This document shows, piece by piece, positions 1 through 60,905 of a stretch of 60,905 nucleotides of DNA (position 1 is its first letter; each line of letters opens with the position of its first letter). The stretch is from a virus (lineage: Duplodnaviria > Caudoviricetes), in the IMG/VR virus record IMGVR_UViG_3300012942_000050, positions 1 through 60,905 of that record; one strand, 5' to 3'. Under the pieces are notes generated by a model. That model was not told the origin of the DNA. It saw only the letters and a list, made by a program, of their open reading frames with translations, and did not search any database. A program made the position numbers and the translations under genes.

Positions 1-1
1 C

Positions 2-163
2 GACAAGGCGGCGCGGGTGGTCCTCTGCGTCGTGGCCACGGCGCTGGCCATTGCTGCGCTCCCGCTCGTTTTTCTCCTCACCCTCTGCGAATGTCTGACG
101 GAAACGTGTAGGGCCTATTGGGACTTTCTGCGCGACATGTGGGATGTAAATCTTGGAGACTGA
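2..163 (+). CDS. Partial (5'-truncated) small hydrophobic protein
   Basis: Open frame from window start to TGA at 161-163 (DKAARVVLCVVATALAIAALPLVFLLTLCEC...). Its end contains the GGAG RBS of polA. Confidence 0.5.
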   Translation, partial: DKAARVVLCVVATALAIAALPLVFLLTLCECLTETCRAYWDFLRDMWDVNLGD

Positions 164-169
164 CGCATC

Positions 170-3100
170 ATGAAGCGACTCATCGTTGACGTGTCCAGCC
201 TGTGCTGGACCTGCCTTTATGCGGGAACGGATGAAGAGTTCTCGAAGAAAGTTGAACACAACGGAAAGACGGTTACGGTCAATGGCTGGCAACATGGAGA
301 ACACAATGCCCTCAACTCACTGCTTGCTGCTTGGGAAAAACTCGGCATCGCACCCAAAGACACCATCATGGTCTTCGAGTCAGGCAACAGCAAGGGCTAC
401 CGCAAGCGTTGGCTGCCTACTTACTGCGCCGACCGCGACAGCAACCGCCCGCCTGAATACTACACCGAGTTCAACACGCTAAAGGGCAAGCTCATCGAGC
501 ATGTCCAGAAGCTCGGTGGCACTGCCGTCACGCGCCAGAACCTGGAAGCCGACGACGTGATCGCCTTCCTGGCTCAGCGCCTGGAGGGCAAACGGGTCAT
601 CATGACGAACGACCGCGACTTGGCCGCGCTCATCACCGAGGACGTCACGCTCTGGCGTGAAGGCGCGGAGCTGGATGAGAACCCCTACGGCCCTTGGCCG
701 GTGGCGTGGATGCCGATCTACAAGGCGCTTGTTGGTGATGCGTCAGACAAGATCCCAGGCGCCAAAGGTTTTGGTGAGAAGGCGTGGCTGAACCTCATCT
801 GCATCTTCAAGGAAGAAGGTGTGGAGGCTATGCGTGAGCTGATCGAAAACAAACGCCTGGAAGAGTTGGAGGAAGACGTTGCGGAGTTGAAAGTGCTTCG
901 CAAGGTCATCGACGCCAAGGACATGGTGTACGCGAGCTACGCGGCGGGCAAGCTGTATCCGCAGGAGTGCGAGAACATGCGGGCGCCGCTGCAATGGTTT
1001 CCGGGTTACGTGCGCAATCGCTCGGAAGTCGATGACCGGCTGCGTAAGTATGCGGGAATGTCCAAGATCGTCCACGCTGATAACCTGGATGAAGCGGTGG
1101 CGTTCATGCTTGAGAAGCTGGAGGGCTCTGAGTTCATATCGCTGGACTTGGAAACCACCAACTTCAACGGCAATGAAGCAGACTACCAGGCGTCCATGGA
1201 GTGGTTGGAAGCCTCTGGCAACGTTGTGGACGTCCTGGCTTCTCGCATTGTCTCCATGGGTCTGACCTTTGGCAACAACCAGCAGTACAACCTGTACTTC
1301 ACGGTGGGCCACGTCCCGACAGAGACTGCGCCAAACATCACGATGGACCAGCTTAAACGGGTCATCGAGTCGATCCCAGTGGGCATGGAAAAGATCATCG
1401 CCAACTTCTCCGGATTTGAGGCGGTCGTCCTGCGTAAGAACCTGGGGGATCTGAACGGCGAATACTTCCTGCCCAATGCGGTGGATGTGCAGATCGAAGC
1501 GGCCTACGTTGACGAGAACACGCCACGTGGCCTGAAGTTCCTCTCCAAGCACTACCTGGGCGCAGACCAGGTGGATTACCAGACAGTCACCAATGGTCGC
1601 CGGATGGACCAGATGACAGCCCAGGAGACGTTGGCTTATGGCACGGACGACACACTGTTTACCAGCGCCTTACATACACATTTCAACGTCATCATGGAGG
1701 TTGAGCAAACCAAGAGAGCCTTCCGGGAAACCGAACTCGACTGCCAGTACGTCGTTGCCCACTCCTTCCTCCACGGCGTTGATTTTGACTACGGACGGAT
1801 GCTGGAAATTGAGGCCGAGGATGACGCAGCGCATGCCAAGGCGCGGGCTGTTCTGGACGACTATCTGATAAAGGTTGGGTACGAGGGAACCGTCTGCCCA
1901 CACTGGGAAATCGGCGACCTGCAGACACCTGCCAGCATCAAGGCCATGCACCTGGCCATCCTCGGCCAAGAGCTGAAGACGCAGGTTCGCACGCCAGAAA
2001 AACTCTTCAAGCTGATCGCTGACCAGGAAGACGTGGAGGACGCGAAGCTGCTTGCCCAGTACATGGAAGAAGGCAATATCGGCCAGATCAACGACTGGGC
2101 AGCCAGTCGGTTCACAGCCTCCCCGTCGCTGGACACCAACTCCTCCAAGCAGGTGCAGCATTTTCTGTACGACGTGATGGGTCTGCCAATCCACCTGGTC
2201 AACAACCTGACGGACAACCAACGCAGCAAGCGCGATCTGGCTGACGCGATGTACGCCTTCAAGAAAGTCGTCAAGGGTAAGGAAGAGTATTCGTCGCTGA
2301 CCACGGAACAGATAGAACTTATCAAGACGAAGGCCAGCACGGACGATGCCGCCATTCAGTTCGCGTTGAAGTACGACGTCGCCGAAGGCAGCGAAGAGGA
2401 AGCCGTCCTCAAGGCATTCCAGATTCTCAAGGAAGTTGGCACACGAAAGTCCCTCTTCTATGAGCCTTGGAAGAAACTCGTCTATTGGCTGGACGGGAAA
2501 ATGCACCCGTCCATTAAACAGTCCGCCACGACGTCGCTGCGCTTTACGGCGAGCAAGCCGAACGTCACCCAGCTTGGCAAAAACGGTGAGGGCCAGAAGC
2601 TGCGCTCTTGCTTCCCGGCGCACCGCAAGGGTGCCGTCGTGATAAGCCTGGACGAGAACGCGCAGGAGTTGCGCATGCAAGCCGGTCTGTCTGAAGACCC
2701 GGCATTCATGGCTTGCTACGTTGGTGACAACAAGCTGGACCTGCACTCAGTCACGGCAGCCTCAATTCTAGGCATCAGCTACGAAGAATTCCTTTCCAGG
2801 TTGCACAGTGACGACGCTGTGATAGCCAAGGCGGCAAAGGATAAGCGTAAAGAGGCCAAGATCGTAAATTTTCTCTCCGCATACAGCGGTACGGAGGTTG
2901 CCTTGTCGAAAGACATGGTGATCTGGCAGCCAGAGGCCAAGGTGTTCCTGGATGCAAAGAAGGCCGCCTTCCCTGTATATGAGAAGTGGCAGCTCGATAC
3001 TCAAGCCCTGGCAAAGCGTCAAGGCTACGTCACCAACCCGGATGGCGCACGGCGTCATGTGGCACATAAGGTGCTGTCTGACAACAAGTGGGAAGTTGAG

Positions 3101-3454
3101 GCAGCCGCACGGTCGGCAGGCAATCAGCCCATCCAGTCAGGGTCTGCCGCCCAAACCAAGAAAGCCATGGGCGCCATGTGGCGTCGTCGCGTGCTGCTGG
3201 ATTATGACTGCCGATTCCTCATGCCTGTCCACGATGAGGTCGTGTTGTCCAGCGCCAAGGAGGACACCGTGCAGGTGGCGAAGATTTGCCACGACTGCAT
3301 GACGCAGCCCTATTTGCCTAACATCCCTGCCTGCTCTTCCATCTCCATCGGTTTGAACTACGCCGATCAGCCTGAAGTTTGTGAAGAGGTGTTCGACGCC
3401 GACGCCATTCAGGCGCGGCTGGATGAGCTGCTGCCGGAGGTTGTGCCTGCGTAA
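170..3454 (+). CDS. polA: Family A DNA polymerase with N-terminal 5'-3' exonuclease and 3'-5' exonuclease domains
   Basis: 5'-nuclease motifs (LIVD, EADDVI, NDRD, LVGDASDKIPGAKGFGEK); ExoI DLET; motif A DENAQELR; motif B RKEAKIVNF..Y; motif C VHDE. Confidence 0.95.
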   Translation: MKRLIVDVSSLCWTCLYAGTDEEFSKKVEHNGKTVTVNGWQHGEHNALNSLLAAWEKLGIAPKDTIMVFESGNSKGYRKRWLPTYCADRDSNRPPEYYTEFNTLKGKLIEHVQKLGGTAVTRQNLEADDVIAFLAQRLEGKRVIMTNDRDLAALITEDVTLWREGAELDENPYGPWPVAWMPIYKALVGDASDKIPGAKGFGEKAWLNLICIFKEEGVEAMRELIENKRLEELEEDVAELKVLRKVIDAKDMVYASYAAGKLYPQECENMRAPLQWFPGYVRNRSEVDDRLRKYAGMSKIVHADNLDEAVAFMLEKLEGSEFISLDLETTNFNGNEADYQASMEWLEASGNVVDVLASRIVSMGLTFGNNQQYNLYFTVGHVPTETAPNITMDQLKRVIESIPVGMEKIIANFSGFEAVVLRKNLGDLNGEYFLPNAVDVQIEAAYVDENTPRGLKFLSKHYLGADQVDYQTVTNGRRMDQMTAQETLAYGTDDTLFTSALHTHFNVIMEVEQTKRAFRETELDCQYVVAHSFLHGVDFDYGRMLEIEAEDDAAHAKARAVLDDYLIKVGYEGTVCPHWEIGDLQTPASIKAMHLAILGQELKTQVRTPEKLFKLIADQEDVEDAKLLAQYMEEGNIGQINDWAASRFTASPSLDTNSSKQVQHFLYDVMGLPIHLVNNLTDNQRSKRDLADAMYAFKKVVKGKEEYSSLTTEQIELIKTKASTDDAAIQFALKYDVAEGSEEEAVLKAFQILKEVGTRKSLFYEPWKKLVYWLDGKMHPSIKQSATTSLRFTASKPNVTQLGKNGEGQKLRSCFPAHRKGAVVISLDENAQELRMQAGLSEDPAFMACYVGDNKLDLHSVTAASILGISYEEFLSRLHSDDAVIAKAAKDKRKEAKIVNFLSAYSGTEVALSKDMVIWQPEAKVFLDAKKAAFPVYEKWQLDTQALAKRQGYVTNPDGARRHVAHKVLSDNKWEVEAAARSAGNQPIQSGSAAQTKKAMGAMWRRRVLLDYDCRFLMPVHDEVVLSSAKEDTVQVAKICHDCMTQPYLPNIPACSSISIGLNYADQPEVCEEVFDADAIQARLDELLPEVVPA

Positions 3455-3575
3455 AAGTTGACGGTAGGGCGAGGTTTTCCTCGCCGGGGTTTAGCCAGTT
3501 CGTCATCCTGACGATTTAGAAAACGACTGGCAGCTACATACGGAACTGTAGCCAGGCGCGGCCAGTGTGCCGTCA

Positions 3576-3604
3576 GGGCCTCCTGAGAAAGGCCCTACTT
3601 TTCA
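3576..3604 (+). terminator. Putative intrinsic terminator after polA
   Basis: AGGGCCT-cctgagaa-AGGCCCT followed by ACTTTT. A further hairpin GGCGAGG-tttt-CCTCGCC lies at ~3468-3485. Confidence 0.45.
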
Positions 3605-3621
3605 AACTTCAAGGACTGAAC

Positions 3622-3882
3622 ATGAGTGTACAGGTTATGTCACTAGACGAGTGGATGAGCACCGTCAACATGCGGCTGGATTCTTTGGTGAGCAATATCA
3701 GATATTTGCTGGACGATAACGGAAAACTTAGGGATGAGATGAAGGGCATCAAGGTAGAGGTAGCCGATCACCGGCTGCGCATCTCCCAACTTGAGCGTGA
3801 CATCTCCACGATAGAGTCCGACGTCTCCGCGCTGGAGTCCGATGTAGCCGACCTTGACAACCAACTGGACCGCTGGCAATGA
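3622..3882 (+). CDS. Small coiled-coil protein
   Basis: AAGGA RBS before ATG 3622; heptad pattern (ISQLERDISTIESDVSALESDVADLD); ATGA overlap with next gene. Confidence 0.7.
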   Translation: MSVQVMSLDEWMSTVNMRLDSLVSNIRYLLDDNGKLRDEMKGIKVEVADHRLRISQLERDISTIESDVSALESDVADLDNQLDRWQ

Positions 3883-4316
3883 GCGTCGGACAGCGCGGCA
3901 AAGCCGCAGAAAAAATCGTCCAGAAATACCTGGAACACATCAACGAGACGCACGCTAAGTTCGATTTCGAGCGCCTGTCAGACGCCCGTTCTGGCGGTGG
4001 CATGGGTGCGAAGAGGGTCGTCGGTGACTTCTCCTTCTTCGCTCCTGGCGTGCATGGCGTGATCGAGGTGAAGTCCATCAAGCACGACTTCCGGCTACCT
4101 GCCAAGAACGTCTCACAGCTTCCAAAGCTACGTAAGCGAACCTTGGCTGGTGGTAGGTGCATCATCCTGGTCTACCACACCGAGACGAGGCTGTGGCGCT
4201 GCTTGCTTGCCGGGGACTTGGAGATCAAGTCCACGGGATCTTGGGATCTAAGGTATTACCCAGCCTATCCGAGCCTTGAGTTAGCTCTCCCCCTGCAAAT
4301 GCTGATTCAACAATGA
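3879..4316 (+). CDS. RecU-like Holliday junction resolvase (PD-(D/E)XK nuclease)
   Basis: RGKAAE...GDF...IEVKS motif arrangement, Q-x-x-x-L helix, location in the replication module. Confidence 0.75.
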   Translation: MSVGQRGKAAEKIVQKYLEHINETHAKFDFERLSDARSGGGMGAKRVVGDFSFFAPGVHGVIEVKSIKHDFRLPAKNVSQLPKLRKRTLAGGRCIILVYHTETRLWRCLLAGDLEIKSTGSWDLRYYPAYPSLELALPLQMLIQQ

Positions 4317-4561
4317 CGGACACAAAATTCTGCACAGGCTGTTCCACCTTTCGCCCCGTCGATGAAATCCTCTACGAGTGGCGGCGACGCAACGGTCGTC
4401 GTATCAAGAAGGTGATCTGCAAGCACTGTGCTGCGCAACGGGACAGCAACAAATCTGTCGAGGATCGAGACGCCTACGGCAAGCGCATCACTCAGCGCAA
4501 CAAAGAAATCCAGCGTGCCAAGACGCTGGCGTACATGGACATGAACAAGGATAGAAAATGA
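4313..4561 (+). CDS. Small zinc-finger protein
   Basis: CTGC...CKHC pairs; ATGA coupling at both ends. Confidence 0.65.
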   Translation: MTDTKFCTGCSTFRPVDEILYEWRRRNGRRIKKVICKHCAAQRDSNKSVEDRDAYGKRITQRNKEIQRAKTLAYMDMNKDRK

Positions 4562-5460
4562 GAGAAGGTTTCCGCCCTATGCTGGCCGTCAAGTTGGATG
4601 GGCCGATGCAATTCGACGACTACGTTATCAGTCCGAAGCTCGACGGGATCCGTTGTGTCATTCAGGACGGCTTGGCGCTGTCTCGTACATTGAAACCCAT
4701 CCCCAACAAGTTCATGCAGAGCATCCTGTCGGACTGGCAGATCGACGGTTTCGATGGCGAGCTGATCGTGGGGTCGCCAACTGGCCCGGACGTCTACAAC
4801 CGATCCAACAGCGGGGTAATGTCCAAAGATGGTGAACCAGGTTTCACCTACTACGTTTTTGACTATATAACGGATAATTTGCAAATTCCGTTCTCTGATC
4901 GACTCGATGAACTTCATCGGCGTGTCGATGCCTTGGAAGGACCGTTGAAAGATCACATCGTGCTTGTTCCCCATTACGAGGTGCCAACTCACAATCTCAT
5001 GGCTGACTTTGAAGAAGGCTTCCTCAAAGACGGTTACGAAGGCGCGATGCTACGCCGCCTGTCGTCTCCCTATAAATGTGGCAGGGCTACCCTCAAGCAA
5101 GGGTGGTTACTGAAGCTCAAGAGGTTCGCGGATGCTGAGGCTCGCATCATCGGCTTCGAGTGCCTGTACAGCAACAAGAACGAGGCGACGACAGACGCGC
5201 TTGGCCTCACCAAACGCAGCTCGCACAAAGAAAACCAGATCCCGCTGGAGAAACTTGGCAGCATCACAGCCAAGGATCTGATGACCGGCGTGGAGTTCGA
5301 CATCGGCTCCGGCTACACCGACAAGCAGCGCATTGATCTGTGGGCAGATCGAGAGAACCTGATTGGCAAGCTCGTCAAGTACAAGCATTTCACCTACGGT
5401 GCTATCGACAAGCCTAGATTTCCAACGTTCGCAGGGTTTAGGTCGGAGATCGACCTGTGA
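4558..5460 (+). CDS. ATP-dependent DNA ligase
   Basis: KxDG motif (SPKLDGIRC), DGEL, YYVFD, EGAMLR, LLKLK and C-terminal OB fold with PRFP. Confidence 0.95.
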   Translation: MREGFRPMLAVKLDGPMQFDDYVISPKLDGIRCVIQDGLALSRTLKPIPNKFMQSILSDWQIDGFDGELIVGSPTGPDVYNRSNSGVMSKDGEPGFTYYVFDYITDNLQIPFSDRLDELHRRVDALEGPLKDHIVLVPHYEVPTHNLMADFEEGFLKDGYEGAMLRRLSSPYKCGRATLKQGWLLKLKRFADAEARIIGFECLYSNKNEATTDALGLTKRSSHKENQIPLEKLGSITAKDLMTGVEFDIGSGYTDKQRIDLWADRENLIGKLVKYKHFTYGAIDKPRFPTFAGFRSEIDL

Positions 5461-5762
5461 AAGCCACCATCACCGCCGATAACTCAGAACACTGGGTCAA
5501 CCATGTGGGCCTGGCGCTCGCTTGCGCCAGAGACAAACGTGACGCCGCCGAACGGAAGTGGCACGACAACCCATGGTGGCGACCACTTCTCGATACTCAC
5601 CTGGAGGTGATCTACATGCGCCACGACATGGCAGCCAATGCCCTCAACGATCTGATGAAGGCTGTGCTGCGCGTCGATAGTGGCGTGCTCTCCAAGGTTG
5701 AGATTGACGAGTGGGAGATGGACAGGGTTGACACGTACTACCGAAAGCCGAGGAAAGAATGA
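5457..5762 (+). CDS. Hypothetical protein
   Basis: GTGA overlap with ligase, GGAG RBS, coupled to next ORF. Confidence 0.65.
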   Translation: MKATITADNSEHWVNHVGLALACARDKRDAAERKWHDNPWWRPLLDTHLEVIYMRHDMAANALNDLMKAVLRVDSGVLSKVEIDEWEMDRVDTYYRKPRKE

Positions 5763-6037
5763 AAGTAGATAAATCAAACGTCGATGCGTGGCTGGCGAAA
5801 GCTCAACGGGCCAACGACCAGGCATACAGGATGTACCAGCAATACACCATCGAGTTGCAAACCAACATCCTGCCGCCCCAGTTCCACCCTGTCCAACGTC
5901 GTCGCTGGAATGCGGGCTGGCTCTGTTATTGCAGAATGATGGACCTGCTCATTGCCCTGGCACAAGTCAAGGACGGCATCATTGAGAGCACCACCATTCC
6001 GGAAAACCATCTACAAATCATCAAGGCATTCCCATGA
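5759..6037 (+). CDS. Hypothetical protein
   Basis: ATGA overlaps at both ends within the operon. Confidence 0.65.
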   Translation: MKVDKSNVDAWLAKAQRANDQAYRMYQQYTIELQTNILPPQFHPVQRRRWNAGWLCYCRMMDLLIALAQVKDGIIESTTIPENHLQIIKAFP

Positions 6038-7158
6038 AAACGTTAATCATCAACGACTGCCACCTTGGAACGTCGCGTTCCAGCGGCACGACGCCCGCTT
6101 CTTCTGCCGCGCTGCGGCAGTACCTTTTCGACGAGTACAACGCGCTGTTGACGCGGCACCTGGACAAGCACCTATTTATCAACGGTGACCTGTTCGACCA
6201 CTTCTCCGAGGATGAAGCCACACTCGACCAGACACTTGGCATGCTGGTGACGTGGTTGAACAAAACAAAGGACGGACAGAAGCTCACCTTGTCATGTGGT
6301 AATCACGATGCGTCAGCCAAGGGTGACAAGCTCTCCAGCTTCCACCTATTAACGAACATTCTCAAACTCTTCTATCCGGATCGTGTGACGGTCGTGGATA
6401 TTGGGCAGTTGTACACCCTGCAGCATCGCGTCGCGGTGCTGGCTCATTGTCATAACCAGGATCTGTTCGAGATGGGGCTGAACAACATCCTGGATAACAT
6501 CCGTGCGGGGAACGTTAATACGCTGTTCCTGCATGCCAACGTCCTCTCGCCCTTTTCCGAGCAGCATGACCACTCCCTAGCCGTCACTGAGGATATGGCG
6601 CGACGCTTTGTCAACGCTGGCATTCGGCTGGTGTTCGCTCATGACCACCACAACCGTTGCATCAATCTGAACGCCATCGGGACTAAGACCACCTCCCAGT
6701 TCGACACTAACTCTCACATCATCGTCCTTGGCAACCAGTTCCCTGCATCCATTGCGGACTGCCTGTCACATGGCAAGGCACAGGCCAATGGCCGCAAGTT
6801 CGCTCACATCATGGACGAAGAGGGCAGGATCAGCCAAGTTGAAACGTGGAACAGCAACGCCTTTATCGACGTGGACTGGCAGGAACTGGATAAGGTCAAC
6901 GGAGAAATGTTTGTCCGTGTCTCTGGCGAGGCTGCCCAGTCCCAGGCGGGTGAAGTGGTGAGCGTGATTGCCAAGTTCCGCAGCCAGTCTGATGCCTACG
7001 TTGTGTCAAACAACGTGCAGATTGAAGGTATCGGCAGCATCGAAGATATTGACGGCATCTCACTGGAGCAGATTAAGGCGTTTGACGTGCGTGCCGCCCT
7101 GCTGGAAATGTTTGAACCTGATGAACGCAAGGTTCTGGAAAAGGTTTTGGAGAACTGA
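6034..7158 (+). CDS. sbcD: SbcD/Mre11-like metallophosphoesterase nuclease
   Basis: DCHLG, NGDLFD, GNHD and AHDH phosphoesterase motifs; adjacent to an SMC-like ATPase. Confidence 0.88.
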   Translation: MKTLIINDCHLGTSRSSGTTPASSAALRQYLFDEYNALLTRHLDKHLFINGDLFDHFSEDEATLDQTLGMLVTWLNKTKDGQKLTLSCGNHDASAKGDKLSSFHLLTNILKLFYPDRVTVVDIGQLYTLQHRVAVLAHCHNQDLFEMGLNNILDNIRAGNVNTLFLHANVLSPFSEQHDHSLAVTEDMARRFVNAGIRLVFAHDHHNRCINLNAIGTKTTSQFDTNSHIIVLGNQFPASIADCLSHGKAQANGRKFAHIMDEEGRISQVETWNSNAFIDVDWQELDKVNGEMFVRVSGEAAQSQAGEVVSVIAKFRSQSDAYVVSNNVQIEGIGSIEDIDGISLEQIKAFDVRAALLEMFEPDERKVLEKVLEN

Positions 7159-7160
7159 AC

Positions 7161-9329
7161 ATGTTGAAGCAGATCAAGCTGAAGAACTTTCGGAAGCACC
7201 GCGATGCGGTGTTTGAGTTTGGGCCGGGGCTCAACACTCTGCGTGGTGAGAATGAGCAAGGCAAGAGCACGATATTCGAGGCTGCCCTGTTCGCCATGTA
7301 TGGGAGTCGCGCCCTGCGTAACAGCCTGGACGACGCGGTGACGTGGGGAGAGCCCACGAAGTCTCTGCGCGTTGAGGCCACCATCGAGTTCGACGGCCAG
7401 GACTACACCTTCACCCGCAGCAAGGCCGGTGCGGAGGTCATCAAGGATGGTCAAGTCTTCGTTACCGGCCAGACAGAGGCGACGAATTTCGCCACCCAGT
7501 TGATGGGTGCGGACGCGAACACCGCCAGCAAGCTGATGCTGGCCAGCCAGAAGGCGCTGCAGGGCGCCTTGGAACAAGGCAGCAAGGCCACCTCTGAGCT
7601 TGTCGAGGGCCTGGCTGAATTCACCTTCTTCGACACGTTGCTGGGCCGCATGCAGGAGCGCCTGCCTCTTGGCAGCGATGTCTCCGCCCGCCAGCGCCTG
7701 GACGACGCCAAGGTTCGCTTGGACTCCTTCCAAACCGATGACATACCTGACGTATCCACGTACCGTGCATTCCTGACCGTGGCGCCCAGGATGATTGAAG
7801 AAGCCAACCAAGACATCGACGGCACGCTAAAGCCTGCTTATGACCTCGCCCGCAAAAATCTGGAAGAAGCCAAACGAGAGCGCAGCGCCTACGACAATCT
7901 GGCCAACTCCTTGGATCGGGCCAGAAAACTGTACGATGACACACTGGATCAGTATAACGAAGCGGTGACAGCCTCGCATGTGGTCATCAAGGACGAGTCC
8001 TGCATTGACGGGCTGCGTGGACAAATCCGGGATGCCTCTCAAGCCAGGGCCACCTATCAGGCTTTCCTGGACTTCCAGGCGCTGCCCGCTTACCCGGAGC
8101 TGTGCTGGGAGGGTAGCTCGGGCAGCCTGCAGGCTGAGATAGATGACATCAACGCTCAAATCCTTCAGCACAATGCGGCGCTGACGGAAATCAACCTGCA
8201 GCGCCAGGCCATCACCTCCGACATCAAGCTCCTGGATTCCAAGATCCAGCGTGAGGATCACTGTCACGCCTGCGGTCAACTCCTGAAGGACCACAAGGAG
8301 ATTGCCGAGCGCAACAAGAACCTGGAAGTCCAGATTGAAGAAAAGCGTCATCAACTTGATGCCCTGGGTGATGGCTCCGCGCATAAGGAAACCCTGGCTT
8401 CTCTGAATTCCGACCTGAAAGACTTGAAGGCCGTCCAGAAATCCTCCGCACCGTTCGATGCTTTCTTGCGCAAACACAGCGAGCGAGTCGTCTCGGACGA
8501 GAACTTCGTGCCGTCCAAGATCACCTGGAGAGGTGAGGCACCCAGCGGAGTCATGCTTGATGTAGACGACATCCAGCGGCGCATCAACGCCATTGAGGAT
8601 GCCGAGAAGGCCCGCGCTGCGGCAGCCGCCAAGGTAGCCGGTCTGAAGGATGTCTTGGACTCTCAGAGCAAGCAGATCGACAACTACAGCCAGCAGTTGC
8701 AGGAGATGGCAACCATCGACCTGAATATCTACCAGAATGATTGCGATGTCACCTACAAGGCGCTGTGTGATCGCCAGGTTCAGGTGCAGGACATCAAGGA
8801 TCAGGTGCGTGATGCTGAGCACAACATCCAGATGGCCGAGCAACTTGCCAAGCAGCATGACACCATTCGCCGGGAAGTGCAGAGCCAGATCAACGCTGCT
8901 GAGCGCGAGATCCGGGACTTGGGCTTCAACAACGCCTTGCTCAAGAAAGTACGTGGCGCCCGTGGCCCGATTGCCGACAAGCTCTGGGCCATGGTGCTGA
9001 TCAGTGTCTCCACGATGTTCAGCAAGATGCGTGGCGAGGAGTCCATCGTCACCAAGACGAAGGACGGCTTTCGTGTCAATGGTGAGGACGTATCTTCACT
9101 CTCTGGCTCGGCGCTGGACCTGCTGGGACTTGCCATCCGCGTGGCATTGGTTAAGACGTTCCTGCCTCACGCCGACATGCTGGTGCTGGATGAGCCAATG
9201 TCTGCCTGCTCGGAAGAGCGCACGGAGCGCATGCTGGGATTCCTGGCGACGACGGGGTTCAAGCAGACCATCCTCATCACTCATGAAGACGTGTCAGAAA
9301 CCATCGCGGATAACCTCATCACCCTTTAA
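7161..9329 (+). CDS. sbcC: SbcC/Rad50-like SMC ATPase
   Basis: Walker A GENEQGKST, long coiled coil with central CHAC zinc hook, LSGS signature, Walker B LVLDEP, ITH. Confidence 0.92.
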   Translation: MLKQIKLKNFRKHRDAVFEFGPGLNTLRGENEQGKSTIFEAALFAMYGSRALRNSLDDAVTWGEPTKSLRVEATIEFDGQDYTFTRSKAGAEVIKDGQVFVTGQTEATNFATQLMGADANTASKLMLASQKALQGALEQGSKATSELVEGLAEFTFFDTLLGRMQERLPLGSDVSARQRLDDAKVRLDSFQTDDIPDVSTYRAFLTVAPRMIEEANQDIDGTLKPAYDLARKNLEEAKRERSAYDNLANSLDRARKLYDDTLDQYNEAVTASHVVIKDESCIDGLRGQIRDASQARATYQAFLDFQALPAYPELCWEGSSGSLQAEIDDINAQILQHNAALTEINLQRQAITSDIKLLDSKIQREDHCHACGQLLKDHKEIAERNKNLEVQIEEKRHQLDALGDGSAHKETLASLNSDLKDLKAVQKSSAPFDAFLRKHSERVVSDENFVPSKITWRGEAPSGVMLDVDDIQRRINAIEDAEKARAAAAAKVAGLKDVLDSQSKQIDNYSQQLQEMATIDLNIYQNDCDVTYKALCDRQVQVQDIKDQVRDAEHNIQMAEQLAKQHDTIRREVQSQINAAEREIRDLGFNNALLKKVRGARGPIADKLWAMVLISVSTMFSKMRGEESIVTKTKDGFRVNGEDVSSLSGSALDLLGLAIRVALVKTFLPHADMLVLDEPMSACSEERTERMLGFLATTGFKQTILITHEDVSETIADNLITL

Positions 9330-9331
9330 CC

Positions 9332-9679
9332 ATGCACGCTATTCAACCACCACGACCTCAGCCAGGAGATAGCTCTATGTCGTTCCAACCTCCCCATATC
9401 CCTCAGCATCTTCGCAAGAAAACCCGAATCTCCTTCAACACTGAGCCCATGCCCCGAGATCCTGACGAAATGGAGACGGGTCACGTCTATTACGACGCAG
9501 CGGCTGATGCGCTGCGATTCTGCTTCGGGCCTGAAGGCGCCCACACATTCATCATGTTGGGTGACTACGATGCCACGATACATGAACCCAAACCCAAACC
9601 CTTGGAGCCTGACACCAACGTAACCTTCACTGTGGACCAGGTGCGAGCCCTGCTCAAATACGCCGGGGTTCAAGCATGA
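9332..9679 (+). CDS. Hypothetical protein (start may be ATG 9377)
   Basis: ORF in operon; AGGAG RBS precedes the second Met (MSFQPP). Confidence 0.6.
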   Translation: MHAIQPPRPQPGDSSMSFQPPHIPQHLRKKTRISFNTEPMPRDPDEMETGHVYYDAAADALRFCFGPEGAHTFIMLGDYDATIHEPKPKPLEPDTNVTFTVDQVRALLKYAGVQA

Positions 9680-9819
9680 GCCTAGGGATCGTACTGGTCA
9701 TGTGGGTACTGGCACTCGTTAGCTTCTTCCTGCCTCCTGAGTTTGCATTGGGTATCCTGATAGGGATGGTCGCCGTGGAAACGTGGGGAGTATATAGACT
9801 GTGGCGCCGCCACAAATAA
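9676..9819 (+). CDS. 47-aa membrane protein (not in ORF track)
   Basis: MSLGIVLVMWVLALVSFFLPPEFALGILIGMVAVETWGVYRLWRRHK; ATGA overlap; two hydrophobic segments and a basic tail. Confidence 0.6.
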   Translation: MSLGIVLVMWVLALVSFFLPPEFALGILIGMVAVETWGVYRLWRRHK

Positions 9820-9829
9820 AGGATTGATC

Positions 9830-9985
9830 ATGACTAAATTCTTCGTCCAACTTATCCTCGCCCTCTACCCCATCACGGTCATGGCCCTCGCTGCCTTCCT
9901 GATCTACAAGCAGGTGCCAGGATGGGGTTGGTTCCTCACCATCGCCTTCTTGTTGCTCGGCTCGACGTCAATCAAGCTCGACTAG
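9830..9985 (+). CDS. 51-aa membrane protein (not in ORF track)
   Basis: AAGGA RBS; MTKFFVQLILALYPITVMALAAFLIYKQVPGWGWFLTIAFLLLGSTSIKLD; two TM-like segments. Confidence 0.65.
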   Translation: MTKFFVQLILALYPITVMALAAFLIYKQVPGWGWFLTIAFLLLGSTSIKLD

Positions 9986-9998
9986 CCTTCTGAATAGT

Positions 9999-10019
9999 GC
10001 AAAATAGCGTTAAAATTGC
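9999..10019 (+). promoter_or_regulatory. Copy of 21-bp GCAA-N13-TTGC element
   Basis: GCAAAATAGCGTTAAAATTGC, intergenic, upstream of the thyX unit. Confidence 0.6.
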
Positions 10020-10053
10020 ATAATACATTTTGACGATTTCAGGAGCCTTCAGC

Positions 10054-10374
10054 GTGAGTCACGCCTTCTTTTCCCGCACTCTCAAATTCCCGGACCCCGC
10101 CAAGGTCCGGTGCCATGTCGGCTACCGCGCCGATGTGGAAATCACAGTGAGCATGGATCCCCCCGACGAGGGTGGCATGGCGCAGGCGGAATTCGAGGTC
10201 ACGCTGATGGATGTAGACGGCTACATGGAGGCCGACACGATACGGTTCTCGGGGTGTGGCGAACGCACCATTCGAGTGCCCTTTCTGTCTACCAAGACGA
10301 AAGCCGTCTACATCGTACCCAAGGACTGCACGACGCCCGGACAAGCCTACAGCGTTCGGGCGTTCAATCAATAG
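10054..10374 (+). CDS. Hypothetical protein
   Basis: AGGAG RBS at 10041 before GTG 10054; ends just before the thyX RBS. Confidence 0.6.
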   Translation: MSHAFFSRTLKFPDPAKVRCHVGYRADVEITVSMDPPDEGGMAQAEFEVTLMDVDGYMEADTIRFSGCGERTIRVPFLSTKTKAVYIVPKDCTTPGQAYSVRAFNQ

Positions 10375-10381
10375 GACATTC

Positions 10382-11233
10382 ATGGAAATCTCAGCGAAAG
10401 TCATCGCTCACTCTATCGCGCCCCACGGCGGGCAAATTGCCAGCCTGGAGCTGACCTTCCCGCGCTACATCCTGCCGGAAGTCAACACGCACAAGATCTG
10501 CTCACTCTCAGCGTCGTCAAGCCGTGCCATTCCGACTGCCAAGTATCTGGACCAGGTGTACTCCGAACCGTGTGGGTTCGTGAACTGGCGCATGAATCAG
10601 AAAGGCATGCAGCCTGCCGGAGAAGCGCAGGGCTACACCGCCCAGCGGGCGCAGGAAATCTACGAGGAAGCCGCGCAATCCGCCGCGCATTACGCAGCCA
10701 AGTTGGCCGATCTGGGTATTGCGAAGGAGCAGGCAAACAGGCTGGTCGAGCCTTACACCTGGACGCGCCAGATCATGACGGCCACCAGCTTCCAGAACCT
10801 GCTGGCGTTGCGCTGTCACCCCGACGCACAAAAAGAGTTTCAGGTGCTGGCCGGCTGCATCAAGGAGGCGCTGGAAAACTCCAAGCCGTACCACCTTGGC
10901 TACGAATCCTGGCACCTTCCATACATCATGCAGGAGGAGCGCACGCAGCACAACGTGTATACCCTGCTGAAAATGTCGGCAGCCCGCTGCGCAAGAGTTT
11001 CGTACAGGCTACACGACGGGTCGGAGACGACCCCGGAGCAGGACATCGAACTGTTTGAGCGCCTGGTCTACGCCAATCCCCCTCATATGTCACCGGCTGC
11101 CCACCAGGGCATGGCGATGGACGGTGCGTTGATGAGCAGAAACTTCAAGGGGTGGATGCAGTTTCGTGCGGTGTTGGAAGAAGTCGGCTTTGACGGTCGC
11201 CCACCACTTGGGAAGCTGGATGGTTTTATCTGA
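10382..11233 (+). CDS. thyX: Flavin-dependent thymidylate synthase-like protein (phage ThyX type)
   Basis: MEISAKVIAHS start with AGGA RBS; SSRAIP, KEQANRLVEPY, LRCHPDAQKE, SAARCARVSY and HMSP blocks typical of phage ThyX. Confidence 0.85.
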   Translation: MEISAKVIAHSIAPHGGQIASLELTFPRYILPEVNTHKICSLSASSSRAIPTAKYLDQVYSEPCGFVNWRMNQKGMQPAGEAQGYTAQRAQEIYEEAAQSAAHYAAKLADLGIAKEQANRLVEPYTWTRQIMTATSFQNLLALRCHPDAQKEFQVLAGCIKEALENSKPYHLGYESWHLPYIMQEERTQHNVYTLLKMSAARCARVSYRLHDGSETTPEQDIELFERLVYANPPHMSPAAHQGMAMDGALMSRNFKGWMQFRAVLEEVGFDGRPPLGKLDGFI

Positions 11234-11708
11234 AGCAGATGTAGAGCGATTCTGGTCACACGTCAAGGTGGGCCAGATTCATGAATGCTGGTTGTGGATG
11301 GCCTCCAAGCGCCCCAAGCGAGATGGGGGTCACGGCAGATTCCGGGTACGCGACAGCAATGAACACGCCCACCGGGTCGCCCTGGCCTCCACGGGTGTGG
11401 ATGTGGATGGCAAGGTGGTCAGGCATCGTTGCGATACGGCAGACTGCCAGAACCCATCACATCTTGCTACCGGCACGCAGTTGGATAACGTTCAGGACAT
11501 GATCGACCGCAACAGGCTCGCCAGGGGCGAAGCCAACGGTCAGGCCAGGTTGACGGAGGCTCAGGTCATCAAGATGCGTGTCTCCAAGCTCAGCCATTAC
11601 GTCTGGGCTAAGCGCCTGGGCGTGGACGACGCCACTGTCTCCAAAGCGCGGCGGGGCATCACCTGGGCTTACTTGAACGACGACTATCCGCCCATACATT
11701 TTAAATAG
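11220..11708 (+). CDS. Free-standing HNH endonuclease
   Basis: RFWSHV..ECWLW, AHRVA, VRHRCDTADCQNPSHL..GT..DN, plus C-terminal HTH-like segment. Confidence 0.9.
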   Translation: MVLSEADVERFWSHVKVGQIHECWLWMASKRPKRDGGHGRFRVRDSNEHAHRVALASTGVDVDGKVVRHRCDTADCQNPSHLATGTQLDNVQDMIDRNRLARGEANGQARLTEAQVIKMRVSKLSHYVWAKRLGVDDATVSKARRGITWAYLNDDYPPIHFK

Positions 11709-11725
11709 TACGGAGAAGACTTACT

Positions 11726-11920
11726 GTGGATGAACTTATCTACCGAATGCCCGAACTCACCAAGGTGGTGGGCCTGGGCAAGACCAAGCTATACGAAATG
11801 ATGGCTGCGGGCCAATTCCCCGCACCCGTGGAACTTGGCCCCAACAGCGTCGGCTGGCGTGCCGACGAGATCAAAGCCTGGGTAGAAAATCTACCCCACC
11901 GAGAATTTTGCTTAGAGTAG
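11726..11920 (+). CDS. alpA: AlpA-family excisionase/regulator
   Basis: VVGLGKTKLYEMMAAGQFPAPVELGPNSVGW is an AlpA signature; convergent with the integrase. Confidence 0.88.
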   Translation: MDELIYRMPELTKVVGLGKTKLYEMMAAGQFPAPVELGPNSVGWRADEIKAWVENLPHREFCLE

Positions 11921-13100
11921 TGCCCAGTTCGGTGAAGGCTCGCTTTCTCTCCGGTATACGCTGTTGGAGTTGATACGTGGCCTTCACCTCATCCTCCTCC
12001 ATATGGTTCAGGCATAGGTCGATCAAGTCCTTGTCGTAGCCTAACTCCCCCATCATCGTGGATCCTGTGCGGCGCAAATCGTGCATCGTCCAGTGTCCTC
12101 CTGGCAGCACCAGATCCGTCGTGTTCCTCCTTCTCTTCAAGGGCTTTTCTCGCCCCTGTCTGTCCGTCAATTCCCGCGTGAATGCCGTAGGCTGAATATA
12201 GGTTCCATCCCGCTTTCCTCTGCCGGGAAACAGCCACCCTTCCGGGCGGTCAGCCAGCAAAATCCCAAACACTGCTTTCGACACCTCGTTCAGGTGTATC
12301 AGATGCTCCTGGCCGTTCTTGGCAAACTCGCCAGGAACCCGCCACGTCCCTTTCTTCAAATCCACATCTTCTGCAGAAACGCTCGCCACCTCAATAGACC
12401 TGGCCATGGCGGACAAAGCCAGCCAACAACCTAGCTGAGTGCGCCTGGGCAGCTTGCCCTTGATGAACAGGCCCGGCAACGACTTCAACTCTTCAGCATC
12501 CAGGACTCGGCTGGATCGACGCCTCTTGCCTCCAATGTCCTTGGCTTTCACCCCTGCGAGAGGATCCCCCACTACCCATCCGCGTGGCGTACCGTAACCA
12601 AACATCTGATGCGCCTCCGCAAGTAGCAGCTTGGCCTGACGAGGGTGCCCAGCAGCTATCACGTCATCCAGAATCGGCATGTAATGGCTGGATCGGATGT
12701 CTTCGGGCGCGACACGCCCTATCACGGGGCTGACGTGTTTTCTGTACCTCCCACTAATGGAGTCCCGGTCATTTTGCCTGCGTCGATGGTCCACTACATA
12801 TTTGGTAAACCACAGGTCGAACATGTCGTCCAGCGTCTTGGGCTTGTCTTTGACAAGTGCCAGGATGGCGGGCGCACGCCTGGCATCGGCAAGCTCTCTG
12901 GCCTGCAGCAAGCTGACGCTCGGATAATGGCCAAGCGTCTGGATGGACGTCGCGCCCGACTTCATGAGGCGAAGGCGCCAGATCTTGGCGCCTGTGGGTT
13001 TTATGCGGAGTTGGAGGCCGTCGCCATCGTTTAGGTTATACTCTTTCGTCTTCGGTTTGGCGGTCCTGACAGCGCGTTCGGAGAGTAGATTTCTGGACAT
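11871..13100 (-). CDS. int: Tyrosine integrase (P4-like, with arm-binding domain)
   Basis: N-terminal DGDGLQLRI..G.K.W arm-binding domain; catalytic R, HDLRRT, LNH and Y. Likely start MSRNLL at 13100, because the longer ORF runs through the arm repeats. Confidence 0.93.
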   Translation of the reverse strand: MSRNLLSERAVRTAKPKTKEYNLNDGDGLQLRIKPTGAKIWRLRLMKSGATSIQTLGHYPSVSLLQARELADARRAPAILALVKDKPKTLDDMFDLWFTKYVVDHRRRQNDRDSISGRYRKHVSPVIGRVAPEDIRSSHYMPILDDVIAAGHPRQAKLLLAEAHQMFGYGTPRGWVVGDPLAGVKAKDIGGKRRRSSRVLDAEELKSLPGLFIKGKLPRRTQLGCWLALSAMARSIEVASVSAEDVDLKKGTWRVPGEFAKNGQEHLIHLNEVSKAVFGILLADRPEGWLFPGRGKRDGTYIQPTAFTRELTDRQGREKPLKRRRNTTDLVLPGGHWTMHDLRRTGSTMMGELGYDKDLIDLCLNHMEEDEVKATYQLQQRIPERKRAFTELGTTLSKILGGVDFLPRL

Positions 13101-13253
13101 TCTTCGGGTCAAATCCGGGTCAAATGAGGATGCAGTCGGGGTCAAAATGGGTCAAATTAGACGCGGATTGCAGTGTACTCCAACGAACTGGAATGAACCA
13201 CTAACCAGAAATTTCTCCGTAGTATCAGGTAGTTAAGTGGCTGGAAAGCCAGT

Positions 13254-13330
13254 CGGGGCGTAGCGCAGCCTGGTAGCGCATCTGCTTTGGGAGCAGAGGG
13301 TCGGCAGTTCGATCCTGCCCGTCCCGACCA
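13254..13330 (+). tRNA. tRNA-Pro (anticodon TGG), 77 nt with encoded CCA
   Basis: Acceptor CGGGGCG/CGTCCCG-A-CCA; D arm GCGC..GCGC; anticodon arm TCTGC-tttggga-GCAGA; T arm GGCAG-ttcgatc-CTGCC. Confidence 0.95.
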
Positions 13331-13338
13331 ATAAAATC

Positions 13339-13370
13339 AAGGCTCTCCAGATTGAGAGCCTTTCGTTTTT
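13339..13370 (+). terminator. Intrinsic terminator after tRNA (possibly bidirectional)
   Basis: AAGGCTCTC-cagatt-GAGAGCCTT then TCGTTTTT. Confidence 0.75.
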
Positions 13371-13401
13371 CGGTCTTCGGGTCAAACCTGGGTCAAATCG
13401 T

Positions 13402-13857
13402 TCAGACGATCTTCCCGTTCACAATGCTGTGCCCGTTGCTCTTTCCATCCTCTTCCCACGAAGATTTCCCACCTATGGCCACCCCCAGGTACAGGATGGT
13501 GTAGGCCCACGCAGGGATCCCTGTGGCCTTGGCAGCCTCCAGGTAGACCTTGTTGGCCATCTGCTCGTCGCAGACCTCATGGTGATGGAACAGCCAATCA
13601 TGGATCACGGCGGCTTTATGCGCCCGGTCCCCCACCAGCCAGTAGGCCAGGGGGAAACGCGGGACACTGCCGTAATCAGTGAGAAACCCTACCTCCACCG
13701 TGATGAGCCGACCCAGCTCCACGGAGTAGAACTCCAAGGGCTGCGTCACCTCCCAGATGCCTCGCCCACTCGCCGCCGTATCGTTGACGTTGTGGGTGTA
13801 GAGGCCAGTCAGGAAGATGCCATGATCGGGCTTCGGGGTGAAGGCAGGGGAATTCAC
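13402..13857 (-). CDS. DUF1353-like protein
   Basis: GFLTDYGSVPR...AAVIHDWL motif; last gene of the lysis cluster. Confidence 0.8.
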   Translation of the reverse strand: MNSPAFTPKPDHGIFLTGLYTHNVNDTAASGRGIWEVTQPLEFYSVELGRLITVEVGFLTDYGSVPRFPLAYWLVGDRAHKAAVIHDWLFHHHEVCDEQMANKVYLEAAKATGIPAWAYTILYLGVAIGGKSSWEEDGKSNGHSIVNGKIV

Positions 13858-14252
13858 TGAGCCAGCGCCTGGTTAAGCAGCGCCTGGGCGGCGATGATGC
13901 CGAACGTCAGCTTGCCCTTGTCGTCATCGGACAGCTTGGAGGTCTGCACGACATGGATGAGGTCCGGGACAGCATTCTGGGCAAGATCCTTGATGTTGGG
14001 GATGTCCGGAATGTCAGTCGTTGAAGCGTTACAGACTTTATCTGCAGCACTCTGGGCCTTGCCAAGGTCTGCCAGCTGGTCAGCGGTGAAGTTGGCGGTC
14101 ATGCCCTGCATGGACGACAGCGCGGGCTGGACGACGGCGCAGACCTTCGTGACCTGCTTCTGGACATTGGCCAGCGCCTGTTCCTGCGTCAGCGGCTGGT
14201 TGGCGCAACCCGCAAGAGCGAGTGCCAAGGTGAGAGGGAGTGCGATCTTCAT
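13854..14252 (-). CDS. Lipoprotein in lysis cassette (spanin candidate)
   Basis: Signal peptide with lipobox LAGC; helical body; modestly hydrophobic C-terminus. Confidence 0.7.
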   Translation of the reverse strand: MKIALPLTLALALAGCANQPLTQEQALANVQKQVTKVCAVVQPALSSMQGMTANFTADQLADLGKAQSAADKVCNASTTDIPDIPNIKDLAQNAVPDLIHVVQTSKLSDDDKGKLTFGIIAAQALLNQALAQ

Positions 14253-14263
14253 GTCGTTTGTCC

Positions 14264-14482
14264 TTATTTCGCAGGCGGGGCGGGAGGCTGAGTGTTGTCG
14301 GAGCCCACCTTGGCGACGTGATACAGGCCCACGCCGTACAGGCCCAGCTTGGTGGTTTCCAGGAAGTCCTGGACGTCAGCCTTGCCGAGGTAGACCATGT
14401 AGGCCCAGGCGCCATACAGCACGGCGCCGATCAGCAATTTCTGGGTCTGACCGGAGAGGGTGAATTTGGAGAGATCCATCAT
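14264..14482 (-). CDS. Putative holin
   Basis: 72 aa, two hydrophobic segments, dual-Met start (MM), AGGA RBS, lysis cluster location. Confidence 0.6.
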   Translation of the reverse strand: MMDLSKFTLSGQTQKLLIGAVLYGAWAYMVYLGKADVQDFLETTKLGLYGVGLYHVAKVGSDNTQPPAPPAK

Positions 14483-14814
14483 TGATTCCTCATCGTGAGT
14501 TGGTTGATCTGCACCTGCATGTGCTCAACCGCCGCCTGCAGGGTGGCAATCTGTGCTTTGAGTTCGCCTATCTTCAGGACGGCCTCATTGCGCTCTCGTT
14601 CAGCGTGTTCAGCACGCTTGTTGGCTTCCTTTAGCTGCTCCATCAGGGTCTGCAAGAACTCCACCTCTGTCTTATTGCCAGCCCGTGCAGCGGAATCCCC
14701 ACTCAACCAGCGCCGTAAACCGAGGGCAGCAGCCACCGTGGCTGCAATAGCCGCCCCAATCCATCCAGATAAACCTGTGATACTCAGGTCCACATCGTCA
14801 GGCGTTGGAACCAT
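14479..14814 (-). CDS. Membrane-anchored coiled-coil lysis-cassette protein (holin/antiholin-like)
   Basis: One N-terminal TM followed by a coiled coil; directly downstream of the endolysin. Confidence 0.6.
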   Translation of the reverse strand: MVPTPDDVDLSITGLSGWIGAAIAATVAAALGLRRWLSGDSAARAGNKTEVEFLQTLMEQLKEANKRAEHAERERNEAVLKIGELKAQIATLQAAVEHMQVQINQLTMRNQ

Positions 14815-14817
14815 CCC

Positions 14818-15303
14818 TTAACTCCCCATGAACATGTGGAACTCGCCTTCCCGGCGACGTTTCAGACCTGCCACTTCGTGGCCCCCGGCGTTATCCCAAT
14901 CCATGAAGGCCAAGGCGGCGCCTACGGTGTCGTGAGCATTCAGGCGCGTCATCAAGGTGCTTGGCTTGCCGTTCTTGAGTACGCAGATGCCTGATCGAAC
15001 ACCCTTCTTGCCAGGTCCAACGTTGAACACGATGGACACAAGGGCGTCGTACTGACCCTGGGTCAGGTTGGCCATGACGTCCGGAGCGACGGCCTTGACA
15101 AGCTCTGCCTCAGCCTCACCGACGTCACCAGCAAGCCAGGAGTCGGCCTGAGCCCGCGTGCAGGTGTCGCCAGGCTTGACGTCACCCGTATGGCCCCAAC
15201 CAATCGTCCAAGGCTCGCCACCCGTTGCCGGGTCCGGGTAAGCCTTCAGTTGGAGGGATTCAAAGGACTTGAGGAAGTCGAGTCCTTTATCGGAGATGTG
15301 CAT
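14818..15303 (-). CDS. Endolysin, GH24 phage lysozyme
   Basis: FESLQLKAYPD..WTIGWGHT (E-x8-D), DALVSIVFNVG, GLKRRREGE. Confidence 0.93.
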   Translation of the reverse strand: MHISDKGLDFLKSFESLQLKAYPDPATGGEPWTIGWGHTGDVKPGDTCTRAQADSWLAGDVGEAEAELVKAVAPDVMANLTQGQYDALVSIVFNVGPGKKGVRSGICVLKNGKPSTLMTRLNAHDTVGAALAFMDWDNAGGHEVAGLKRRREGEFHMFMGS

Positions 15304-15332
15304 GGCAGTTCGACTGCTCTAATTGTTATATT

Positions 15333-15353
15333 GCAATTTTACCGTAATATTGC
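15333..15353 (-). promoter_or_regulatory. Copy of 21-bp GCAA-N13-TTGC element upstream of the lysis genes
   Basis: GCAATTTTACCGTAATATTGC. Confidence 0.65.
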
Positions 15354-15541
15354 TATTTCTTCTTGTATTTATCCTTTACAGCTTGGCAACTGTTGATCCA
15401 ATCCAACGTCTCTTGCGGCAGCTTGATGCCCTGCTCCTTCAGGCAGACGGCCATCTTCAGGATGGCGTCGAGCTGATCGGGCACGGAAGGGTAGGCTTTG
15501 GCCCGCAGCGGACCATAAGGTTCATGATGCTGGATTTTCAA
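15353..15541 (-). CDS. Small tail-fibre-associated protein
   Basis: R..AYP...DQLDAI.K...W...C.AVK..Y pattern common after tail fibre genes. Confidence 0.65.
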   Translation of the reverse strand: MKIQHHEPYGPLRAKAYPSVPDQLDAILKMAVCLKEQGIKLPQETLDWINSCQAVKDKYKKK

Positions 15542-15887
15542 CCTTGAACTCCTTATTCAGATAAGGCCAGGACGACACTCTCACCGTGTAAGTGCCAGGC
15601 TGGTCAAACGACAGGTCGGCCTGCCCGTCCGTGACGTCGTAATCAACACCCTCCACGGTGACGACAGAGGGTTTGGGCAATCCTGTAATGGACAGGCCTG
15701 TCAGCTTAGCTGGGTTGGCCTGGCGGGCGGTTGCCACACCATCTTTTACGTAATGAGTGTCCGGGTCGAACTTGCCAGCCACGAAGTTCGGATTGAGCTT
15801 GCGATTGAGCTTGGCTGTGTCGGCATCAGATTGCAGAGTGCCGGTGATACGCCCGGAGGCATCATGGAAGGTCGTGTAAATGTTCAT
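15522..15887 (-). CDS. Tail-associated protein downstream of the central fibre
   Basis: Start MNIYTTF 1 nt after the fibre stop; beta-rich C-terminus (PGTYTVRVSSWPY). Confidence 0.65.
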   Translation of the reverse strand: MNIYTTFHDASGRITGTLQSDADTAKLNRKLNPNFVAGKFDPDTHYVKDGVATARQANPAKLTGLSITGLPKPSVVTVEGVDYDVTDGQADLSFDQPGTYTVRVSSWPYLNKEFKVENPAS

Positions 15888-15888
15888 G

Positions 15889-18800
15889 TCAGCGCATCGC
15901 GGAGAGGATAGTGACGCTAGGTGTTCCGGCAAGAGCGCCTGATGGTTGAGAGACAACGACGGAATGTGTGCCAGCGCCTAGGTTCAGCATTGCAGCACCC
16001 GGTATGGTGTAGCTGACCTTATAGGAATTGTTGCTCTCACCACTGCCAGAAGACGCCCAGTACTCCATGTATATGGCCTGCACGGTAAGTGCTGTGCTGC
16101 CGTCAATGACCACCTTTCCTGCTGGCACAATCACCAGGCACGACGCGGCATCCTTCAACGTAAAGGAGAATGTCCCACTGCCGCTGTAACTCACCGATAC
16201 CGTCACGGACCCATTGGCGAGCTTGAGCGTGTCGATTTCGGCAGTGCCGATCTTGGCATTCGTGATCGTGGCGTCCGCAATCTTCGCATTCGTGATCGCC
16301 GCGTTCGCAATCTTCGCATTCGTGATCGCCGCATTAACAATCTTGGCAGTCGTGATCTGCGCATCTGCAATGTGGGCATTGCCAATCTGAGCCACGCCGA
16401 TCTTGGCGTAGGTGATGGACGCATTCTTGATTTTCGCGGTATCAATGGAGGCATCTTGGATAACCGCGCTGTTGATGAATGTTTGCCCACCTTCCACAGC
16501 AAACGGGACAACCACACCACTGGTGTTCGTGTTCAGCAGGGCCAAGCGATCTGCCTGTAGCAGGATCTGGGAAACGTAACCTGTGCCGTCCGTATCTGGC
16601 TCTACGCCAAGACCCATACCGGCGAAGTACCGGACGTTATCTACAGTGACTTCAGACTTCAGGGTGAAGGCGGAAGCAACCTTTCCGTTCAGGTCAGCAC
16701 GTGCCTGTGATTCCGCCTGAATGGCCGCAGTGTTGCCACCCGCAGTTGCAGAGACTGTGTTGATCTGGTCAGAGAGCGATGTCGTCGCGTCCACACGGGC
16801 CGTCTGCTCAGTGGTGATCAACGCCGTCAGGTCAGAATTCACCTGTGCAATCTTGGTGTCGATCTCCTGAGCCAGTGCGCTATCCTGATCAGCACGAGCC
16901 GTCTGCTCTGTTGCCACGGCTGCTGCGTTCGTGTCCACGCGAGCTGACAAGGCGGTGAGTTGGGAGGCTAACGCCGACGTCTCGTCCGAAAGTGTCTGCT
17001 GCACCGTGTCGATGTGGGCGCCAAGGGAGTCGGTATCGTCCAGGCGCAGGTACTTCTCCGCGTTGACCATGAGGCTCGTGGCCTCACTCTCTGCTTCCAA
17101 CTGCTTGGCCAGATCTGTCGTGATGACTTCGTTGCGGATGGCGTCCAGGTAGTCATTAGCCTCAATACTGGAATCACCCTCGACGCCTGCGCCCTCACCG
17201 GGGTAGTACGGGCCATAGTTGCCCGATTTATCGACGATGCGTGCCCAGAAGTACAAGGTGGCGCCAGCCTTCAGGCCCATCATCTTGTAGTTGTCCTGGG
17301 GGTACGCAAAGTCCAGCTTCGTGGCCGTGGCCAGGTCGTCCTGATCGCTGTACCAAAGCTCGGTGCGCAGCGCGTCTTCAGACCCGCTGGCCGGGAAGCC
17401 CCACTGAATGGAAATCCCCCACAGCAGCGGCGTGGCCGTCAAGGACGTGATTGCGGGAGGTGGCGTGTTCTTGCCGGTCAGCGCCGTCAGCACCGAGTTG
17501 GTGTAGATGGACGCGATGTCGAATGCGTTGATCGCCCTGACACGCGCCAAGTAGTTGCCGGTGTAGATATTCGGCAACTCAATGCTGGTGCTGCCGGTGC
17601 GAGCGAAACTCATCCACTCGCCGTTATCCTTCTTCCACTGCCCCTCGTAAGCCACTGCATTAGGCGTGGTGGGCCAGGCGATGGTGGCAATCGTGTTGGC
17701 AATGCCCTGGGAGACGACGACGCGCTGAGAAATCGTGACGCTGGCGGGCGGCGTCTGCACGCCGGGCGGGATGGCCGTGATGGGCCGGGTATCCAGCTTC
17801 GTGCCGTTGGCAATCGCATCGAACTTTGAAGGCTCGTACTGCACACACTTCAAGTCGAACGTCACGCCGTCCTTCTCGGTGACGGACAGTACGCGGTATG
17901 TCTGCAGCTTTACGTCGCCGTCGATGCCCCAGGAACCCTGCACCTGCGGGACGGCGGTGAAGTTCTGGCTGACGGTGATCTTGCGACCGTCGATGTTGCT
18001 GATCGTGCGGACGTCCGCCGCGCCGGTGGGCAGCATGACGGTGAGGCTGTCGCCCACCTTCGCGGTGAAGTCGCAGTCGGTGGTGATCGTATTCAGCGTG
18101 GATGCGGAGATCAGCCCACCCTTGTACTCACCGATCAGATCCTGGTCGGCAATCTGGATGACGTCGCCTGGCTTGGACTTCAAGCCCTTCAAGCCAAGAG
18201 TGAAGGTGCAGGTTTCCGTCTCTACTTGTGAGGTCAGGAGCGCCCATCTACCCACGCGGTGGGCCTGACCCTGCGAGGAGCAACCGAAGGCTGAAATCTG
18301 CGTCTCGATGTAGCCGTAGCGGGCGATGGCGTCCGCGTCTTCGACGTACTCGGTGTTCTGCTGCCAGAAGTTGTTGAAGTCGCTCCAGCCGACAAGGGCG
18401 ACGGTATAGCGAGTGCTGCGTGGCGACCCGGAGTAGTTGAAGGTTCCATTCTCTACGTCCGAATTGCTGTAGACGGCGGAGACGTCCTTGGGCATGTCGG
18501 CCACGGCAAACACCGAGCCCGACATGTAGTACGCCATGCCCTGAAAGACGGCGGCGAGTTTCTGCAGGAGGTCGAACGCGCCTTCACGGTCCTGGATGTA
18601 GGCGTTGCAGGTAAAGCGAGGTTCCTGCCCACCGAAACCGTCTGGGACAAGCTCGTCGCAGTACTGGGCGATGGTGTAGAGCGCCCATTTATCAAGCCAA
18701 CCAGCTGGTATGCGCGTGCCGCAACCGAAGCGAGGGTTGCTGGCCAAGGCGTAGAATATCCAGGCCGGGTTATCCGTCCAGGCCGTGACGAACCCCCCGT

Positions 18801-19617
18801 TCCAGGCGCCGTTGTAGGTGCGGTCGGTGGTGTTGTAGTTGTTGGGGATCTGGACCTTGATGCCCTTGACGGCATAGTTCCGCGTCGGAATACCCTGGAA
18901 CTGCGTGGAGTCGATCTCCAGGCCGATCAGTGCGGAGTTCGGGTAGCTGAACAGGCCATCCACGATCTCCGTCACGGACTCGATCATCGTCGTGTCGGAG
19001 ACGTTCGACAGGTTGGCATTGGCCGTGATGCGCCGCACGCGGATATTGCGCGAGGTCGTCGCGGGCGGCAGCCGGATATCGTGCGAGCGCTGGTAAGTCG
19101 AATTCGTCTTGCCGTCGAAGGCGCTGCTGACGACGGTGGTATAGGGGCCGTCGTCTGCCGAGACGTCGATGGCGTACTCAACGCGGTAGCCGTTGGTGTC
19201 ACCCGTCTTGAGGCTGGTTTCCTTGAGTGCCGTCACATCCAGCGTGACGCGCACGGCAGTCAGGTCAAGGTTGGGGAAGCTGCGGATCCAGGGCGTGTCG
19301 GAGCGAAGCTCGACGTTGATGGGGATGCCGTTTTCCGTGGAGGGAAAGCCTGGCAGCGGATCCTGGTGCTGCGTGCCGTATCGGGTGCCGACGACCAGGC
19401 CGGAGAAGTTGGCCACGCCGGAGGTGGTCAGCGGCGTCTGGTTGACATAGATGGAGTTCAGCCCGTCGATCAGACCTTCAATCTCGCCTTCGGAGATGAG
19501 GTCGATGATCCGGGCTTTGGACATGCTGTGGAGGCTGTCCGGGGCTTCCGTGGGGGAACTGGAACTACCCCCTCCCTTTCCGCCCCCACCGTACCCTACG
19601 ATGGGAGTTGCAGTCAT
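15889..19617 (-). CDS. Tail tip / host specificity protein (lambda gpJ-like central fibre)
   Basis: GGGKGG..PTEAPDSL.S start, IDLISEGEIEGL, WTDNPAW, EPRFTCN, GCSSQGQAHRVGRW, FN3 domains, coiled coil, DUF1983-like block, decapeptide AKI-x-N/D-A-x-I-T repeats. Confidence 0.95.
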   Translation of the reverse strand: MTATPIVGYGGGGKGGGSSSSPTEAPDSLHSMSKARIIDLISEGEIEGLIDGLNSIYVNQTPLTTSGVANFSGLVVGTRYGTQHQDPLPGFPSTENGIPINVELRSDTPWIRSFPNLDLTAVRVTLDVTALKETSLKTGDTNGYRVEYAIDVSADDGPYTTVVSSAFDGKTNSTYQRSHDIRLPPATTSRNIRVRRITANANLSNVSDTTMIESVTEIVDGLFSYPNSALIGLEIDSTQFQGIPTRNYAVKGIKVQIPNNYNTTDRTYNGAWNGGFVTAWTDNPAWIFYALASNPRFGCGTRIPAGWLDKWALYTIAQYCDELVPDGFGGQEPRFTCNAYIQDREGAFDLLQKLAAVFQGMAYYMSGSVFAVADMPKDVSAVYSNSDVENGTFNYSGSPRSTRYTVALVGWSDFNNFWQQNTEYVEDADAIARYGYIETQISAFGCSSQGQAHRVGRWALLTSQVETETCTFTLGLKGLKSKPGDVIQIADQDLIGEYKGGLISASTLNTITTDCDFTAKVGDSLTVMLPTGAADVRTISNIDGRKITVSQNFTAVPQVQGSWGIDGDVKLQTYRVLSVTEKDGVTFDLKCVQYEPSKFDAIANGTKLDTRPITAIPPGVQTPPASVTISQRVVVSQGIANTIATIAWPTTPNAVAYEGQWKKDNGEWMSFARTGSTSIELPNIYTGNYLARVRAINAFDIASIYTNSVLTALTGKNTPPPAITSLTATPLLWGISIQWGFPASGSEDALRTELWYSDQDDLATATKLDFAYPQDNYKMMGLKAGATLYFWARIVDKSGNYGPYYPGEGAGVEGDSSIEANDYLDAIRNEVITTDLAKQLEAESEATSLMVNAEKYLRLDDTDSLGAHIDTVQQTLSDETSALASQLTALSARVDTNAAAVATEQTARADQDSALAQEIDTKIAQVNSDLTALITTEQTARVDATTSLSDQINTVSATAGGNTAAIQAESQARADLNGKVASAFTLKSEVTVDNVRYFAGMGLGVEPDTDGTGYVSQILLQADRLALLNTNTSGVVVPFAVEGGQTFINSAVIQDASIDTAKIKNASITYAKIGVAQIGNAHIADAQITTAKIVNAAITNAKIANAAITNAKIADATITNAKIGTAEIDTLKLANGSVTVSVSYSGSGTFSFTLKDAASCLVIVPAGKVVIDGSTALTVQAIYMEYWASSGSGESNNSYKVSYTIPGAAMLNLGAGTHSVVVSQPSGALAGTPSVTILSAMR

Positions 19618-19649
19618 TTATTCTTATTATTGGTTGACTGTTGTATTGT

Positions 19650-19670
19650 GCAATTTTACCGCAATATTGC
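19650..19670 (-). promoter_or_regulatory. Copy of 21-bp GCAA-N13-TTGC element upstream of gpJ
   Basis: GCAATTTTACCGCAATATTGC. Confidence 0.65.
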
Positions 19671-19689
19671 ACTATTTTAGATGGGGCGC

Positions 19690-20298
19690 CTACCCATTGG
19701 TGTCACTCGCAAAAATTCCCGCTGACACTGTGACGGATGGCACCACGCATTTGCCGAACACGAGAGGCACGGGGATGCCGCTGGTAACGTTGCGATTCTC
19801 GACGGAAAATCCGCTGTTGGGCGTGTTGGATGACGCCTTGCCAAGATCGAGTTTGGGTTGCGGCGAGAGCATTTGGGCGATGCCACCGAGGGCAAGGCTC
19901 AGCCCCATGCTGAACATGGTGCCAGCCCAACCTGTCGTCATCCCCGCCAACGTCATCCCACCTGTGAAGAATGCACCAGCAATCAGGGCAACGCCCAAAA
20001 TGGCCTGGAACAAGCCCGACTTCGCGCCCTGAATCACTGGCGCGATGCGAACCTCATGCAAATCACGCTCGATGTGAAGCTCATTCTCCGGATCAATCTG
20101 GCTATCGTTGGCGAACACTTTGTACAGCGTCTTGCGCTCTGGATCTCGCATGTGGGATTCAAAGCCCTTGACCTGGCTGCACAGCGCTCGGATAGCTTCG
20201 CCGGGGGACGAAATATAAAACCTGTGAATCTTGCCAAATTTCTTGCCAAGCTGGCCAGAAAGTTTGATAGTAGTCAGTTTGTTCTTATTGTTATCCAT
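19690..20298 (-). CDS. Tail assembly protein (lambda gpI-like)
   Basis: IKLSGQLGKKFG..H, EAIRALC, IAPVIQGAK, GIPVPLVFG; start taken at MDNNKNK. Confidence 0.9.
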   Translation of the reverse strand: MDNNKNKLTTIKLSGQLGKKFGKIHRFYISSPGEAIRALCSQVKGFESHMRDPERKTLYKVFANDSQIDPENELHIERDLHEVRIAPVIQGAKSGLFQAILGVALIAGAFFTGGMTLAGMTTGWAGTMFSMGLSLALGGIAQMLSPQPKLDLGKASSNTPNSGFSVENRNVTSGIPVPLVFGKCVVPSVTVSAGIFASDTNG

Positions 20299-20647
20299 GC
20301 TTAGCGTCCGTACACGAGAAAACCCCTTTACGTAAACCACTCTGGACAATGCCGAAGTTAGCTCCAGCCTGCCAGTAGGTTACTGGGACAGGGGAGCCAT
20401 TACCTATGTCCACCACACCAAGTGGGCCATTCCCTGCCGCAACAGCGACCAACCGGACAGATCCATCAGGCTGCTTCACATTATTTATTGGCATGTAATT
20501 CGACCAGGCATTGCTGATACAGGTAACTACACTATCTTGCGTGCCTGTCGCAGTCGTAGAAATGTTCGGAGAATCAGACAGCAACCCGGACACTGAAGTA
20601 CACCCGGCCAACGTCAGCACCGCCACCACGCTCAACAGCTTCTTCAT
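20291..20647 (-). CDS. Inserted lipoprotein (moron; superinfection-exclusion candidate)
   Basis: MKKLLSVVAVLTLAGC lipobox; GGGGAAG RBS; sits between gpK and gpI, which are adjacent in lambda. Confidence 0.75.
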   Translation of the reverse strand: MKKLLSVVAVLTLAGCTSVSGLLSDSPNISTTATGTQDSVVTCISNAWSNYMPINNVKQPDGSVRLVAVAAGNGPLGVVDIGNGSPVPVTYWQAGANFGIVQSGLRKGVFSCTDAKHG

Positions 20648-21420
20648 CCGTCTTCCCCAAGTAAGGATTTGTGACGAACTATCATAACTGTTTGCTGCAA
20701 CCAATATCCACCATACGGCACTCGGCCAGATGGCCGATCAAATAGGTGATGAAGCATGAGACAAGGGTTATCCCCAAGGTAGATCCCGGCGTGGTTCACC
20801 TTCCCCTGGACCTTGCTGCGAATGTCCATCATGATGACGTCGTGCAGCTTCGGACCATCATCGACCCGAACGAACCCGGCCTCCTCGAAGTGCTTGACGT
20901 ACAGGGACTCGGCTTCTGGATCCTCCCACCAGTTGCTGGTCCGCATGGCCAGCTCGAAGTCAGGGATGTCGATGCCAAGCTCTCGCTGGTAGTAATCCCG
21001 AATCAGGCTGTAGCAGTCGTGCCGTGGCGGACCCCACTGGCGCCCTACCAGCGGCGACACATAGCCGTCAGGCTCGGTGATCGTGTACTTATCGGCAACC
21101 ATCTGGCCGTCCGCTGTGTCCTTATAAACAGACAGGATGAGCCAAGGCACGTCACCCTCAGAGCACACCACTCTGTCAGCCTCGGAAGGCTGGCTGGAGG
21201 CGTCAGGATGCGTGTGGACGAGCATGGTGATCTCGCCACGATCCTCGGCTGCCGCGTAGTCTTCAGGCGCCATGACGAAGCTGCTGTTGCCCTCAGCGAT
21301 GTTTCGACACGGAACATAGACGTCTTTGTCGTCGTGAGTGTGGATGACCAGGCCACAGGCTTCTCGTGGGTAGTCCGCGATGGCGTGTTGCTGGATGGCG
21401 GGAATAAGAAAAGTATTCAT
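20644..21420 (-). CDS. Tail tip assembly protein (lambda gpK-like, JAB + NlpC/P60)
   Basis: YPREACG, VHTHPD..PSEAD, DCYSLIRDYY, NHAGIY. Confidence 0.93.
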   Translation of the reverse strand: MNTFLIPAIQQHAIADYPREACGLVIHTHDDKDVYVPCRNIAEGNSSFVMAPEDYAAAEDRGEITMLVHTHPDASSQPSEADRVVCSEGDVPWLILSVYKDTADGQMVADKYTITEPDGYVSPLVGRQWGPPRHDCYSLIRDYYQRELGIDIPDFELAMRTSNWWEDPEAESLYVKHFEEAGFVRVDDGPKLHDVIMMDIRSKVQGKVNHAGIYLGDNPCLMLHHLFDRPSGRVPYGGYWLQQTVMIVRHKSLLGEDG

Positions 21421-21449
21421 ATTGTAAATTAGCCTCTACTTTGCATTTT

Positions 21450-22139
21450 TCAACGATTTAAAGAAGCACCGGCGAAGCCGCCAAACGGCAGCGGGCCATT
21501 GGCGCCGAACCTGAGCTTGCAACTTCCGACTCGCTTCCCGCACTTATCCTTTGATAGGTCAGAGGTGGCCACGTCGTTCTCGTCGGCCACGGCGCCCCCT
21601 GCATACCCACAGTCAGCGCTCCTGTAAGCCCAGGGACACAGATTGGCTATCACGATGCGCTTGGGCAGAAACATGTCGCTCAGATCCAGCGCCGACTTCA
21701 TGGTGAACTCCACCACGGTCTTGTTGGCATTCGATTTCTGCTCCACATACCAGATGTCGTCCGGAAAGTGCGCGGTGGGGTCCGCCTCGGCATTCACGCC
21801 GTCCGGAAAATTCACTGCGTCCAAGAACTTCACAAGCGTGCGACGACGAGTAAGTTTGGCGCCAAGCAGGTCATTGAGGTACGAGCACAGCGCGGCAATG
21901 CTGCCGTCCACATTGCCAACCTGAAGCGTCGGGCTCGGTTGTTGTGCCTCTCCAGACACACCGAATCCATCGGGTTCTATCGGCCAAGGCTTATAGACCG
22001 TGCCTTGCCACGTCACATTGCCATTTCTCGTGTAGCCGTGGAAGTACAAAATATCACCGCCAATGTCGGTACAATCCAACTCGAAAAGTTCGACCAGGCC
22101 GGATGGCTCCAACAGTTGAATTTCTGAATCAATGCTCAT
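21450..22139 (-). CDS. Minor tail protein (lambda gpL-like)
   Basis: VELFELD, RRRTLVKFLDAVNF, C.W.YRS.DCGY, C-terminal Cys cluster, PFGGF. Confidence 0.93.
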   Translation of the reverse strand: MSIDSEIQLLEPSGLVELFELDCTDIGGDILYFHGYTRNGNVTWQGTVYKPWPIEPDGFGVSGEAQQPSPTLQVGNVDGSIAALCSYLNDLLGAKLTRRRTLVKFLDAVNFPDGVNAEADPTAHFPDDIWYVEQKSNANKTVVEFTMKSALDLSDMFLPKRIVIANLCPWAYRSADCGYAGGAVADENDVATSDLSKDKCGKRVGSCKLRFGANGPLPFGGFAGASLNR

Positions 22140-22140
22140 G

Positions 22141-22482
22141 TCAATCTGGTGTGAAAGACTGGGTAAAGGTCGCCGTCAACGTCCAGGCCGTGCCACCCTG
22201 GGAATCCGCCTTCAGGTCCGACACCTTCACCTGAATCTGATCTCCAAGAGGGGTCGTCCACAGAAAGGACTTGCTGCCACCCGTGGCTCTCAGGAAGGTG
22301 TAGACAGGTCCGACCTTCGACCAGTCGTTGAACATACTGATGCTCCAGACGTCCTTGACGGCATTCAGCCCGTCCTGAGACGTCTGGACGTAGCCGTTGC
22401 CAAGCTGCGTCGTCTTGATATTGAACGTGGGCGCCAATGACGTGCCGACGTCAACAAGCCAGGTGGGGTCGAACGTATCCAT
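22141..22482 (-). CDS. Minor tail protein (lambda gpM-like)
   Basis: GNGYVQ..DGLN, FL...GG.KSFLWTTP, LTATFTQ. Confidence 0.9.
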   Translation of the reverse strand: MDTFDPTWLVDVGTSLAPTFNIKTTQLGNGYVQTSQDGLNAVKDVWSISMFNDWSKVGPVYTFLRATGGSKSFLWTTPLGDQIQVKVSDLKADSQGGTAWTLTATFTQSFTPD

Positions 22483-22484
22483 GC

Positions 22485-25400
22485 TTACCTCTGCTTGATG
22501 GCGCGATTGATCGACCCACCCTGGCCAAGCTCTTGGTTGATGGTTTTCAGCATCTGGGCATGAAGCGTGCTGGCCATGTTCGCGTAATCCTGGTTATCAG
22601 CCTTCGTGTCGCCGCTGGCATTGCCGTTGCTGATGTAGAAGTTGCTGCTGATGTTGACGTTGCTGCCACCCCCAGCCTTCTCAGCACCGGCAGGCACGGC
22701 ACGGATGCCAAGGGAGCCATCGGAGGTGCGAGTGAGTGGCATGATGGCTTCGGGGCCAGCTTCACCCATCTCACCCAGCGGGAACGTCACGGGCTGCCTG
22801 ACGATGCTGTTGGTGAAGGCGCCACCGTTGGCGAAGGCTAGGAGGTTGCCACGGGAGAAGGCATTGCCTTTGGCGTTATGTACACCGACACTCGGGAAAT
22901 TCGTGTAGTCGATGTCGAACGCATTGGCGGATGACGTCGGTATGGACGACGGGAACCAGCTGCCCACAGACTTCGCTATGAACGCGAACAACTGAGTCTC
23001 AGCCTCCTGTGCAGCGATCTTTGCCATGTCCTGCAGGACGCTGACGGTGAAGTCCTTGAAGCTGAACTTCCCGGTCGTCACAAAGTTATCCAGCGCCGTC
23101 CCCGCGTCATTGAACGCGGTGGACAGAGCGTTCGACACCGTTTTTCCGGTAGACATCGCCTCATTCTGGTACTGCGTGAACAGCTTCATGATGCTGCTGT
23201 GAATGCTGTTGTCAGCCAGGTAGCTACTTTGGCCTACGATGAAGGCGGACTCCCCTGCACTCTTCTGTCGAGCACGAATGGTCTGAACATCCCCTAGGAG
23301 CACACTCTTCTGCTCCTGAGCCATGGCAATCTTCTTCGGATCAGTGGCATTCTTCAGCGCTTCGTTGATGGCGGCTATCTTCGTCAACCGGTCATCAAGT
23401 AACGTGTTGTACGCCTGCTCAGCCTGGTCACGGGCCTTCATGCCAGCGACCACATCATCCGTCATGTACTGTTCGTTGAGTTTCTGCTGGTCGTTGTACT
23501 GATCCTTCAGAATCCTGTCGTTCGTCTTATTGAGGTCGCCAACGAGTTTCAAATGATCTGTAATCGCGGATCTGGTTGCCGTATCCAGAATTCGATTCGG
23601 GTCATTGAGTGCAAGGCGTTGATGATGCTGACGCGGGGGGTGCGTATCAACATGTTGGCCAAGTTTGTTGTTCTGCAGCGTGACGTCAGTGGCCTTCTGG
23701 TTCAGTTCATCCCTGACCCTATCCACATTGCTCACGCCGCCTTCTTGAGCCGCCCTGCCCAGGAACCCCATCTTGTTGGCGTAGGCCACACCGTTCGTAT
23801 ACGCCTCAGCAATCTTGGTATCCGTATCAATGTTGCGAATGCCCGACGCATCAATGTTCGCGTTGCGCTGCCGAGCAATATCCTTTTCCGACTGAGAAGC
23901 GTAGGGGGAGTTGATAATGGACGTATTGTTCCTGTAATCGCGCTGTAGCCCCTTGATACGACTGGCAGCGGACTCTCCTTCCCCGAGCGCGGTCTGCAGT
24001 TTCATCTTGTCGTTCAGGTCAGCGATACGCTGAGCCATATCCGCCGCACTGCCAAGGCTTCGTGCATATGCCTCTGACAGGTCATTCAACCGCTTCTGAG
24101 CTGCAATGACGTCCTGCTGTGCCTGCAGATAGTTCTGCTGGTTGTCCAACGTGTATCCACCAATCTGGACAGCTTGGTGCATCGGGTCCAAAGACTTCTC
24201 ATAAGCCTTAGCAACATCCAAGGCAGACTTGGCACGAGCAATCTCTTGCAGCTGTAGCTGCTGACCGGAGGACAACTGCTGCTGGAAGATATCCTGAGCC
24301 GTGGCGCCAGAGTTCGGATCCGCACCATGCAACATCTTCCTGTTGGCTTCATCTACCGTCTGAATCTGTTTCTGGACGGCCTGCAGCTGACTGCCTACGT
24401 TATCCAGGTACTTATTGGTAAAGCCGGTGGCTGTGTCAGTATGCTTGCCGAACGCATCAATAGCAGTGGACGCCAACTCAAATGCTATAGCCACCCATCC
24501 AACAAGGCTGGTCAAACTGGCCAGAGCCGTAAGTGCCTTGCCCGCCCCGCCTGCGAATTTCGATAATCCAGTAGCTGTACGCTCTATCTTGGATGATCCG
24601 GCTGCGGCTGCATTCGCCGCACTACTCTCCAGCTTGGATGCAGTGTTAGACGCCTGTGCAACAGTGTTGGCCTCCAGGGATTCGGAATCCTTTTGAAGCG
24701 TAGCAATATGCTCCCGCAGGGTCTTGATCTGATCCTGCATGGCAGCTACGTCACTTTTCCTCTGTGAGTACGCGCCAAGCGTTTGCAGTCCGCCCACTAT
24801 TGGTGAGCCAATAATGGACAGTCCCTTCATCCCTGCGTAGATCTCGATAACTCGCTGAATGCTGTCCCTGTTGGCAATCAGGGCGTCTGTAAACCGTATT
24901 ACCCCGCCCGTCACATCCTTCAGGAACGTCACGAATCCCTGGGACGATGCGATACCGTTCAATTGGTCCAGAAAGTCCCGAAGATCGGACTTGGAGTCTT
25001 CAAACGCCTTGCTGAACGACTGCTGCAGAGATGACTTCAGCCGAGTTTCAGCGCCCTCTACCGTGTCAGCCAACTCCTTCTGTGCAGCGGACAAGAACCC
25101 ACTGGCGGAACTAACCTCCTGCAGCTTCTCCTTGTAGCCGTCAAGATCCTCCAGCAACGGTTTGATCGCCTTGGACCCACGCTCTCCGAATATGTTTTGC
25201 AGGGCAGAGTTACGAGACTGCTCATCCAGCCGGGATAAATTGTTGCGAAGCTCTTCCAGAACCTGTATGAATGGTTTGGCCTGACTCTCAGCATCGTAGG
25301 CACTGAACCCCAGAATATTCATAGCCTTCTGGCCAGTACCTCGTGGGGCATACAACTCATTCAACATGTTCCGAAACGAGGTGCCTGCCATCGTCCCGGT

Positions 25401-26903
25401 AATGTTTCGTTGGGCCATGGTGGCCAGGGACGCAGTAACCTCTTCCAAGGAGACGTGATACTGTGCAGCGTTCGTAGATGCCTGGCGCATCGACTCGGAA
25501 ATTTTCTGAACCGACGTATTGGAGATCGCAGCAGCCTTGGCAAAAGCGTCCCCAACGCGAGAAGCCTGGGCCGCGTTCAAATTAAACGCGGCCAGAGCGC
25601 CAGTAACAGACACGGCGGCCTGTTCCATGCTCAACTCACCTACAGTAGACAAGTTGAGTACGGTGTTCAGCGCCTGCAATGACTGTTTTGATGTCAGGCC
25701 TGCCTGAGCCAGGGCACGCAAACCCTCTGCTGCCTCCACAGGGGTCTTCATCGACCCCTGCACGGCGGGCATCATGTCTTGGGTGGAAATCGCTTCGTTG
25801 CCAAGTGCCTGGATGAACTTGAGCTGGTATTCCAGATCCTTGCCGACGCCCACCGTGTTGGTGATCGCGGCGCCCAGGCCAGCACCAGCCAGCAACGGAG
25901 CGAACGACCCCCACGTCAACCAGGTGGCACGCAGCGTCCCCAAGAAACCACGAGCAGCAGAGTGGCCATCGCGCATGATGGCGTTGTTGCCAACAAGCGT
26001 GGCACCCATGCCTTTGCGGGTCGCGGCAATGCGGTTCTCAAGAGTTTCAATCTGACGACGGGTGTTGAGGAGATCACGGGCAGCGACGCTCTCAGCAGAA
26101 GCCTGGCCTGTTGACGCCAACATACCTGGGAGATTTTTCATGTCCCCAAGTGCGGAGACACCCATGGTCCGAGCAATGGTTGCCGTAGAGAATTCCCCGC
26201 TTGCCTGTAATCGCTCGATCTGCTGCAAATAAGAGACGCGCTGTGACAGGCTCTTGCGGTAGTACCCTTGTGACAAGGACAGTTGCTTGGCAGCAGTAGC
26301 TTCACGCCTGGAAAGTCCGGCTGCAGCTTCGGCCTGAGAAAGCTGGTCCATCTCTGCTGCGTGGTTAAGGAACGCTGCCTTCATAACCGCAGCTTGCTTC
26401 TCGTAAGCCAGCGCAGTCTTATTTGCCGCAGCTTCAAGCTCTTGCTGAGCGGCAAGTTGAACCTTAGCGGGGTTGTTAAGGAACGCTGCCTTCATAACCG
26501 CAGCTTGCTTCTCGTAAGCCAGCGCAGTCTTTTCAAGCTCGGCACGGGCCGTCATAGCCTGCAAAGTCGTGCTTTTTTCGACCGACGTTATGGCTCCACT
26601 GAGACTCCCAACGTCATCGCCTACGTTCTTAACCCCCACGCGCAGCCCATTTACAGCCCGCGAGTAAGATATCTGCATCTTAGAGGCAGCTTCAGTCGCC
26701 GCCTTCTCAGCCGCAGCCAGCTTCTCCATCCCGCTGGCAGCCGCCGCCACATCTCCTGTCGTCGAGGACGGGATCACCCTCGTCGCGCTGAGCTTAGACG
26801 ACAGTTGGACGACATCGACAAGCTCCTTCTTGAGCTTGGCCAGATCTTCAAGTGCCGCGCCGGTGCGGACGCCTACTGAGAGAGTGCTGCTGGTGTCGGG
26901 CAT
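22485..26903 (-). CDS. Tail tape measure protein
   Basis: 1472 aa Ala-rich; TP901-type core (AEGLRALAQAG, AGTSFRN, IFGERG); lambda-type C-terminus (MGEAGPEAIMPL). Confidence 0.93.
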   Translation of the reverse strand: MPDTSSTLSVGVRTGAALEDLAKLKKELVDVVQLSSKLSATRVIPSSTTGDVAAAASGMEKLAAAEKAATEAASKMQISYSRAVNGLRVGVKNVGDDVGSLSGAITSVEKSTTLQAMTARAELEKTALAYEKQAAVMKAAFLNNPAKVQLAAQQELEAAANKTALAYEKQAAVMKAAFLNHAAEMDQLSQAEAAAGLSRREATAAKQLSLSQGYYRKSLSQRVSYLQQIERLQASGEFSTATIARTMGVSALGDMKNLPGMLASTGQASAESVAARDLLNTRRQIETLENRIAATRKGMGATLVGNNAIMRDGHSAARGFLGTLRATWLTWGSFAPLLAGAGLGAAITNTVGVGKDLEYQLKFIQALGNEAISTQDMMPAVQGSMKTPVEAAEGLRALAQAGLTSKQSLQALNTVLNLSTVGELSMEQAAVSVTGALAAFNLNAAQASRVGDAFAKAAAISNTSVQKISESMRQASTNAAQYHVSLEEVTASLATMAQRNITGTMAGTSFRNMLNELYAPRGTGQKAMNILGFSAYDAESQAKPFIQVLEELRNNLSRLDEQSRNSALQNIFGERGSKAIKPLLEDLDGYKEKLQEVSSASGFLSAAQKELADTVEGAETRLKSSLQQSFSKAFEDSKSDLRDFLDQLNGIASSQGFVTFLKDVTGGVIRFTDALIANRDSIQRVIEIYAGMKGLSIIGSPIVGGLQTLGAYSQRKSDVAAMQDQIKTLREHIATLQKDSESLEANTVAQASNTASKLESSAANAAAAGSSKIERTATGLSKFAGGAGKALTALASLTSLVGWVAIAFELASTAIDAFGKHTDTATGFTNKYLDNVGSQLQAVQKQIQTVDEANRKMLHGADPNSGATAQDIFQQQLSSGQQLQLQEIARAKSALDVAKAYEKSLDPMHQAVQIGGYTLDNQQNYLQAQQDVIAAQKRLNDLSEAYARSLGSAADMAQRIADLNDKMKLQTALGEGESAASRIKGLQRDYRNNTSIINSPYASQSEKDIARQRNANIDASGIRNIDTDTKIAEAYTNGVAYANKMGFLGRAAQEGGVSNVDRVRDELNQKATDVTLQNNKLGQHVDTHPPRQHHQRLALNDPNRILDTATRSAITDHLKLVGDLNKTNDRILKDQYNDQQKLNEQYMTDDVVAGMKARDQAEQAYNTLLDDRLTKIAAINEALKNATDPKKIAMAQEQKSVLLGDVQTIRARQKSAGESAFIVGQSSYLADNSIHSSIMKLFTQYQNEAMSTGKTVSNALSTAFNDAGTALDNFVTTGKFSFKDFTVSVLQDMAKIAAQEAETQLFAFIAKSVGSWFPSSIPTSSANAFDIDYTNFPSVGVHNAKGNAFSRGNLLAFANGGAFTNSIVRQPVTFPLGEMGEAGPEAIMPLTRTSDGSLGIRAVPAGAEKAGGGSNVNISSNFYISNGNASGDTKADNQDYANMASTLHAQMLKTINQELGQGGSINRAIKQR
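26364..26531. repeat. Exact 57-bp direct repeat inside the tape measure gene
   Basis: 26364-26420 = 26475-26531, encoding KTALAYEKQAAVMKAAFLN twice. Confidence 0.9.
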
Positions 26904-26905
26904 TT

Positions 26906-27235
26906 TTATTTATTCTTCTTCGACCACCACCCCATGTGAGTGGCATCCAGTGTCTGAATCATGCGCAGGTACTTCATGGCAGGCTCCCCGCGCTGTATAC
27001 CCGCCAAGTCGATGTAGGCCAGGATCTCCCCGATCTGCAGAGGCATCAGGCCCACCTCGTTAAACTGTCTCGCACTCGACAAGTGCTGGTAGCCTCGCAT
27101 GTACTTCTTACAGTCGGCTCTCAGCCGTGGCCTGGAATGTAAACGGGGGTTTTTGACCCCCGTTTGCTCCTCCAGAGCTTGCATTGCGGGGATGGCAGGC
27201 ACCCACTCCAGTTCCCAGCTAAGAACCTCCCTCAG
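26906..27235 (-). CDS. Tail assembly chaperone -1 frameshift extension (gpT-like)
   Basis: Open -1 frame (LREVLSWELEWVPAIPAMQ...) begins at the slippery A AAA AAC that ends the upstream gene. Confidence 0.8.
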   Translation of the reverse strand: MREVLSWELEWVPAIPAMQALEEQTGVKNPRLHSRPRLRADCKKYMRGYQHLSSARQFNEVGLMPLQIGEILAYIDLAGIQRGEPAMKYLRMIQTLDATHMGWWSKKNK

Positions 27236-27645
27236 TTTTTTTGCTGTTCTTCCTCTTCTTTCGCCCGGTACATCTCAGCGTCACGCGCCATGCCAAGTAC
27301 CAGATCCCGGAATTCGTGCATGATCGGGTCGGCCAGAATTTCCGCAGCAGTCTCAACTGAGTAATCCAGCGCCTCACCCTTGAACGTCAGACCCTTCCAG
27401 CCGAGCAGGACGGTTTCGGCCAGAGCCCTCGCCATCAGTTCGCCCGAGAGCTTTTCCGCGTCGTCGCCGCCCGCGTCGATGGCGTCCCTGTTGGCGGCAT
27501 ACGCATCGGCCAACGCCTTGGTGAAGTTCGCATTGCCAGCACGGGCAATGAGGAGCGAGGCGCCCTGAACGTAGCGCCAGACGCCCTTGACTTCAGCGTC
27601 GAGGTCAACAGCAAATTGTTTGAAAATATCGAGCATGTGTGTCAC
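27232..27645 (-). CDS. Tail assembly chaperone (gpG-like)
   Basis: Between major tail and TMP genes; ARAGN..F, VLLGWKG; ends CAA AAA AAC TGA. Confidence 0.85.
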   Translation of the reverse strand: MTHMLDIFKQFAVDLDAEVKGVWRYVQGASLLIARAGNANFTKALADAYAANRDAIDAGGDDAEKLSGELMARALAETVLLGWKGLTFKGEALDYSVETAAEILADPIMHEFRDLVLGMARDAEMYRAKEEEEQQKN

Positions 27646-27678
27646 TCAGTCAGTTATGGGGCCTTAGGCCCCGGTGGA

Positions 27679-28611
27679 TTAAGGCACAACGGCATCCGTT
27701 CGAGTGATCTTCACAGAACACTCATCCGACGAGTCGTAAAGCGCCTGATAATTCATGTCCAGCATGACATCCTGGTCCAGGCCACCAGCCACGACTTTGG
27801 CTCCAGTGATCTTGGCGCGGGGGATGTCGAACTGGTACGAGTTCCCAGCAGCATCCGTCACCTTCCAGGACAGCGCCACGGGCGTGTTGGAGATGTACTT
27901 GTCGTAAATGGAACCGTCTGAGAAGTACGCAGTCAGAGCGCCGGTCGGCTTGAACGTACCGGCGACGATGGCGCAGGCACCCATGTTGCCGACAGCGTTC
28001 TGGGCACGCAGGCCAGCATCGGTGGCCAAGGACACCTTGTTGATGCCGCACGGGTACGCCGTGCCCCCAATGGAAAGGCTGGCAAAATTCGAGGCGGAAT
28101 TCATGACTTCCGTGTCGGAAGCAGTACCAGCAGCCGGGACACCGGACGACCCAGCACGAATGGCATCCTTGCCGGTGAAACCAAAGCTGCCGGTCAGGAT
28201 GGCACCAATGGAGAAGTCCAGGCTCATCGTGTTCACAGCCATGCCGCGATACAAGATGAACTGATTGACGTCGGTGAACCCTTTCTCGATACTGAAGAAA
28301 GGCACGCTCGTGCCATTCTTGAGCACATCCGAGGTCCATGCTCCGCCAAGGGCTGCCGCAATGAAGTCGTCGAACGACCCGTAGGACAGCTCGAAATTCA
28401 CGTCGCCGGTCGTCTCAGCGCCAAGCTGGATCAGGTCAGCAATGTTGCGGTCAGCCCGGATCTCCTTGCTGGTATCGGTCTTGATGTTGAAATCAAGGGA
28501 CTCACCAGTGAAGCGCAGGTCCGTGGATGTACCCGTGCTAGGGGTCGTGCCGAAAGTCGCCTCCGCAATATAGCGGAGCCGAGTCAAATTCGAGGAAGAA
28601 GTGGTTGCCAT
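27679..28611 (-). CDS. Major tail tube protein
   Basis: LRYIAEATFGTTP, LRFTGESL, SKEIRADR, FSIEKGFTD; GAGG RBS; position. Confidence 0.88.
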   Translation of the reverse strand: MATTSSSNLTRLRYIAEATFGTTPSTGTSTDLRFTGESLDFNIKTDTSKEIRADRNIADLIQLGAETTGDVNFELSYGSFDDFIAAALGGAWTSDVLKNGTSVPFFSIEKGFTDVNQFILYRGMAVNTMSLDFSIGAILTGSFGFTGKDAIRAGSSGVPAAGTASDTEVMNSASNFASLSIGGTAYPCGINKVSLATDAGLRAQNAVGNMGACAIVAGTFKPTGALTAYFSDGSIYDKYISNTPVALSWKVTDAAGNSYQFDIPRAKITGAKVVAGGLDQDVMLDMNYQALYDSSDECSVKITRTDAVVP

Positions 28612-28701
28612 GTGGGCCTCTTTCTAGTTCTTGTTATTGGGCCTGCGCGCCATTTCAGGCGATCACAGTGATTTTACAATATAACCGTTATTTTGCATAG
28701 T

Positions 28702-29133
28702 TCAGGGGTGAAATGCGACATCCATGCTGTCGAAGTAGAACGGTACGTACAGCGTCTCGATGACCCACCCATTCGACCGCGTAGGTGCCCCAGGAGACGG
28801 GATCAAAGTCTTGACGTGGCCGATGGTCGCTGCCTTGAACTCATCTTTCATGTAGTCCAGCATCACGCGCAACGACCGGCTGCCAGTACCCTCCCGAGCA
28901 CCAAACCCAAACTCAATTTGGCCCCAGGTGCGATCCACCGGCTTGGCAGCAATCGTGACCTGGACGGATTTGTTAAACACGAATTCGTAATTACAGAACT
29001 TCGCCACCTCATCCAAATTAGGGTCAGGCAGGTTGTCTCCGTAAATCACGACATCTGAAAATTCGGAAGCCTGCCATGCAGCCTGGATCTTGGTGACCAT
29101 ATCGTCACGCGCATTCACTGTGCCGTAAGTCAA
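28702..29133 (-). CDS. Putative tail terminator
   Basis: Size and position before the major tail gene. Confidence 0.6.
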   Translation of the reverse strand: MTYGTVNARDDMVTKIQAAWQASEFSDVVIYGDNLPDPNLDEVAKFCNYEFVFNKSVQVTIAAKPVDRTWGQIEFGFGAREGTGSRSLRVMLDYMKDEFKAATIGHVKTLIPSPGAPTRSNGWVIETLYVPFYFDSMDVAFHP

Positions 29134-29666
29134 AGTTTCTCCTTCTTCAGGCGCTGTGCCTGCTGCCTCGTGATGGTGGCGTACTGGGGCATAACAGCAA
29201 CGATGGCTCGTTCCACAGGCTTGGCCGCATTACCAGTATCAGGACGGAATTTGATCCGACCCTCTTCCTCAATCATCGGGGCGTAGGCGTCATCATGCTC
29301 GGCTGAGGTAGACAGGTAGAAGGTGTCCCCAAGTTTGTACCCATGGTCCTTTCCCTTGTTCATCTGCCTGGCGTAGATGATCGCGGGCATACTGCCGCAG
29401 TGGAACGGCTCCAGTCGTCCCGCAGGCTGGGCATCCAGGAATGGCAACGACTCAAAGCTCACGTCAACCTTATTGATGGAGTACTTCCAGTTGCCGACGA
29501 AATCTCCGGAGAACTGCGGGGAGAATTCCAGGATCTTGTTGAACAGTTCAACAGTGATACCGTTGGCGACGTCGGCAACTTCCTGTTCCACGGCAGCCAT
29601 CCATTCGTCCCACTGCCTGGCAACCTGCTCCACATTCTTGATTTCGACGGATATGCCAAGGCTCAT
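29130..29666 (-). CDS. Neck/tail completion protein (HK97 gp10-like)
   Basis: SPQFSGDFVGNW motif (P-x-x-x-G), YAPMIE; position. Confidence 0.65.
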   Translation of the reverse strand: MSLGISVEIKNVEQVARQWDEWMAAVEQEVADVANGITVELFNKILEFSPQFSGDFVGNWKYSINKVDVSFESLPFLDAQPAGRLEPFHCGSMPAIIYARQMNKGKDHGYKLGDTFYLSTSAEHDDAYAPMIEEEGRIKFRPDTGNAAKPVERAIVAVMPQYATITRQQAQRLKKEKL

Positions 29667-30490
29667 ACCGACCTCCGCATGTGGAGGTAACTCACACCGT
29701 TCCTGGACTGCGTGGCCAGGACTTTCCAGTCACCATCTGCCAAGGTGATGACTGTGCCATTGACGGGCGACGTCATGGCCACGGCCTGCATATCGCCACG
29801 CTCAAAATCCGTCGTCGCTTGGCTGAAGTAGGAGAAGTCCGTCTGCCAGCGCAGCTTGACAAGTTTGATAGGCGTGCTGGTCGTCGTCGGTGCCTCCGTC
29901 ACGGGGTCCAGGCTGGTGACGGTGATTGTGCCCGTCTCGACGGCCCCGGTGTCCAGCTCCTCACACACGGCTGCCTGGTGGCCTGCACTCGACGGATAGA
30001 CGTCGCGCACGATGTGCTGAGAGCCAGACAGTTCGATGAGCATGCCCTGTGCCAAGGTTTCAGCACGGGAGGTGAAAATCTGGAGCTGGTTGAACCGCTG
30101 GCTGTCCGTATTGACCTGTTCCGAGGACTTCACCCATATCCTGGAGGCATACGCCTGAGCTGGCTGCAGATCCTGCAGGATCTGAGGCAGCGTCCACAGA
30201 TTGGCCAGCCCCTCCGCCTCATGAAGAATGTACTTGTTACGGATCACATAGCCATTGAATGAGTCGATCTCATCGGCGCCCACCAACCAATTCCTGCCAT
30301 GGAACCGGATGACAAGACGTGGGGGCATCAGGGTGTCGGAGGCTACCTCGAAAACTCGACGCAACTCCGTCAACCCGTCACGGCGTGAATCGTCGTAGAC
30401 ATCGAGCTGCCCAGCTCCAAGCTCGACTCCGGAATAGGCGTCGCAGAACTTGGTGCGGTTGAAGTACTGAGCGATGTTGCTGAGCTTCAA
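29663..30490 (-). CDS. Putative head-tail joining protein
   Basis: Position between adaptor and neck genes; coupled stops and starts. Confidence 0.55.
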   Translation of the reverse strand: MKLSNIAQYFNRTKFCDAYSGVELGAGQLDVYDDSRRDGLTELRRVFEVASDTLMPPRLVIRFHGRNWLVGADEIDSFNGYVIRNKYILHEAEGLANLWTLPQILQDLQPAQAYASRIWVKSSEQVNTDSQRFNQLQIFTSRAETLAQGMLIELSGSQHIVRDVYPSSAGHQAAVCEELDTGAVETGTITVTSLDPVTEAPTTTSTPIKLVKLRWQTDFSYFSQATTDFERGDMQAVAMTSPVNGTVITLADGDWKVLATQSRNGVSYLHMRRSV

Positions 30491-30987
30491 GTACCGTCTC
30501 CCACCACCGGGTCATAGTCGGGTGTGGCAGCCAGCATGTAGATAGGTGTCGTGACAGTGCTGACAGATGACGACAAGGCGGCAAGGGCGTCAGTCAGGCG
30601 GCTGAGGTACAAGTCATACTTTTCCGATATTCCCTGGGCTGTGTCCTGGTAGGGTGTTCCAGAGAAACGCGACATAGCAGCTTTACCGTCAGTCACCGAC
30701 TTCGGCCCGAACATCGGCAGAGACGTACAGAGCTGCTTGGCGACGGAATACGTCGCAAACAGCTGGGTCAACCTGTACACGCTGGACTCCTTGTCCGTCC
30801 TGGTGCCCACAGTCTTCGCGCCAATGGTGGCGTAGGTGGACAACAGTGTGGCGGAGACGCTGTAAAGATCGTCCTCCAAGCCGTTGGAATACAGCGGGAG
30901 GGCCAGCGTGGCGTCTTCCAACTCATCATCCGACACGCCAAGCACGGACCGGATAGCGTCGTAAGAGGTGTAGTCGGAGATGTCCAC
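30487..30987 (-). CDS. Putative head-tail adaptor
   Basis: Helical 166 aa protein (YTSYDAIRSVLGV); position after capsid. Confidence 0.6.
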   Translation of the reverse strand: MDISDYTSYDAIRSVLGVSDDELEDATLALPLYSNGLEDDLYSVSATLLSTYATIGAKTVGTRTDKESSVYRLTQLFATYSVAKQLCTSLPMFGPKSVTDGKAAMSRFSGTPYQDTAQGISEKYDLYLSRLTDALAALSSSVSTVTTPIYMLAATPDYDPVVGDGT

Positions 30988-30992
30988 GGGGT

Positions 30993-31334
30993 TTACCCCA
31001 CCTTCACCAGTTTCCTGGCCCGGACCTGCACGTCAACCCAACCTGTGGCGGGTGCCAAGGTGGGTTTACCGCTGATCCACTGACCTGAGTCCGGATCACG
31101 CATGTCACCACCCGAAACGGTCTTGACGGTCACGTAGTCGCCGTCCTTGGGTTTGGCGTCGGAACGGACCTTAGCCAAGGTTTCAGCACTCGGTAAGTCA
31201 CGAATGCGGGCCGACTCCACTGGCGCCTTGGCATCAACGACAGCAGTGTCGTTACCGGTGCCAGATTGCTTTGCAGCCGCTTCAGCGGCGGCACGTTCGG
31301 AAGGGCGGGAAAAACGATTGTCTTTGTTACTCAT
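30993..31334 (-). CDS. Hypothetical virion-associated protein
   Basis: ORF directly after the capsid terminator. Confidence 0.6.
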   Translation of the reverse strand: MSNKDNRFSRPSERAAAEAAAKQSGTGNDTAVVDAKAPVESARIRDLPSAETLAKVRSDAKPKDGDYVTVKTVSGGDMRDPDSGQWISGKPTLAPATGWVDVQVRARKLVKVG

Positions 31335-31348
31335 AATCGTCCGAGATT

Positions 31349-31383
31349 AAAAAAGAAGGGGTGGTGCGGGCAGACACCACCCC
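31349..31383 (-). terminator. Intrinsic terminator after the major capsid gene
   Basis: Minus strand GGGGTGGTG-tctgcccg-CACCACCCC-TTCTTTTTT. Confidence 0.85.
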
Positions 31384-31398
31384 CGAGGGCGCCCCAAA

Positions 31399-32574
31399 TT
31401 ACTGCAGCTGCAGGACCGTGAAAGCCTGGTCGAACAGTCGCATGGCAGCAGTGCCCGAGTCCCACCGCATCGTGTTGCTGCGGGCGATCACGTCGGTTTC
31501 GGTTGCCTGGTAGTTGGCCGAAATGCTGTTGACGCGCTGGATGCCGAAGCGGCTGTCGATACCAAGGATGGTGTCGGCGGGCCAGTCTTCGTTGTCCGTC
31601 ACGAATACGTTGACGGTATCGGGAATCAGCGGATTCGCCACCTTCATCTTCGTGTCGATACGCGGGGAGAGGTTGTCATCACCCTGCACGGTCGGCGCAC
31701 CCGAGCGGTTCTGGATAGCCAGCGCACCGTCGATGTCCGTCACCACCCAGTCGATGTGGCGATACTTGTGGCCCGCGTACAGCCATTTGATCCAGGCAGT
31801 CTGGGTCAGCTTGTGCGCGGTAGCCGTCGAGTCCAGGGTGGTGGCGTTGACGTAGGCGCCGGAAACGTCGGCCAGCGCAGCCATCTTCACGTCCTCGTCA
31901 CCGTTGAGGATGGCGAGGATGTTGGCCTGAGCGCTGGCATCGCGCTGCACGGCGACCTGGCGGGCCACCGACAAGGCGATGATGTCAAGGCCCACGTTGT
32001 CCATGGCCTGGTCGGACCACTGGATGCCAAGCGCGACGGTCGGGATTGCCAGCGAGGAATCCGAAGTCGTCAGCGTCAGCATGTTGACCGGGCGGGCAAG
32101 CTGAGCAACTTGCTGGCTACGGGCCGACTCGGGCTTGTCGTAGTTCAGGATCGCACGCTTGAACTCGGTGCCCTCAATGGTTTCCGTGACGGCAACCAGG
32201 CGGTCGAAGGCGGCGGCGGCGGTGTTCAGATCGTTCGCCAGCTTGTCTTCGATGGTCGAGAGGATCGCAGCCTGGTACAGAATGCGGCTCTGCGGCACGT
32301 CGTTGCGGGTCGTCACAGCCGCCGAGCATGGGCCGGTGCCGTTGATGACGTCCTTCAGCTTCGTGGCGCGGATGCCCGTCTTGGGGTCGTTCTTGACGAA
32401 CAGGCCAAGGGAGGCACACATCTGCTGGAACGCCGGGGCATCGCCCTCTTTCGTGGGGTGCGCCTGGTTCAGGAAGGAAGCCACCGACATGTTCGCGTCA
32501 CGGGCCTCGCGGTAGATCGACACCGGAATGTCAACCTGCTGAATACTGCCATTCTGGTCGAAATAGCTAGCCAT
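31399..32574 (-). CDS. Major capsid protein
   Basis: 391 aa from MASYFDQ with AAGGA and A-rich leader; strong codon bias; follows protease and decoration genes; followed by a terminator. Confidence 0.85.
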   Translation of the reverse strand: MASYFDQNGSIQQVDIPVSIYREARDANMSVASFLNQAHPTKEGDAPAFQQMCASLGLFVKNDPKTGIRATKLKDVINGTGPCSAAVTTRNDVPQSRILYQAAILSTIEDKLANDLNTAAAAFDRLVAVTETIEGTEFKRAILNYDKPESARSQQVAQLARPVNMLTLTTSDSSLAIPTVALGIQWSDQAMDNVGLDIIALSVARQVAVQRDASAQANILAILNGDEDVKMAALADVSGAYVNATTLDSTATAHKLTQTAWIKWLYAGHKYRHIDWVVTDIDGALAIQNRSGAPTVQGDDNLSPRIDTKMKVANPLIPDTVNVFVTDNEDWPADTILGIDSRFGIQRVNSISANYQATETDVIARSNTMRWDSGTAAMRLFDQAFTVLQLQ

Positions 32575-32606
32575 TTTCTTTTTATCCTTATTAGGCTGTT
32601 TACGAG

Positions 32607-33023
32607 TTACACGCGACGGATCACGCCGTCCGACACCACTTCCCACATGTACTTCAGGACAGCTGTGGCGTCATAGTCAGCAGGCGCGGCGTAGGCTTTC
32701 ACCTTCGTCAAACCCGCAGTACCGGAGGAAGGGTTCGTGTCCACGACAACAAGCGTGCCAATTGCCAAGCTGTTGGTGTCCACGTTCGCATAGCCGGTCG
32801 TCTGGACGCCACCGATCTTGAAGCCGTCTTGCGTGCCGGACTCAATCGAGGTCATGAACCCGAAGATCTGATCACCGGAAGTAGCGGCCAACGAAACCTG
32901 GCTGTCCGCCGCCAACTTAACGGCCTTGCCTTTGTCCTGGTCCACGAGCGGCGCATCCTTCGCACCCATCCGGAAGGTTTCAGCTTCAACGCCGACAGTC
33001 GGCTTCACACTGAACTTAGCCAT
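32607..33023 (-). CDS. Putative head decoration protein
   Basis: 138 aa (DKGKAVKLAADS...IFGF) between protease and capsid genes; AAGGAG RBS. Confidence 0.7.
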   Translation of the reverse strand: MAKFSVKPTVGVEAETFRMGAKDAPLVDQDKGKAVKLAADSQVSLAATSGDQIFGFMTSIESGTQDGFKIGGVQTTGYANVDTNSLAIGTLVVVDTNPSSGTAGLTKVKAYAAPADYDATAVLKYMWEVVSDGVIRRV

Positions 33024-33046
33024 TTATTGTTCTCCTTGTTGGCCGT

Positions 33047-33688
33047 TTACAGTCGCGCAGCAGCAAGTTGTGCTTTGCGCAGGTTGGTTTGTCGAACCTC
33101 GTCGTCGGACGTCGTGTTTTCTTGCGAAATAGCGGCTACACCGCCCACTTTGAAGGTCGAGGCGAAGTCGGCACTGAGGGACTCATGCAGCTTCAGGACT
33201 TGGGCTTCCGGCATGTCGGAACAATCCACGGCACTGCGGTTGAGTGCCACGGACATCGCACCAATGGACTTGACGGCAATAGCCTTGAAGCCTTCCATGG
33301 CGCCCCGCAGAGCCTCCAGCTGCTGCGTGAGGGACTTGTTCTCGACCTTGGCGTCGATCAGTTGACCGTCCCGTTCCCGGATCTGCTCTTTGAGCAGCTT
33401 GACGGAACTGTCTTCACTCACCTCTAAAGTCGCTTGGACCACAGCGGGATCCGAAGTTTCCCCAGCAGGAGCGACAGTTTCAGCACCCACGTCTTCCTGG
33501 CCATTGTCGGCTCCAGTCTTGCGTGCCTCACCAGCCGCAGCCGCAGCCGCAGCCTCGGCTGCCGCAGCAACAACAGCAGCGGCGGCACCGACGGGCTGTC
33601 CGGAGCTGGAATCGGCAGAAAGGTGCCCCGCTGCGATGAGCTGAGCACGTACTGCTGAAGCAAGTGATTGTTTGTTGTTGTTTTTCAT
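33047..33688 (-). CDS. Nested in-frame scaffold protein (Nu3-like)
   Basis: Internal AATAACAACATAGGAGcaactATG in frame at codon 307; low-complexity and coiled-coil product. Confidence 0.7.
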   Translation of the reverse strand: MKNNNKQSLASAVRAQLIAAGHLSADSSSGQPVGAAAAVVAAAAEAAAAAAAGEARKTGADNGQEDVGAETVAPAGETSDPAVVQATLEVSEDSSVKLLKEQIRERDGQLIDAKVENKSLTQQLEALRGAMEGFKAIAVKSIGAMSVALNRSAVDCSDMPEAQVLKLHESLSADFASTFKVGGVAAISQENTTSDDEVRQTNLRKAQLAAARL

Positions 33689-34606
33689 AGTTGCTCCTAT
33701 GTTGTTATTTTCATAAGAAAAACCAGAATTGTCAAATGTTTTAGCAGAAATCACTGCTAAAACGTCTTCAAACCCTGAAATATTGTCGATAAGTCCGACA
33801 TTCTTAGCAGATTCTCCTACAAAGACCCTGCCCTGCCCCATCGGATCATGCACATACGAGACAGGTTTGTGCCGGTGCTCGGCCACATGCGCCTCGAACA
33901 CGGCAGCCTCGTCGTCAATCATGCGCTGCGTCTCTTCAATTGCCAGATCCGACAAGGGTTCGTTCGGACCGCCAAGCATCTTGTACTTGCCAGAACGGAT
34001 GACCTTGGCGTTGATCCCAGCATCGGCCATTGCCTTGCTGTACTCCACCAGGGTCGTCACGCAACCGATGGAGCCCACCATGGAGGTTTCCCCGGCGTGA
34101 ATCTCACGGGCGCTGCAGCCAAGCCAGTAGGCAGCCGAGCACATCTGGCCGTCCGAGTACGAGTAAACGGGCTTGACCTGGGTGTCGATCATCGCAATCA
34201 TCTCGCCCGTGTCATCCAGGCCGGAGACAGCGCCTCCGGGAGAGTCGATGTCCAGGAGAATGCCCTTGATTTTCGGATGCGTGGCGGCTTCTATTAGGGC
34301 GTTGCGTATGGAGTTGTACGAAACCAGGCCGAAGATCTGATTCCAGAACGAGTCGCTGTTGACAAGTGGTCCCTTGATCGACACGATACCCACGGTGCCC
34401 TCAATACGCAGCAATCGAGAGCGCGGCTCATTGGTGCTTACCTGGTCGTCGTCATCGTCGTCGTAATAGGATGCCTGAACGTCACCGGCAGCGAGCTTCG
34501 CCTTCACGGCTGCCACGATACTGGCATACTGCTTGGCGCCAGCCTCCGTGATGGCCATGACTTCGTACTCGTCCAACGGCCCCATACTGGCCAGAGCTTT
34601 CGCCAT
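33047..34606 (-). CDS. S49-family prohead protease with C-terminal scaffold
   Basis: ILLDIDSPGG, CSAAYWLG, VGSIG, RSGKYK (lambda gpC-like). Confidence 0.92.
   Translation of the reverse strand: MAKALASMGPLDEYEVMAITEAGAKQYASIVAAVKAKLAAGDVQASYYDDDDDDQVSTNEPRSRLLRIEGTVGIVSIKGPLVNSDSFWNQIFGLVSYNSIRNALIEAATHPKIKGILLDIDSPGGAVSGLDDTGEMIAMIDTQVKPVYSYSDGQMCSAAYWLGCSAREIHAGETSMVGSIGCVTTLVEYSKAMADAGINAKVIRSGKYKMLGGPNEPLSDLAIEETQRMIDDEAAVFEAHVAEHRHKPVSYVHDPMGQGRVFVGESAKNVGLIDNISGFEDVLAVISAKTFDNSGFSYENNNIGATMKNNNKQSLASAVRAQLIAAGHLSADSSSGQPVGAAAAVVAAAAEAAAAAAAGEARKTGADNGQEDVGAETVAPAGETSDPAVVQATLEVSEDSSVKLLKEQIRERDGQLIDAKVENKSLTQQLEALRGAMEGFKAIAVKSIGAMSVALNRSAVDCSDMPEAQVLKLHESLSADFASTFKVGGVAAISQENTTSDDEVRQTNLRKAQLAAARL
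33707..33735 (-). promoter_or_regulatory. Internal sigma70-like promoter within the protease gene
   Basis: TTGACA-17 nt-GAAAAT in an AT-rich patch just upstream of the internal RBS. Confidence 0.55.
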
Positions 34607-36129
34607 TATTGTTTCTCCTTCACAGGATTCTTCTTTTTGTTTTGGCCCTGTGCCCCCTTCGGCGCGTCGGACTTGAGGTTTTGGTTCATCGTGGAGCCGT
34701 CGTTGGACGCCCCACCGTAAGGATTGTCGGAGGCTGCCTGTGCTGAGCGGAACATCGTGCCCATGAGCGGCGTGTACCCCTGCGGCGGCAAGTTGCCGGT
34801 CAACTGGATGCTGGCCTCTTCGTCGGTAACCAAGCCAAGTGAGAGGAGTTCCAGCACGCGGGATTGCTTGGCCTGCTTGAAGGACTCCAACTCACTCTGC
34901 GGACGCAGGCTGATCGGATCGAACGCAAATTCCACGTACACGTCCTGGCCAAACAGCCTCACGGCCAAAGTCAGGATGCGCGAAAACATCTCGTTGAGCT
35001 TGAACTGGATCATGCCTTCGGCGTTCTGCATGAAGATCACAGTTTCCGTCGAGGCAATATTGCTGGACCCGACGTTGTGGCCAAGTATGGAGGGCAGCGT
35101 CTTTGCCCCCGTGGACATCTTGGCGTTACTCAACTCCGTGATTGCGCCGTACTCGTCGGAGAGGGAGATGTTCCCGTTATTCTCCAGTTCCACCTTCATC
35201 AGGTTGTTGAACACCAGCGCGTCGGAAGGTTCCAGGCTGTTGATAAGCTCCTGAATCGCCGTGACTTGGTTGTTGTAGTACTCCGCCGCTTTATCGGCAT
35301 CGTGCTGAGCCTCGGGCGGCATGTACTGCATGAATGACTTGTAGTCAATCTCAACCATCATGCGTGGGTGTACCGCCTTCCGCACCACGCGCTGAAGGTC
35401 AGCCAGGAACTGCTCAGAGAACAGCGTCGGCTTGATCGCGCTTTCGATGGGCGAAGCCGGGTACGCTTCCATCAACTCCAGGTCAAGCGCGACGTAGAAA
35501 AACGTCGGAATGTCCAGGTCGCGGTACTCGCCACTCACATTCTGTACAGGATGCAGAGTCCCATCCCCATCAGGCCTGAACTCTATGGTCGTCACCGTCA
35601 GCGGCTGGATCTTCAAAGGCAGTCGAGCCTTATCCAGAACCAACTCCGCCGCCATGCCGCCATACAGAAACAACTCCTTGGCCAAGGATTCGGACATGGA
35701 TCGGATGGAACTCAGGCCCGCGAACCCTTCGGAATAGTCCGGCAGCACGTCCAGGCGTGTCAGAATCTGTTTTGCCAAGCCGGTCGCATCGGGGTTGATC
35801 GTGCCGTCCGTATTGCGGGCGACGACGGTATAGTGGCGTGTGATGGCCGTGCGAAGATACGCGAACATCGACGCCGACAAATCGGGCGACGAATGCGCCA
35901 GGCTACGAATGACATTCCTGGTCCCTTGGCTGCGGGAAATCCGAGAAATGTCCGTCGTAGCGAGCTGACGGTCAGTGCGCGGCAGGCTGCTGTTGGGGTC
36001 CGTCTTGGCGGACTTCAGGTACGGCGGCAGCGCCTGCGCACCCTTCTTGACCTTCGGAGGTGCCACTGGCGGAAGCTGCGTGGAAGCGTCCACGCTGATC
36101 CCGAACCAGGACTTGATACGGTCGAGCAT
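34606..36129 (-). CDS. Portal protein
   Basis: 507 aa between terL and protease; helical; position typical of portals. Confidence 0.8.
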   Translation of the reverse strand: MLDRIKSWFGISVDASTQLPPVAPPKVKKGAQALPPYLKSAKTDPNSSLPRTDRQLATTDISRISRSQGTRNVIRSLAHSSPDLSASMFAYLRTAITRHYTVVARNTDGTINPDATGLAKQILTRLDVLPDYSEGFAGLSSIRSMSESLAKELFLYGGMAAELVLDKARLPLKIQPLTVTTIEFRPDGDGTLHPVQNVSGEYRDLDIPTFFYVALDLELMEAYPASPIESAIKPTLFSEQFLADLQRVVRKAVHPRMMVEIDYKSFMQYMPPEAQHDADKAAEYYNNQVTAIQELINSLEPSDALVFNNLMKVELENNGNISLSDEYGAITELSNAKMSTGAKTLPSILGHNVGSSNIASTETVIFMQNAEGMIQFKLNEMFSRILTLAVRLFGQDVYVEFAFDPISLRPQSELESFKQAKQSRVLELLSLGLVTDEEASIQLTGNLPPQGYTPLMGTMFRSAQAASDNPYGGASNDGSTMNQNLKSDAPKGAQGQNKKKNPVKEKQ

Positions 36130-36191
36130 TTGGGTGATGCCTCTTGTTATTGGCGTTATTTTGGCATATTTTGCTGATTTATGCCAGTTTT

Positions 36192-37874
36192 CTAGTTATT
36201 TTTCATCTTAAACTTCGATACCATAGTAGGAATGATTATCCTGCTGTGACTAATGCCAAGCATCCGGGCAGCCGTCCAGGCATACAGCGTCGCGTGGTGG
36301 AAGTGGTCATTGCCTTCCTTCGACTTGTTCCACACATGCTTCATTTCCTGCTCGGCAGTGAACATCTGGATCCGCTTCATGTCCTGGAGCTGCTTGACCC
36401 ATAGCTCGTCCATCTCATCGGATACTTTCAGGATCTGGCCATGTCGCAAGGCGTCCATCAGGGCGTCGAAGGCAACGTTGCGGTTGATATTGACCTGACG
36501 CAGCTCCTCCTCGGCCTCTTCCTTGTCCTCTTCCTTATCCACAACCTTATGAGTCTCAACAGACTTCTTGTTGACGTAGACGGAGGCGAAGAGGTTCATA
36601 TCCTGTGCCTGCATCCGATACACCGTCTCCGTGTACGGGTAGGCATCCACCACCGTCAATCGGGGCCAGTACTGGCGAGCCAACTCCTGGCGTCGCTCCA
36701 CCACCCTGGTGTAAGGGATCTGTTCGGCATGCACGATGATGAACCGCCCATCTGGCAGAACGGCGCCAACGATGCAGTGGCACAGCAAGCCCATGTCCAA
36801 GCCCATCACGTAACTCACACCTGACACTGACGTGGGCGCCAGAATGGCCGCACGTAGCTCAGACTCCAGCAGCGTTGACTCGGCATCAGCCATAGCCAAG
36901 CCAAGCCCGAAATTCACGAACTGCGACTGTCTGGTGTACTTGGTGCTGGTTTCAATGAGGTCCGGCACCGTCACGATGTTGGGCGCATCGAACGGGGATA
37001 TCTGGTAACCGACAGCCACGAAGTTCTCGGTGGGGTTCTCACACACCCACTGCCGATGCTCAATCTGCAGGCTGGGCGCCTTGCCACAGTGCGGACAAAT
37101 CACCGTCGCCTCGCGCCAGCGCAACGACGGCAGCAACCGCTTCGTGACCTCCGCCAAGGAGCCGTCGTACCCAGGAATCTTCACGTCCCGGTAGTAATCA
37201 GGGATGAACAGGTGGTTGCAGTGACAGCACTTCACGAAGTTGAAGTGCCGGCGAGATTCTTGGAACTCCTTGTCGATCCCGTAATTGGGCTGGGTCGGGG
37301 TCGAGAGCTTCTTCTTACGCTTGTGGGGACTGTGAGTCAGACGGGACTGGTACTGTTCGATAATGCCAAGGTCGGAGAAGTCGATCTCATCATGTATGAG
37401 TTCGTCTGCCGGGATCGAGATTGGGGCATTGCCTGAAGCCGAGCCCTTCATGTACAAAAACGATGACCCGATCTGCTTGACGGTTGAATTATCCGTCTGC
37501 TTGTCGATCATCTCCGACAAGTACGAGGACTCGGTGATGACCGGATCCACGCGAGTGGTCATCACGTTCGACGCGAACGTGGCAGTCGGCAAGGTGTAGA
37601 TCACCGTGTAGTACTGCTGGATCGCGCAGGACGCCACGGCCTGCCGTATGGAGGCTTCCGTCATCCCCACCTGGGAGGGTTTGCGGATCACGACCTCTCG
37701 GGAATCATCCGAAAGGATCTTCTCCTGGTACTCGTGATTCTTGAACGAGTACGGGCGCCCATTGATGGAGGTGTGTTTGCAAATCCACTCCGGGATACGA
37801 GAAAGGGTGAATTTCTCGTAGCTCCCGGTGCGCAGGCGCTCTAGGTGGTGCTCCTCTATACCGCCTTTGAGCAT
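36192..37874 (-). CDS. Terminase large subunit (lambda GpA-like)
   Basis: IRKPSQVGMTE Walker A, LIHDEID Walker B, STPT, Cys pairs, GLDMG nuclease, NDHFHHA. Confidence 0.93.
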   Translation of the reverse strand: MLKGGIEEHHLERLRTGSYEKFTLSRIPEWICKHTSINGRPYSFKNHEYQEKILSDDSREVVIRKPSQVGMTEASIRQAVASCAIQQYYTVIYTLPTATFASNVMTTRVDPVITESSYLSEMIDKQTDNSTVKQIGSSFLYMKGSASGNAPISIPADELIHDEIDFSDLGIIEQYQSRLTHSPHKRKKKLSTPTQPNYGIDKEFQESRRHFNFVKCCHCNHLFIPDYYRDVKIPGYDGSLAEVTKRLLPSLRWREATVICPHCGKAPSLQIEHRQWVCENPTENFVAVGYQISPFDAPNIVTVPDLIETSTKYTRQSQFVNFGLGLAMADAESTLLESELRAAILAPTSVSGVSYVMGLDMGLLCHCIVGAVLPDGRFIIVHAEQIPYTRVVERRQELARQYWPRLTVVDAYPYTETVYRMQAQDMNLFASVYVNKKSVETHKVVDKEEDKEEAEEELRQVNINRNVAFDALMDALRHGQILKVSDEMDELWVKQLQDMKRIQMFTAEQEMKHVWNKSKEGNDHFHHATLYAWTAARMLGISHSRIIIPTMVSKFKMKNN

Positions 37875-38356
37875 TATGACTTCGCGGTCGTGTACGCAGC
37901 GGCCAGGTCAGTGGTGGGATCGCCGATGCCGATATTGGCGCAGGCAAACCCCTGCTGCTCAGTCGTCAACGTCTGTGCCTGATCGAACCTCACACGATTA
38001 GCCAAGCTGGCGGTCAGGCTGCTCATGGCCGTGGTGTCACTGGCCACATAATCCGCCAACTCCTTGAGAGTGTCGTAGGCAGCCGGGGCGCCATTGACAA
38101 GTGCGGTGATCGCGTCAGTGATCTTCGTCTCAATCTCTGAGGACGAGTACGTGGTCGTCGTCGAGGCTGTGTCGTCGTCGATGACGGCGCCCCCGCCCGC
38201 GCTGGCGATGCTGGATTTCAACTCATTGAGCGCGGCGACCAAATTGTTCTTGGCGGTCGTGCTCAGGTTGGACAAGGTGCCCTGATTGGCGTACAGCTCC
38301 TTGACGTCGGCGCCAACGGCCTGGGCAAAAGCTACAAGATTGTCTGACTGGGACAT
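37874..38356 (-). CDS. Fibre-like virion protein
   Basis: LSTTAKNNLVAALNE and NGAPAAYDTLKELA blocks seen in phage fibre proteins; N-terminus similar to the neighbouring gene. Confidence 0.7.
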   Translation of the reverse strand: MSQSDNLVAFAQAVGADVKELYANQGTLSNLSTTAKNNLVAALNELKSSIASAGGGAVIDDDTASTTTTYSSSEIETKITDAITALVNGAPAAYDTLKELADYVASDTTAMSSLTASLANRVRFDQAQTLTTEQQGFACANIGIGDPTTDLAAAYTTAKS

Positions 38357-38398
38357 TGAAGTATCCTCTTATTGTTGAATGACAGGTGCTGCGAAGTA

Positions 38399-39076
38399 TC
38401 AGTTACTTGGCCATATGGAGTTCGACCAGGGTTGAAACCCGTCAGGAACGGCATACAGAAAGCCGCCCCCGAAGGAAATGGAAAATACGACCGCCTCATC
38501 CGAACACAGCGCAGCAGTGAGGGGATCCGTACCTGAAACAGCAATTCCCCCGACATTGGTAGCAGGGTCGGCTGTCGCGCTCCCGTTCCACTGCTGCCCA
38601 TTCGTCCTGAACCAGGCAGTCCTGTTGTCCGCGTCGTAAGCCACCGACACCACGTCATTGGCTGTACCGAAAGAAGATCCCGCAGCCGTGTTCGTGCCGT
38701 CCGTGTAAATGTTCCCGCTATTCTGGAACACGCCAACTTCCTGACCGTTGCCGTCATAACCAACCTGGGCTGCCAGATCCTCGTTGCGCCTGCACAACCC
38801 AACTGAAGCGTTCGATGACGTCGTACCAGACACGTACTTCGCCTCGAAGTACCACTTTCCGGCAGACAACGGCAACGTGCCAAGCACGACGGCCTGCCCT
38901 CCCCCGGCAAACGTGGCCTGCAAAAGCGTGGCGTCTAATGTCACAAGGCCTGACTTCATCACGGGATCCAACGTGGCCTTGAACATCGGTGCGAACGAAG
39001 CCATTGCTGCGTTCAATCTTTTGATGTCCGCACCGATTGCCTCAACCACGGCAGTAAGGTTGGCCAAGAGTGTCAT
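38399..39076 (-). CDS. SPRY/ConA-like domain virion protein
   Basis: GKWYFE, VG, NDVVSVAYD....WF..NG SPRY pattern; paralogous to the C-terminus of the 43419-45440 product. Confidence 0.75.
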   Translation of the reverse strand: MTLLANLTAVVEAIGADIKRLNAAMASFAPMFKATLDPVMKSGLVTLDATLLQATFAGGGQAVVLGTLPLSAGKWYFEAKYVSGTTSSNASVGLCRRNEDLAAQVGYDGNGQEVGVFQNSGNIYTDGTNTAAGSSFGTANDVVSVAYDADNRTAWFRTNGQQWNGSATADPATNVGGIAVSGTDPLTAALCSDEAVVFSISFGGGFLYAVPDGFQPWSNSIWPSN

Positions 39077-39279
39077 CAGTCTTTCGCCAATTGGTAATAC
39101 ATCAAGTAGTTCGTGTTATCAGACCCCTGGTCCATGAACAGGGCTGGGGAAATCTCCAGGACAATATTGTCGGCAGGCGTGGAGAACTGCACCTCACAAT
39201 CTTGCGCAGCCAGTGTCATGGACACGGGTGGCTGAATGGGTTGCAGGTCAATTTCAAGATCTCCGGCCTGTGCCATCAC
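39076..39279 (-). CDS. Small hypothetical protein
   Basis: Coupled to both neighbours; AGGAGG RBS. Confidence 0.55.
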   Translation of the reverse strand: MMAQAGDLEIDLQPIQPPVSMTLAAQDCEVQFSTPADNIVLEISPALFMDQGSDNTNYLMYYQLAKD

Positions 39280-39614
39280 GCCTCCTGAGTCACGGCCTTG
39301 AAGACATGCACATAAACCGTCTGAGTCGTTCTCACCTGGCCGTTGTTATCCGTCAGGCAGATATCCCACAGGTAGTTTCCGTGCGGCCACGCCTTCGTAT
39401 CCCCGTCGAAGAACACATGCAAGACAGAATCCGCCAGGAATTGACAAGTCAACTCAGCCAGCAGCTCCCGCCCTGGGTTATCGCGCCGAATCTGGGACGT
39501 CGCAGTCAGATCGCTCGTGTCCACGGCGGTCTTGTCACTGGACTGAACCACCGCGCCACTGAAACTGAAAGTCTCCCCTTGCTTTATGTCTAGGGTGGAG
39601 CCCTTGTAGTCCAT
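39276..39614 (-). CDS. Ig-like/BppU-like structural adaptor
   Basis: IKQGETFSF..SQIR..G.Y.WDI...V..T....V.V...VT pattern common in phage virion modules. Confidence 0.65.
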   Translation of the reverse strand: MDYKGSTLDIKQGETFSFSGAVVQSSDKTAVDTSDLTATSQIRRDNPGRELLAELTCQFLADSVLHVFFDGDTKAWPHGNYLWDICLTDNNGQVRTTQTVYVHVFKAVTQEA

Positions 39615-39639
39615 CCTGGCCTCTTCTAATAATTATCTT

Positions 39640-39660
39640 GCAATTTTACAGTAATATTGC
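39640..39660 (-). promoter_or_regulatory. Copy of 21-bp GCAA-N13-TTGC element
   Basis: GCAATTTTACAGTAATATTGC. Confidence 0.65.
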
Positions 39661-39673
39661 AATATTCTCCACG

Positions 39674-42499
39674 CTACGTACCGATGACCTGTGGGTAGAG
39701 TTCATAAATATTCGTACCCACGGGCAGACTCTTGTACATCACATACGCCCCCAGCCCACGCAAGATCTCACCAGACCAGAACCCGAAGAACATGCTGTTG
39801 ACACCACTGCGCAGCCCCGGCGTCCACCCTCCATTCATAATCGCCTCAGCCCCCTGATTCACCGGGTACTGATCCTGCAGCTCAACCACACAACCTTCAA
39901 TGAAGTCCCCAAGTCCCTTGACTTGGCTGCCAGCCATGGCGGCGAAACAGGCTCCAGCCAGGAACAGTCCAGTCATGTGCCCGGTAAAATCGCCATCTGG
40001 AGCCGTGGGCAGACTGTTAGGAGGAAACTCCGTTGGTGTCCGGCCCTGGTGTGCTGGCGCAAAATCAATAAGCCACCTCAACCAGTTCTCACAGTACTCA
40101 ACGAGCTTTGCAGGAACGGTCTTACCTTGCATGACAAGTTCGTGCCAGGCTCTGCAGCCGCCCAAGAAGGCACGGGGCTCGTACCCGGCCCAAGCATCAT
40201 CCGTCCCCCAGTTATACATAGTCCAGGTGTCTGGAGGACCATACTTCGCGTTATCCCAACGATTCCAGATATACGCTGCAGCAACCGGGCCGAGCACCTT
40301 GAATTGGCTGGCGTACCACTGCTGGGAGTCGTACAGGAAGTCAATCATATTGCCCAGCATTGTCAGGTTATCCGCGTCATCATTCAGGCAGTAGATGAGC
40401 GGGTACTGATAGCCAGGGTAAGGCATACCGTGCCATGCATCGAGCTGCATGGCGCCTTCCACATAAATATTGGAATAAGGAACCACCCCCGGCGTATAGG
40501 CCAAGGCATCATCACGCTGGTCCTGAATAGTGCAATCCCCTATCGTGGCGTTGAACGCCTCGGTGCCTACAACTGTCAGGCGAAATTTCAGCGTGTAGCC
40601 GTCGTCAAGCGTATAAACTGGCGGGATGTCGTTGATGTAGCAATAAGAGAATGTCTTGTTGACGTCTGTGGATGTCTCCAGGCTGACCGTCATCTGGTCC
40701 ACAGTCTCAAACACAGGGGCCAAAGGGTTCACCGGACCTCCTGGAGTCGGCTGATAGCCACTTAGCACGAGATTTGCTGGATCCAACGTAACCGTCTGCC
40801 AGGCCCCGCTCGTGTTTGGCAGAACCCAGTACCATCGCCACCCATAGTCGTCAACAATACCAAGGTCGAACTCAGCATCAGTGCGAATGGTGATGGACTC
40901 GACTGTGGACTTCCCCGATTCCAGTAGCCAGAAGCCAAGGACCAGGCCCGCATCACTCGTTGGAAACAGCGCCTTGGTGACGGACGCCTTGCGTGTCCCC
41001 ATCACCGCATCTTCCAGAGCCGTTGTATATGACGCCCCACCGTACTCGGTAGCCGCCCTGTAATCAGCAGGCAGATACTGCGTACCGTCAAACATCGCAA
41101 TCTGGGCGAGGTCGGAAATGTTGAACGTGTATGCCTGGGGCGTATTTGCTGTAGACTGGGGCAAGTCAATGCCCCACCACGTTCCAGGAACATCAGCCTT
41201 CACCTGACTCATCAGGATCTGCAGCTTGGCATTCACCGGCGTACCTGTTGCGCCAACGCCTCCATAGGTGACAAGTACTTTCGATCCCTGGTCCACCCTG
41301 AACCATATCGCCTGCTGCTCCATCGCCTCCTGCGCTGCGGCATTCGCGGCCATAGTGATATAGCCGTCCTCATCCCGGCCATAAGTCACCTCCACGGTGT
41401 CCGGGTAAGTGAATGAGTAGCCGATGCCATCTGTGTAAGGCGTCGTCGCATACACACTCTGTCGGAAGTACTTGTCCTGAGCGTCAATCTGGGCATACTC
41501 CCGCAAAGTCACGTACACGCAGTCCATGACCTTCTTGTACTTGTCGTCGCCCGTCGCCTTCCATAGCAGGTAGGCGCAGTCCATGAACCATTGCTCAGCA
41601 TCCGCTGCATTACCCATCTGGTTAACGCCGCCAAGTAAGGGAACATGCACAGGCCGGTTGTGCTGGACCTGGTTACGCTGAATCAGGTATCCCCCATGCT
41701 CCACGGGCTGGATGGTCGCGTAGTTCAGTTTGTGGGTGCCATTGACAGTGGTGTCCTTGAGCTGCACCGTACCGTAAGTCTCTGCAGGATTCCCGGAAGA
41801 CAGCACATCCCCGCCAGAGTCTATCTGATCACCACGAGAATCAATGATCCAGTCCACGTCATACTGCTTACCTGGATTATCCCAGTCCGTGGACCCATCC
41901 GGAAGAGTCCCCATCACGGTGGCATTCATAGCATCCCAGGCCAGCACACCGTCAAAGGCAAACGTGGCAATGTCAAGGTACTCACCCCAGTGCGGGTCAC
42001 CGTGGGGGATCAACGTATTGCCATTGGTGAACGTCATGTCCACGCCTTTGAAGCCACTGTGCGTGGGGTACTCGGTGTCTATGGGGTAATTGGCAAGCAC
42101 GGGCTGCTTGCTGTTGACAATCCAGTTGCAAATGTACCGTTGAGGTGTGTCAGGGATGGCCTGTCCAGCGTAGAAGTATTCGATATAGGCGTCAAAATAC
42201 TTCTTCGCCTCATTCAAATATCGGACGTCTCCTGTTGCATAGTAGGCATAGCAATATCCGACGATCTCCAAGGACTGGCTCTCCGTCGTGCCGTCCCCGT
42301 TGGGCTGCGCCTCCATCTGCGACCAGGCAATGAAATGGCGGTTGTTCGACATCACGCCTTCGGCGTTCGCCACGTACCAGTCCGTAGTGGGGTCGTTGGT
42401 GTCCCCCGTATTGGCCAGCATGAACAGATGGTGCCCTTCAATCATGCTCAGAGCACGAGTCACACCATCGGGTACAGCACGCATGTGGGACCGTATCAC
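39674..42499 (-). CDS. Large virion protein with GH8/six-hairpin glycosidase-like motifs
   Basis: TTESQSL (cf. GH8 SEGQ), AYYATGD.RYL..A, NAADAEQW (cf. A-x-DGD), LWKATGDDKY; aromatic-rich with beta inserts. Confidence 0.6.
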   Translation of the reverse strand: MIRSHMRAVPDGVTRALSMIEGHHLFMLANTGDTNDPTTDWYVANAEGVMSNNRHFIAWSQMEAQPNGDGTTESQSLEIVGYCYAYYATGDVRYLNEAKKYFDAYIEYFYAGQAIPDTPQRYICNWIVNSKQPVLANYPIDTEYPTHSGFKGVDMTFTNGNTLIPHGDPHWGEYLDIATFAFDGVLAWDAMNATVMGTLPDGSTDWDNPGKQYDVDWIIDSRGDQIDSGGDVLSSGNPAETYGTVQLKDTTVNGTHKLNYATIQPVEHGGYLIQRNQVQHNRPVHVPLLGGVNQMGNAADAEQWFMDCAYLLWKATGDDKYKKVMDCVYVTLREYAQIDAQDKYFRQSVYATTPYTDGIGYSFTYPDTVEVTYGRDEDGYITMAANAAAQEAMEQQAIWFRVDQGSKVLVTYGGVGATGTPVNAKLQILMSQVKADVPGTWWGIDLPQSTANTPQAYTFNISDLAQIAMFDGTQYLPADYRAATEYGGASYTTALEDAVMGTRKASVTKALFPTSDAGLVLGFWLLESGKSTVESITIRTDAEFDLGIVDDYGWRWYWVLPNTSGAWQTVTLDPANLVLSGYQPTPGGPVNPLAPVFETVDQMTVSLETSTDVNKTFSYCYINDIPPVYTLDDGYTLKFRLTVVGTEAFNATIGDCTIQDQRDDALAYTPGVVPYSNIYVEGAMQLDAWHGMPYPGYQYPLIYCLNDDADNLTMLGNMIDFLYDSQQWYASQFKVLGPVAAAYIWNRWDNAKYGPPDTWTMYNWGTDDAWAGYEPRAFLGGCRAWHELVMQGKTVPAKLVEYCENWLRWLIDFAPAHQGRTPTEFPPNSLPTAPDGDFTGHMTGLFLAGACFAAMAGSQVKGLGDFIEGCVVELQDQYPVNQGAEAIMNGGWTPGLRSGVNSMFFGFWSGEILRGLGAYVMYKSLPVGTNIYELYPQVIGT

Positions 42500-43419
42500 A
42501 GCCAGCTCACCTCATGAAAGCCAAACCACCCTCCCTCGACAAGTGGATCTGACATGAATGTCACGATGTCAGCCTTGCCCTGCGTGTACGCAAGCACAGG
42601 TTCCCGTCCAAACCCCCACTTGACGGTGCCAGGGTACACAACCTTGTTCGCGCCCGTGCCTTGTCGGAAGACGCAGGTGAAACTCCACACCTTGCCTTCA
42701 GGTATCGGGCTACCACCGAACGTCAGGGTGCAGCTAGGTTGATCCAAGGTCATGTCATAAATCATCTTGCCGTCACCCAAGCCGGGATCAATAGCCAGCG
42801 TCGTGGCTGTGCCTGCCGAGGCAATAGTCACACTTTCAGGGAGTGCTCCGACGATGCTTTGCGCAGCATTCTGTGCAGTCGTCGCCGCAGTCGATGCAGC
42901 AGTCGCAGACGTTGCAGCAGCATCCGCCTTCTGGCTGGCCAAGGTAGCCTGATCGTTGACTTGCTGGATCTTGTCATCCAGACCGCCAAACTCCGTCTGC
43001 AGTGATTCCCCTGCAATCACAGCGGGCGTCTTCAGGTACACAGTATTGCCATACCTGTCCGTGATCGGGTAAGTGCCATCCCCATTTGGACCGCCGGTTG
43101 GCGTCCCGGACATCCACGCCTCAAACTCATCCAGACTGGCATACCGCTGAGACAGGTATTCTTCCACCTTGCGCATCAAATACAGATGCGAGGCATCATC
43201 CACAGCTACCAGAATGGTGTAAGGACCAGAGGCTGTGGCAGCGGCATCATCCACAAGCGTGAGGTGAGTGTCGTCCTCGACAGACTCCACCTCCATGTAG
43301 GCGCCGCTCAGGACAAGGATGGACCCGGCTGGCACCGCATCTGTCCAGGCCGTCCCAGTGCCTATTACTGACTTGCTGCCAGCCGTGGTAGTGGCCGTCC
43401 CTGTGGTATAGAGCGGCAT
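42496..43419 (-). CDS. Short fibre/adaptor protein
   Basis: MPLYTTGTA N-terminus paralogous to the long fibre; C-terminal RQGTGA..V.YP..VKW..P.L....DIVTF fibre-tip domain. Confidence 0.75.
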   Translation of the reverse strand: MPLYTTGTATTTAGSKSVIGTGTAWTDAVPAGSILVLSGAYMEVESVEDDTHLTLVDDAAATASGPYTILVAVDDASHLYLMRKVEEYLSQRYASLDEFEAWMSGTPTGGPNGDGTYPITDRYGNTVYLKTPAVIAGESLQTEFGGLDDKIQQVNDQATLASQKADAAATSATAASTAATTAQNAAQSIVGALPESVTIASAGTATTLAIDPGLGDGKMIYDMTLDQPSCTLTFGGSPIPEGKVWSFTCVFRQGTGANKVVYPGTVKWGFGREPVLAYTQGKADIVTFMSDPLVEGGWFGFHEVSWL

Positions 43420-45440
43420 CAGACCCCCCACCCAACAAAGCCAGACGGCGGTGCATAAGCCAAGGCGCCATCCGTACCAAAGTTCGCTGAGAACACAGCA
43501 GCTTCGTCCGTACAGATGCAGGCAACCAATGGCAACGTGCCAGAAATCGTCACGCCTCCCGTGCCAGCCACCGGATCACCGCTCCAGGCTCCCCCGTTCG
43601 TGCGCGACCACACTAGACGGTTATCTATGTCCACGGCAACGCTTACAACATCGTTTGCCGTGCTGAACCCCGATGACGTAACGGATGTGACGCCGCCGGC
43701 GTATATCTTGCCGCTGCCCTGGAACACGCCAGCAGAGTTACCGCTGTCGTCATAACCAACTTGCCTATCCAGCCCCTCATTCCTTGCACATACCCCCACA
43801 GCAGCATTGCCGGAACTGGTGCCAGAAACGAACTTGATCTCAAAGTACAGCTTGCCCGTTGATTTCTGGGTTGTGCCAAGGATTACGGCCTGGCTACCTC
43901 CTGCGAAGGTCGCCTGCAGCTTGGTTGCGTCCAGCGTCACAGCCGCTGTCTTCATCACGGGATCCAGCGTCGTCACCTCGGACGTGCCACCTCCCCCGGA
44001 TCCTGCATCATTAATGATCTGCGCCGGGCACTTCACATTCACCGTGGTGCCACCAGATGGAAGCGGGTATGTGCCATCACCATTCGGCCCACCATCTACC
44101 GTTCCAACCGCCCAGGCCAACACCTTGGCCATGTTCGATACATCCCCCGACAACGCACTCCCTAACGACGCCAGCACATCCTGAACATTGTCTCCGGAAT
44201 ACCCACTGATTTCAGTAACCGGCACGCCTTCTGCAGTCACATTCGTGGCGGCTTGGGCACGACCAGCCCAGTACTTAGCGGAGTACCCCGTGCCATCGAC
44301 AGTGGTGCCGTCGTCTTGCTCCGCCCACTTCTGAGCCAGGGTCGCAGACAGTGCGGCGGATGCAGAGTTATTCCCCGCAGTCACTGCGGAGGACGCTGCA
44401 TCACTTGCGTAACCTGATGCCGCTGTTGCCGACCCGGACGCTTGGCTGGCTGCCGCCTCTGCAGCAGCCTGGGCATCCGACACCGATGTGCCAAGTGTGC
44501 TGGAAATGCTTGTGCATGTGTTGGCTGCAGTCTGGGCATCCGATGCAGAGTTCGCCGCTGCCGTTGCACTCGTAGCCGCATTCGTTTCCGACGTTGCAGC
44601 ATGCGATTTGGAAGCGGCTGCAGCCGTGGCAGAGGAAGATGCGTTGGTTTCAGAACTCGCAGCAGCAGTCTCGCTGGCCTTGGCGTTGGTTTCTGACGTC
44701 TTGGCGTTGGTTTCCGAGGTTTTCGCATTCGTCTCGGAAGCCTTGGCGTTGGTTTCCGAGGTTTTAGCGTTCGTCTCCGACGTCGCCGCCGCCGTAGCAG
44801 AATTCTCCGCCTCAGTGGCAGACTGCCCAGCGTTCGTCTCAGAGGTGTGTGCCGCCGACGCTGAATCGGCGGCGGCAGACGCAGAACCACTTGCATCACC
44901 AACTGAAGAAGCAGAGTTTGCAGCAGCCACCGCACTGTCATGAGCCGCTGACGCGGCAGACTGAGCGGCCTGCACTGCGGTGGAGAAGTCGCCAAGCTGA
45001 CCCACAGCAGTGGACAGGGCTTGGGCATCTGCGGAGAGCGTCGGCACGCTGGGGACAAGTGTGGTGTTCCCGTACCTATCAGTAAGTGGGTACTTTCCGT
45101 CCCCGTCAGGCCCACCTGTAGACGTCCCTGTCATCCAGTCCGTAAACTGCGTCAGACTCGTCTCACGGTCAGACAGAAATTCCTCAATCTTGTTCATGAG
45201 GAACAGGTGGCTGGCATTGTCTACGGAGACAAGCGCGGTATAGGCGCCGGAGTACGTGGCGGGCGCCTCATCGACAAGTGTTAGGTGGGTGTCGTCCTCA
45301 ATTGAAAACACCTCCATGTAGGTGCCATTGGCCTGAAGAACGGTGCCGGGGTTGATCTCACTCCCCCACTCCGTACCCGTACCCACGACAGCACGGCTGC
45401 CGCTCGTGAATGCTGCTGTGCCTGCAGTGTAAAGTGGCAT
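43419..45440 (-). CDS. Long side fibre (Stf-like repeats) ending in a SPRY domain
   Basis: Tandem SETNAK(T/A) heptads, Ala/Ser coiled coil, SAKYWA, C-terminal GKLYFE SPRY domain. Confidence 0.85.
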   Translation of the reverse strand: MPLYTAGTAAFTSGSRAVVGTGTEWGSEINPGTVLQANGTYMEVFSIEDDTHLTLVDEAPATYSGAYTALVSVDNASHLFLMNKIEEFLSDRETSLTQFTDWMTGTSTGGPDGDGKYPLTDRYGNTTLVPSVPTLSADAQALSTAVGQLGDFSTAVQAAQSAASAAHDSAVAAANSASSVGDASGSASAAADSASAAHTSETNAGQSATEAENSATAAATSETNAKTSETNAKASETNAKTSETNAKTSETNAKASETAAASSETNASSSATAAAASKSHAATSETNAATSATAAANSASDAQTAANTCTSISSTLGTSVSDAQAAAEAAASQASGSATAASGYASDAASSAVTAGNNSASAALSATLAQKWAEQDDGTTVDGTGYSAKYWAGRAQAATNVTAEGVPVTEISGYSGDNVQDVLASLGSALSGDVSNMAKVLAWAVGTVDGGPNGDGTYPLPSGGTTVNVKCPAQIINDAGSGGGGTSEVTTLDPVMKTAAVTLDATKLQATFAGGSQAVILGTTQKSTGKLYFEIKFVSGTSSGNAAVGVCARNEGLDRQVGYDDSGNSAGVFQGSGKIYAGGVTSVTSSGFSTANDVVSVAVDIDNRLVWSRTNGGAWSGDPVAGTGGVTISGTLPLVACICTDEAAVFSANFGTDGALAYAPPSGFVGWGV

Positions 45441-45455
45441 GTCCTGCCCTTCTTG

Positions 45456-45887
45456 TTATTGATTGTTCAAGATCTTGGCCTCGTACTGCGCCAGGAACTC
45501 TCGGGAGAAATCATCACCCCGCTCGTTCATCAAATCCAGCAAGATGTTCTCGATCTGGATAAGACGTGTGACGCTGTATTGTTCACTCTGCATCTTGGCA
45601 AGGGCTGCCAAGGTGTTCATTACGGAGTTAGCAACCTGGGCGCGTTGGTTCGCAGGTGTCTCACGGTCGTCAAGGAGGGACGCCTGCAGACGCTTGGCGG
45701 CAAGGTACTGCTCCACCAGTTCCTCCTCCAGGTTCATTTCACTCAGGCTGGACGTTGGAAGGAGCGCCCGAACGTCCTCCTGGAGCTTGAAAAGCTGGTC
45801 CTCAGTGAGCCTTTTGAGGTCAATATCGACCTCAAAATGCCTCACTGGGCCACATTTTTCTGGTTTTTCATCCAAAAACGACGGCAT
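45456..45887 (-). CDS. Putative terminase small subunit
   Basis: 143 aa helical acidic protein heading the late operon; assigned by position only. Confidence 0.45.
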   Translation of the reverse strand: MPSFLDEKPEKCGPVRHFEVDIDLKRLTEDQLFKLQEDVRALLPTSSLSEMNLEEELVEQYLAAKRLQASLLDDRETPANQRAQVANSVMNTLAALAKMQSEQYSVTRLIQIENILLDLMNERGDDFSREFLAQYEAKILNNQ

Positions 45888-45913
45888 TTTGCTAGATTTT
45901 TATTATTTATCAT

Positions 45914-45934
45914 GCAATTTTACCGTGATTTTGC
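45914..45934 (-). promoter_or_regulatory. Copy of 21-bp GCAA-N13-TTGC element at the head of the late operon
   Basis: GCAATTTTACCGTGATTTTGC. Confidence 0.65.
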
Positions 45935-45953
45935 AATATTCGGCAAGAAACGC

Positions 45954-46547
45954 CTACTCTTCCTCGTTCAGGTACTTTTTGTAGAACTTCTCGATTTCTG
46001 CCACACCCTGGACGAAAATATCCGCAGACAGAGCGTTCCGTTCCTTGCGGCTCATCGCCCGCAAGTCTTTATAGGCGTAACCTCGTGCAGTCACCTTGCG
46101 TCTGGCCAGTCGATAAGCGACTGAGTAGTTCAGCCCATAGTCCTCCGCGATCTTCATAGCGGAGGAGCCAGCACCTTCAATCATCGCACAAGCCGCCCGA
46201 AGGACATATATCTTATGTTCCTTGGTTTCCCTGACCTTCTCAGTCCTCGCCACTGACGACTGAGTGGGCTTCCACTGCAGGTTCAGGTACATATGAACCT
46301 GAGCTAGCTTGCTCTCTGACATGCGAGAAGCCTTCCGGAAAGCCAGCCGGAACTTCCCGATCTCCACGCGGTCGGTGAACACCTTGTTCAATCTGCCTTC
46401 CAAGTACTCAATGGACGCATCGACGTTGTACAAGAGGCTACTCATGACTGAGGGAGCCATATCCCACTTTGGCTTCCCCTTCATCGTGCCCTTCTTGATC
46501 TTCTTCAGATCTCGCAGCACGGTCTTAGCGTCCATGTCAAACTCCAT
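45954..46547 (-). CDS. Basic protein with HTH-like segment; candidate transcription regulator
   Basis: SAMKIAEDYGLNYSVAYRLARR resembles an HTH; Lys/Arg-rich; start uncertain (46547 or 46535). Confidence 0.55.
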   Translation of the reverse strand: MEFDMDAKTVLRDLKKIKKGTMKGKPKWDMAPSVMSSLLYNVDASIEYLEGRLNKVFTDRVEIGKFRLAFRKASRMSESKLAQVHMYLNLQWKPTQSSVARTEKVRETKEHKIYVLRAACAMIEGAGSSAMKIAEDYGLNYSVAYRLARRKVTARGYAYKDLRAMSRKERNALSADIFVQGVAEIEKFYKKYLNEEE

Positions 46548-46606
46548 CAATATCGAGCGGTCAATATTAAGGGAATTTCGCAAAAATTGTCCAGTAGTAC
46601 CTTTGG

Positions 46607-47281
46607 CTATACCTTACTGTAGGCCCATTTCCCTACTACCTTACCGTGGACGATCACATCGCCAAGCTGCTCATAGCCAAGCCTGGCCTTGTCGTAGAGC
46701 GGGTTATCGGAGATAACTGTGACGCTACGATCAAACTCTCGCTGGATCCTCTTGATCCTCAACTCATCCATATAGGTAAAGACATACACGGCGTCGGCGT
46801 CGAAAGCGCAGACACTGCGGTCGATGACCAGGGTGTCATGAGAGGTGAAGGTGGGCTCCATGGAGTCACCACGAGGCTGGCAGAGTGCCAGGTTCGACAG
46901 GCTCTTGATGTTCGGGTACTGCGCTTGCACCCAATTAGTTGGGACTTTCACTTGATTCAGGATCTCATATTCGTTGTATGAACCCTCCCCTGCAGCTGGC
47001 GAGAGGGATGATATGGTCAGGAACGCGCCATCCTCCTCAGCAACGTTGGCGTGCTTGGACAAGATGAAGTCCAACGGTGGCATCTCCCACCCTAAGGCAT
47101 CCGTATACCTCTTAGCAACATCCCATGACATGCCCTCATTCTCCCACTTGGCGACAGTGCTCTGGCTAACACCAACCAGGTCTGCAATCGCCTGCGCACT
47201 AGGTTTGGGCCGCAAGGCTGTACGAGTACTCTGAAACCACTTGCCAAGTGCCTGTCGTTCCATCTGAGACGAGGAATTCAT
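46607..47281 (-). CDS. CI-like repressor (XRE HTH + S24 peptidase)
   Basis: IADLVGVSQSTVAKWE HTH; AAGEG cleavage site; GDSMEP Ser and IKRI Lys; AAGGAG RBS. Confidence 0.92.
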   Translation of the reverse strand: MNSSSQMERQALGKWFQSTRTALRPKPSAQAIADLVGVSQSTVAKWENEGMSWDVAKRYTDALGWEMPPLDFILSKHANVAEEDGAFLTISSLSPAAGEGSYNEYEILNQVKVPTNWVQAQYPNIKSLSNLALCQPRGDSMEPTFTSHDTLVIDRSVCAFDADAVYVFTYMDELRIKRIQREFDRSVTVISDNPLYDKARLGYEQLGDVIVHGKVVGKWAYSKV

Positions 47282-47327
47282 AGTGTGCTCCTTAAAGTGA
47301 CGATCAATGCCACGAATAATAGCACAT

Positions 47328-47558
47328 TTATGGCTTAATTATGAGTATAAAGTTTGAAAATATGAAAAATTTTTTGAGCGGACCTGGGTGGACGCGGCCA
47401 AAAAATCCGGGGCAAAAAGCTACCCCGTCATTCACGTGCGGCCTATACAGCCTACATGCAAGGCCAGTAGTACCTAGCACGCCTAGGTAGTATTACTGAA
47501 TGTATCAAATGTAATAGTAAGTAATAGTACTAGATTACCACTCATAAAACAGCCATAA
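47328..47558. promoter_or_regulatory. Divergent immunity region with two inverted 19-bp operator-like sites
   Basis: TTATGGCT-taa-TTATGAGT (47328-47346) and its inverse ACTCATAA-aac-AGCCATAA (47540-47558). The second overlaps TAGATT-N17-CATAAT. Confidence 0.6.
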
Positions 47559-47786
47559 TACATCCATACCTAATCAACAATAGGTACTCGTTCTTTAAGT
47601 TGCCCCGGCCCCGTCGGGGCAAGCCATCGTGATACATCCATGGCGCCGCCAAGTGCGGCCAGTACGCTTGCCATGACCTGCGTACGGGCCGCGCCGATGG
47701 CCGGCAAGAAGCCCGCGCACGTCATGCTTGTATCAGCGCCCATGCCCCATAACAACTATGCGCGGGGACAAGGACGCCGGTAGAAC

Positions 47787-47799
47787 CGCTCATTAACAA
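47787..47799 (+). promoter_or_regulatory. boxA-like antitermination element
   Basis: CGCTCATTAACAA, one mismatch to consensus CGCTCTTTAACAA. Confidence 0.55.
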
Positions 47800-47888
47800 T
47801 CAGACTATCAGAGTACGCGCCATAACAGGACACAGCATCCGCTATGTCTCTAACCCATACGCGCCGCATGGCGCACAAGGATCACACC

Positions 47889-48527
47889 ATGGCAAATATC
47901 ATCAATAAACAAATCGTCAATAGCAAACTCACAAGCTGGGCCGCGCAGCGTCACACGCAACTGGAGGAATCCCCAGCTATCATACAGTCAGCCGTGTATC
48001 ACGGCCTGTTGCATGGCGATTTTTTCAAGTTGCGCGCGTACCTTGCGACGCTTGGAAACACGGAACGCGGCGCGATACTTGCCGCTGTGCTGGCTTGCAG
48101 CAAACTGAAAAAAACGACGAAGCGTGACAACTGCAATGTACCGTTGTTTTTCGAGCGCGTAGGCGGCAACTTGTCGGCCATCTCGGCGGAAAAGGCCATT
48201 GCAGTAGTACCAGACTGGCGCGTAGCTTACGAGGCCAAAAGGGCGGAACAAGCTACCGCGCGGCAAGCCAAAGCGGCTGCAAAGGCCGCCGACAAAAACG
48301 CCGACGAAGCAAAAAAAGCGGCGGAAAAGGCGGCAAAAGGTACGGGGTACGTACACTTTCGTACGGACATCCTTGCCCTGGCGCAAAAAATCCGGCAAGC
48401 GAAAAGCCAGAAACAAACGACGGCAACTGAGTCGGCCTTACTCGACGCCTATCTTGCCTTCGTCGAAACCGCAACAAGCAAAGAAGCACCGAAAGAAGCA
48501 CCGAAGAAAACCGGCACTCACAATTAA
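47889..48527 (+). CDS. First early protein, function unknown
   Basis: AAGGA RBS, 212 aa, HGLLHGD motif, Lys/Ala-rich tail; AAA-rich codon usage unlike the late genes. Confidence 0.75.
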   Translation: MANIINKQIVNSKLTSWAAQRHTQLEESPAIIQSAVYHGLLHGDFFKLRAYLATLGNTERGAILAAVLACSKLKKTTKRDNCNVPLFFERVGGNLSAISAEKAIAVVPDWRVAYEAKRAEQATARQAKAAAKAADKNADEAKKAAEKAAKGTGYVHFRTDILALAQKIRQAKSQKQTTATESALLDAYLAFVETATSKEAPKEAPKKTGTHN

Positions 48528-48540
48528 TGCCGGTTTTCTT
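48504..48540 (+). terminator. Terminator-like 13-bp hairpin over the stop codon
   Basis: AAGAAAACCGGCA-ctcacaattaa-TGCCGGTTTTCTT. Confidence 0.6.
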
Positions 48541-48624
48541 ACCCGCCGTTTTAAGCAAAATAGCGGGTACTTTGCATTAACGGCGCGTACTCTGATAGTC
48601 TGGTTATTACCTGAGTGTATTCTT

Positions 48625-49570
48625 TTTGCCGCAGCATCCGCATGCGGCCTGACAACCTACATATATTCCGGCGTACCTGACAAGGTACGCCCGCGCCCCG
48701 TGCTTTAGTGCGGTATTGGCGAATCTTTCGCAGTACCACGCTCGGCCAGAACTGTGCCTATTGAAAACGCCGTTTGCCTTGTGCATTCGATTGCGTCGAT
48801 ATGGCCAAGTGGCGGCCACGTCATAGCACAACTCCGCACGCAACAAACGTCCCCAATTCCGCACGCCCCCGGCATGCGGAACATTCCACACGGAATCGAC
48901 GTTTACCAATTCCGCACGCCATCGGCATATGCCCAGGCACACGGAATCCCCCATGTCAACAAGCGCCATGCGACGTTGACATAGGCCGTGCGAATCCCTT
49001 CTATGACAAGGGCAGGTGATTGCAGTACCTCATGAACACGGGACGTGAAAAAGGAAACCATCCATTCCATACGCAGCTATCGGTGCTGGTTGCGTGTGTC
49101 CTACGTCAACGTGAATCCGAGCATTCACGGGCGCTTTCAGGAAGGGAATGTCTATCTCACGTGCGCAAGCACGACTCACAGAACACCGTGAGACAAGCGT
49201 GATGGTATAGCCACAGATAACCGGGGCTGTACAGAACGAACCATCATGCCAAGAGGCAATGCAAACCCGACAGTCGAGTGCTGGACAAACGCAACGATCA
49301 GGCTGAGGCCAAGTGGCTGCTTCTCTGTCGTGTGGAATTGATGTGGTGCCTCTACCCGCGACTATTTAGCACGGGCAGCGCACCGGCAAGGCCCTACAAC
49401 CCTTGCCAAGTGTGATTCCATACGAGTCACACATGGTAAGGGTTGCACACCGTGCCTTGAGTAAGCATGCGTATTGCCAAGTGGCGCCTCACTGCCTGGC
49501 GAATGCGCAACCCTAACTCAATTCCGAATCCAATTCCTCACACAGTTGTAACTGCGTGCGGAATTGGAAA
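48625..49570 (+). ncRNA. Candidate large structured non-coding RNA
   Basis: No convincing CDS; at least 12 helices found by eye, several nested and several with G-U pairs on the + strand (see findings). Boundaries approximate. Confidence 0.5.
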
Positions 49571-49829
49571 GTAGATACAAATGTCGATTCAATTCTGAAT
49601 CGGAGTCTGATTTGACTTTTGAATCGAATTGTGATTTGCGGGTACTAGGAATTCCTAGCGGCGGATTTTACTGCCAATAGAACTGGAACGTCAAGCGATT
49701 TCGTGCGGAGTTGGCGCGGAATCGACGTCGGGCGGTCGCGGGGAGCCGCCAAGTGGGGATGGGCGGGAGTTGAGAGTCAATTACGTGTGGAATTGGCCTG
49801 AAATCTGGCTAATTTTTGACCATTTTTCA

Positions 49830-50210
49830 AGCTCCGTTTTATTACCTCCCCTTCCTCCGTTTTTTCGTCGATTTTTTGGGCGAATTTTCTGGTCAATTTT
49901 TGACCACAAAAAACGGAGGTTGAACCCCCAAAAAACGGAGGTTGCTCGCCCACCCCAAGGTTTAGGAACGGAGGTATTGGAACGGAGGTTGCCTTTTTCT
50001 TTATATATATTAAGAAAATCAATTACTTATATATATAAATATTTCGCAGATTTTCAGTTACAAAAACCACACGTGGGAAAAGCTGAATTCGTGCAAAACC
50101 AAAGCTGAACCTTCATTGCGTTTCCCCCGACCTCCTTTTGGTTTTTGGGCACTTTTTAGAATCCGCCTTGGAAATCAAGCACTTGGCAACCTCCACCCAG
50201 TTCCTCCGTT
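49830..50210. other. Origin-of-replication-like region
   Basis: AACGGAGGT at 49912, 49934, 49967, 49981; inverted CTCCGTT copies at 49832, 49855, 50204; AT-rich tract ~49994-50045; IHF consensus at 50017-50029 and 50173-50185. Confidence 0.6.
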
Positions 50211-50439
50211 TTTTCGTGTGATTTGACGGGTGATCAACCTTGGGAGCCGGGCGCCAATTCCGCACGCAACAGCCCCCGCCAAGCCCCAATTACGGGTACA
50301 TACACCCCAAACATACCCCTGAGACCTTGCTAGACCGCCCCAGACGCCCGCAACCCTCCCACCCGCTACCTACGTAGCCATCCACCCTTCCGGCGCCTTG
50401 TGCGCCCGCATTTTCAGTCCTTCAACCTTGGAGACAACC

Positions 50440-50763
50440 ATGTCCAAACTCACTCGAATCCCGAAATCCGTCCAGATCCAGCACCTGCCCTACCTTGGCG
50501 ACCCGAATTTCCGCCCGCAGCCGGTGTTGCGAAAATACCGCATATTCCAGAACGTCGATGGCGTCATGGTCTCCCGTGGCCCCGGTGCCACCACCTTGGA
50601 ACGTGCCTGCGAACGCGCCAGGGAGCTGTCCAATCGCACCCGCAGCAAGGTCGCCGTCTACGATCAAACTCGATCCAGTGGCGAGCGCATGATCAGGCTC
50701 TTCAACAGTGGCGTGGACTACCTGGCCACCCTTGGCACATCCGAGCAGGTCGCCGTCCGTTAA
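50440..50763 (+). CDS. Hypothetical early protein
   Basis: GGAG RBS before MSKLTRIP. Confidence 0.7.
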   Translation: MSKLTRIPKSVQIQHLPYLGDPNFRPQPVLRKYRIFQNVDGVMVSRGPGATTLERACERARELSNRTRSKVAVYDQTRSSGERMIRLFNSGVDYLATLGTSEQVAVR

Positions 50764-50811
50764 TGCAATATCAACGCTGTTTTGCATTACAATCACCTAC
50801 CAATTCCGCAT

Positions 50812-50872
50812 GCAATCGACGTCTAGCACGCAATCGACGTCTAGCACGCAATCGACGTCGAACTTGCAATAG
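50812..50872. repeat. 18-bp tandem repeat
   Basis: GCAATCGACGTCTAGCAC x2, then GCAATCGACGTCGAACTT and a degenerate fourth unit. Confidence 0.85.
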
Positions 50873-50941
50873 AAGACGACGACGTGCTTGCAACCCTGCG
50901 TCGCCTGTTGCGTGTGGAATTGGACCCGAATGGAGAACACC

Positions 50942-51079
50942 ATGAAACCCAGTCACTGGAGCCATCTTGACGACGATTCGGCGAACTGTCTTTACTGGCA
51001 CGCCGTGGTGGCGGTCGTGCTGCTTGTCGCATTCCTTACCTACGTCTGTCTGAACTGGGACGTCATCTTTCGTGGGTAG
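50942..51079 (+). CDS. Small single-TM protein
   Basis: GGAG RBS; hydrophobic AVVAVVLLVAFLTYVCL. Confidence 0.6.
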   Translation: MKPSHWSHLDDDSANCLYWHAVVAVVLLVAFLTYVCLNWDVIFRG

Positions 51080-51133
51080 GTGCGGTTGCGCCGCCCTCTT
51101 CACCCGAAACTGAAACTCTCTGAAGGAGAAATC

Positions 51134-51481
51134 ATGTTCGATCCGGAAACCCTGCGATTGCTCAAGCGCACCCGCGACATCATTGCCGATGAGGCGCATT
51201 GGTGCCAGCACGTCTCTGCGCTGGATATGTATGGCTACCCAACGTCATCCTTGGCTGACGACGCCGGGCAATTCTGCCTGATGGGCGCCATGAGAAAAGC
51301 GCTTGGGTACGTAGTAAGCCCCCTTGAACTAGCGCCTGTGTACCAGGCTGTCAGGGCCGTCCTGGTATCTGATGACGATGATGCCGATACCTTCCGACTG
51401 TCGGAATTCAATGACACACACACCCATGCCGAGGTGCTGTCTGCCTTGGACGCGGCCATTTCCGAATACGAAGGAGAGTAG
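51134..51481 (+). CDS. DUF6197-like protein, paralog 1
   Basis: W.Q...A.D..G...FCLMGA...FNDTHTHAEVL..LDAAI; AAGGAG RBS. Confidence 0.75.
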   Translation: MFDPETLRLLKRTRDIIADEAHWCQHVSALDMYGYPTSSLADDAGQFCLMGAMRKALGYVVSPLELAPVYQAVRAVLVSDDDDADTFRLSEFNDTHTHAEVLSALDAAISEYEGE

Positions 51482-51483
51482 AT

Positions 51484-51840
51484 ATGTATTCAGATCCGAA
51501 GGTTGTGCTCGGTGCGCTCAAGGATGCGCGTGAACTCATTGCAAAGCCGAAGAACTGGACGCAAGGAGTCCTGGCAGCAAATGCGAATGGGGACGAAGTG
51601 GACATCATGGACCTGGCTGCCTGCCAGTTCTGCATGCTGGGCGCAATGTCACTGGCAGCCCTTGAAAGAGAGACATACGATCTGCGACTGAATCTTGATA
51701 TGGAGCGCAAGATACACGAAGTTCTCTTTGCGCAGGGAACGTCCTGTACCATCGCTGACTTCAACGATACGCGCACGCATGCCGAAGTCCTGGCTGTTCT
51801 GGACGAGGCCATTTCCAAACTCGAAGGGGAGATTGAATGA
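51484..51840 (+). CDS. DUF6197-like protein, paralog 2
   Basis: ARELIA.P.NWTQG..A...G...FCMLGA...FNDTRTHAEVL..LDEAI. Confidence 0.75.
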   Translation: MYSDPKVVLGALKDARELIAKPKNWTQGVLAANANGDEVDIMDLAACQFCMLGAMSLAALERETYDLRLNLDMERKIHEVLFAQGTSCTIADFNDTRTHAEVLAVLDEAISKLEGEIE

Positions 51841-52043
51841 ATCTCAATATGGAACCTATCCCGGACTCGAACGAAGGTGATTTCTTAACTAAGAATGAGT
51901 TCCAGGGCTACTTGGATATGGGCGTAATTACGCCTTATGACGGCAGCGGGTATTGGGCGACGGAATCTGGCTTTTCTTGTGCCCACAACTGCTTTGGCCC
52001 TTGTCCCGATTGGGCAACGCATGTGGCCTGGTTCAACAAATAG
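51837..52043 (+). CDS. Hypothetical protein
   Basis: ATGA coupling; DGSGYWAT...PDWATHVAWFNK. Confidence 0.7.
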   Translation: MNLNMEPIPDSNEGDFLTKNEFQGYLDMGVITPYDGSGYWATESGFSCAHNCFGPCPDWATHVAWFNK

Positions 52044-52053
52044 GATGTGAAAA

Positions 52054-52398
52054 ATGAACGTCAACACCATCATTGAAATGCTGGAAGTCCTGGAATCCCA
52101 GGCTTGGGGTGCGCAATGGGACGAAGTAGCAAACACCCTTAGCAACGCCAAAGTCGAGATCATTAACTATCGGGATGTACAGAATGCATCGGATCGAGAT
52201 GCTGACTGGCTCAACCAGTTTTGGAGAAGGGGTACCGAGGGGTCTTGGGCGTATTCCACGGTTTCCGCGATCAAGCAGTATCGGGAGGAAGCCGGGGTGA
52301 GTTTGAAATTGGCAAAAGACAAGATTCTCGCCTTGAAAGCGTTGTACGGGTGCGAGATTTGCCCGCCCGATGCCTATCCTCGTCATGAGGAGATTTGA
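52054..52398 (+). CDS. Hypothetical protein with ribosomal L7/L12 C-terminal-like motif
   Basis: AIKQYREEAGVSLKLAKD resembles the L7/L12 CTD-like motif seen in phage proteins. Confidence 0.6.
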   Translation: MNVNTIIEMLEVLESQAWGAQWDEVANTLSNAKVEIINYRDVQNASDRDADWLNQFWRRGTEGSWAYSTVSAIKQYREEAGVSLKLAKDKILALKALYGCEICPPDAYPRHEEI

Positions 52399-52399
52399 C

Positions 52400-52615
52400 G
52401 TGCAAATTCAGGAACTATGGAAAGCCCATGAGCGCATGAATGGCCTGCGTAACCTGCTTGGCTATGTGGAGAACGGTTCTGACACCGTTGTCACGATCTT
52501 TCAGGACGATGCTACCAAGGACTTCATTGTCAAAGTGGGTAAGTGCACCTATTACGCCACAACCTTGGGCAAGGCATTGGATGAAGCGATTTCAGATCTG
52601 GACAGAGAGGTTTGA
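52400..52615 (+). CDS. Hypothetical protein
   Basis: GAGGAG RBS, GTG start; LGYVENGSD..V.I.QDDATK. Confidence 0.7.
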   Translation: MQIQELWKAHERMNGLRNLLGYVENGSDTVVTIFQDDATKDFIVKVGKCTYYATTLGKALDEAISDLDREV

Positions 52616-52616
52616 C

Positions 52617-52964
52617 ATGATTTCGACTTACAAGGAGTTGCTTGCCGCCATGAAGGCGGCGCGTGATTTGATTTCCGATCATCACCGGTGGTGCCGGGGG
52701 ACGATGGCAATGGATTCCAGGGGGAACCACCTGGATTCAGCGAAAAGTTATGGCGCATGCCGATTCTGTGGCGTGGGTGCCTGGGAGAGGTGCTCGGCTC
52801 CCCACCTAAGCGTCATCACCCCTGGCCTTCAGATGCTGAATTCCAAGTCAGTGGATATGTACGGCCCCCACAACCACCTGCCCGCTGTCAACGATGGGCT
52901 TGGGAGGCAAGACGTGCTGAAGGTGTTTGACGCCGTGATTGCGGACCTGGAGGAGAAGTCATGA
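52617..52964 (+). CDS. DUF6197-like protein, paralog 3
   Basis: ARDLISD..RWCRG..A.D..G...FCGVGA...VND...DVLKVFDAVI. Confidence 0.72.
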   Translation: MISTYKELLAAMKAARDLISDHHRWCRGTMAMDSRGNHLDSAKSYGACRFCGVGAWERCSAPHLSVITPGLQMLNSKSVDMYGPHNHLPAVNDGLGRQDVLKVFDAVIADLEEKS

Positions 52965-53314
52965 AGTCGTCCGAACTATTGAGAGCGTGCAAGGAATACT
53001 TGTGGGATGGTGTCTCACCCCGTAATGAGGTACTCGAAGATTCGACCATGATCTGCACCGCCCTAGGTTATGCGTGGGAGGCCGGGTTTCAATCTGCTGA
53101 TCCGCAGTGCTTGAAACTTGAGGAGGTCAGGAAGGATATAGCGGACAGACTGGAAGGGAGTGCCACCTATCAGATCTGGTTGCTGGCGCATCATCGTGAT
53201 TTGTACGTTCAGGCTCAAGGCGTAAGTCGCGGGCATCTGTACCGGGAGGTACAGCGTGGGCGCCACGCTTGGGTCGATGCGTTGATAGCCGAGTACGAGG
53301 CGAAGGGAGATTGA
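52961..53314 (+). CDS. Hypothetical protein
   Basis: GGAG RBS, ATGA overlap. Confidence 0.7.
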   Translation: MKSSELLRACKEYLWDGVSPRNEVLEDSTMICTALGYAWEAGFQSADPQCLKLEEVRKDIADRLEGSATYQIWLLAHHRDLYVQAQGVSRGHLYREVQRGRHAWVDALIAEYEAKGD

Positions 53315-53315
53315 C

Positions 53316-53678
53316 ATGACGAATCAGGAAATTTTTGACAAGGTGCTGGGGCATCTTCGGTCGCAGTGGGTGAATGACGACGACAACAACCTGATTGAAC
53401 TCCGGATCATAGATCGAGTGCTGCGCATGGCGCTTGAACGTGGCTATGCCGTGAGCGTCCATGACAGTGTGGACTGGGTGTTGGTGCGTAGTCGTTCGCA
53501 TGTGGCCATTTTGAATGTGATGTTTGCAACGGATTACGAGATGCTTGTGTTTTGGGATGGGGCGGGTCGGCGCGTCGGGTTCATGACATTCGTGTATGGC
53601 AACGGTGAGGATGTTATCTCCGACCATACGGATAACGCTGTGATGCAAGAGCTGTTTGATTACGCGACGGGAGATTGA
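53316..53678 (+). CDS. Hypothetical protein, chimeric N-terminus shared with the 55526 gene
   Basis: MTNQEIFDKVLGHLRSQ head on an unrelated body. Confidence 0.7.
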   Translation: MTNQEIFDKVLGHLRSQWVNDDDNNLIELRIIDRVLRMALERGYAVSVHDSVDWVLVRSRSHVAILNVMFATDYEMLVFWDGAGRRVGFMTFVYGNGEDVISDHTDNAVMQELFDYATGD

Positions 53679-53679
53679 T

Positions 53680-53802
53680 ATGTACGAGATCGGGCGAGCG
53701 ATGATGATGCGCCTTGGCGACATCCTGACAGGCTTGGCAATCGGCGTGGCCTTCACATGGGTGTTTATTCACATTCTGGAATTTTTTGGCGTCCAAATTT
53801 GA
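53680..53802 (+). CDS. 40-aa membrane peptide (not in ORF track)
   Basis: GGAG RBS; MYEIGRAMMMRLGDILTGLAIGVAFTWVFIHILEFFGVQI. Confidence 0.55.
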   Translation: MYEIGRAMMMRLGDILTGLAIGVAFTWVFIHILEFFGVQI

Positions 53803-53822
53803 CAAAGTAGCGGAGGTTTTGC

Positions 53823-54188
53823 ATGAATACGATTGAAGGTAGTGTGAAAGTGGAAATTCTCAAGCGTGCGCGGGAGCTGATTGCGAACCCTTGTAACTGG
53901 GTACAGGGGGCTTATGTCGTGGATCGTACAGGAGTGTCTGTTCCTATTTGTTCAAGCAGAGCGGTTGCATTCTGTTCAATTGGCGCCGTCATGCGCGTCA
54001 CCAACAAGATATTAAAACTGGATGGTTCAGTCGGAGTGGATGACGAGAATGATGCGATTGATGCCCTAGACGATGCTGCACGTTATTTTGGCGCTGACTC
54101 AGCGCCAGACCTGAACGACACCTCGACCCATGCGGAAGTGTTGCAGATGTTTGATCTGGCCATTTCCAACATGGAGAGTCAGCTATGA
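53823..54188 (+). CDS. DUF6197-like protein, paralog 4
   Basis: ARELIANPCNWVQG...D..G...FCSIGA...LNDTSTHAEVL..FDLAI; GGAGG RBS. Confidence 0.75.
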   Translation: MNTIEGSVKVEILKRARELIANPCNWVQGAYVVDRTGVSVPICSSRAVAFCSIGAVMRVTNKILKLDGSVGVDDENDAIDALDDAARYFGADSAPDLNDTSTHAEVLQMFDLAISNMESQL

Positions 54189-54442
54189 GTGGCCAACTCC
54201 GCACGCAATTCCCCAACGCCACCGACGACGAGTGGCAGAAGATCGAACGCCTCTACGACCTCTGCAACGAGCGCCATTTCGTCGCCTTCACGCGAGGCAA
54301 CGCCATGACTGAGATTGCAGTGCTGGCCGACTTCAACCTGACGGCGGACGAAATGCGCAAGGAGATTCGGCGCATTGTCAGCGAGTGCGATGCCTCGATA
54401 TATCTGCGCCGCGTCAAACCCAGGAAGGAATCCCATGAGTAA
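54185..54442 (+). CDS. Hypothetical protein
   Basis: GGAG RBS and ATGA overlap. Confidence 0.65.
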   Translation: MSGQLRTQFPNATDDEWQKIERLYDLCNERHFVAFTRGNAMTEIAVLADFNLTADEMRKEIRRIVSECDASIYLRRVKPRKESHE

Positions 54443-54818
54443 GAAACTGCAGTGCATTCATGCCGACACATGCCTGTCGGACTACTGGGGCGGGCACCAC
54501 CTGGCGCATGTGGCTGTACCAGTGTGGCCAGGCATGACGATTCAACAGCTTCGGGATGCGTTGCATACCGAAGTGACAGTGGGAGCGGTTATGGGATCCA
54601 CGGTGGCGGCAAGGCTGCTTTCAGAAGACCTGTCCAACCCCAGCGATCAAGCCTTGTCTGAGGAGATCAATCGTGAAGCGCACGCGGCGATTGACCGTGA
54701 CGTGGCGATGTCAAGGCCGGATAAGGAGTACCCATTCGAAGACCTGGAGGATTGCCAACCTGATGAGGGTCCAGACGTCATGGCTTATTTTGTTTTCGGA
54801 GAGGTCGAGGATGAGTAA
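54435..54818 (+). CDS. Hypothetical protein
   Basis: AAGGA RBS; H.DTCLSDYWGGHH motif; acidic tail. Confidence 0.7.
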   Translation: MSKKLQCIHADTCLSDYWGGHHLAHVAVPVWPGMTIQQLRDALHTEVTVGAVMGSTVAARLLSEDLSNPSDQALSEEINREAHAAIDRDVAMSRPDKEYPFEDLEDCQPDEGPDVMAYFVFGEVEDE

Positions 54819-55008
54819 GAAATCCGAAACCATCCTGATCTGGCTGGCCGCACTTGTTGCGGCCATTCTTTTATCCAACCCGTCCCACGCCTTAGAGTCT
54901 GGCCCGTACCTGGAGCGTAGCCTGACCTGGACGTGTGACACCACTTGGCGAGTCGGCCCGTACCTGGAGTCCAGCTTGTCCCATCACGTTAATGAGGAGC
55001 TGATATGA
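54811..55008 (+). CDS. Small signal-peptide-like protein with internal duplication
   Basis: MSKKSETILIWLAALVAAILLSNPSHA; GPYLE repeated. Confidence 0.5.
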   Translation: MSKKSETILIWLAALVAAILLSNPSHALESGPYLERSLTWTCDTTWRVGPYLESSLSHHVNEELI

Positions 55009-55511
55009 ACACAGTCAAGAACGAGTCGCCCATGGAGTACAACGCAACAATCGACTGCGTATGGGTTTGTGGAGAGCAGGGAGACGAGATCATTGAGCGT
55101 GCCAAGCAAATTTTGGAGGGCCGGCTTGTCGAGGGGCGTCTTCTCGACAAACCGGGCGTGGTACGGGACTTCCTCATCATGTCCATCGAGGATCCGTTTG
55201 CCGAGCACTTCCGCGCCGTCTGGGTGGATGCCAGCTTGCGCCATCTGTCGCGTGAAACACTGTTTAAAGGCACGTTGACACAATCGTCGGTGTATCCGCG
55301 TGAGGTGGTGCGCCGCGCCCTGACGGTGGGTGCCTATGGCGTGTTCCTGTGTCACAACCATCCGAGTGGCGACGTGCAGCCCAGTGAAGCGGATGTGCAG
55401 TTGACGAAGACGTTGAAGAAGGCGCTGGCACTGGTGGATGTTCGAGTGCTGGATCACATCATCGTGGGCGGTGGCAAGTCATTGTCCATGGCCGAACGTG
55501 GACTTATTTGA
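55005..55511 (+). CDS. radC: RadC-family JAB domain protein
   Basis: E.F, LFKGTL....VYPREV, HNHPSG...PSEAD...T..L..AL..VDVRVLDHIIVG. Confidence 0.93.
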   Translation: MNTVKNESPMEYNATIDCVWVCGEQGDEIIERAKQILEGRLVEGRLLDKPGVVRDFLIMSIEDPFAEHFRAVWVDASLRHLSRETLFKGTLTQSSVYPREVVRRALTVGAYGVFLCHNHPSGDVQPSEADVQLTKTLKKALALVDVRVLDHIIVGGGKSLSMAERGLI

Positions 55512-55525
55512 AGGAGGTTTGAATC

Positions 55526-55948
55526 ATGACGAATCAGGAAATTTATGACAAGGTGCTGACGCATCTGCGTCGGCAGGGGCGTGCCGCCGTCGCCATCGAA
55601 GACGGTGAACCTAGCTGTAGGTATCGAGACGGACTTGGAGGTATGTGCGCCGTGGGTTGCTTGATCCCGGACGAGGTGTACACACCGGAAATAGAGGGGG
55701 AAGGGGTATTTTCAGTTGGGCGCCTTCTGAGAGGAGAGCTCACTGCAGAGAGGAAGCCGTATGTCAAGGTGCTTTGGGATGTTCTCAAAAGGGTTGGGAT
55801 CACTGAAGATCAGTTAGGACTATTGCGGAGACTGCAATCCGCACACGACGAGGATCTGAACGGTTTTGGAATGGATGATTGGGAGGCGGAGATGTCGGCT
55901 ATTGCCGACGATTTCGACCTTCACTATACACCGGCGACAGGAGAATGA
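55526..55948 (+). CDS. Hypothetical Cys-containing protein (QEI.D family)
   Basis: MTNQEIYDKV..HL..Q, CRYR...CAVGCLI.DE.Y...EG, LQSAHD; AGGAGG RBS. Confidence 0.75.
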   Translation: MTNQEIYDKVLTHLRRQGRAAVAIEDGEPSCRYRDGLGGMCAVGCLIPDEVYTPEIEGEGVFSVGRLLRGELTAERKPYVKVLWDVLKRVGITEDQLGLLRRLQSAHDEDLNGFGMDDWEAEMSAIADDFDLHYTPATGE

Positions 55949-56205
55949 GCATGGCCGAGATTCGCAAAGTGACGATTTTTCTGGATGCCGTCAAGCAACA
56001 AGAGATCATCCAGGCAACTGGCGCCAAGGAGTTCTTTGAAGCGCTTGGCTACTTGTCAACGTGGAACATGACTTTCGACGAAGTACACATCCAGAGCGAC
56101 GGCGACCTGGATTTGCTGGCCATGTTCTGGAAGGAAGGTGCGCAGCAACCTGGTTATGTCATTGGCGCCGTGTGGCACGACGATCACTACGGCTTTCATT
56201 CGTAG
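55945..56205 (+). CDS. Hypothetical protein
   Basis: AGGAG RBS; ends YVIGAVW....GFHS. Confidence 0.7.
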   Translation: MSMAEIRKVTIFLDAVKQQEIIQATGAKEFFEALGYLSTWNMTFDEVHIQSDGDLDLLAMFWKEGAQQPGYVIGAVWHDDHYGFHS

Positions 56206-56214
56206 GGGACGGCC

Positions 56215-56646
56215 ATGGATAAGGAAGAGATGTTGGATCATTTGAGGTACAAACTCGGACTCGAATTGCTGAGCACGTGGATTCCTGGGCGCACAGACAC
56301 GTCGGATTGGTTGAAGGGCTCCAGACATTTCGTGTGTCAATTGGATCGTCGCGGTGTTGGTGCTCCTGATCCTTACGTCTTTCAGTTCAGCATGGGGTCC
56401 GCTTACAAGTATGGGCCTAAGCTGCTGGATGTCTTCAATTGCTTGCTGGAGGACGCCAGGAGTGCCGATGATTCCAGAGACGAGTGGGAGATGGCACAGG
56501 AATTTGGTATGGAGATTAAATCCAAGGCTGATTGGGTTCGCGCTGTGAATATGTACGCTGAATGTCAGCGGGCGCGGGAGTGGTTGAAAAAGACATTCAC
56601 GCCGCCGCAGTTGGACAGCCTCTACGCCATGTTTGCTAGTTACTAA
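56215..56646 (+). CDS. Hypothetical protein
   Basis: AGGGG RBS; DVFNCLL.DA...E.A.EFG motif. Confidence 0.7.
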   Translation: MDKEEMLDHLRYKLGLELLSTWIPGRTDTSDWLKGSRHFVCQLDRRGVGAPDPYVFQFSMGSAYKYGPKLLDVFNCLLEDARSADDSRDEWEMAQEFGMEIKSKADWVRAVNMYAECQRAREWLKKTFTPPQLDSLYAMFASY

Positions 56647-56891
56647 TGATGGAGGAAGGTATGAAACAGTATCAGGCCTATGGTATGGCAGGGTCTGTGG
56701 TGGACGCGACGCCACGGCGAGCGGCGGCAGCGTATTTCTCGAATTATCCAAAGAGCCGCAAGTGCGACGTGATCGAGGGCGTCCAGGACGGGCACTTCTT
56801 TACGGTCACGTATGGGAAGGCGTCCGAGGGCAAGTGGCCGTCCTCGTACAAGGGCGTAACCAAGGGCACGCTGAACGAGCTTCCGGATTGA
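56646..56891 (+). CDS. Hypothetical protein
   Basis: GGAGG RBS before MKQYQA (likely start 56661). Confidence 0.65.
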   Translation: MMEEGMKQYQAYGMAGSVVDATPRRAAAAYFSNYPKSRKCDVIEGVQDGHFFTVTYGKASEGKWPSSYKGVTKGTLNELPD

Positions 56892-56909
56892 AGCTAATTG
56901 CTTATTAAT

Positions 56910-56930
56910 GCAATATCGCTGTAATATTGC
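56910..56930 (+). promoter_or_regulatory. Copy of 21-bp GCAA-N13-TTGC element in the early array
   Basis: GCAATATCGCTGTAATATTGC, intergenic. Confidence 0.6.
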
Positions 56931-56952
56931 ACTTTCGTGCAAGGAGATCAAT

Positions 56953-57351
56953 ATGAAATTGAATACCAAGCAGGAAATTTTTGACTTCGTTCTGGCCAAG
57001 ATGCGAAAGCAGCGGTGCCGGAGTTGTAACCCAGGGAATACCTCGGAGTGTGCCTATCGCGGAGAGGGCAACTTGAAGTGCGCTATCTGACACATGATCG
57101 ACGACGAGGCATATTACCCATCGCTTGAGGGTCGAGCCGCTAATCATTTCAACGTAATAAACGCCTTGGTTCGTAGCGGTGTAAACGCGGAGGAGTTAGG
57201 CATGGAGAATTTTCTTTGTGCCTTGCAGGATGCCCACGATGTCTGCCTGATGCCCGGCTGGAGCCGGGACATCCACCCATTCGAGAGTCGCATGGCATGG
57301 ATAGCGGATGCCTATGACCTGAATTACAAACCGGAGAAGATTCATGCCTGA
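56953..57351 (+). pseudogene. Paralog of the 55526 gene interrupted by in-frame TGA (57088-57090)
   Basis: QEIFD..CAYR..KCAI*HMIDDEAY..EG..LQDAHD aligns through the stop with CAVGCLIPDEVY. Confidence 0.75.
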
Positions 57352-57478
57352 AGACCTGAAGGATTTGATGTCGATTCAAGCTGCGGTCATCGTCGCCACG
57401 CTGTGGATGGTGGGTATGACGACCGTGTTTGATGTGGGCATGGAGTTCGTGGCGCACCTTGTCGGTGCGCCTTTTTGA
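57344..57478 (+). CDS. 44-aa hydrophobic peptide (not in ORF track)
   Basis: GGAG RBS; MPEDLKDLMSIQAAVIVATLWMVGMTTVFDVGMEFVAHLVGAPF. Confidence 0.5.
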   Translation: MPEDLKDLMSIQAAVIVATLWMVGMTTVFDVGMEFVAHLVGAPF

Positions 57479-57489
57479 TGGAGGCTGAG

Positions 57490-57726
57490 ATGAAGAAGTT
57501 TTACTACTTGCGAATCGGGGACGACACCCTGGAGGAAGCCAGGTGCTATCGCACCCTGGCTGACGCGGTGCAGGTGTTTCGTGCTGAAGCGGGGGATCTG
57601 GCCCGGTTCGGACAGGGCCTGGCAGCCACCATCCATATAGCTGGGTGCCGTGCCGAGATTGTCGAGTATCCAGATTACTTTCTGGAACTTGGCGACCGAG
57701 GTGGTCTTCGGTGCGTGCGGTGCTAG
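57490..57726 (+). CDS. Hypothetical protein
   Basis: GGAGG RBS before MKKFYY. Confidence 0.7.
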   Translation: MKKFYYLRIGDDTLEEARCYRTLADAVQVFRAEAGDLARFGQGLAATIHIAGCRAEIVEYPDYFLELGDRGGLRCVRC

Positions 57727-57736
57727 GGAGATTGGT

Positions 57737-57946
57737 ATGAGTTTTGAAACAGAACTGAGGGATGCCAAGGAGGCAGTACGAACTGCCCGTTACTTCCATG
57801 AAAGGGGTGTGCTGGTCAGCGCCTCGACGTCTGAGAATGCCGGGCGAATTATGAATTACTTCATGGACAGAGACTGCATTATTCGTGATTCTTGTTTTGA
57901 TGACGATGATGGTATCTACCTATTCTATGTGCAGTGGCACTACTAG
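57737..57946 (+). CDS. Hypothetical protein
   Basis: GGAG RBS before MSFETEL. Confidence 0.65.
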   Translation: MSFETELRDAKEAVRTARYFHERGVLVSASTSENAGRIMNYFMDRDCIIRDSCFDDDDGIYLFYVQWHY

Positions 57947-57954
57947 GGGTAAAT

Positions 57955-58152
57955 ATGAAAGCACAACTTGATGCGGGAGGCTTTTTCAGGGGGATCTACG
58001 ACCGCAACGATGACAGCGTGTTTCGTGTAGTGAGTATGAACGACACCGCAGTCACTCTCAGGCTTTACAGTAATGGTAAGGCCAAGCCCGTCACCGTGTG
58101 GCTGCCTGTTCATAACCGGGAGGTGCAGGTTATGGCTGAAGTGGAGATTTGA
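57955..58152 (+). CDS. Hypothetical protein
   Basis: AGGGG RBS before MKAQLD. Confidence 0.6.
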   Translation: MKAQLDAGGFFRGIYDRNDDSVFRVVSMNDTAVTLRLYSNGKAKPVTVWLPVHNREVQVMAEVEI

Positions 58153-58153
58153 T

Positions 58154-58387
58154 ATGAAAGCAACTTTCGATAACGACCAATTCCGCAGGCAACTAAAAGC
58201 CATCACCGAGCCCTACGACTTCCGTGTCACCGCCTCTCACGACCCCCTCTACGTCGGACTCCCCATTATGGTTCTCACACTGTTCATAGACGGTGACAGT
58301 ACCCCACTTCAGATCCATCTGCACTCGGATGGCACCTATACGGTCGAGGCCGACATTCACGTCATCACCCCGGAGAAACAACCATGA
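58154..58387 (+). CDS. Hypothetical protein
   Basis: GGAG RBS before MKATFD. Confidence 0.65.
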   Translation: MKATFDNDQFRRQLKAITEPYDFRVTASHDPLYVGLPIMVLTLFIDGDSTPLQIHLHSDGTYTVEADIHVITPEKQP

Positions 58388-58734
58388 ATGCAGAAGAATT
58401 GCGAAACGCACTAAGACAGTTCACTGGCACCGAGAACTGGTATCGACACGAGCTCACTCAGAACATGACCTACACGGACGGCGTGAAGTTCTTCGCTGAC
58501 CGCGCGGGCGCCTACTGGCTGGTTGACATCATGGCCATGCAGCCAGAAATCAGTCAGGCGCCCTTCTCCCACGTCGCCCTCCTTGTCATGGAGGATGAAA
58601 CGGCATCGCTCGTGGCCGATGATGGTGATGGAAATGTGCAATATAGCCGCAATATTGTCTTTACTGACTGCCCGGTTGGGCTGTGGCAATTCTACGTGAC
58701 GGATCGCGTCATCATGCTGCCGTCCGAATATTGA
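58384..58734 (+). CDS. DUF6876-like protein
   Basis: L.QFTGTENWYRH....YTDGVKF.A..AGAYWLVD...DDGDGN......I.FTD.P...MLPSEY. Confidence 0.75.
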   Translation: MNAEELRNALRQFTGTENWYRHELTQNMTYTDGVKFFADRAGAYWLVDIMAMQPEISQAPFSHVALLVMEDETASLVADDGDGNVQYSRNIVFTDCPVGLWQFYVTDRVIMLPSEY

Positions 58735-58747
58735 AAGGAGATTGAGG

Positions 58748-59128
58748 ATGACGAATGAGCAGAAATTGCGCGACGCGCTGTTTCGGATAGGTGCCGCCCT
58801 GAGTAAGTTTAACCAGCATTACGTAGCTGGGATTGAGACGCCCTCCGTCCACGATTACGACAGGGTTCTTGACTATATCGGGTGTGCTCTTACCGAAGCC
58901 TCCGCTATTCCGGAACCCAACTTGGGCCGTCTGTGGTGGGTGTCAGACGATGCAGACGACTTTGCTAATGATATGGCGAGACTTACACCTAAAGGTGCTC
59001 GTCTTGTCAGGGCCAGTTACGACATTGCTGTGAGCCCTGCCGTGCATTACATCATCGAGCTGGACAAGGACCGTGCCGAGGAGATCCTTGGCTATGAACC
59101 CGGCACTGAAGAGTGGCTGGAGGATTGA
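58748..59128 (+). CDS. Hypothetical protein
   Basis: AGGAG RBS. Confidence 0.65.
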   Translation: MTNEQKLRDALFRIGAALSKFNQHYVAGIETPSVHDYDRVLDYIGCALTEASAIPEPNLGRLWWVSDDADDFANDMARLTPKGARLVRASYDIAVSPAVHYIIELDKDRAEEILGYEPGTEEWLED

Positions 59129-59131
59129 ACC

Positions 59132-59323
59132 ATGATCTACCCACCGGATAACGTGCCGTTGCATGCTGTTTATTCCGACCTTTACCGTATGTGGATTGCT
59201 CTCAGCCCCATTCATAGTGGCCTGGTGTGTGGTGGAGGAAGGACCAAGGAGGAAGCACTACGTGCTGCCAAATCCCACTTATCGCTTTGGTATGGAGTGA
59301 GATTCTATGAAGACACTGACTGA
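59132..59323 (+). CDS. Small protein with HicB-like N-terminal motif
   Basis: WIA.SP...G.V..G.TKEEAL..AK resembles the HicB/UPF0150 fold. Confidence 0.5.
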   Translation: MIYPPDNVPLHAVYSDLYRMWIALSPIHSGLVCGGGRTKEEALRAAKSHLSLWYGVRFYEDTD

Positions 59324-59486
59324 CGAACAGATTGAAGGACGCGCCCAAGAGCTGTACGAAATTTTCTCTGAGGACACCCTGAATGACCTGAACCTTCTCT
59401 TGTCAGGAGAAGATCCAGAGGTGGACGAAAGGGTGCGTGAACTTCTTGAAAACAATTTTCGATTCCGGAGGTTCCACCATGCCTGA
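59307..59486 (+). CDS. 59-aa acidic protein (not in ORF track)
   Basis: GGAG RBS; MKTLTDEQIEGRAQELYEIFSEDTLNDLNLLLSGEDPEVDERVRELLENNFRFRRFHHA. Confidence 0.55.
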   Translation: MKTLTDEQIEGRAQELYEIFSEDTLNDLNLLLSGEDPEVDERVRELLENNFRFRRFHHA

Positions 59487-59820
59487 CATTAGATTACCCC
59501 GGCTGTCACACCCTGCCATTGATGACGACGAGACGTATGGCTGCCTTTACCACGCGGTAGACATGGAAGAGTATGCGCGCCTTGCCGTTAAGTTGAACCA
59601 TGCCGATCTACTCAAGATCATCGACCTGCACCAACACCTCGCTGCCGCCATGTACCAGGCCGCAGGCGCCTTCAACATGCCGGAACGATTCTTGAACTGC
59701 CTTGTCGCTGCGACTGGTCAGGAAGGTTATGGCGAATTCAATCTAGAGATGGTGGAGGGGTTGCTGCCTGTGACCACCGACGAGCCAGGCGTATGGGACG
59801 AGGAGCCAGATCATGACTAA
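59479..59820 (+). CDS. Hypothetical protein
   Basis: GGAGG RBS before MPDIRL. Confidence 0.65.
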   Translation: MPDIRLPRLSHPAIDDDETYGCLYHAVDMEEYARLAVKLNHADLLKIIDLHQHLAAAMYQAAGAFNMPERFLNCLVAATGQEGYGEFNLEMVEGLLPVTTDEPGVWDEEPDHD

Positions 59821-60151
59821 AGAAGAACAGATAGCCCGCGAATCCACCGTCGTCGAATTCCTCTCCATTGTATTCACAGGCCGGATCGTGCATGACGAAG
59901 GTGATGACATTGACATCGGTGAAGCCATCCTGCACGAGGCCAAGCGATGGAAGGAACTCCGGGGCGGCGACGTGCCACTGGAGTTCAACCGCCAGGCGCT
60001 TGGCGAAGCCCTGACGCAATACTTCGGGGAGAATGCCTGCGACCCGGAAGTCGGAGAGCCAGATGTGTTCGCCATGGATCCATTCGACGCTGACAACATC
60101 GACCCCATTATCGACGTGATCGAGGCTACCTTGAAAGGAAAGCAACCATGA
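59813..60151 (+). CDS. Highly acidic hypothetical protein
   Basis: AGGAG RBS; D/E-rich. Confidence 0.65.
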   Translation: MTKEEQIARESTVVEFLSIVFTGRIVHDEGDDIDIGEAILHEAKRWKELRGGDVPLEFNRQALGEALTQYFGENACDPEVGEPDVFAMDPFDADNIDPIIDVIEATLKGKQP

Positions 60152-60570
60152 ACCTGTACCACGTGATGAACAGAGTCAGCGCTGCTGCCCTGTACTTCTT
60201 GCCCATGCTTGGCAGGCATCCGGACGAGTTCCCGCGTTTCCGAGATTGCTTTGTGCTGGCTTCCGATCTGCCTGCCTCCGAGAATCGGATTTGCGTGTAC
60301 ACCCGAACAGGCGGAAACAACCGTCTGGACTATGTGAATGAGATCCAAGCTGTCCAGGGCATGGACTGGTACGAGCACGACGAGGACGATGGCTTCGATA
60401 ACACGTATATGACGTTCTACTTTCGCGTTCCGCCTCAGTACCAGAAGGACTTCGACACCCTCCTTGGATCTGGCGAACTCTACCGAGCCAGCCCTGCTTA
60501 TCGGACACAGATTGAACGTGTCTATCCCAATCTGGTAGACAAACTACCCTGGCACGGAGAGCAACCATGA
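60148..60570 (+). CDS. Hypothetical protein
   Basis: RFRDC...VYTRTGGNNR..Y...D.DD.FDNTY.TFYF.VP motif seen in phage proteins. Confidence 0.72.
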   Translation: MNLYHVMNRVSAAALYFLPMLGRHPDEFPRFRDCFVLASDLPASENRICVYTRTGGNNRLDYVNEIQAVQGMDWYEHDEDDGFDNTYMTFYFRVPPQYQKDFDTLLGSGELYRASPAYRTQIERVYPNLVDKLPWHGEQP

Positions 60571-60905
60571 CGACAGGTAAAGACCGTTGGGCCAAACTGG
60601 GGGCCAACTTGGAGAGATGTGCCGCCCTTGAGCGTGCAGGAAGCAGGATTCTACGCGAGGTGGGCCTGTCCAAGGCAGCCTATGACGTCCTGGCCGAGCG
60701 ACAACGGCAGATTGAGGCCGAGGGTTACACGCCAGAGAAGGACGACGGGTACATGGCGGGCGTCCTGTCCATGGCCGCTGAGGCATACGTGAATTCCGCT
60801 CAGCTTCGACTTCGTGGTTTCTCTGTGAGCTATTCCAGACCGGACGTGTGGCCCTGGGGTGGCTTTACTTGGAAACCCACCACACCCCGGCGCGACCTCG
60901 TCAAA
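60567..60905 (+). CDS. Partial (3'-truncated) conserved phage protein
   Basis: AAYDVLAERQRQIEAEGYTPEKDD...WPW...WKP.TPRRDLVK, open to window end. Confidence 0.75.
   Translation, partial: MTTGKDRWAKLGANLERCAALERAGSRILREVGLSKAAYDVLAERQRQIEAEGYTPEKDDGYMAGVLSMAAEAYVNSAQLRLRGFSVSYSRPDVWPWGGFTWKPTTPRRDLVK

Follow-up and report, generated by a model that had tools for sequence, protein, structure and literature searches.

The window analyzed here, a 60,905-nt stretch of DNA from a temperate soil phage, contains an early operon of ∼25 kb that is read rightward and starts beside the gene for a CI-like repressor; the immunity region, of which this gene is the marker, is on the left side of the inverted repeat described below (Table 1). 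Tandem operator-like GTAATAGTAA units, detected by TRF at 47487–47529, adjoin a weak candidate for the rightward early promoter, which a promoter scan did not list. A 61-residue minus-strand ORF (47570–47755) was rejected as a gene, with a coding score of −0.05.

The ORF enclosed by the repeat is a real gene: it scores 0.21 bits per codon (compared with 0.18 for cI), the other five frames are negative, and an AAGGA ribosome-binding site lies 7 nt upstream. Its 212-residue product is a member of a small, uncharacterized, mostly helical family, with four remote homologs (P0002–P0005) at 28–30% identity and no match in Pfam, PHROG, or PDB. The fold neighbors of a structure model (pLDDT 78.8) are all uncharacterized phage proteins; Foldseek searches of the model against the PDB gave no match at E ≤ 0.001, and the ESM Atlas returned unnamed viral clusters only (a single-sequence AF2 model with a pLDDT of 57 was set aside). 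The protein was not recognized as N-like, having no arginine-rich N terminus and no family match.

At the end of the gene is the 13-bp terminator-like hairpin noted in the first-pass annotation, which we could confirm both by a repeat search and by folding. Its A-tract pairs with its U-tract, its 3′ side ends in TTTTCTT, and the TAA stop codon lies in the loop, which at more than 8 nt is too long for the terminator scan and explains why the scan missed the hairpin. The tRNA is the only Rfam match in the window at the gathering score; hits below that score, such as a Thr_leader hit over the terminator (20.8 bits), are all at chance level. Downstream of the repeat, the untranslated stretch contains 9 of the window's 13 sites resembling the 13-mer CAATTCCGCACGC (2.27 expected in the window), followed by AACGGAGGTT iterons at 49829–49990 and an AT-rich block at about 50000–50045, and by virtue of these elements it resembles an origin of replication or a control region. 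Further plus-strand terminator-like hairpins are found in the operon at 54845 and 57451; processive antitermination is employed in settings of this kind, with extra terminators or, like the 1.8-kb stretch, long untranslated sequence.

Table 1. Features of the immunity and early region around the inverted repeat (positions in the window)
Feature	Position	Strand	Description
CI-like repressor gene	46607–47281	−	HTH and S24 peptidase domain; Pfam Peptidase_S24, E 6.6e-16; PHROG CI-like repressor
Candidate rightward early promoter	47531–47559	+	TAGATT-N17-CATAAT; 8/12 consensus positions; inspection of sequence
Nut-like site	47590–47622	+	boxA-like GTTCTTTAAGT (47590–47600), then 10-bp G+C-rich hairpin (47600–47622)
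boxA-like CGCTCATTAACAA of the first-pass annotation	47787–47799	+	ends 1 nt before core arm
Left arm	47794–47821 (perfect core 47801–47821)	+	5′ leader strand if RNA; unstructured alone
Enclosed 212-aa gene	47889–48527	+	first gene of early operon; alternative starts 47868 or 47844
Terminator-like hairpin	48504–48540	+	13-bp stem (48504–48516/48528–48540), 11-nt loop
Regulatory motif copy	48555–48577	+	GCAAAAYAGCG-N6-TTGCAT; between terminator and right arm
Right arm	48582–48609 (perfect core 48582–48602)	+	trailer strand if RNA; weaker pairing to ∼48623
Untranslated stretch, ∼1.8 kb	48610–50397	+	no ORF with positive coding score

A perfect inverted repeat around the first early gene

The first-pass annotation had described a perfect 21-bp inverted repeat, extendable leftward by a U-G pair, with arms ∼760 nt apart on either side of the 212-residue gene and its hairpin; all of this agrees with the coordinates found here, the U-G pair being T47800 opposite G48603. 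In our repeat search, the arms extend to 28 nt that are 93% complementary and 760 nt apart. The repeat is non-random: at ≤3 mismatches, the arm 21-mer occurs exactly twice in the window, a number reached in 0 of 100 shuffles, and among perfect inverted repeats with arms ≤3 kb apart, the longest in the window measures 21 nt and the longest in each of 30 shuffles 12–18 nt. There is not a single G-U pair among the 21 core pairs and the inner edge of the repeat is sharp, which looks more like identity at the DNA level (i.e., a recent duplication or recombination) than like a helix selected as RNA. Similarity of the flanks beyond the arms is not significant (p = 0.13 for the interior and 0.27 for the exterior alignments), and on this basis a duplicated promoter module extending inward was rejected.

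A sharp edge and perfect identity over 21 bp are what recombination sites typically show, and the segment between the arms comprises one complete gene together with its terminator. The arms could thus be crossover sites at which a site-specific recombinase inverts an 816-bp gene-and-terminator cassette, or else the ends of a mobile cassette or the scars left by one. The Gin, Cin, and Hin systems and promoter invertons are segments flanked by inverted repeats, and the phage segment resembles them in being a few hundred bases long between repeats of 20–30 bp, but it lies in the immunity and early region rather than at tail-fiber genes, and it has neither an invertase gene in the record nor a second orientation in two samples. 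Specifically, the resolvase/invertase family PF00239 has no match in the phage record, which is estimated to be 92% complete (a recombinase gene could lie outside it, in the missing ∼8%), and the one PF00589 match is the integrase at 11871–13145, beside tRNA-Pro and 35 kb away. Contigs crossing both arms are available from two independent soil samples, X1 (a 34-kb record) and X2 (a 5.3-kb record, depth 554), whereas X3 and X4 yielded short contigs only (112–305 nt); both X1 and X2 cross the arms in the same orientation, with no joints at which the strand changes, although contigs drop rare variants and a rare inverted form would escape this comparison. The segments that are replaced in X2 end at 47722, not at an arm. 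No direct repeat (target-site duplication) flanks either the 21-nt or the 28-nt arms, the window holds no third copy, and the arm 21-mer has 0 matches in IMG/VR viral contigs, that is, the arms lack the target-site duplication and multiple copies of a transposon or MITE. Finally, because the hairpin is symmetric, inversion would not switch termination. The inversion that the first-pass annotation had offered as an alternative thus finds no support in invertase matches or contig joints, and we regard recombination sites of any kind as distinctly unlikely.

The only relative found, X2, is too close to be informative on covariation: the protein is identical at 226 of 227 positions, and among the 175 differences to the window, the first 40 listed all lie to the left of 47217. 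Searches farther afield gave no match for 46500–50500 against phages (blastn) and no relative of the 212-residue protein in viral and metagenome contigs (pattern matches only). The family alignment and P0002 found nothing in viral contigs, and there was likewise no match for P0002 and P0004 in phages or for P0004 in plasmids, none for CI in genome and viral contigs, and none (0) for the 3′ half of the tRNA-Pro in genome contigs. The tail protein is found at three loci in viral contigs and three in metagenome contigs (47–50% identity), with one 182,632-nt record common to both scans and synteny absent beyond the tail genes. A locus picked up by a paired 13-mer pattern proved to be a chance match inside a high-GC ORF and was discarded. 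The best phage matches for the terminase and polymerase are to Vibrio phages, at ≤31.5% identity. The phage represents a lineage with no known close or studied relatives. No RNA sequencing run was found to contain this DNA.

Predicted pairing of the arms as RNA

The genes between 47.8 and 60.9 kb all score as coding on the plus strand, so both arms would be present in one sense transcript, with the left core 67 nt before the start of the ORF and the right core 54 nt after its stop; as they lie outside the ORF, ribosomes would not unwind them. The predicted duplex of the two arms has a free energy of −55.7 kcal/mol and ∼37 pairs with three interruptions. When 47566–48700 is folded, the 21 core pairs form with probabilities of 0.998–1.0, and the minimum free energy (MFE) structure of 47780–48620 also contains the long-range helix; the single arms are unstructured (z = +0.75 for the left arm, 47786–47830, and +0.62 for the right). 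As described in PMC6212723, the RNase III valley fits about 22 bp, and the prediction supports a helix of a length that the enzyme accommodates. The rrn leader-trailer helices, the primary RNase III site according to the accounts in PMC10250234 and PMC8632103, measure 25–40 bp, a range that includes the 28 nt (at 93%) between the flanks of the RNA enclosed here. The right arm starts 41 nt past the last base of the terminator hairpin, and the helix would therefore need read-through.

The absence of G-U pairs from the core and the lack of significant similarity in the flanks would also fit a functionless remnant, left by a recent inverted duplication or a template switch when the cassette was inserted. 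We find this somewhat unlikely, given that the arms frame a gene and its terminator precisely and lie in untranslated sequence, and that the left one is next to a boxA-like leader motif. Moreover, a helix of −55.7 kcal/mol in an early mRNA would be hard for the cell to ignore, so that a repeat of accidental origin would still affect the RNA.

boxA-like motifs in the leader

A boxA directly before the left arm had been part of the first-pass annotation. The motif CGCTCATTAACAA is indeed found there, with 11 of its 13 bases paired in the extended long-range helix, but its core carries a mismatch and it is not significant alone: the 13-mer rrn-type boxA consensus has one match in the window at ≤2 mismatches, and 62 of 100 shuffles have at least one. 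Compared with GYTCTTTAANA, given as the gamma-proteobacterial boxA consensus in the account of PMC5725501, the segment at 47788–47798 (GCTCATTAACA) has an A at core position T5 and so departs from the functional consensus, which may however not be that of the host. U/T occupies this position also in UGCUCUUUAACA and the B. subtilis form (PMC13753749) and in the Legionella form (PMC7862264). By our mapping, the A would fall at the position of the lambda nutR U39G mutation, which lowers NusB:NusE affinity from 90 nM to 1.9 μM (PMC2800207). The spacing differs as well: in rrn, boxC lies 18–19 nt downstream of boxA in 98% of Enterobacteriaceae as described in PMC10250234, whereas here the core arm begins 1 nt after the motif and a boxC sequence is absent. 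Of the rrn-like architecture proposed initially, the untranslated sense-strand arms and the dominant helix hold up; the boxA is unsupported or weakened in its match to the consensus, its spacing, and its significance.

The nut-like site, ∼25 nt after the candidate promoter and ∼200 nt upstream of CGCTCATTAACAA, appears to be the better boxA candidate: GTTCTTTAAGT has a single mismatch to GYTCTTTAANA, at the last base, and an intact TCTTTAA core. Both the MFE fold and the centroid fold contain the hairpin that follows; in the latter, the boxA-like stretch does not pair. A same-strand pair of boxA-like motifs within 250 nt is seen in 25 of 1,000 block shuffles.

A regulatory motif beside the right arm

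Between the terminator and the right arm lies an exact copy of a motif that recurs in the window at nine sites (≤3 mismatches), compared with 0.30 expected and with 0 of 100 shuffles reaching nine. Seven of the nine share the orientation of the neighboring genes, and the copies at 9999, 19648, 28674, 45870, 45912, and 53802 are upstream of gene blocks of the same orientation. The copy at 48555 ends 4 nt before the right arm, and a twin at 50763–50785 points back toward the same untranslated region. In viral contigs, the motif was found at 11 loci, none of them similar to the window by blastn.

A promoter at this motif would place the transcription start within the right arm, near 48588, and make a separate trans-acting transcript conceivable. 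Phages P4 and P1/P7 have RNA-based immunity, and in the manner of these systems, an RNA started here, carrying most of the right arm at its 5′ end, could pair in trans with the left arm of the leader, beside the boxA-like motif, and bring about cleavage, termination, or loss of antitermination. The strongly non-random distribution of the motif, its place ahead of gene blocks in its own orientation, and its close approach to the arm, together with the twin copy, argue for such an antisense pair. We nevertheless think it unlikely: the copies at 48555 and 50763 have a poor −10 (CATTAA, with the final T missing) and a poor −35, a promoter scan around 48555 listed no plus-strand promoter, and the motif contains an inverted TGCAA...TTGCA. 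This element is promoter- or operator-like and might serve as a binding site for a protein instead of as a promoter.

The right arm coincides with the start point expected for this promoter-like motif, and repeated asymmetric DNA sites are used elsewhere in this phage (the over-represented CAATTCCGCACGC); both would also be in line with a regulator, possibly the enclosed protein itself, that binds both arms and loops the DNA or blocks transcription into and out of the cassette. Such a regulator is highly improbable, since there are only two copies, neither arm has any internal symmetry, the arms resemble neither the operator-like repeats at 47487–47529 nor the 13-mer, and 21 identical bases exceed what a protein site needs.

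Discussion

Our preferred reading, to which we assign a probability of roughly 40%, is that the rightward early transcript forms a long-range RNA helix, with the left arm as its leader strand and the right arm as its trailer strand. RNAs ending at the terminator would not include the right arm, and their leader would stay free, whereas those that read through, by antitermination or leakage, would gain the right arm 41 nt later; the latter would then pair with the left arm 760 nt upstream, looping out the 212-residue gene together with its terminator. The resulting duplex of 28–37 bp would be of a size and quality suited to a double-strand-specific endonuclease such as RNase III, and cleavage would yield the nut-like leader, a first-gene mRNA whose ends half of the helix still joins, and a long untranslated downstream RNA. 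Read-through, formation of the helix in vivo, its cleavage, and an effect of cleavage on expression are all steps that we infer from the sequence. Counting against the leader-trailer helix are the need to read through a good terminator and the motif at 48555–48577, which suggests that the right arm may be the start of a separate transcript.

In a more elaborate form, the early mRNA would copy the logic of an rRNA operon. For rrn operons, PMC10250234 and PMC8632103 set out a proposal in which a boxA-anchored complex brings the leader strand to the trailer. By analogy, a Nus/boxA complex on the early leader would carry RNA polymerase through the first terminator and the 1.8-kb untranslated stretch, the same complex would hold the leader arm at the RNA exit channel, from where it would snap onto the emerging trailer, and RNase III would excise the first-gene mRNA co-transcriptionally, freeing a separate RNA over the origin-like region. 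As the helix swallows the boxA-like motif, assembly of the complex would be a one-time event. We consider this set of steps, taken together, very unlikely. What the locus shares with rrn operons (e.g., the E. coli 16S precursor) is a boxA-like leader motif followed by the 5′ strand of a helix, with the 3′ strand hundreds of bases later. Unlike in rrn, what the helix encloses is a protein-coding gene with a terminator instead of a structural RNA, its loop measures 760 nt rather than about 1.6 kb, and the boxA-like motif overlaps the helix, misses the consensus core, and is not followed by a boxC.

Further parallels are found in phage lambda, in which N-dependent antitermination acts at nut sites, RNase III processes the N leader, and the N gene follows nutL. 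The nut-like site of the present phage similarly comes after an early (candidate) promoter beside a repressor gene and combines a boxA-like motif with a hairpin, and the first downstream gene occupies the place that N has after nutL. Its product is, however, not recognizably N-like, the hairpin has a 10-bp G+C stem and a 3-nt loop unlike those of lambda boxB, and the predicted helix is long range where the lambda leader hairpin is local. Lambda sib, a local hairpin that extends a terminator, provides a double-stranded site that is completed on read-through transcripts only. In its arrangement, the phage locus is similar, as its double-stranded site would be complete only after terminator read-through, and terminated and antiterminated transcripts would meet different fates, as they do with sib; in the phage, the strand to be paired with is 760 nt upstream, with the gene in between. 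Retroregulation of int by sib is mentioned in PMC5300877.

In icaR of S. aureus and hbs of B. subtilis, too, the coding sequence is flanked by untranslated stretches that are complementary to each other; pairing of the 5′ and 3′ UTRs makes an RNase III substrate in icaR and protects the mRNA in hbs (both as described in PMC7821165). The pairings in these two mRNAs are short, comprising a UCCCC motif or 14 nt within a terminated mRNA, whereas the phage pairing would span 21–37 bp and need read-through; furthermore, the icaR pairing covers the ribosome-binding site, which in the phage lies 56 nt past the left arm and would be left free.

The looping out of a whole gene by a long-range helix is familiar from rRNA but hardly known from bacterial or phage mRNAs. 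The repeat itself is a well-founded sequence observation, and the mechanism built on it is a proposal. Provided that it forms and is cleaved, the helix would act as a compact switch through which terminated and antiterminated early transcripts fare differently, and as a natural test bed for the boxA-anchored delivery of a leader strand to a distant trailer; should the rRNA-like logic hold as well, it would be the first such leader-trailer delivery mechanism seen outside rRNA. If instead the right arm heads a transcript of its own, the phage may possess a layer of RNA-based control beside its protein repressor. Either way, the repeat sits at the decision point of a temperate phage.

The Arms Are Non-random and Predicted to Pair as RNA

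The inverted repeat is real and non-random: the 21-mer has only two sites in the window at up to three mismatches, none of 100 shuffles contains two matches, and, for arms at most 3 kb apart, perfect inverted repeats reach 21 nt in the window versus 12–18 nt in 30 shuffles. The first-pass annotation's description of a 21-bp stem enclosing one gene and its terminator holds, with perfect complementarity over the core, T47800 opposite G48603, an extension to 28 nt at 93%, and both the ORF and the hairpin between the arms.

Coordinates of features around the inverted repeat and in the rest of the record
Feature	Position	Strand	Remarks
Left arm	47801-47821		28-nt version 47794-47821
Right arm	48582-48602		28-nt version 48582-48609
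Enclosed gene	47889-48527	plus	212 aa; AAGGA 7 nt before ATG
Terminator-like hairpin	48504-48540		13-bp stem, A-tract/U-tract pairing around CCGGCA core; stop codon in loop
Nut-like site	47590-47622	plus	boxA-like GTTCTTTAAGT 47590-47600, hairpin 47600-47622
GCAAAAYAGCG-N6-TTGCAT sites	9999, 19648, 21424, 28674, 45870, 45912, 48555, 50763, 53802
CI-like repressor	46607-47281	minus	HTH and S24 peptidase
Integrase	11871-13145		beside tRNA-Pro
Tail, head and terminase genes	13.4 to 45.4 kb	minus
DNA polymerase, ligase, SbcC-like, thymidylate synthase and HNH genes	0.2 to 11.7 kb	plus

Taken singly, the arms are unstructured (z +0.75 and +0.62); the arm-arm duplex is predicted to have about 37 pairs with three interruptions, at −55.7 kcal/mol. 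In the fold of 47566-48700, all 21 pairs of the core fall between 0.998 and 1.0 in probability, and the same long-range helix also frames the minimum free energy structure of 47780-48620. Both arms are untranslated: the left one stops 67 nt short of the start codon, the right one begins 54 nt past the stop, and the ribosome-binding site stays outside the helix. Because the right arm starts 41 nt past the terminator, the helix is possible on read-through transcripts only. Its predicted length is compatible with the RNase III valley, which is roughly 22 bp in the description in PMC6212723. The most economical reading, to which we assign a probability of roughly 0.4, is a leader-trailer RNA helix: read-through of the terminator would allow the leader and trailer arms to pair, and the duplex would then serve as a nuclease substrate.

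The arms could instead be DNA-level sites, for recombination or inversion or left by a recent duplication, and the absence of a G-U pair from the 21-bp core together with its sharp inner edge does resemble such sites and duplications. The arms carry no target-site duplication, and there is no other copy of the arm in the window or in IMG/VR. Inversion, the alternative raised in the first-pass annotation, is unsupported: nothing in the record matches the resolvase family, the integrase is the one tyrosine recombinase present, and a 34-kb contig from one metagenome run (X1, possibly the source sample) and a 5.3-kb contig at depth 554 from an independent run (X2) both span the two arms in the window's orientation with no strand-change joints, as read from contigs, which cannot reveal rare forms.

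The X2 contig looks like a heteroimmune sister phage. Relative to the window, segments 47436-47529 and 47650-47722 are replaced, and among the differences listed (40 of 175, all left of 47217) those in cI concentrate where the N-terminal domain is encoded and in the operator region, with 47093-47216 densely substituted; outside these segments it is about 96–97% identical. It is collinear with the window from 47723 to 50884 (protein 226/227 identical), so, as far as collinearity shows, the block of boxA-like motif, arms, gene and terminator is common to two phages, which are too close for a covariation test.

The Enclosed Gene and Its Terminator

The enclosed gene is real, with an in-frame coding score of 0.21 bits per codon compared with 0.18 for cI and negative scores in the other five frames. 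A word-based search of 5.8 billion proteins returned only the protein's own cluster, and a complete phmmer pass over 1.84 billion representatives brought up four remote homologs (220–253 aa, 28–30% identity); among the ten columns invariant in the family are an HG(D/N) motif and a tryptophan. There is no sequence match in Pfam, PHROG or PDB. A structure model from the five-sequence alignment (pLDDT 78.8) is mostly helical; its fold neighbors are only uncharacterized proteins from phages of Proteobacteria, at TM about 0.3, with none found in the PDB. An exact 12-nt tandem repeat, AAAGAAGCACCG, present in 2.2 copies at 48480-48505, encodes the C-terminal KEAPKEAPK and runs into the terminator stem. 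The hairpin looks like an intrinsic terminator, and is probably two-way; the terminator scan missed it solely because its loop has 11 bases.

A Promoter-like Motif Precedes the Right Arm

The motif GCAAAAYAGCG-N6-TTGCAT occurs nine times in the window against 0.30 expected. Its orientation is that of the adjoining genes in seven of nine cases, and six copies (9999, 19648, 28674, 45870, 45912 and 53802) immediately precede gene blocks. The best copies read nTGCAA-N16-CATAAT, that is, a sigma-70-like promoter with a conserved spacer, and the motif is probably a family of such promoters or else a regulator site. The window's longest inverted repeat (9992-10028 and 45905-45941; 37 nt, 84% complementary, arms 36 kb apart) consists of two motif copies that lie on different strands and precede gene blocks of opposite orientation. 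An exact copy (48555-48577, plus) lies between the terminator and the right arm, facing an inverted twin (50763-50785, minus) across the untranslated region. If this copy fires, its RNA would begin within the right arm and might pair in trans with the early leader, for which the position of an exact promoter-like motif directly before the arm speaks; we regard this as unlikely. Its −10, like that of the twin, is poorer than those of the best copies.

The Motif beside the Left Arm Departs from the boxA Consensus

The first-pass annotation took the motif at 47787-47799 for a boxA, a claim that is weak. With two mismatches allowed, the 13-mer rrn-type consensus matches the window here alone, yet 62 of 100 shuffles also yield at least one such match. 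Against the functional consensus GYTCTTTAANA given in PMC5725501, which is gamma-proteobacterial and may not be the host's, it differs once, with A in place of the T at core position 5. This position is U/T in the E. coli and B. subtilis boxA elements presented in PMC13753749 and in the Legionella CRISPR boxA of PMC7862264. From the letters of G35U, C38A and U39G, it would correspond to U39 of lambda nutR, where U39G is reported to lower NusB:NusE affinity from 90 nM to 1.9 μM (PMC2800207). According to PMC10250234, rrn boxC, the leader strand of the helix, follows boxA by 18–19 nt in 98% of Enterobacteriaceae, whereas here a gap of 1 nt separates motif and arm, and 11 of the 13 motif bases are drawn into pairs by the extended helix. 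Judged by consensus and spacing, the motif falls outside the boxA family.

A better boxA candidate, as far as sequence can tell, is GTTCTTTAAGT, 200 nt upstream and about 25 nt past the best candidate early promoter. Its TCTTTAA core is intact, the sole mismatch to the same gamma-proteobacterial, possibly not host-matched consensus being the last base, and a 10-bp G+C hairpin follows directly; a boxA-like element and then a hairpin near a candidate promoter resembles the arrangement of a nut site. With one mismatch allowed, GYTCTTTAANA has five matches in the window versus 2.67 expected (16 of 100 shuffles reach five), and 25 of 1000 block shuffles contain two boxA-like motifs on one strand within 250 nt of each other. 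The Nus part of the proposal leans more on this upstream site than on the motif at 47787-47799.

Genome Setting and the Early Operon

The record, from soil, has an estimated completeness of 92% (60,905 bases). By its sequence, the phage is temperate and distant from any studied phage: its terminase (31.5%) and polymerase (26.7%) have their best identities with Vibrio phages, and one tail protein reaches 51.6%. Shine-Dalgarno sites precede its genes, and its distant matches are phages of Proteobacteria. On either side of tRNA-Pro(TGG), which adjoins the integrase gene, are GGTCAAA..GGGTCAAAT repeats (13140-13157 and 13380-13398) that probably represent arm-type integrase sites of attP. A search of 185,579 species genomes gave no exact match to the 3′ half of this tRNA. 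A minus-strand terminator (47408-47427; 8-bp stem, then T-run), preceded by two small hairpins (region 47430-47500), lies between operator-like repeats and the cI start codon and could belong either to a cI-leader attenuator or to a small leftward RNA.

Codon-usage scoring, with 13 long ORFs as the training set, places all genes from 47.8 to 60.9 kb on the plus strand, and the repeat therefore opens a rightward early operon, which probably runs off the record's right end and resumes at its left end, for ~25 kb in total. The asymmetric 13-mer CAATTCCGCACGC has 13 sites at up to two mismatches, in both orientations, versus 2.27 expected (48829-50922, plus 54194 and 58178); eleven are packed around a 1.8-kb untranslated stretch, and they are likely binding sites of a regulator or initiator. 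Outside any gene, 49829-50045 holds four direct AACGGAGGTT iterons and an inverted copy, T-rich 12-mers and an AT-rich block near 50000-50045, and looks like a replication origin.

Strong plus-strand terminator-like hairpins occur at 54845-54865 and 57451-57471, inside the early gene block, which would either comprise several transcription units or need antitermination. By analogy with the rrn and CRISPR-array cases described in PMC7862264, the 1.8 kb of untranslated RNA would be exposed to Rho without antitermination. Because of this RNA, the terminator at 48504 and the terminator-like hairpins at 54845 and 57451, the early operon has a use for processive antitermination. The whole arrangement resembles rrn operons in design without belonging among them.
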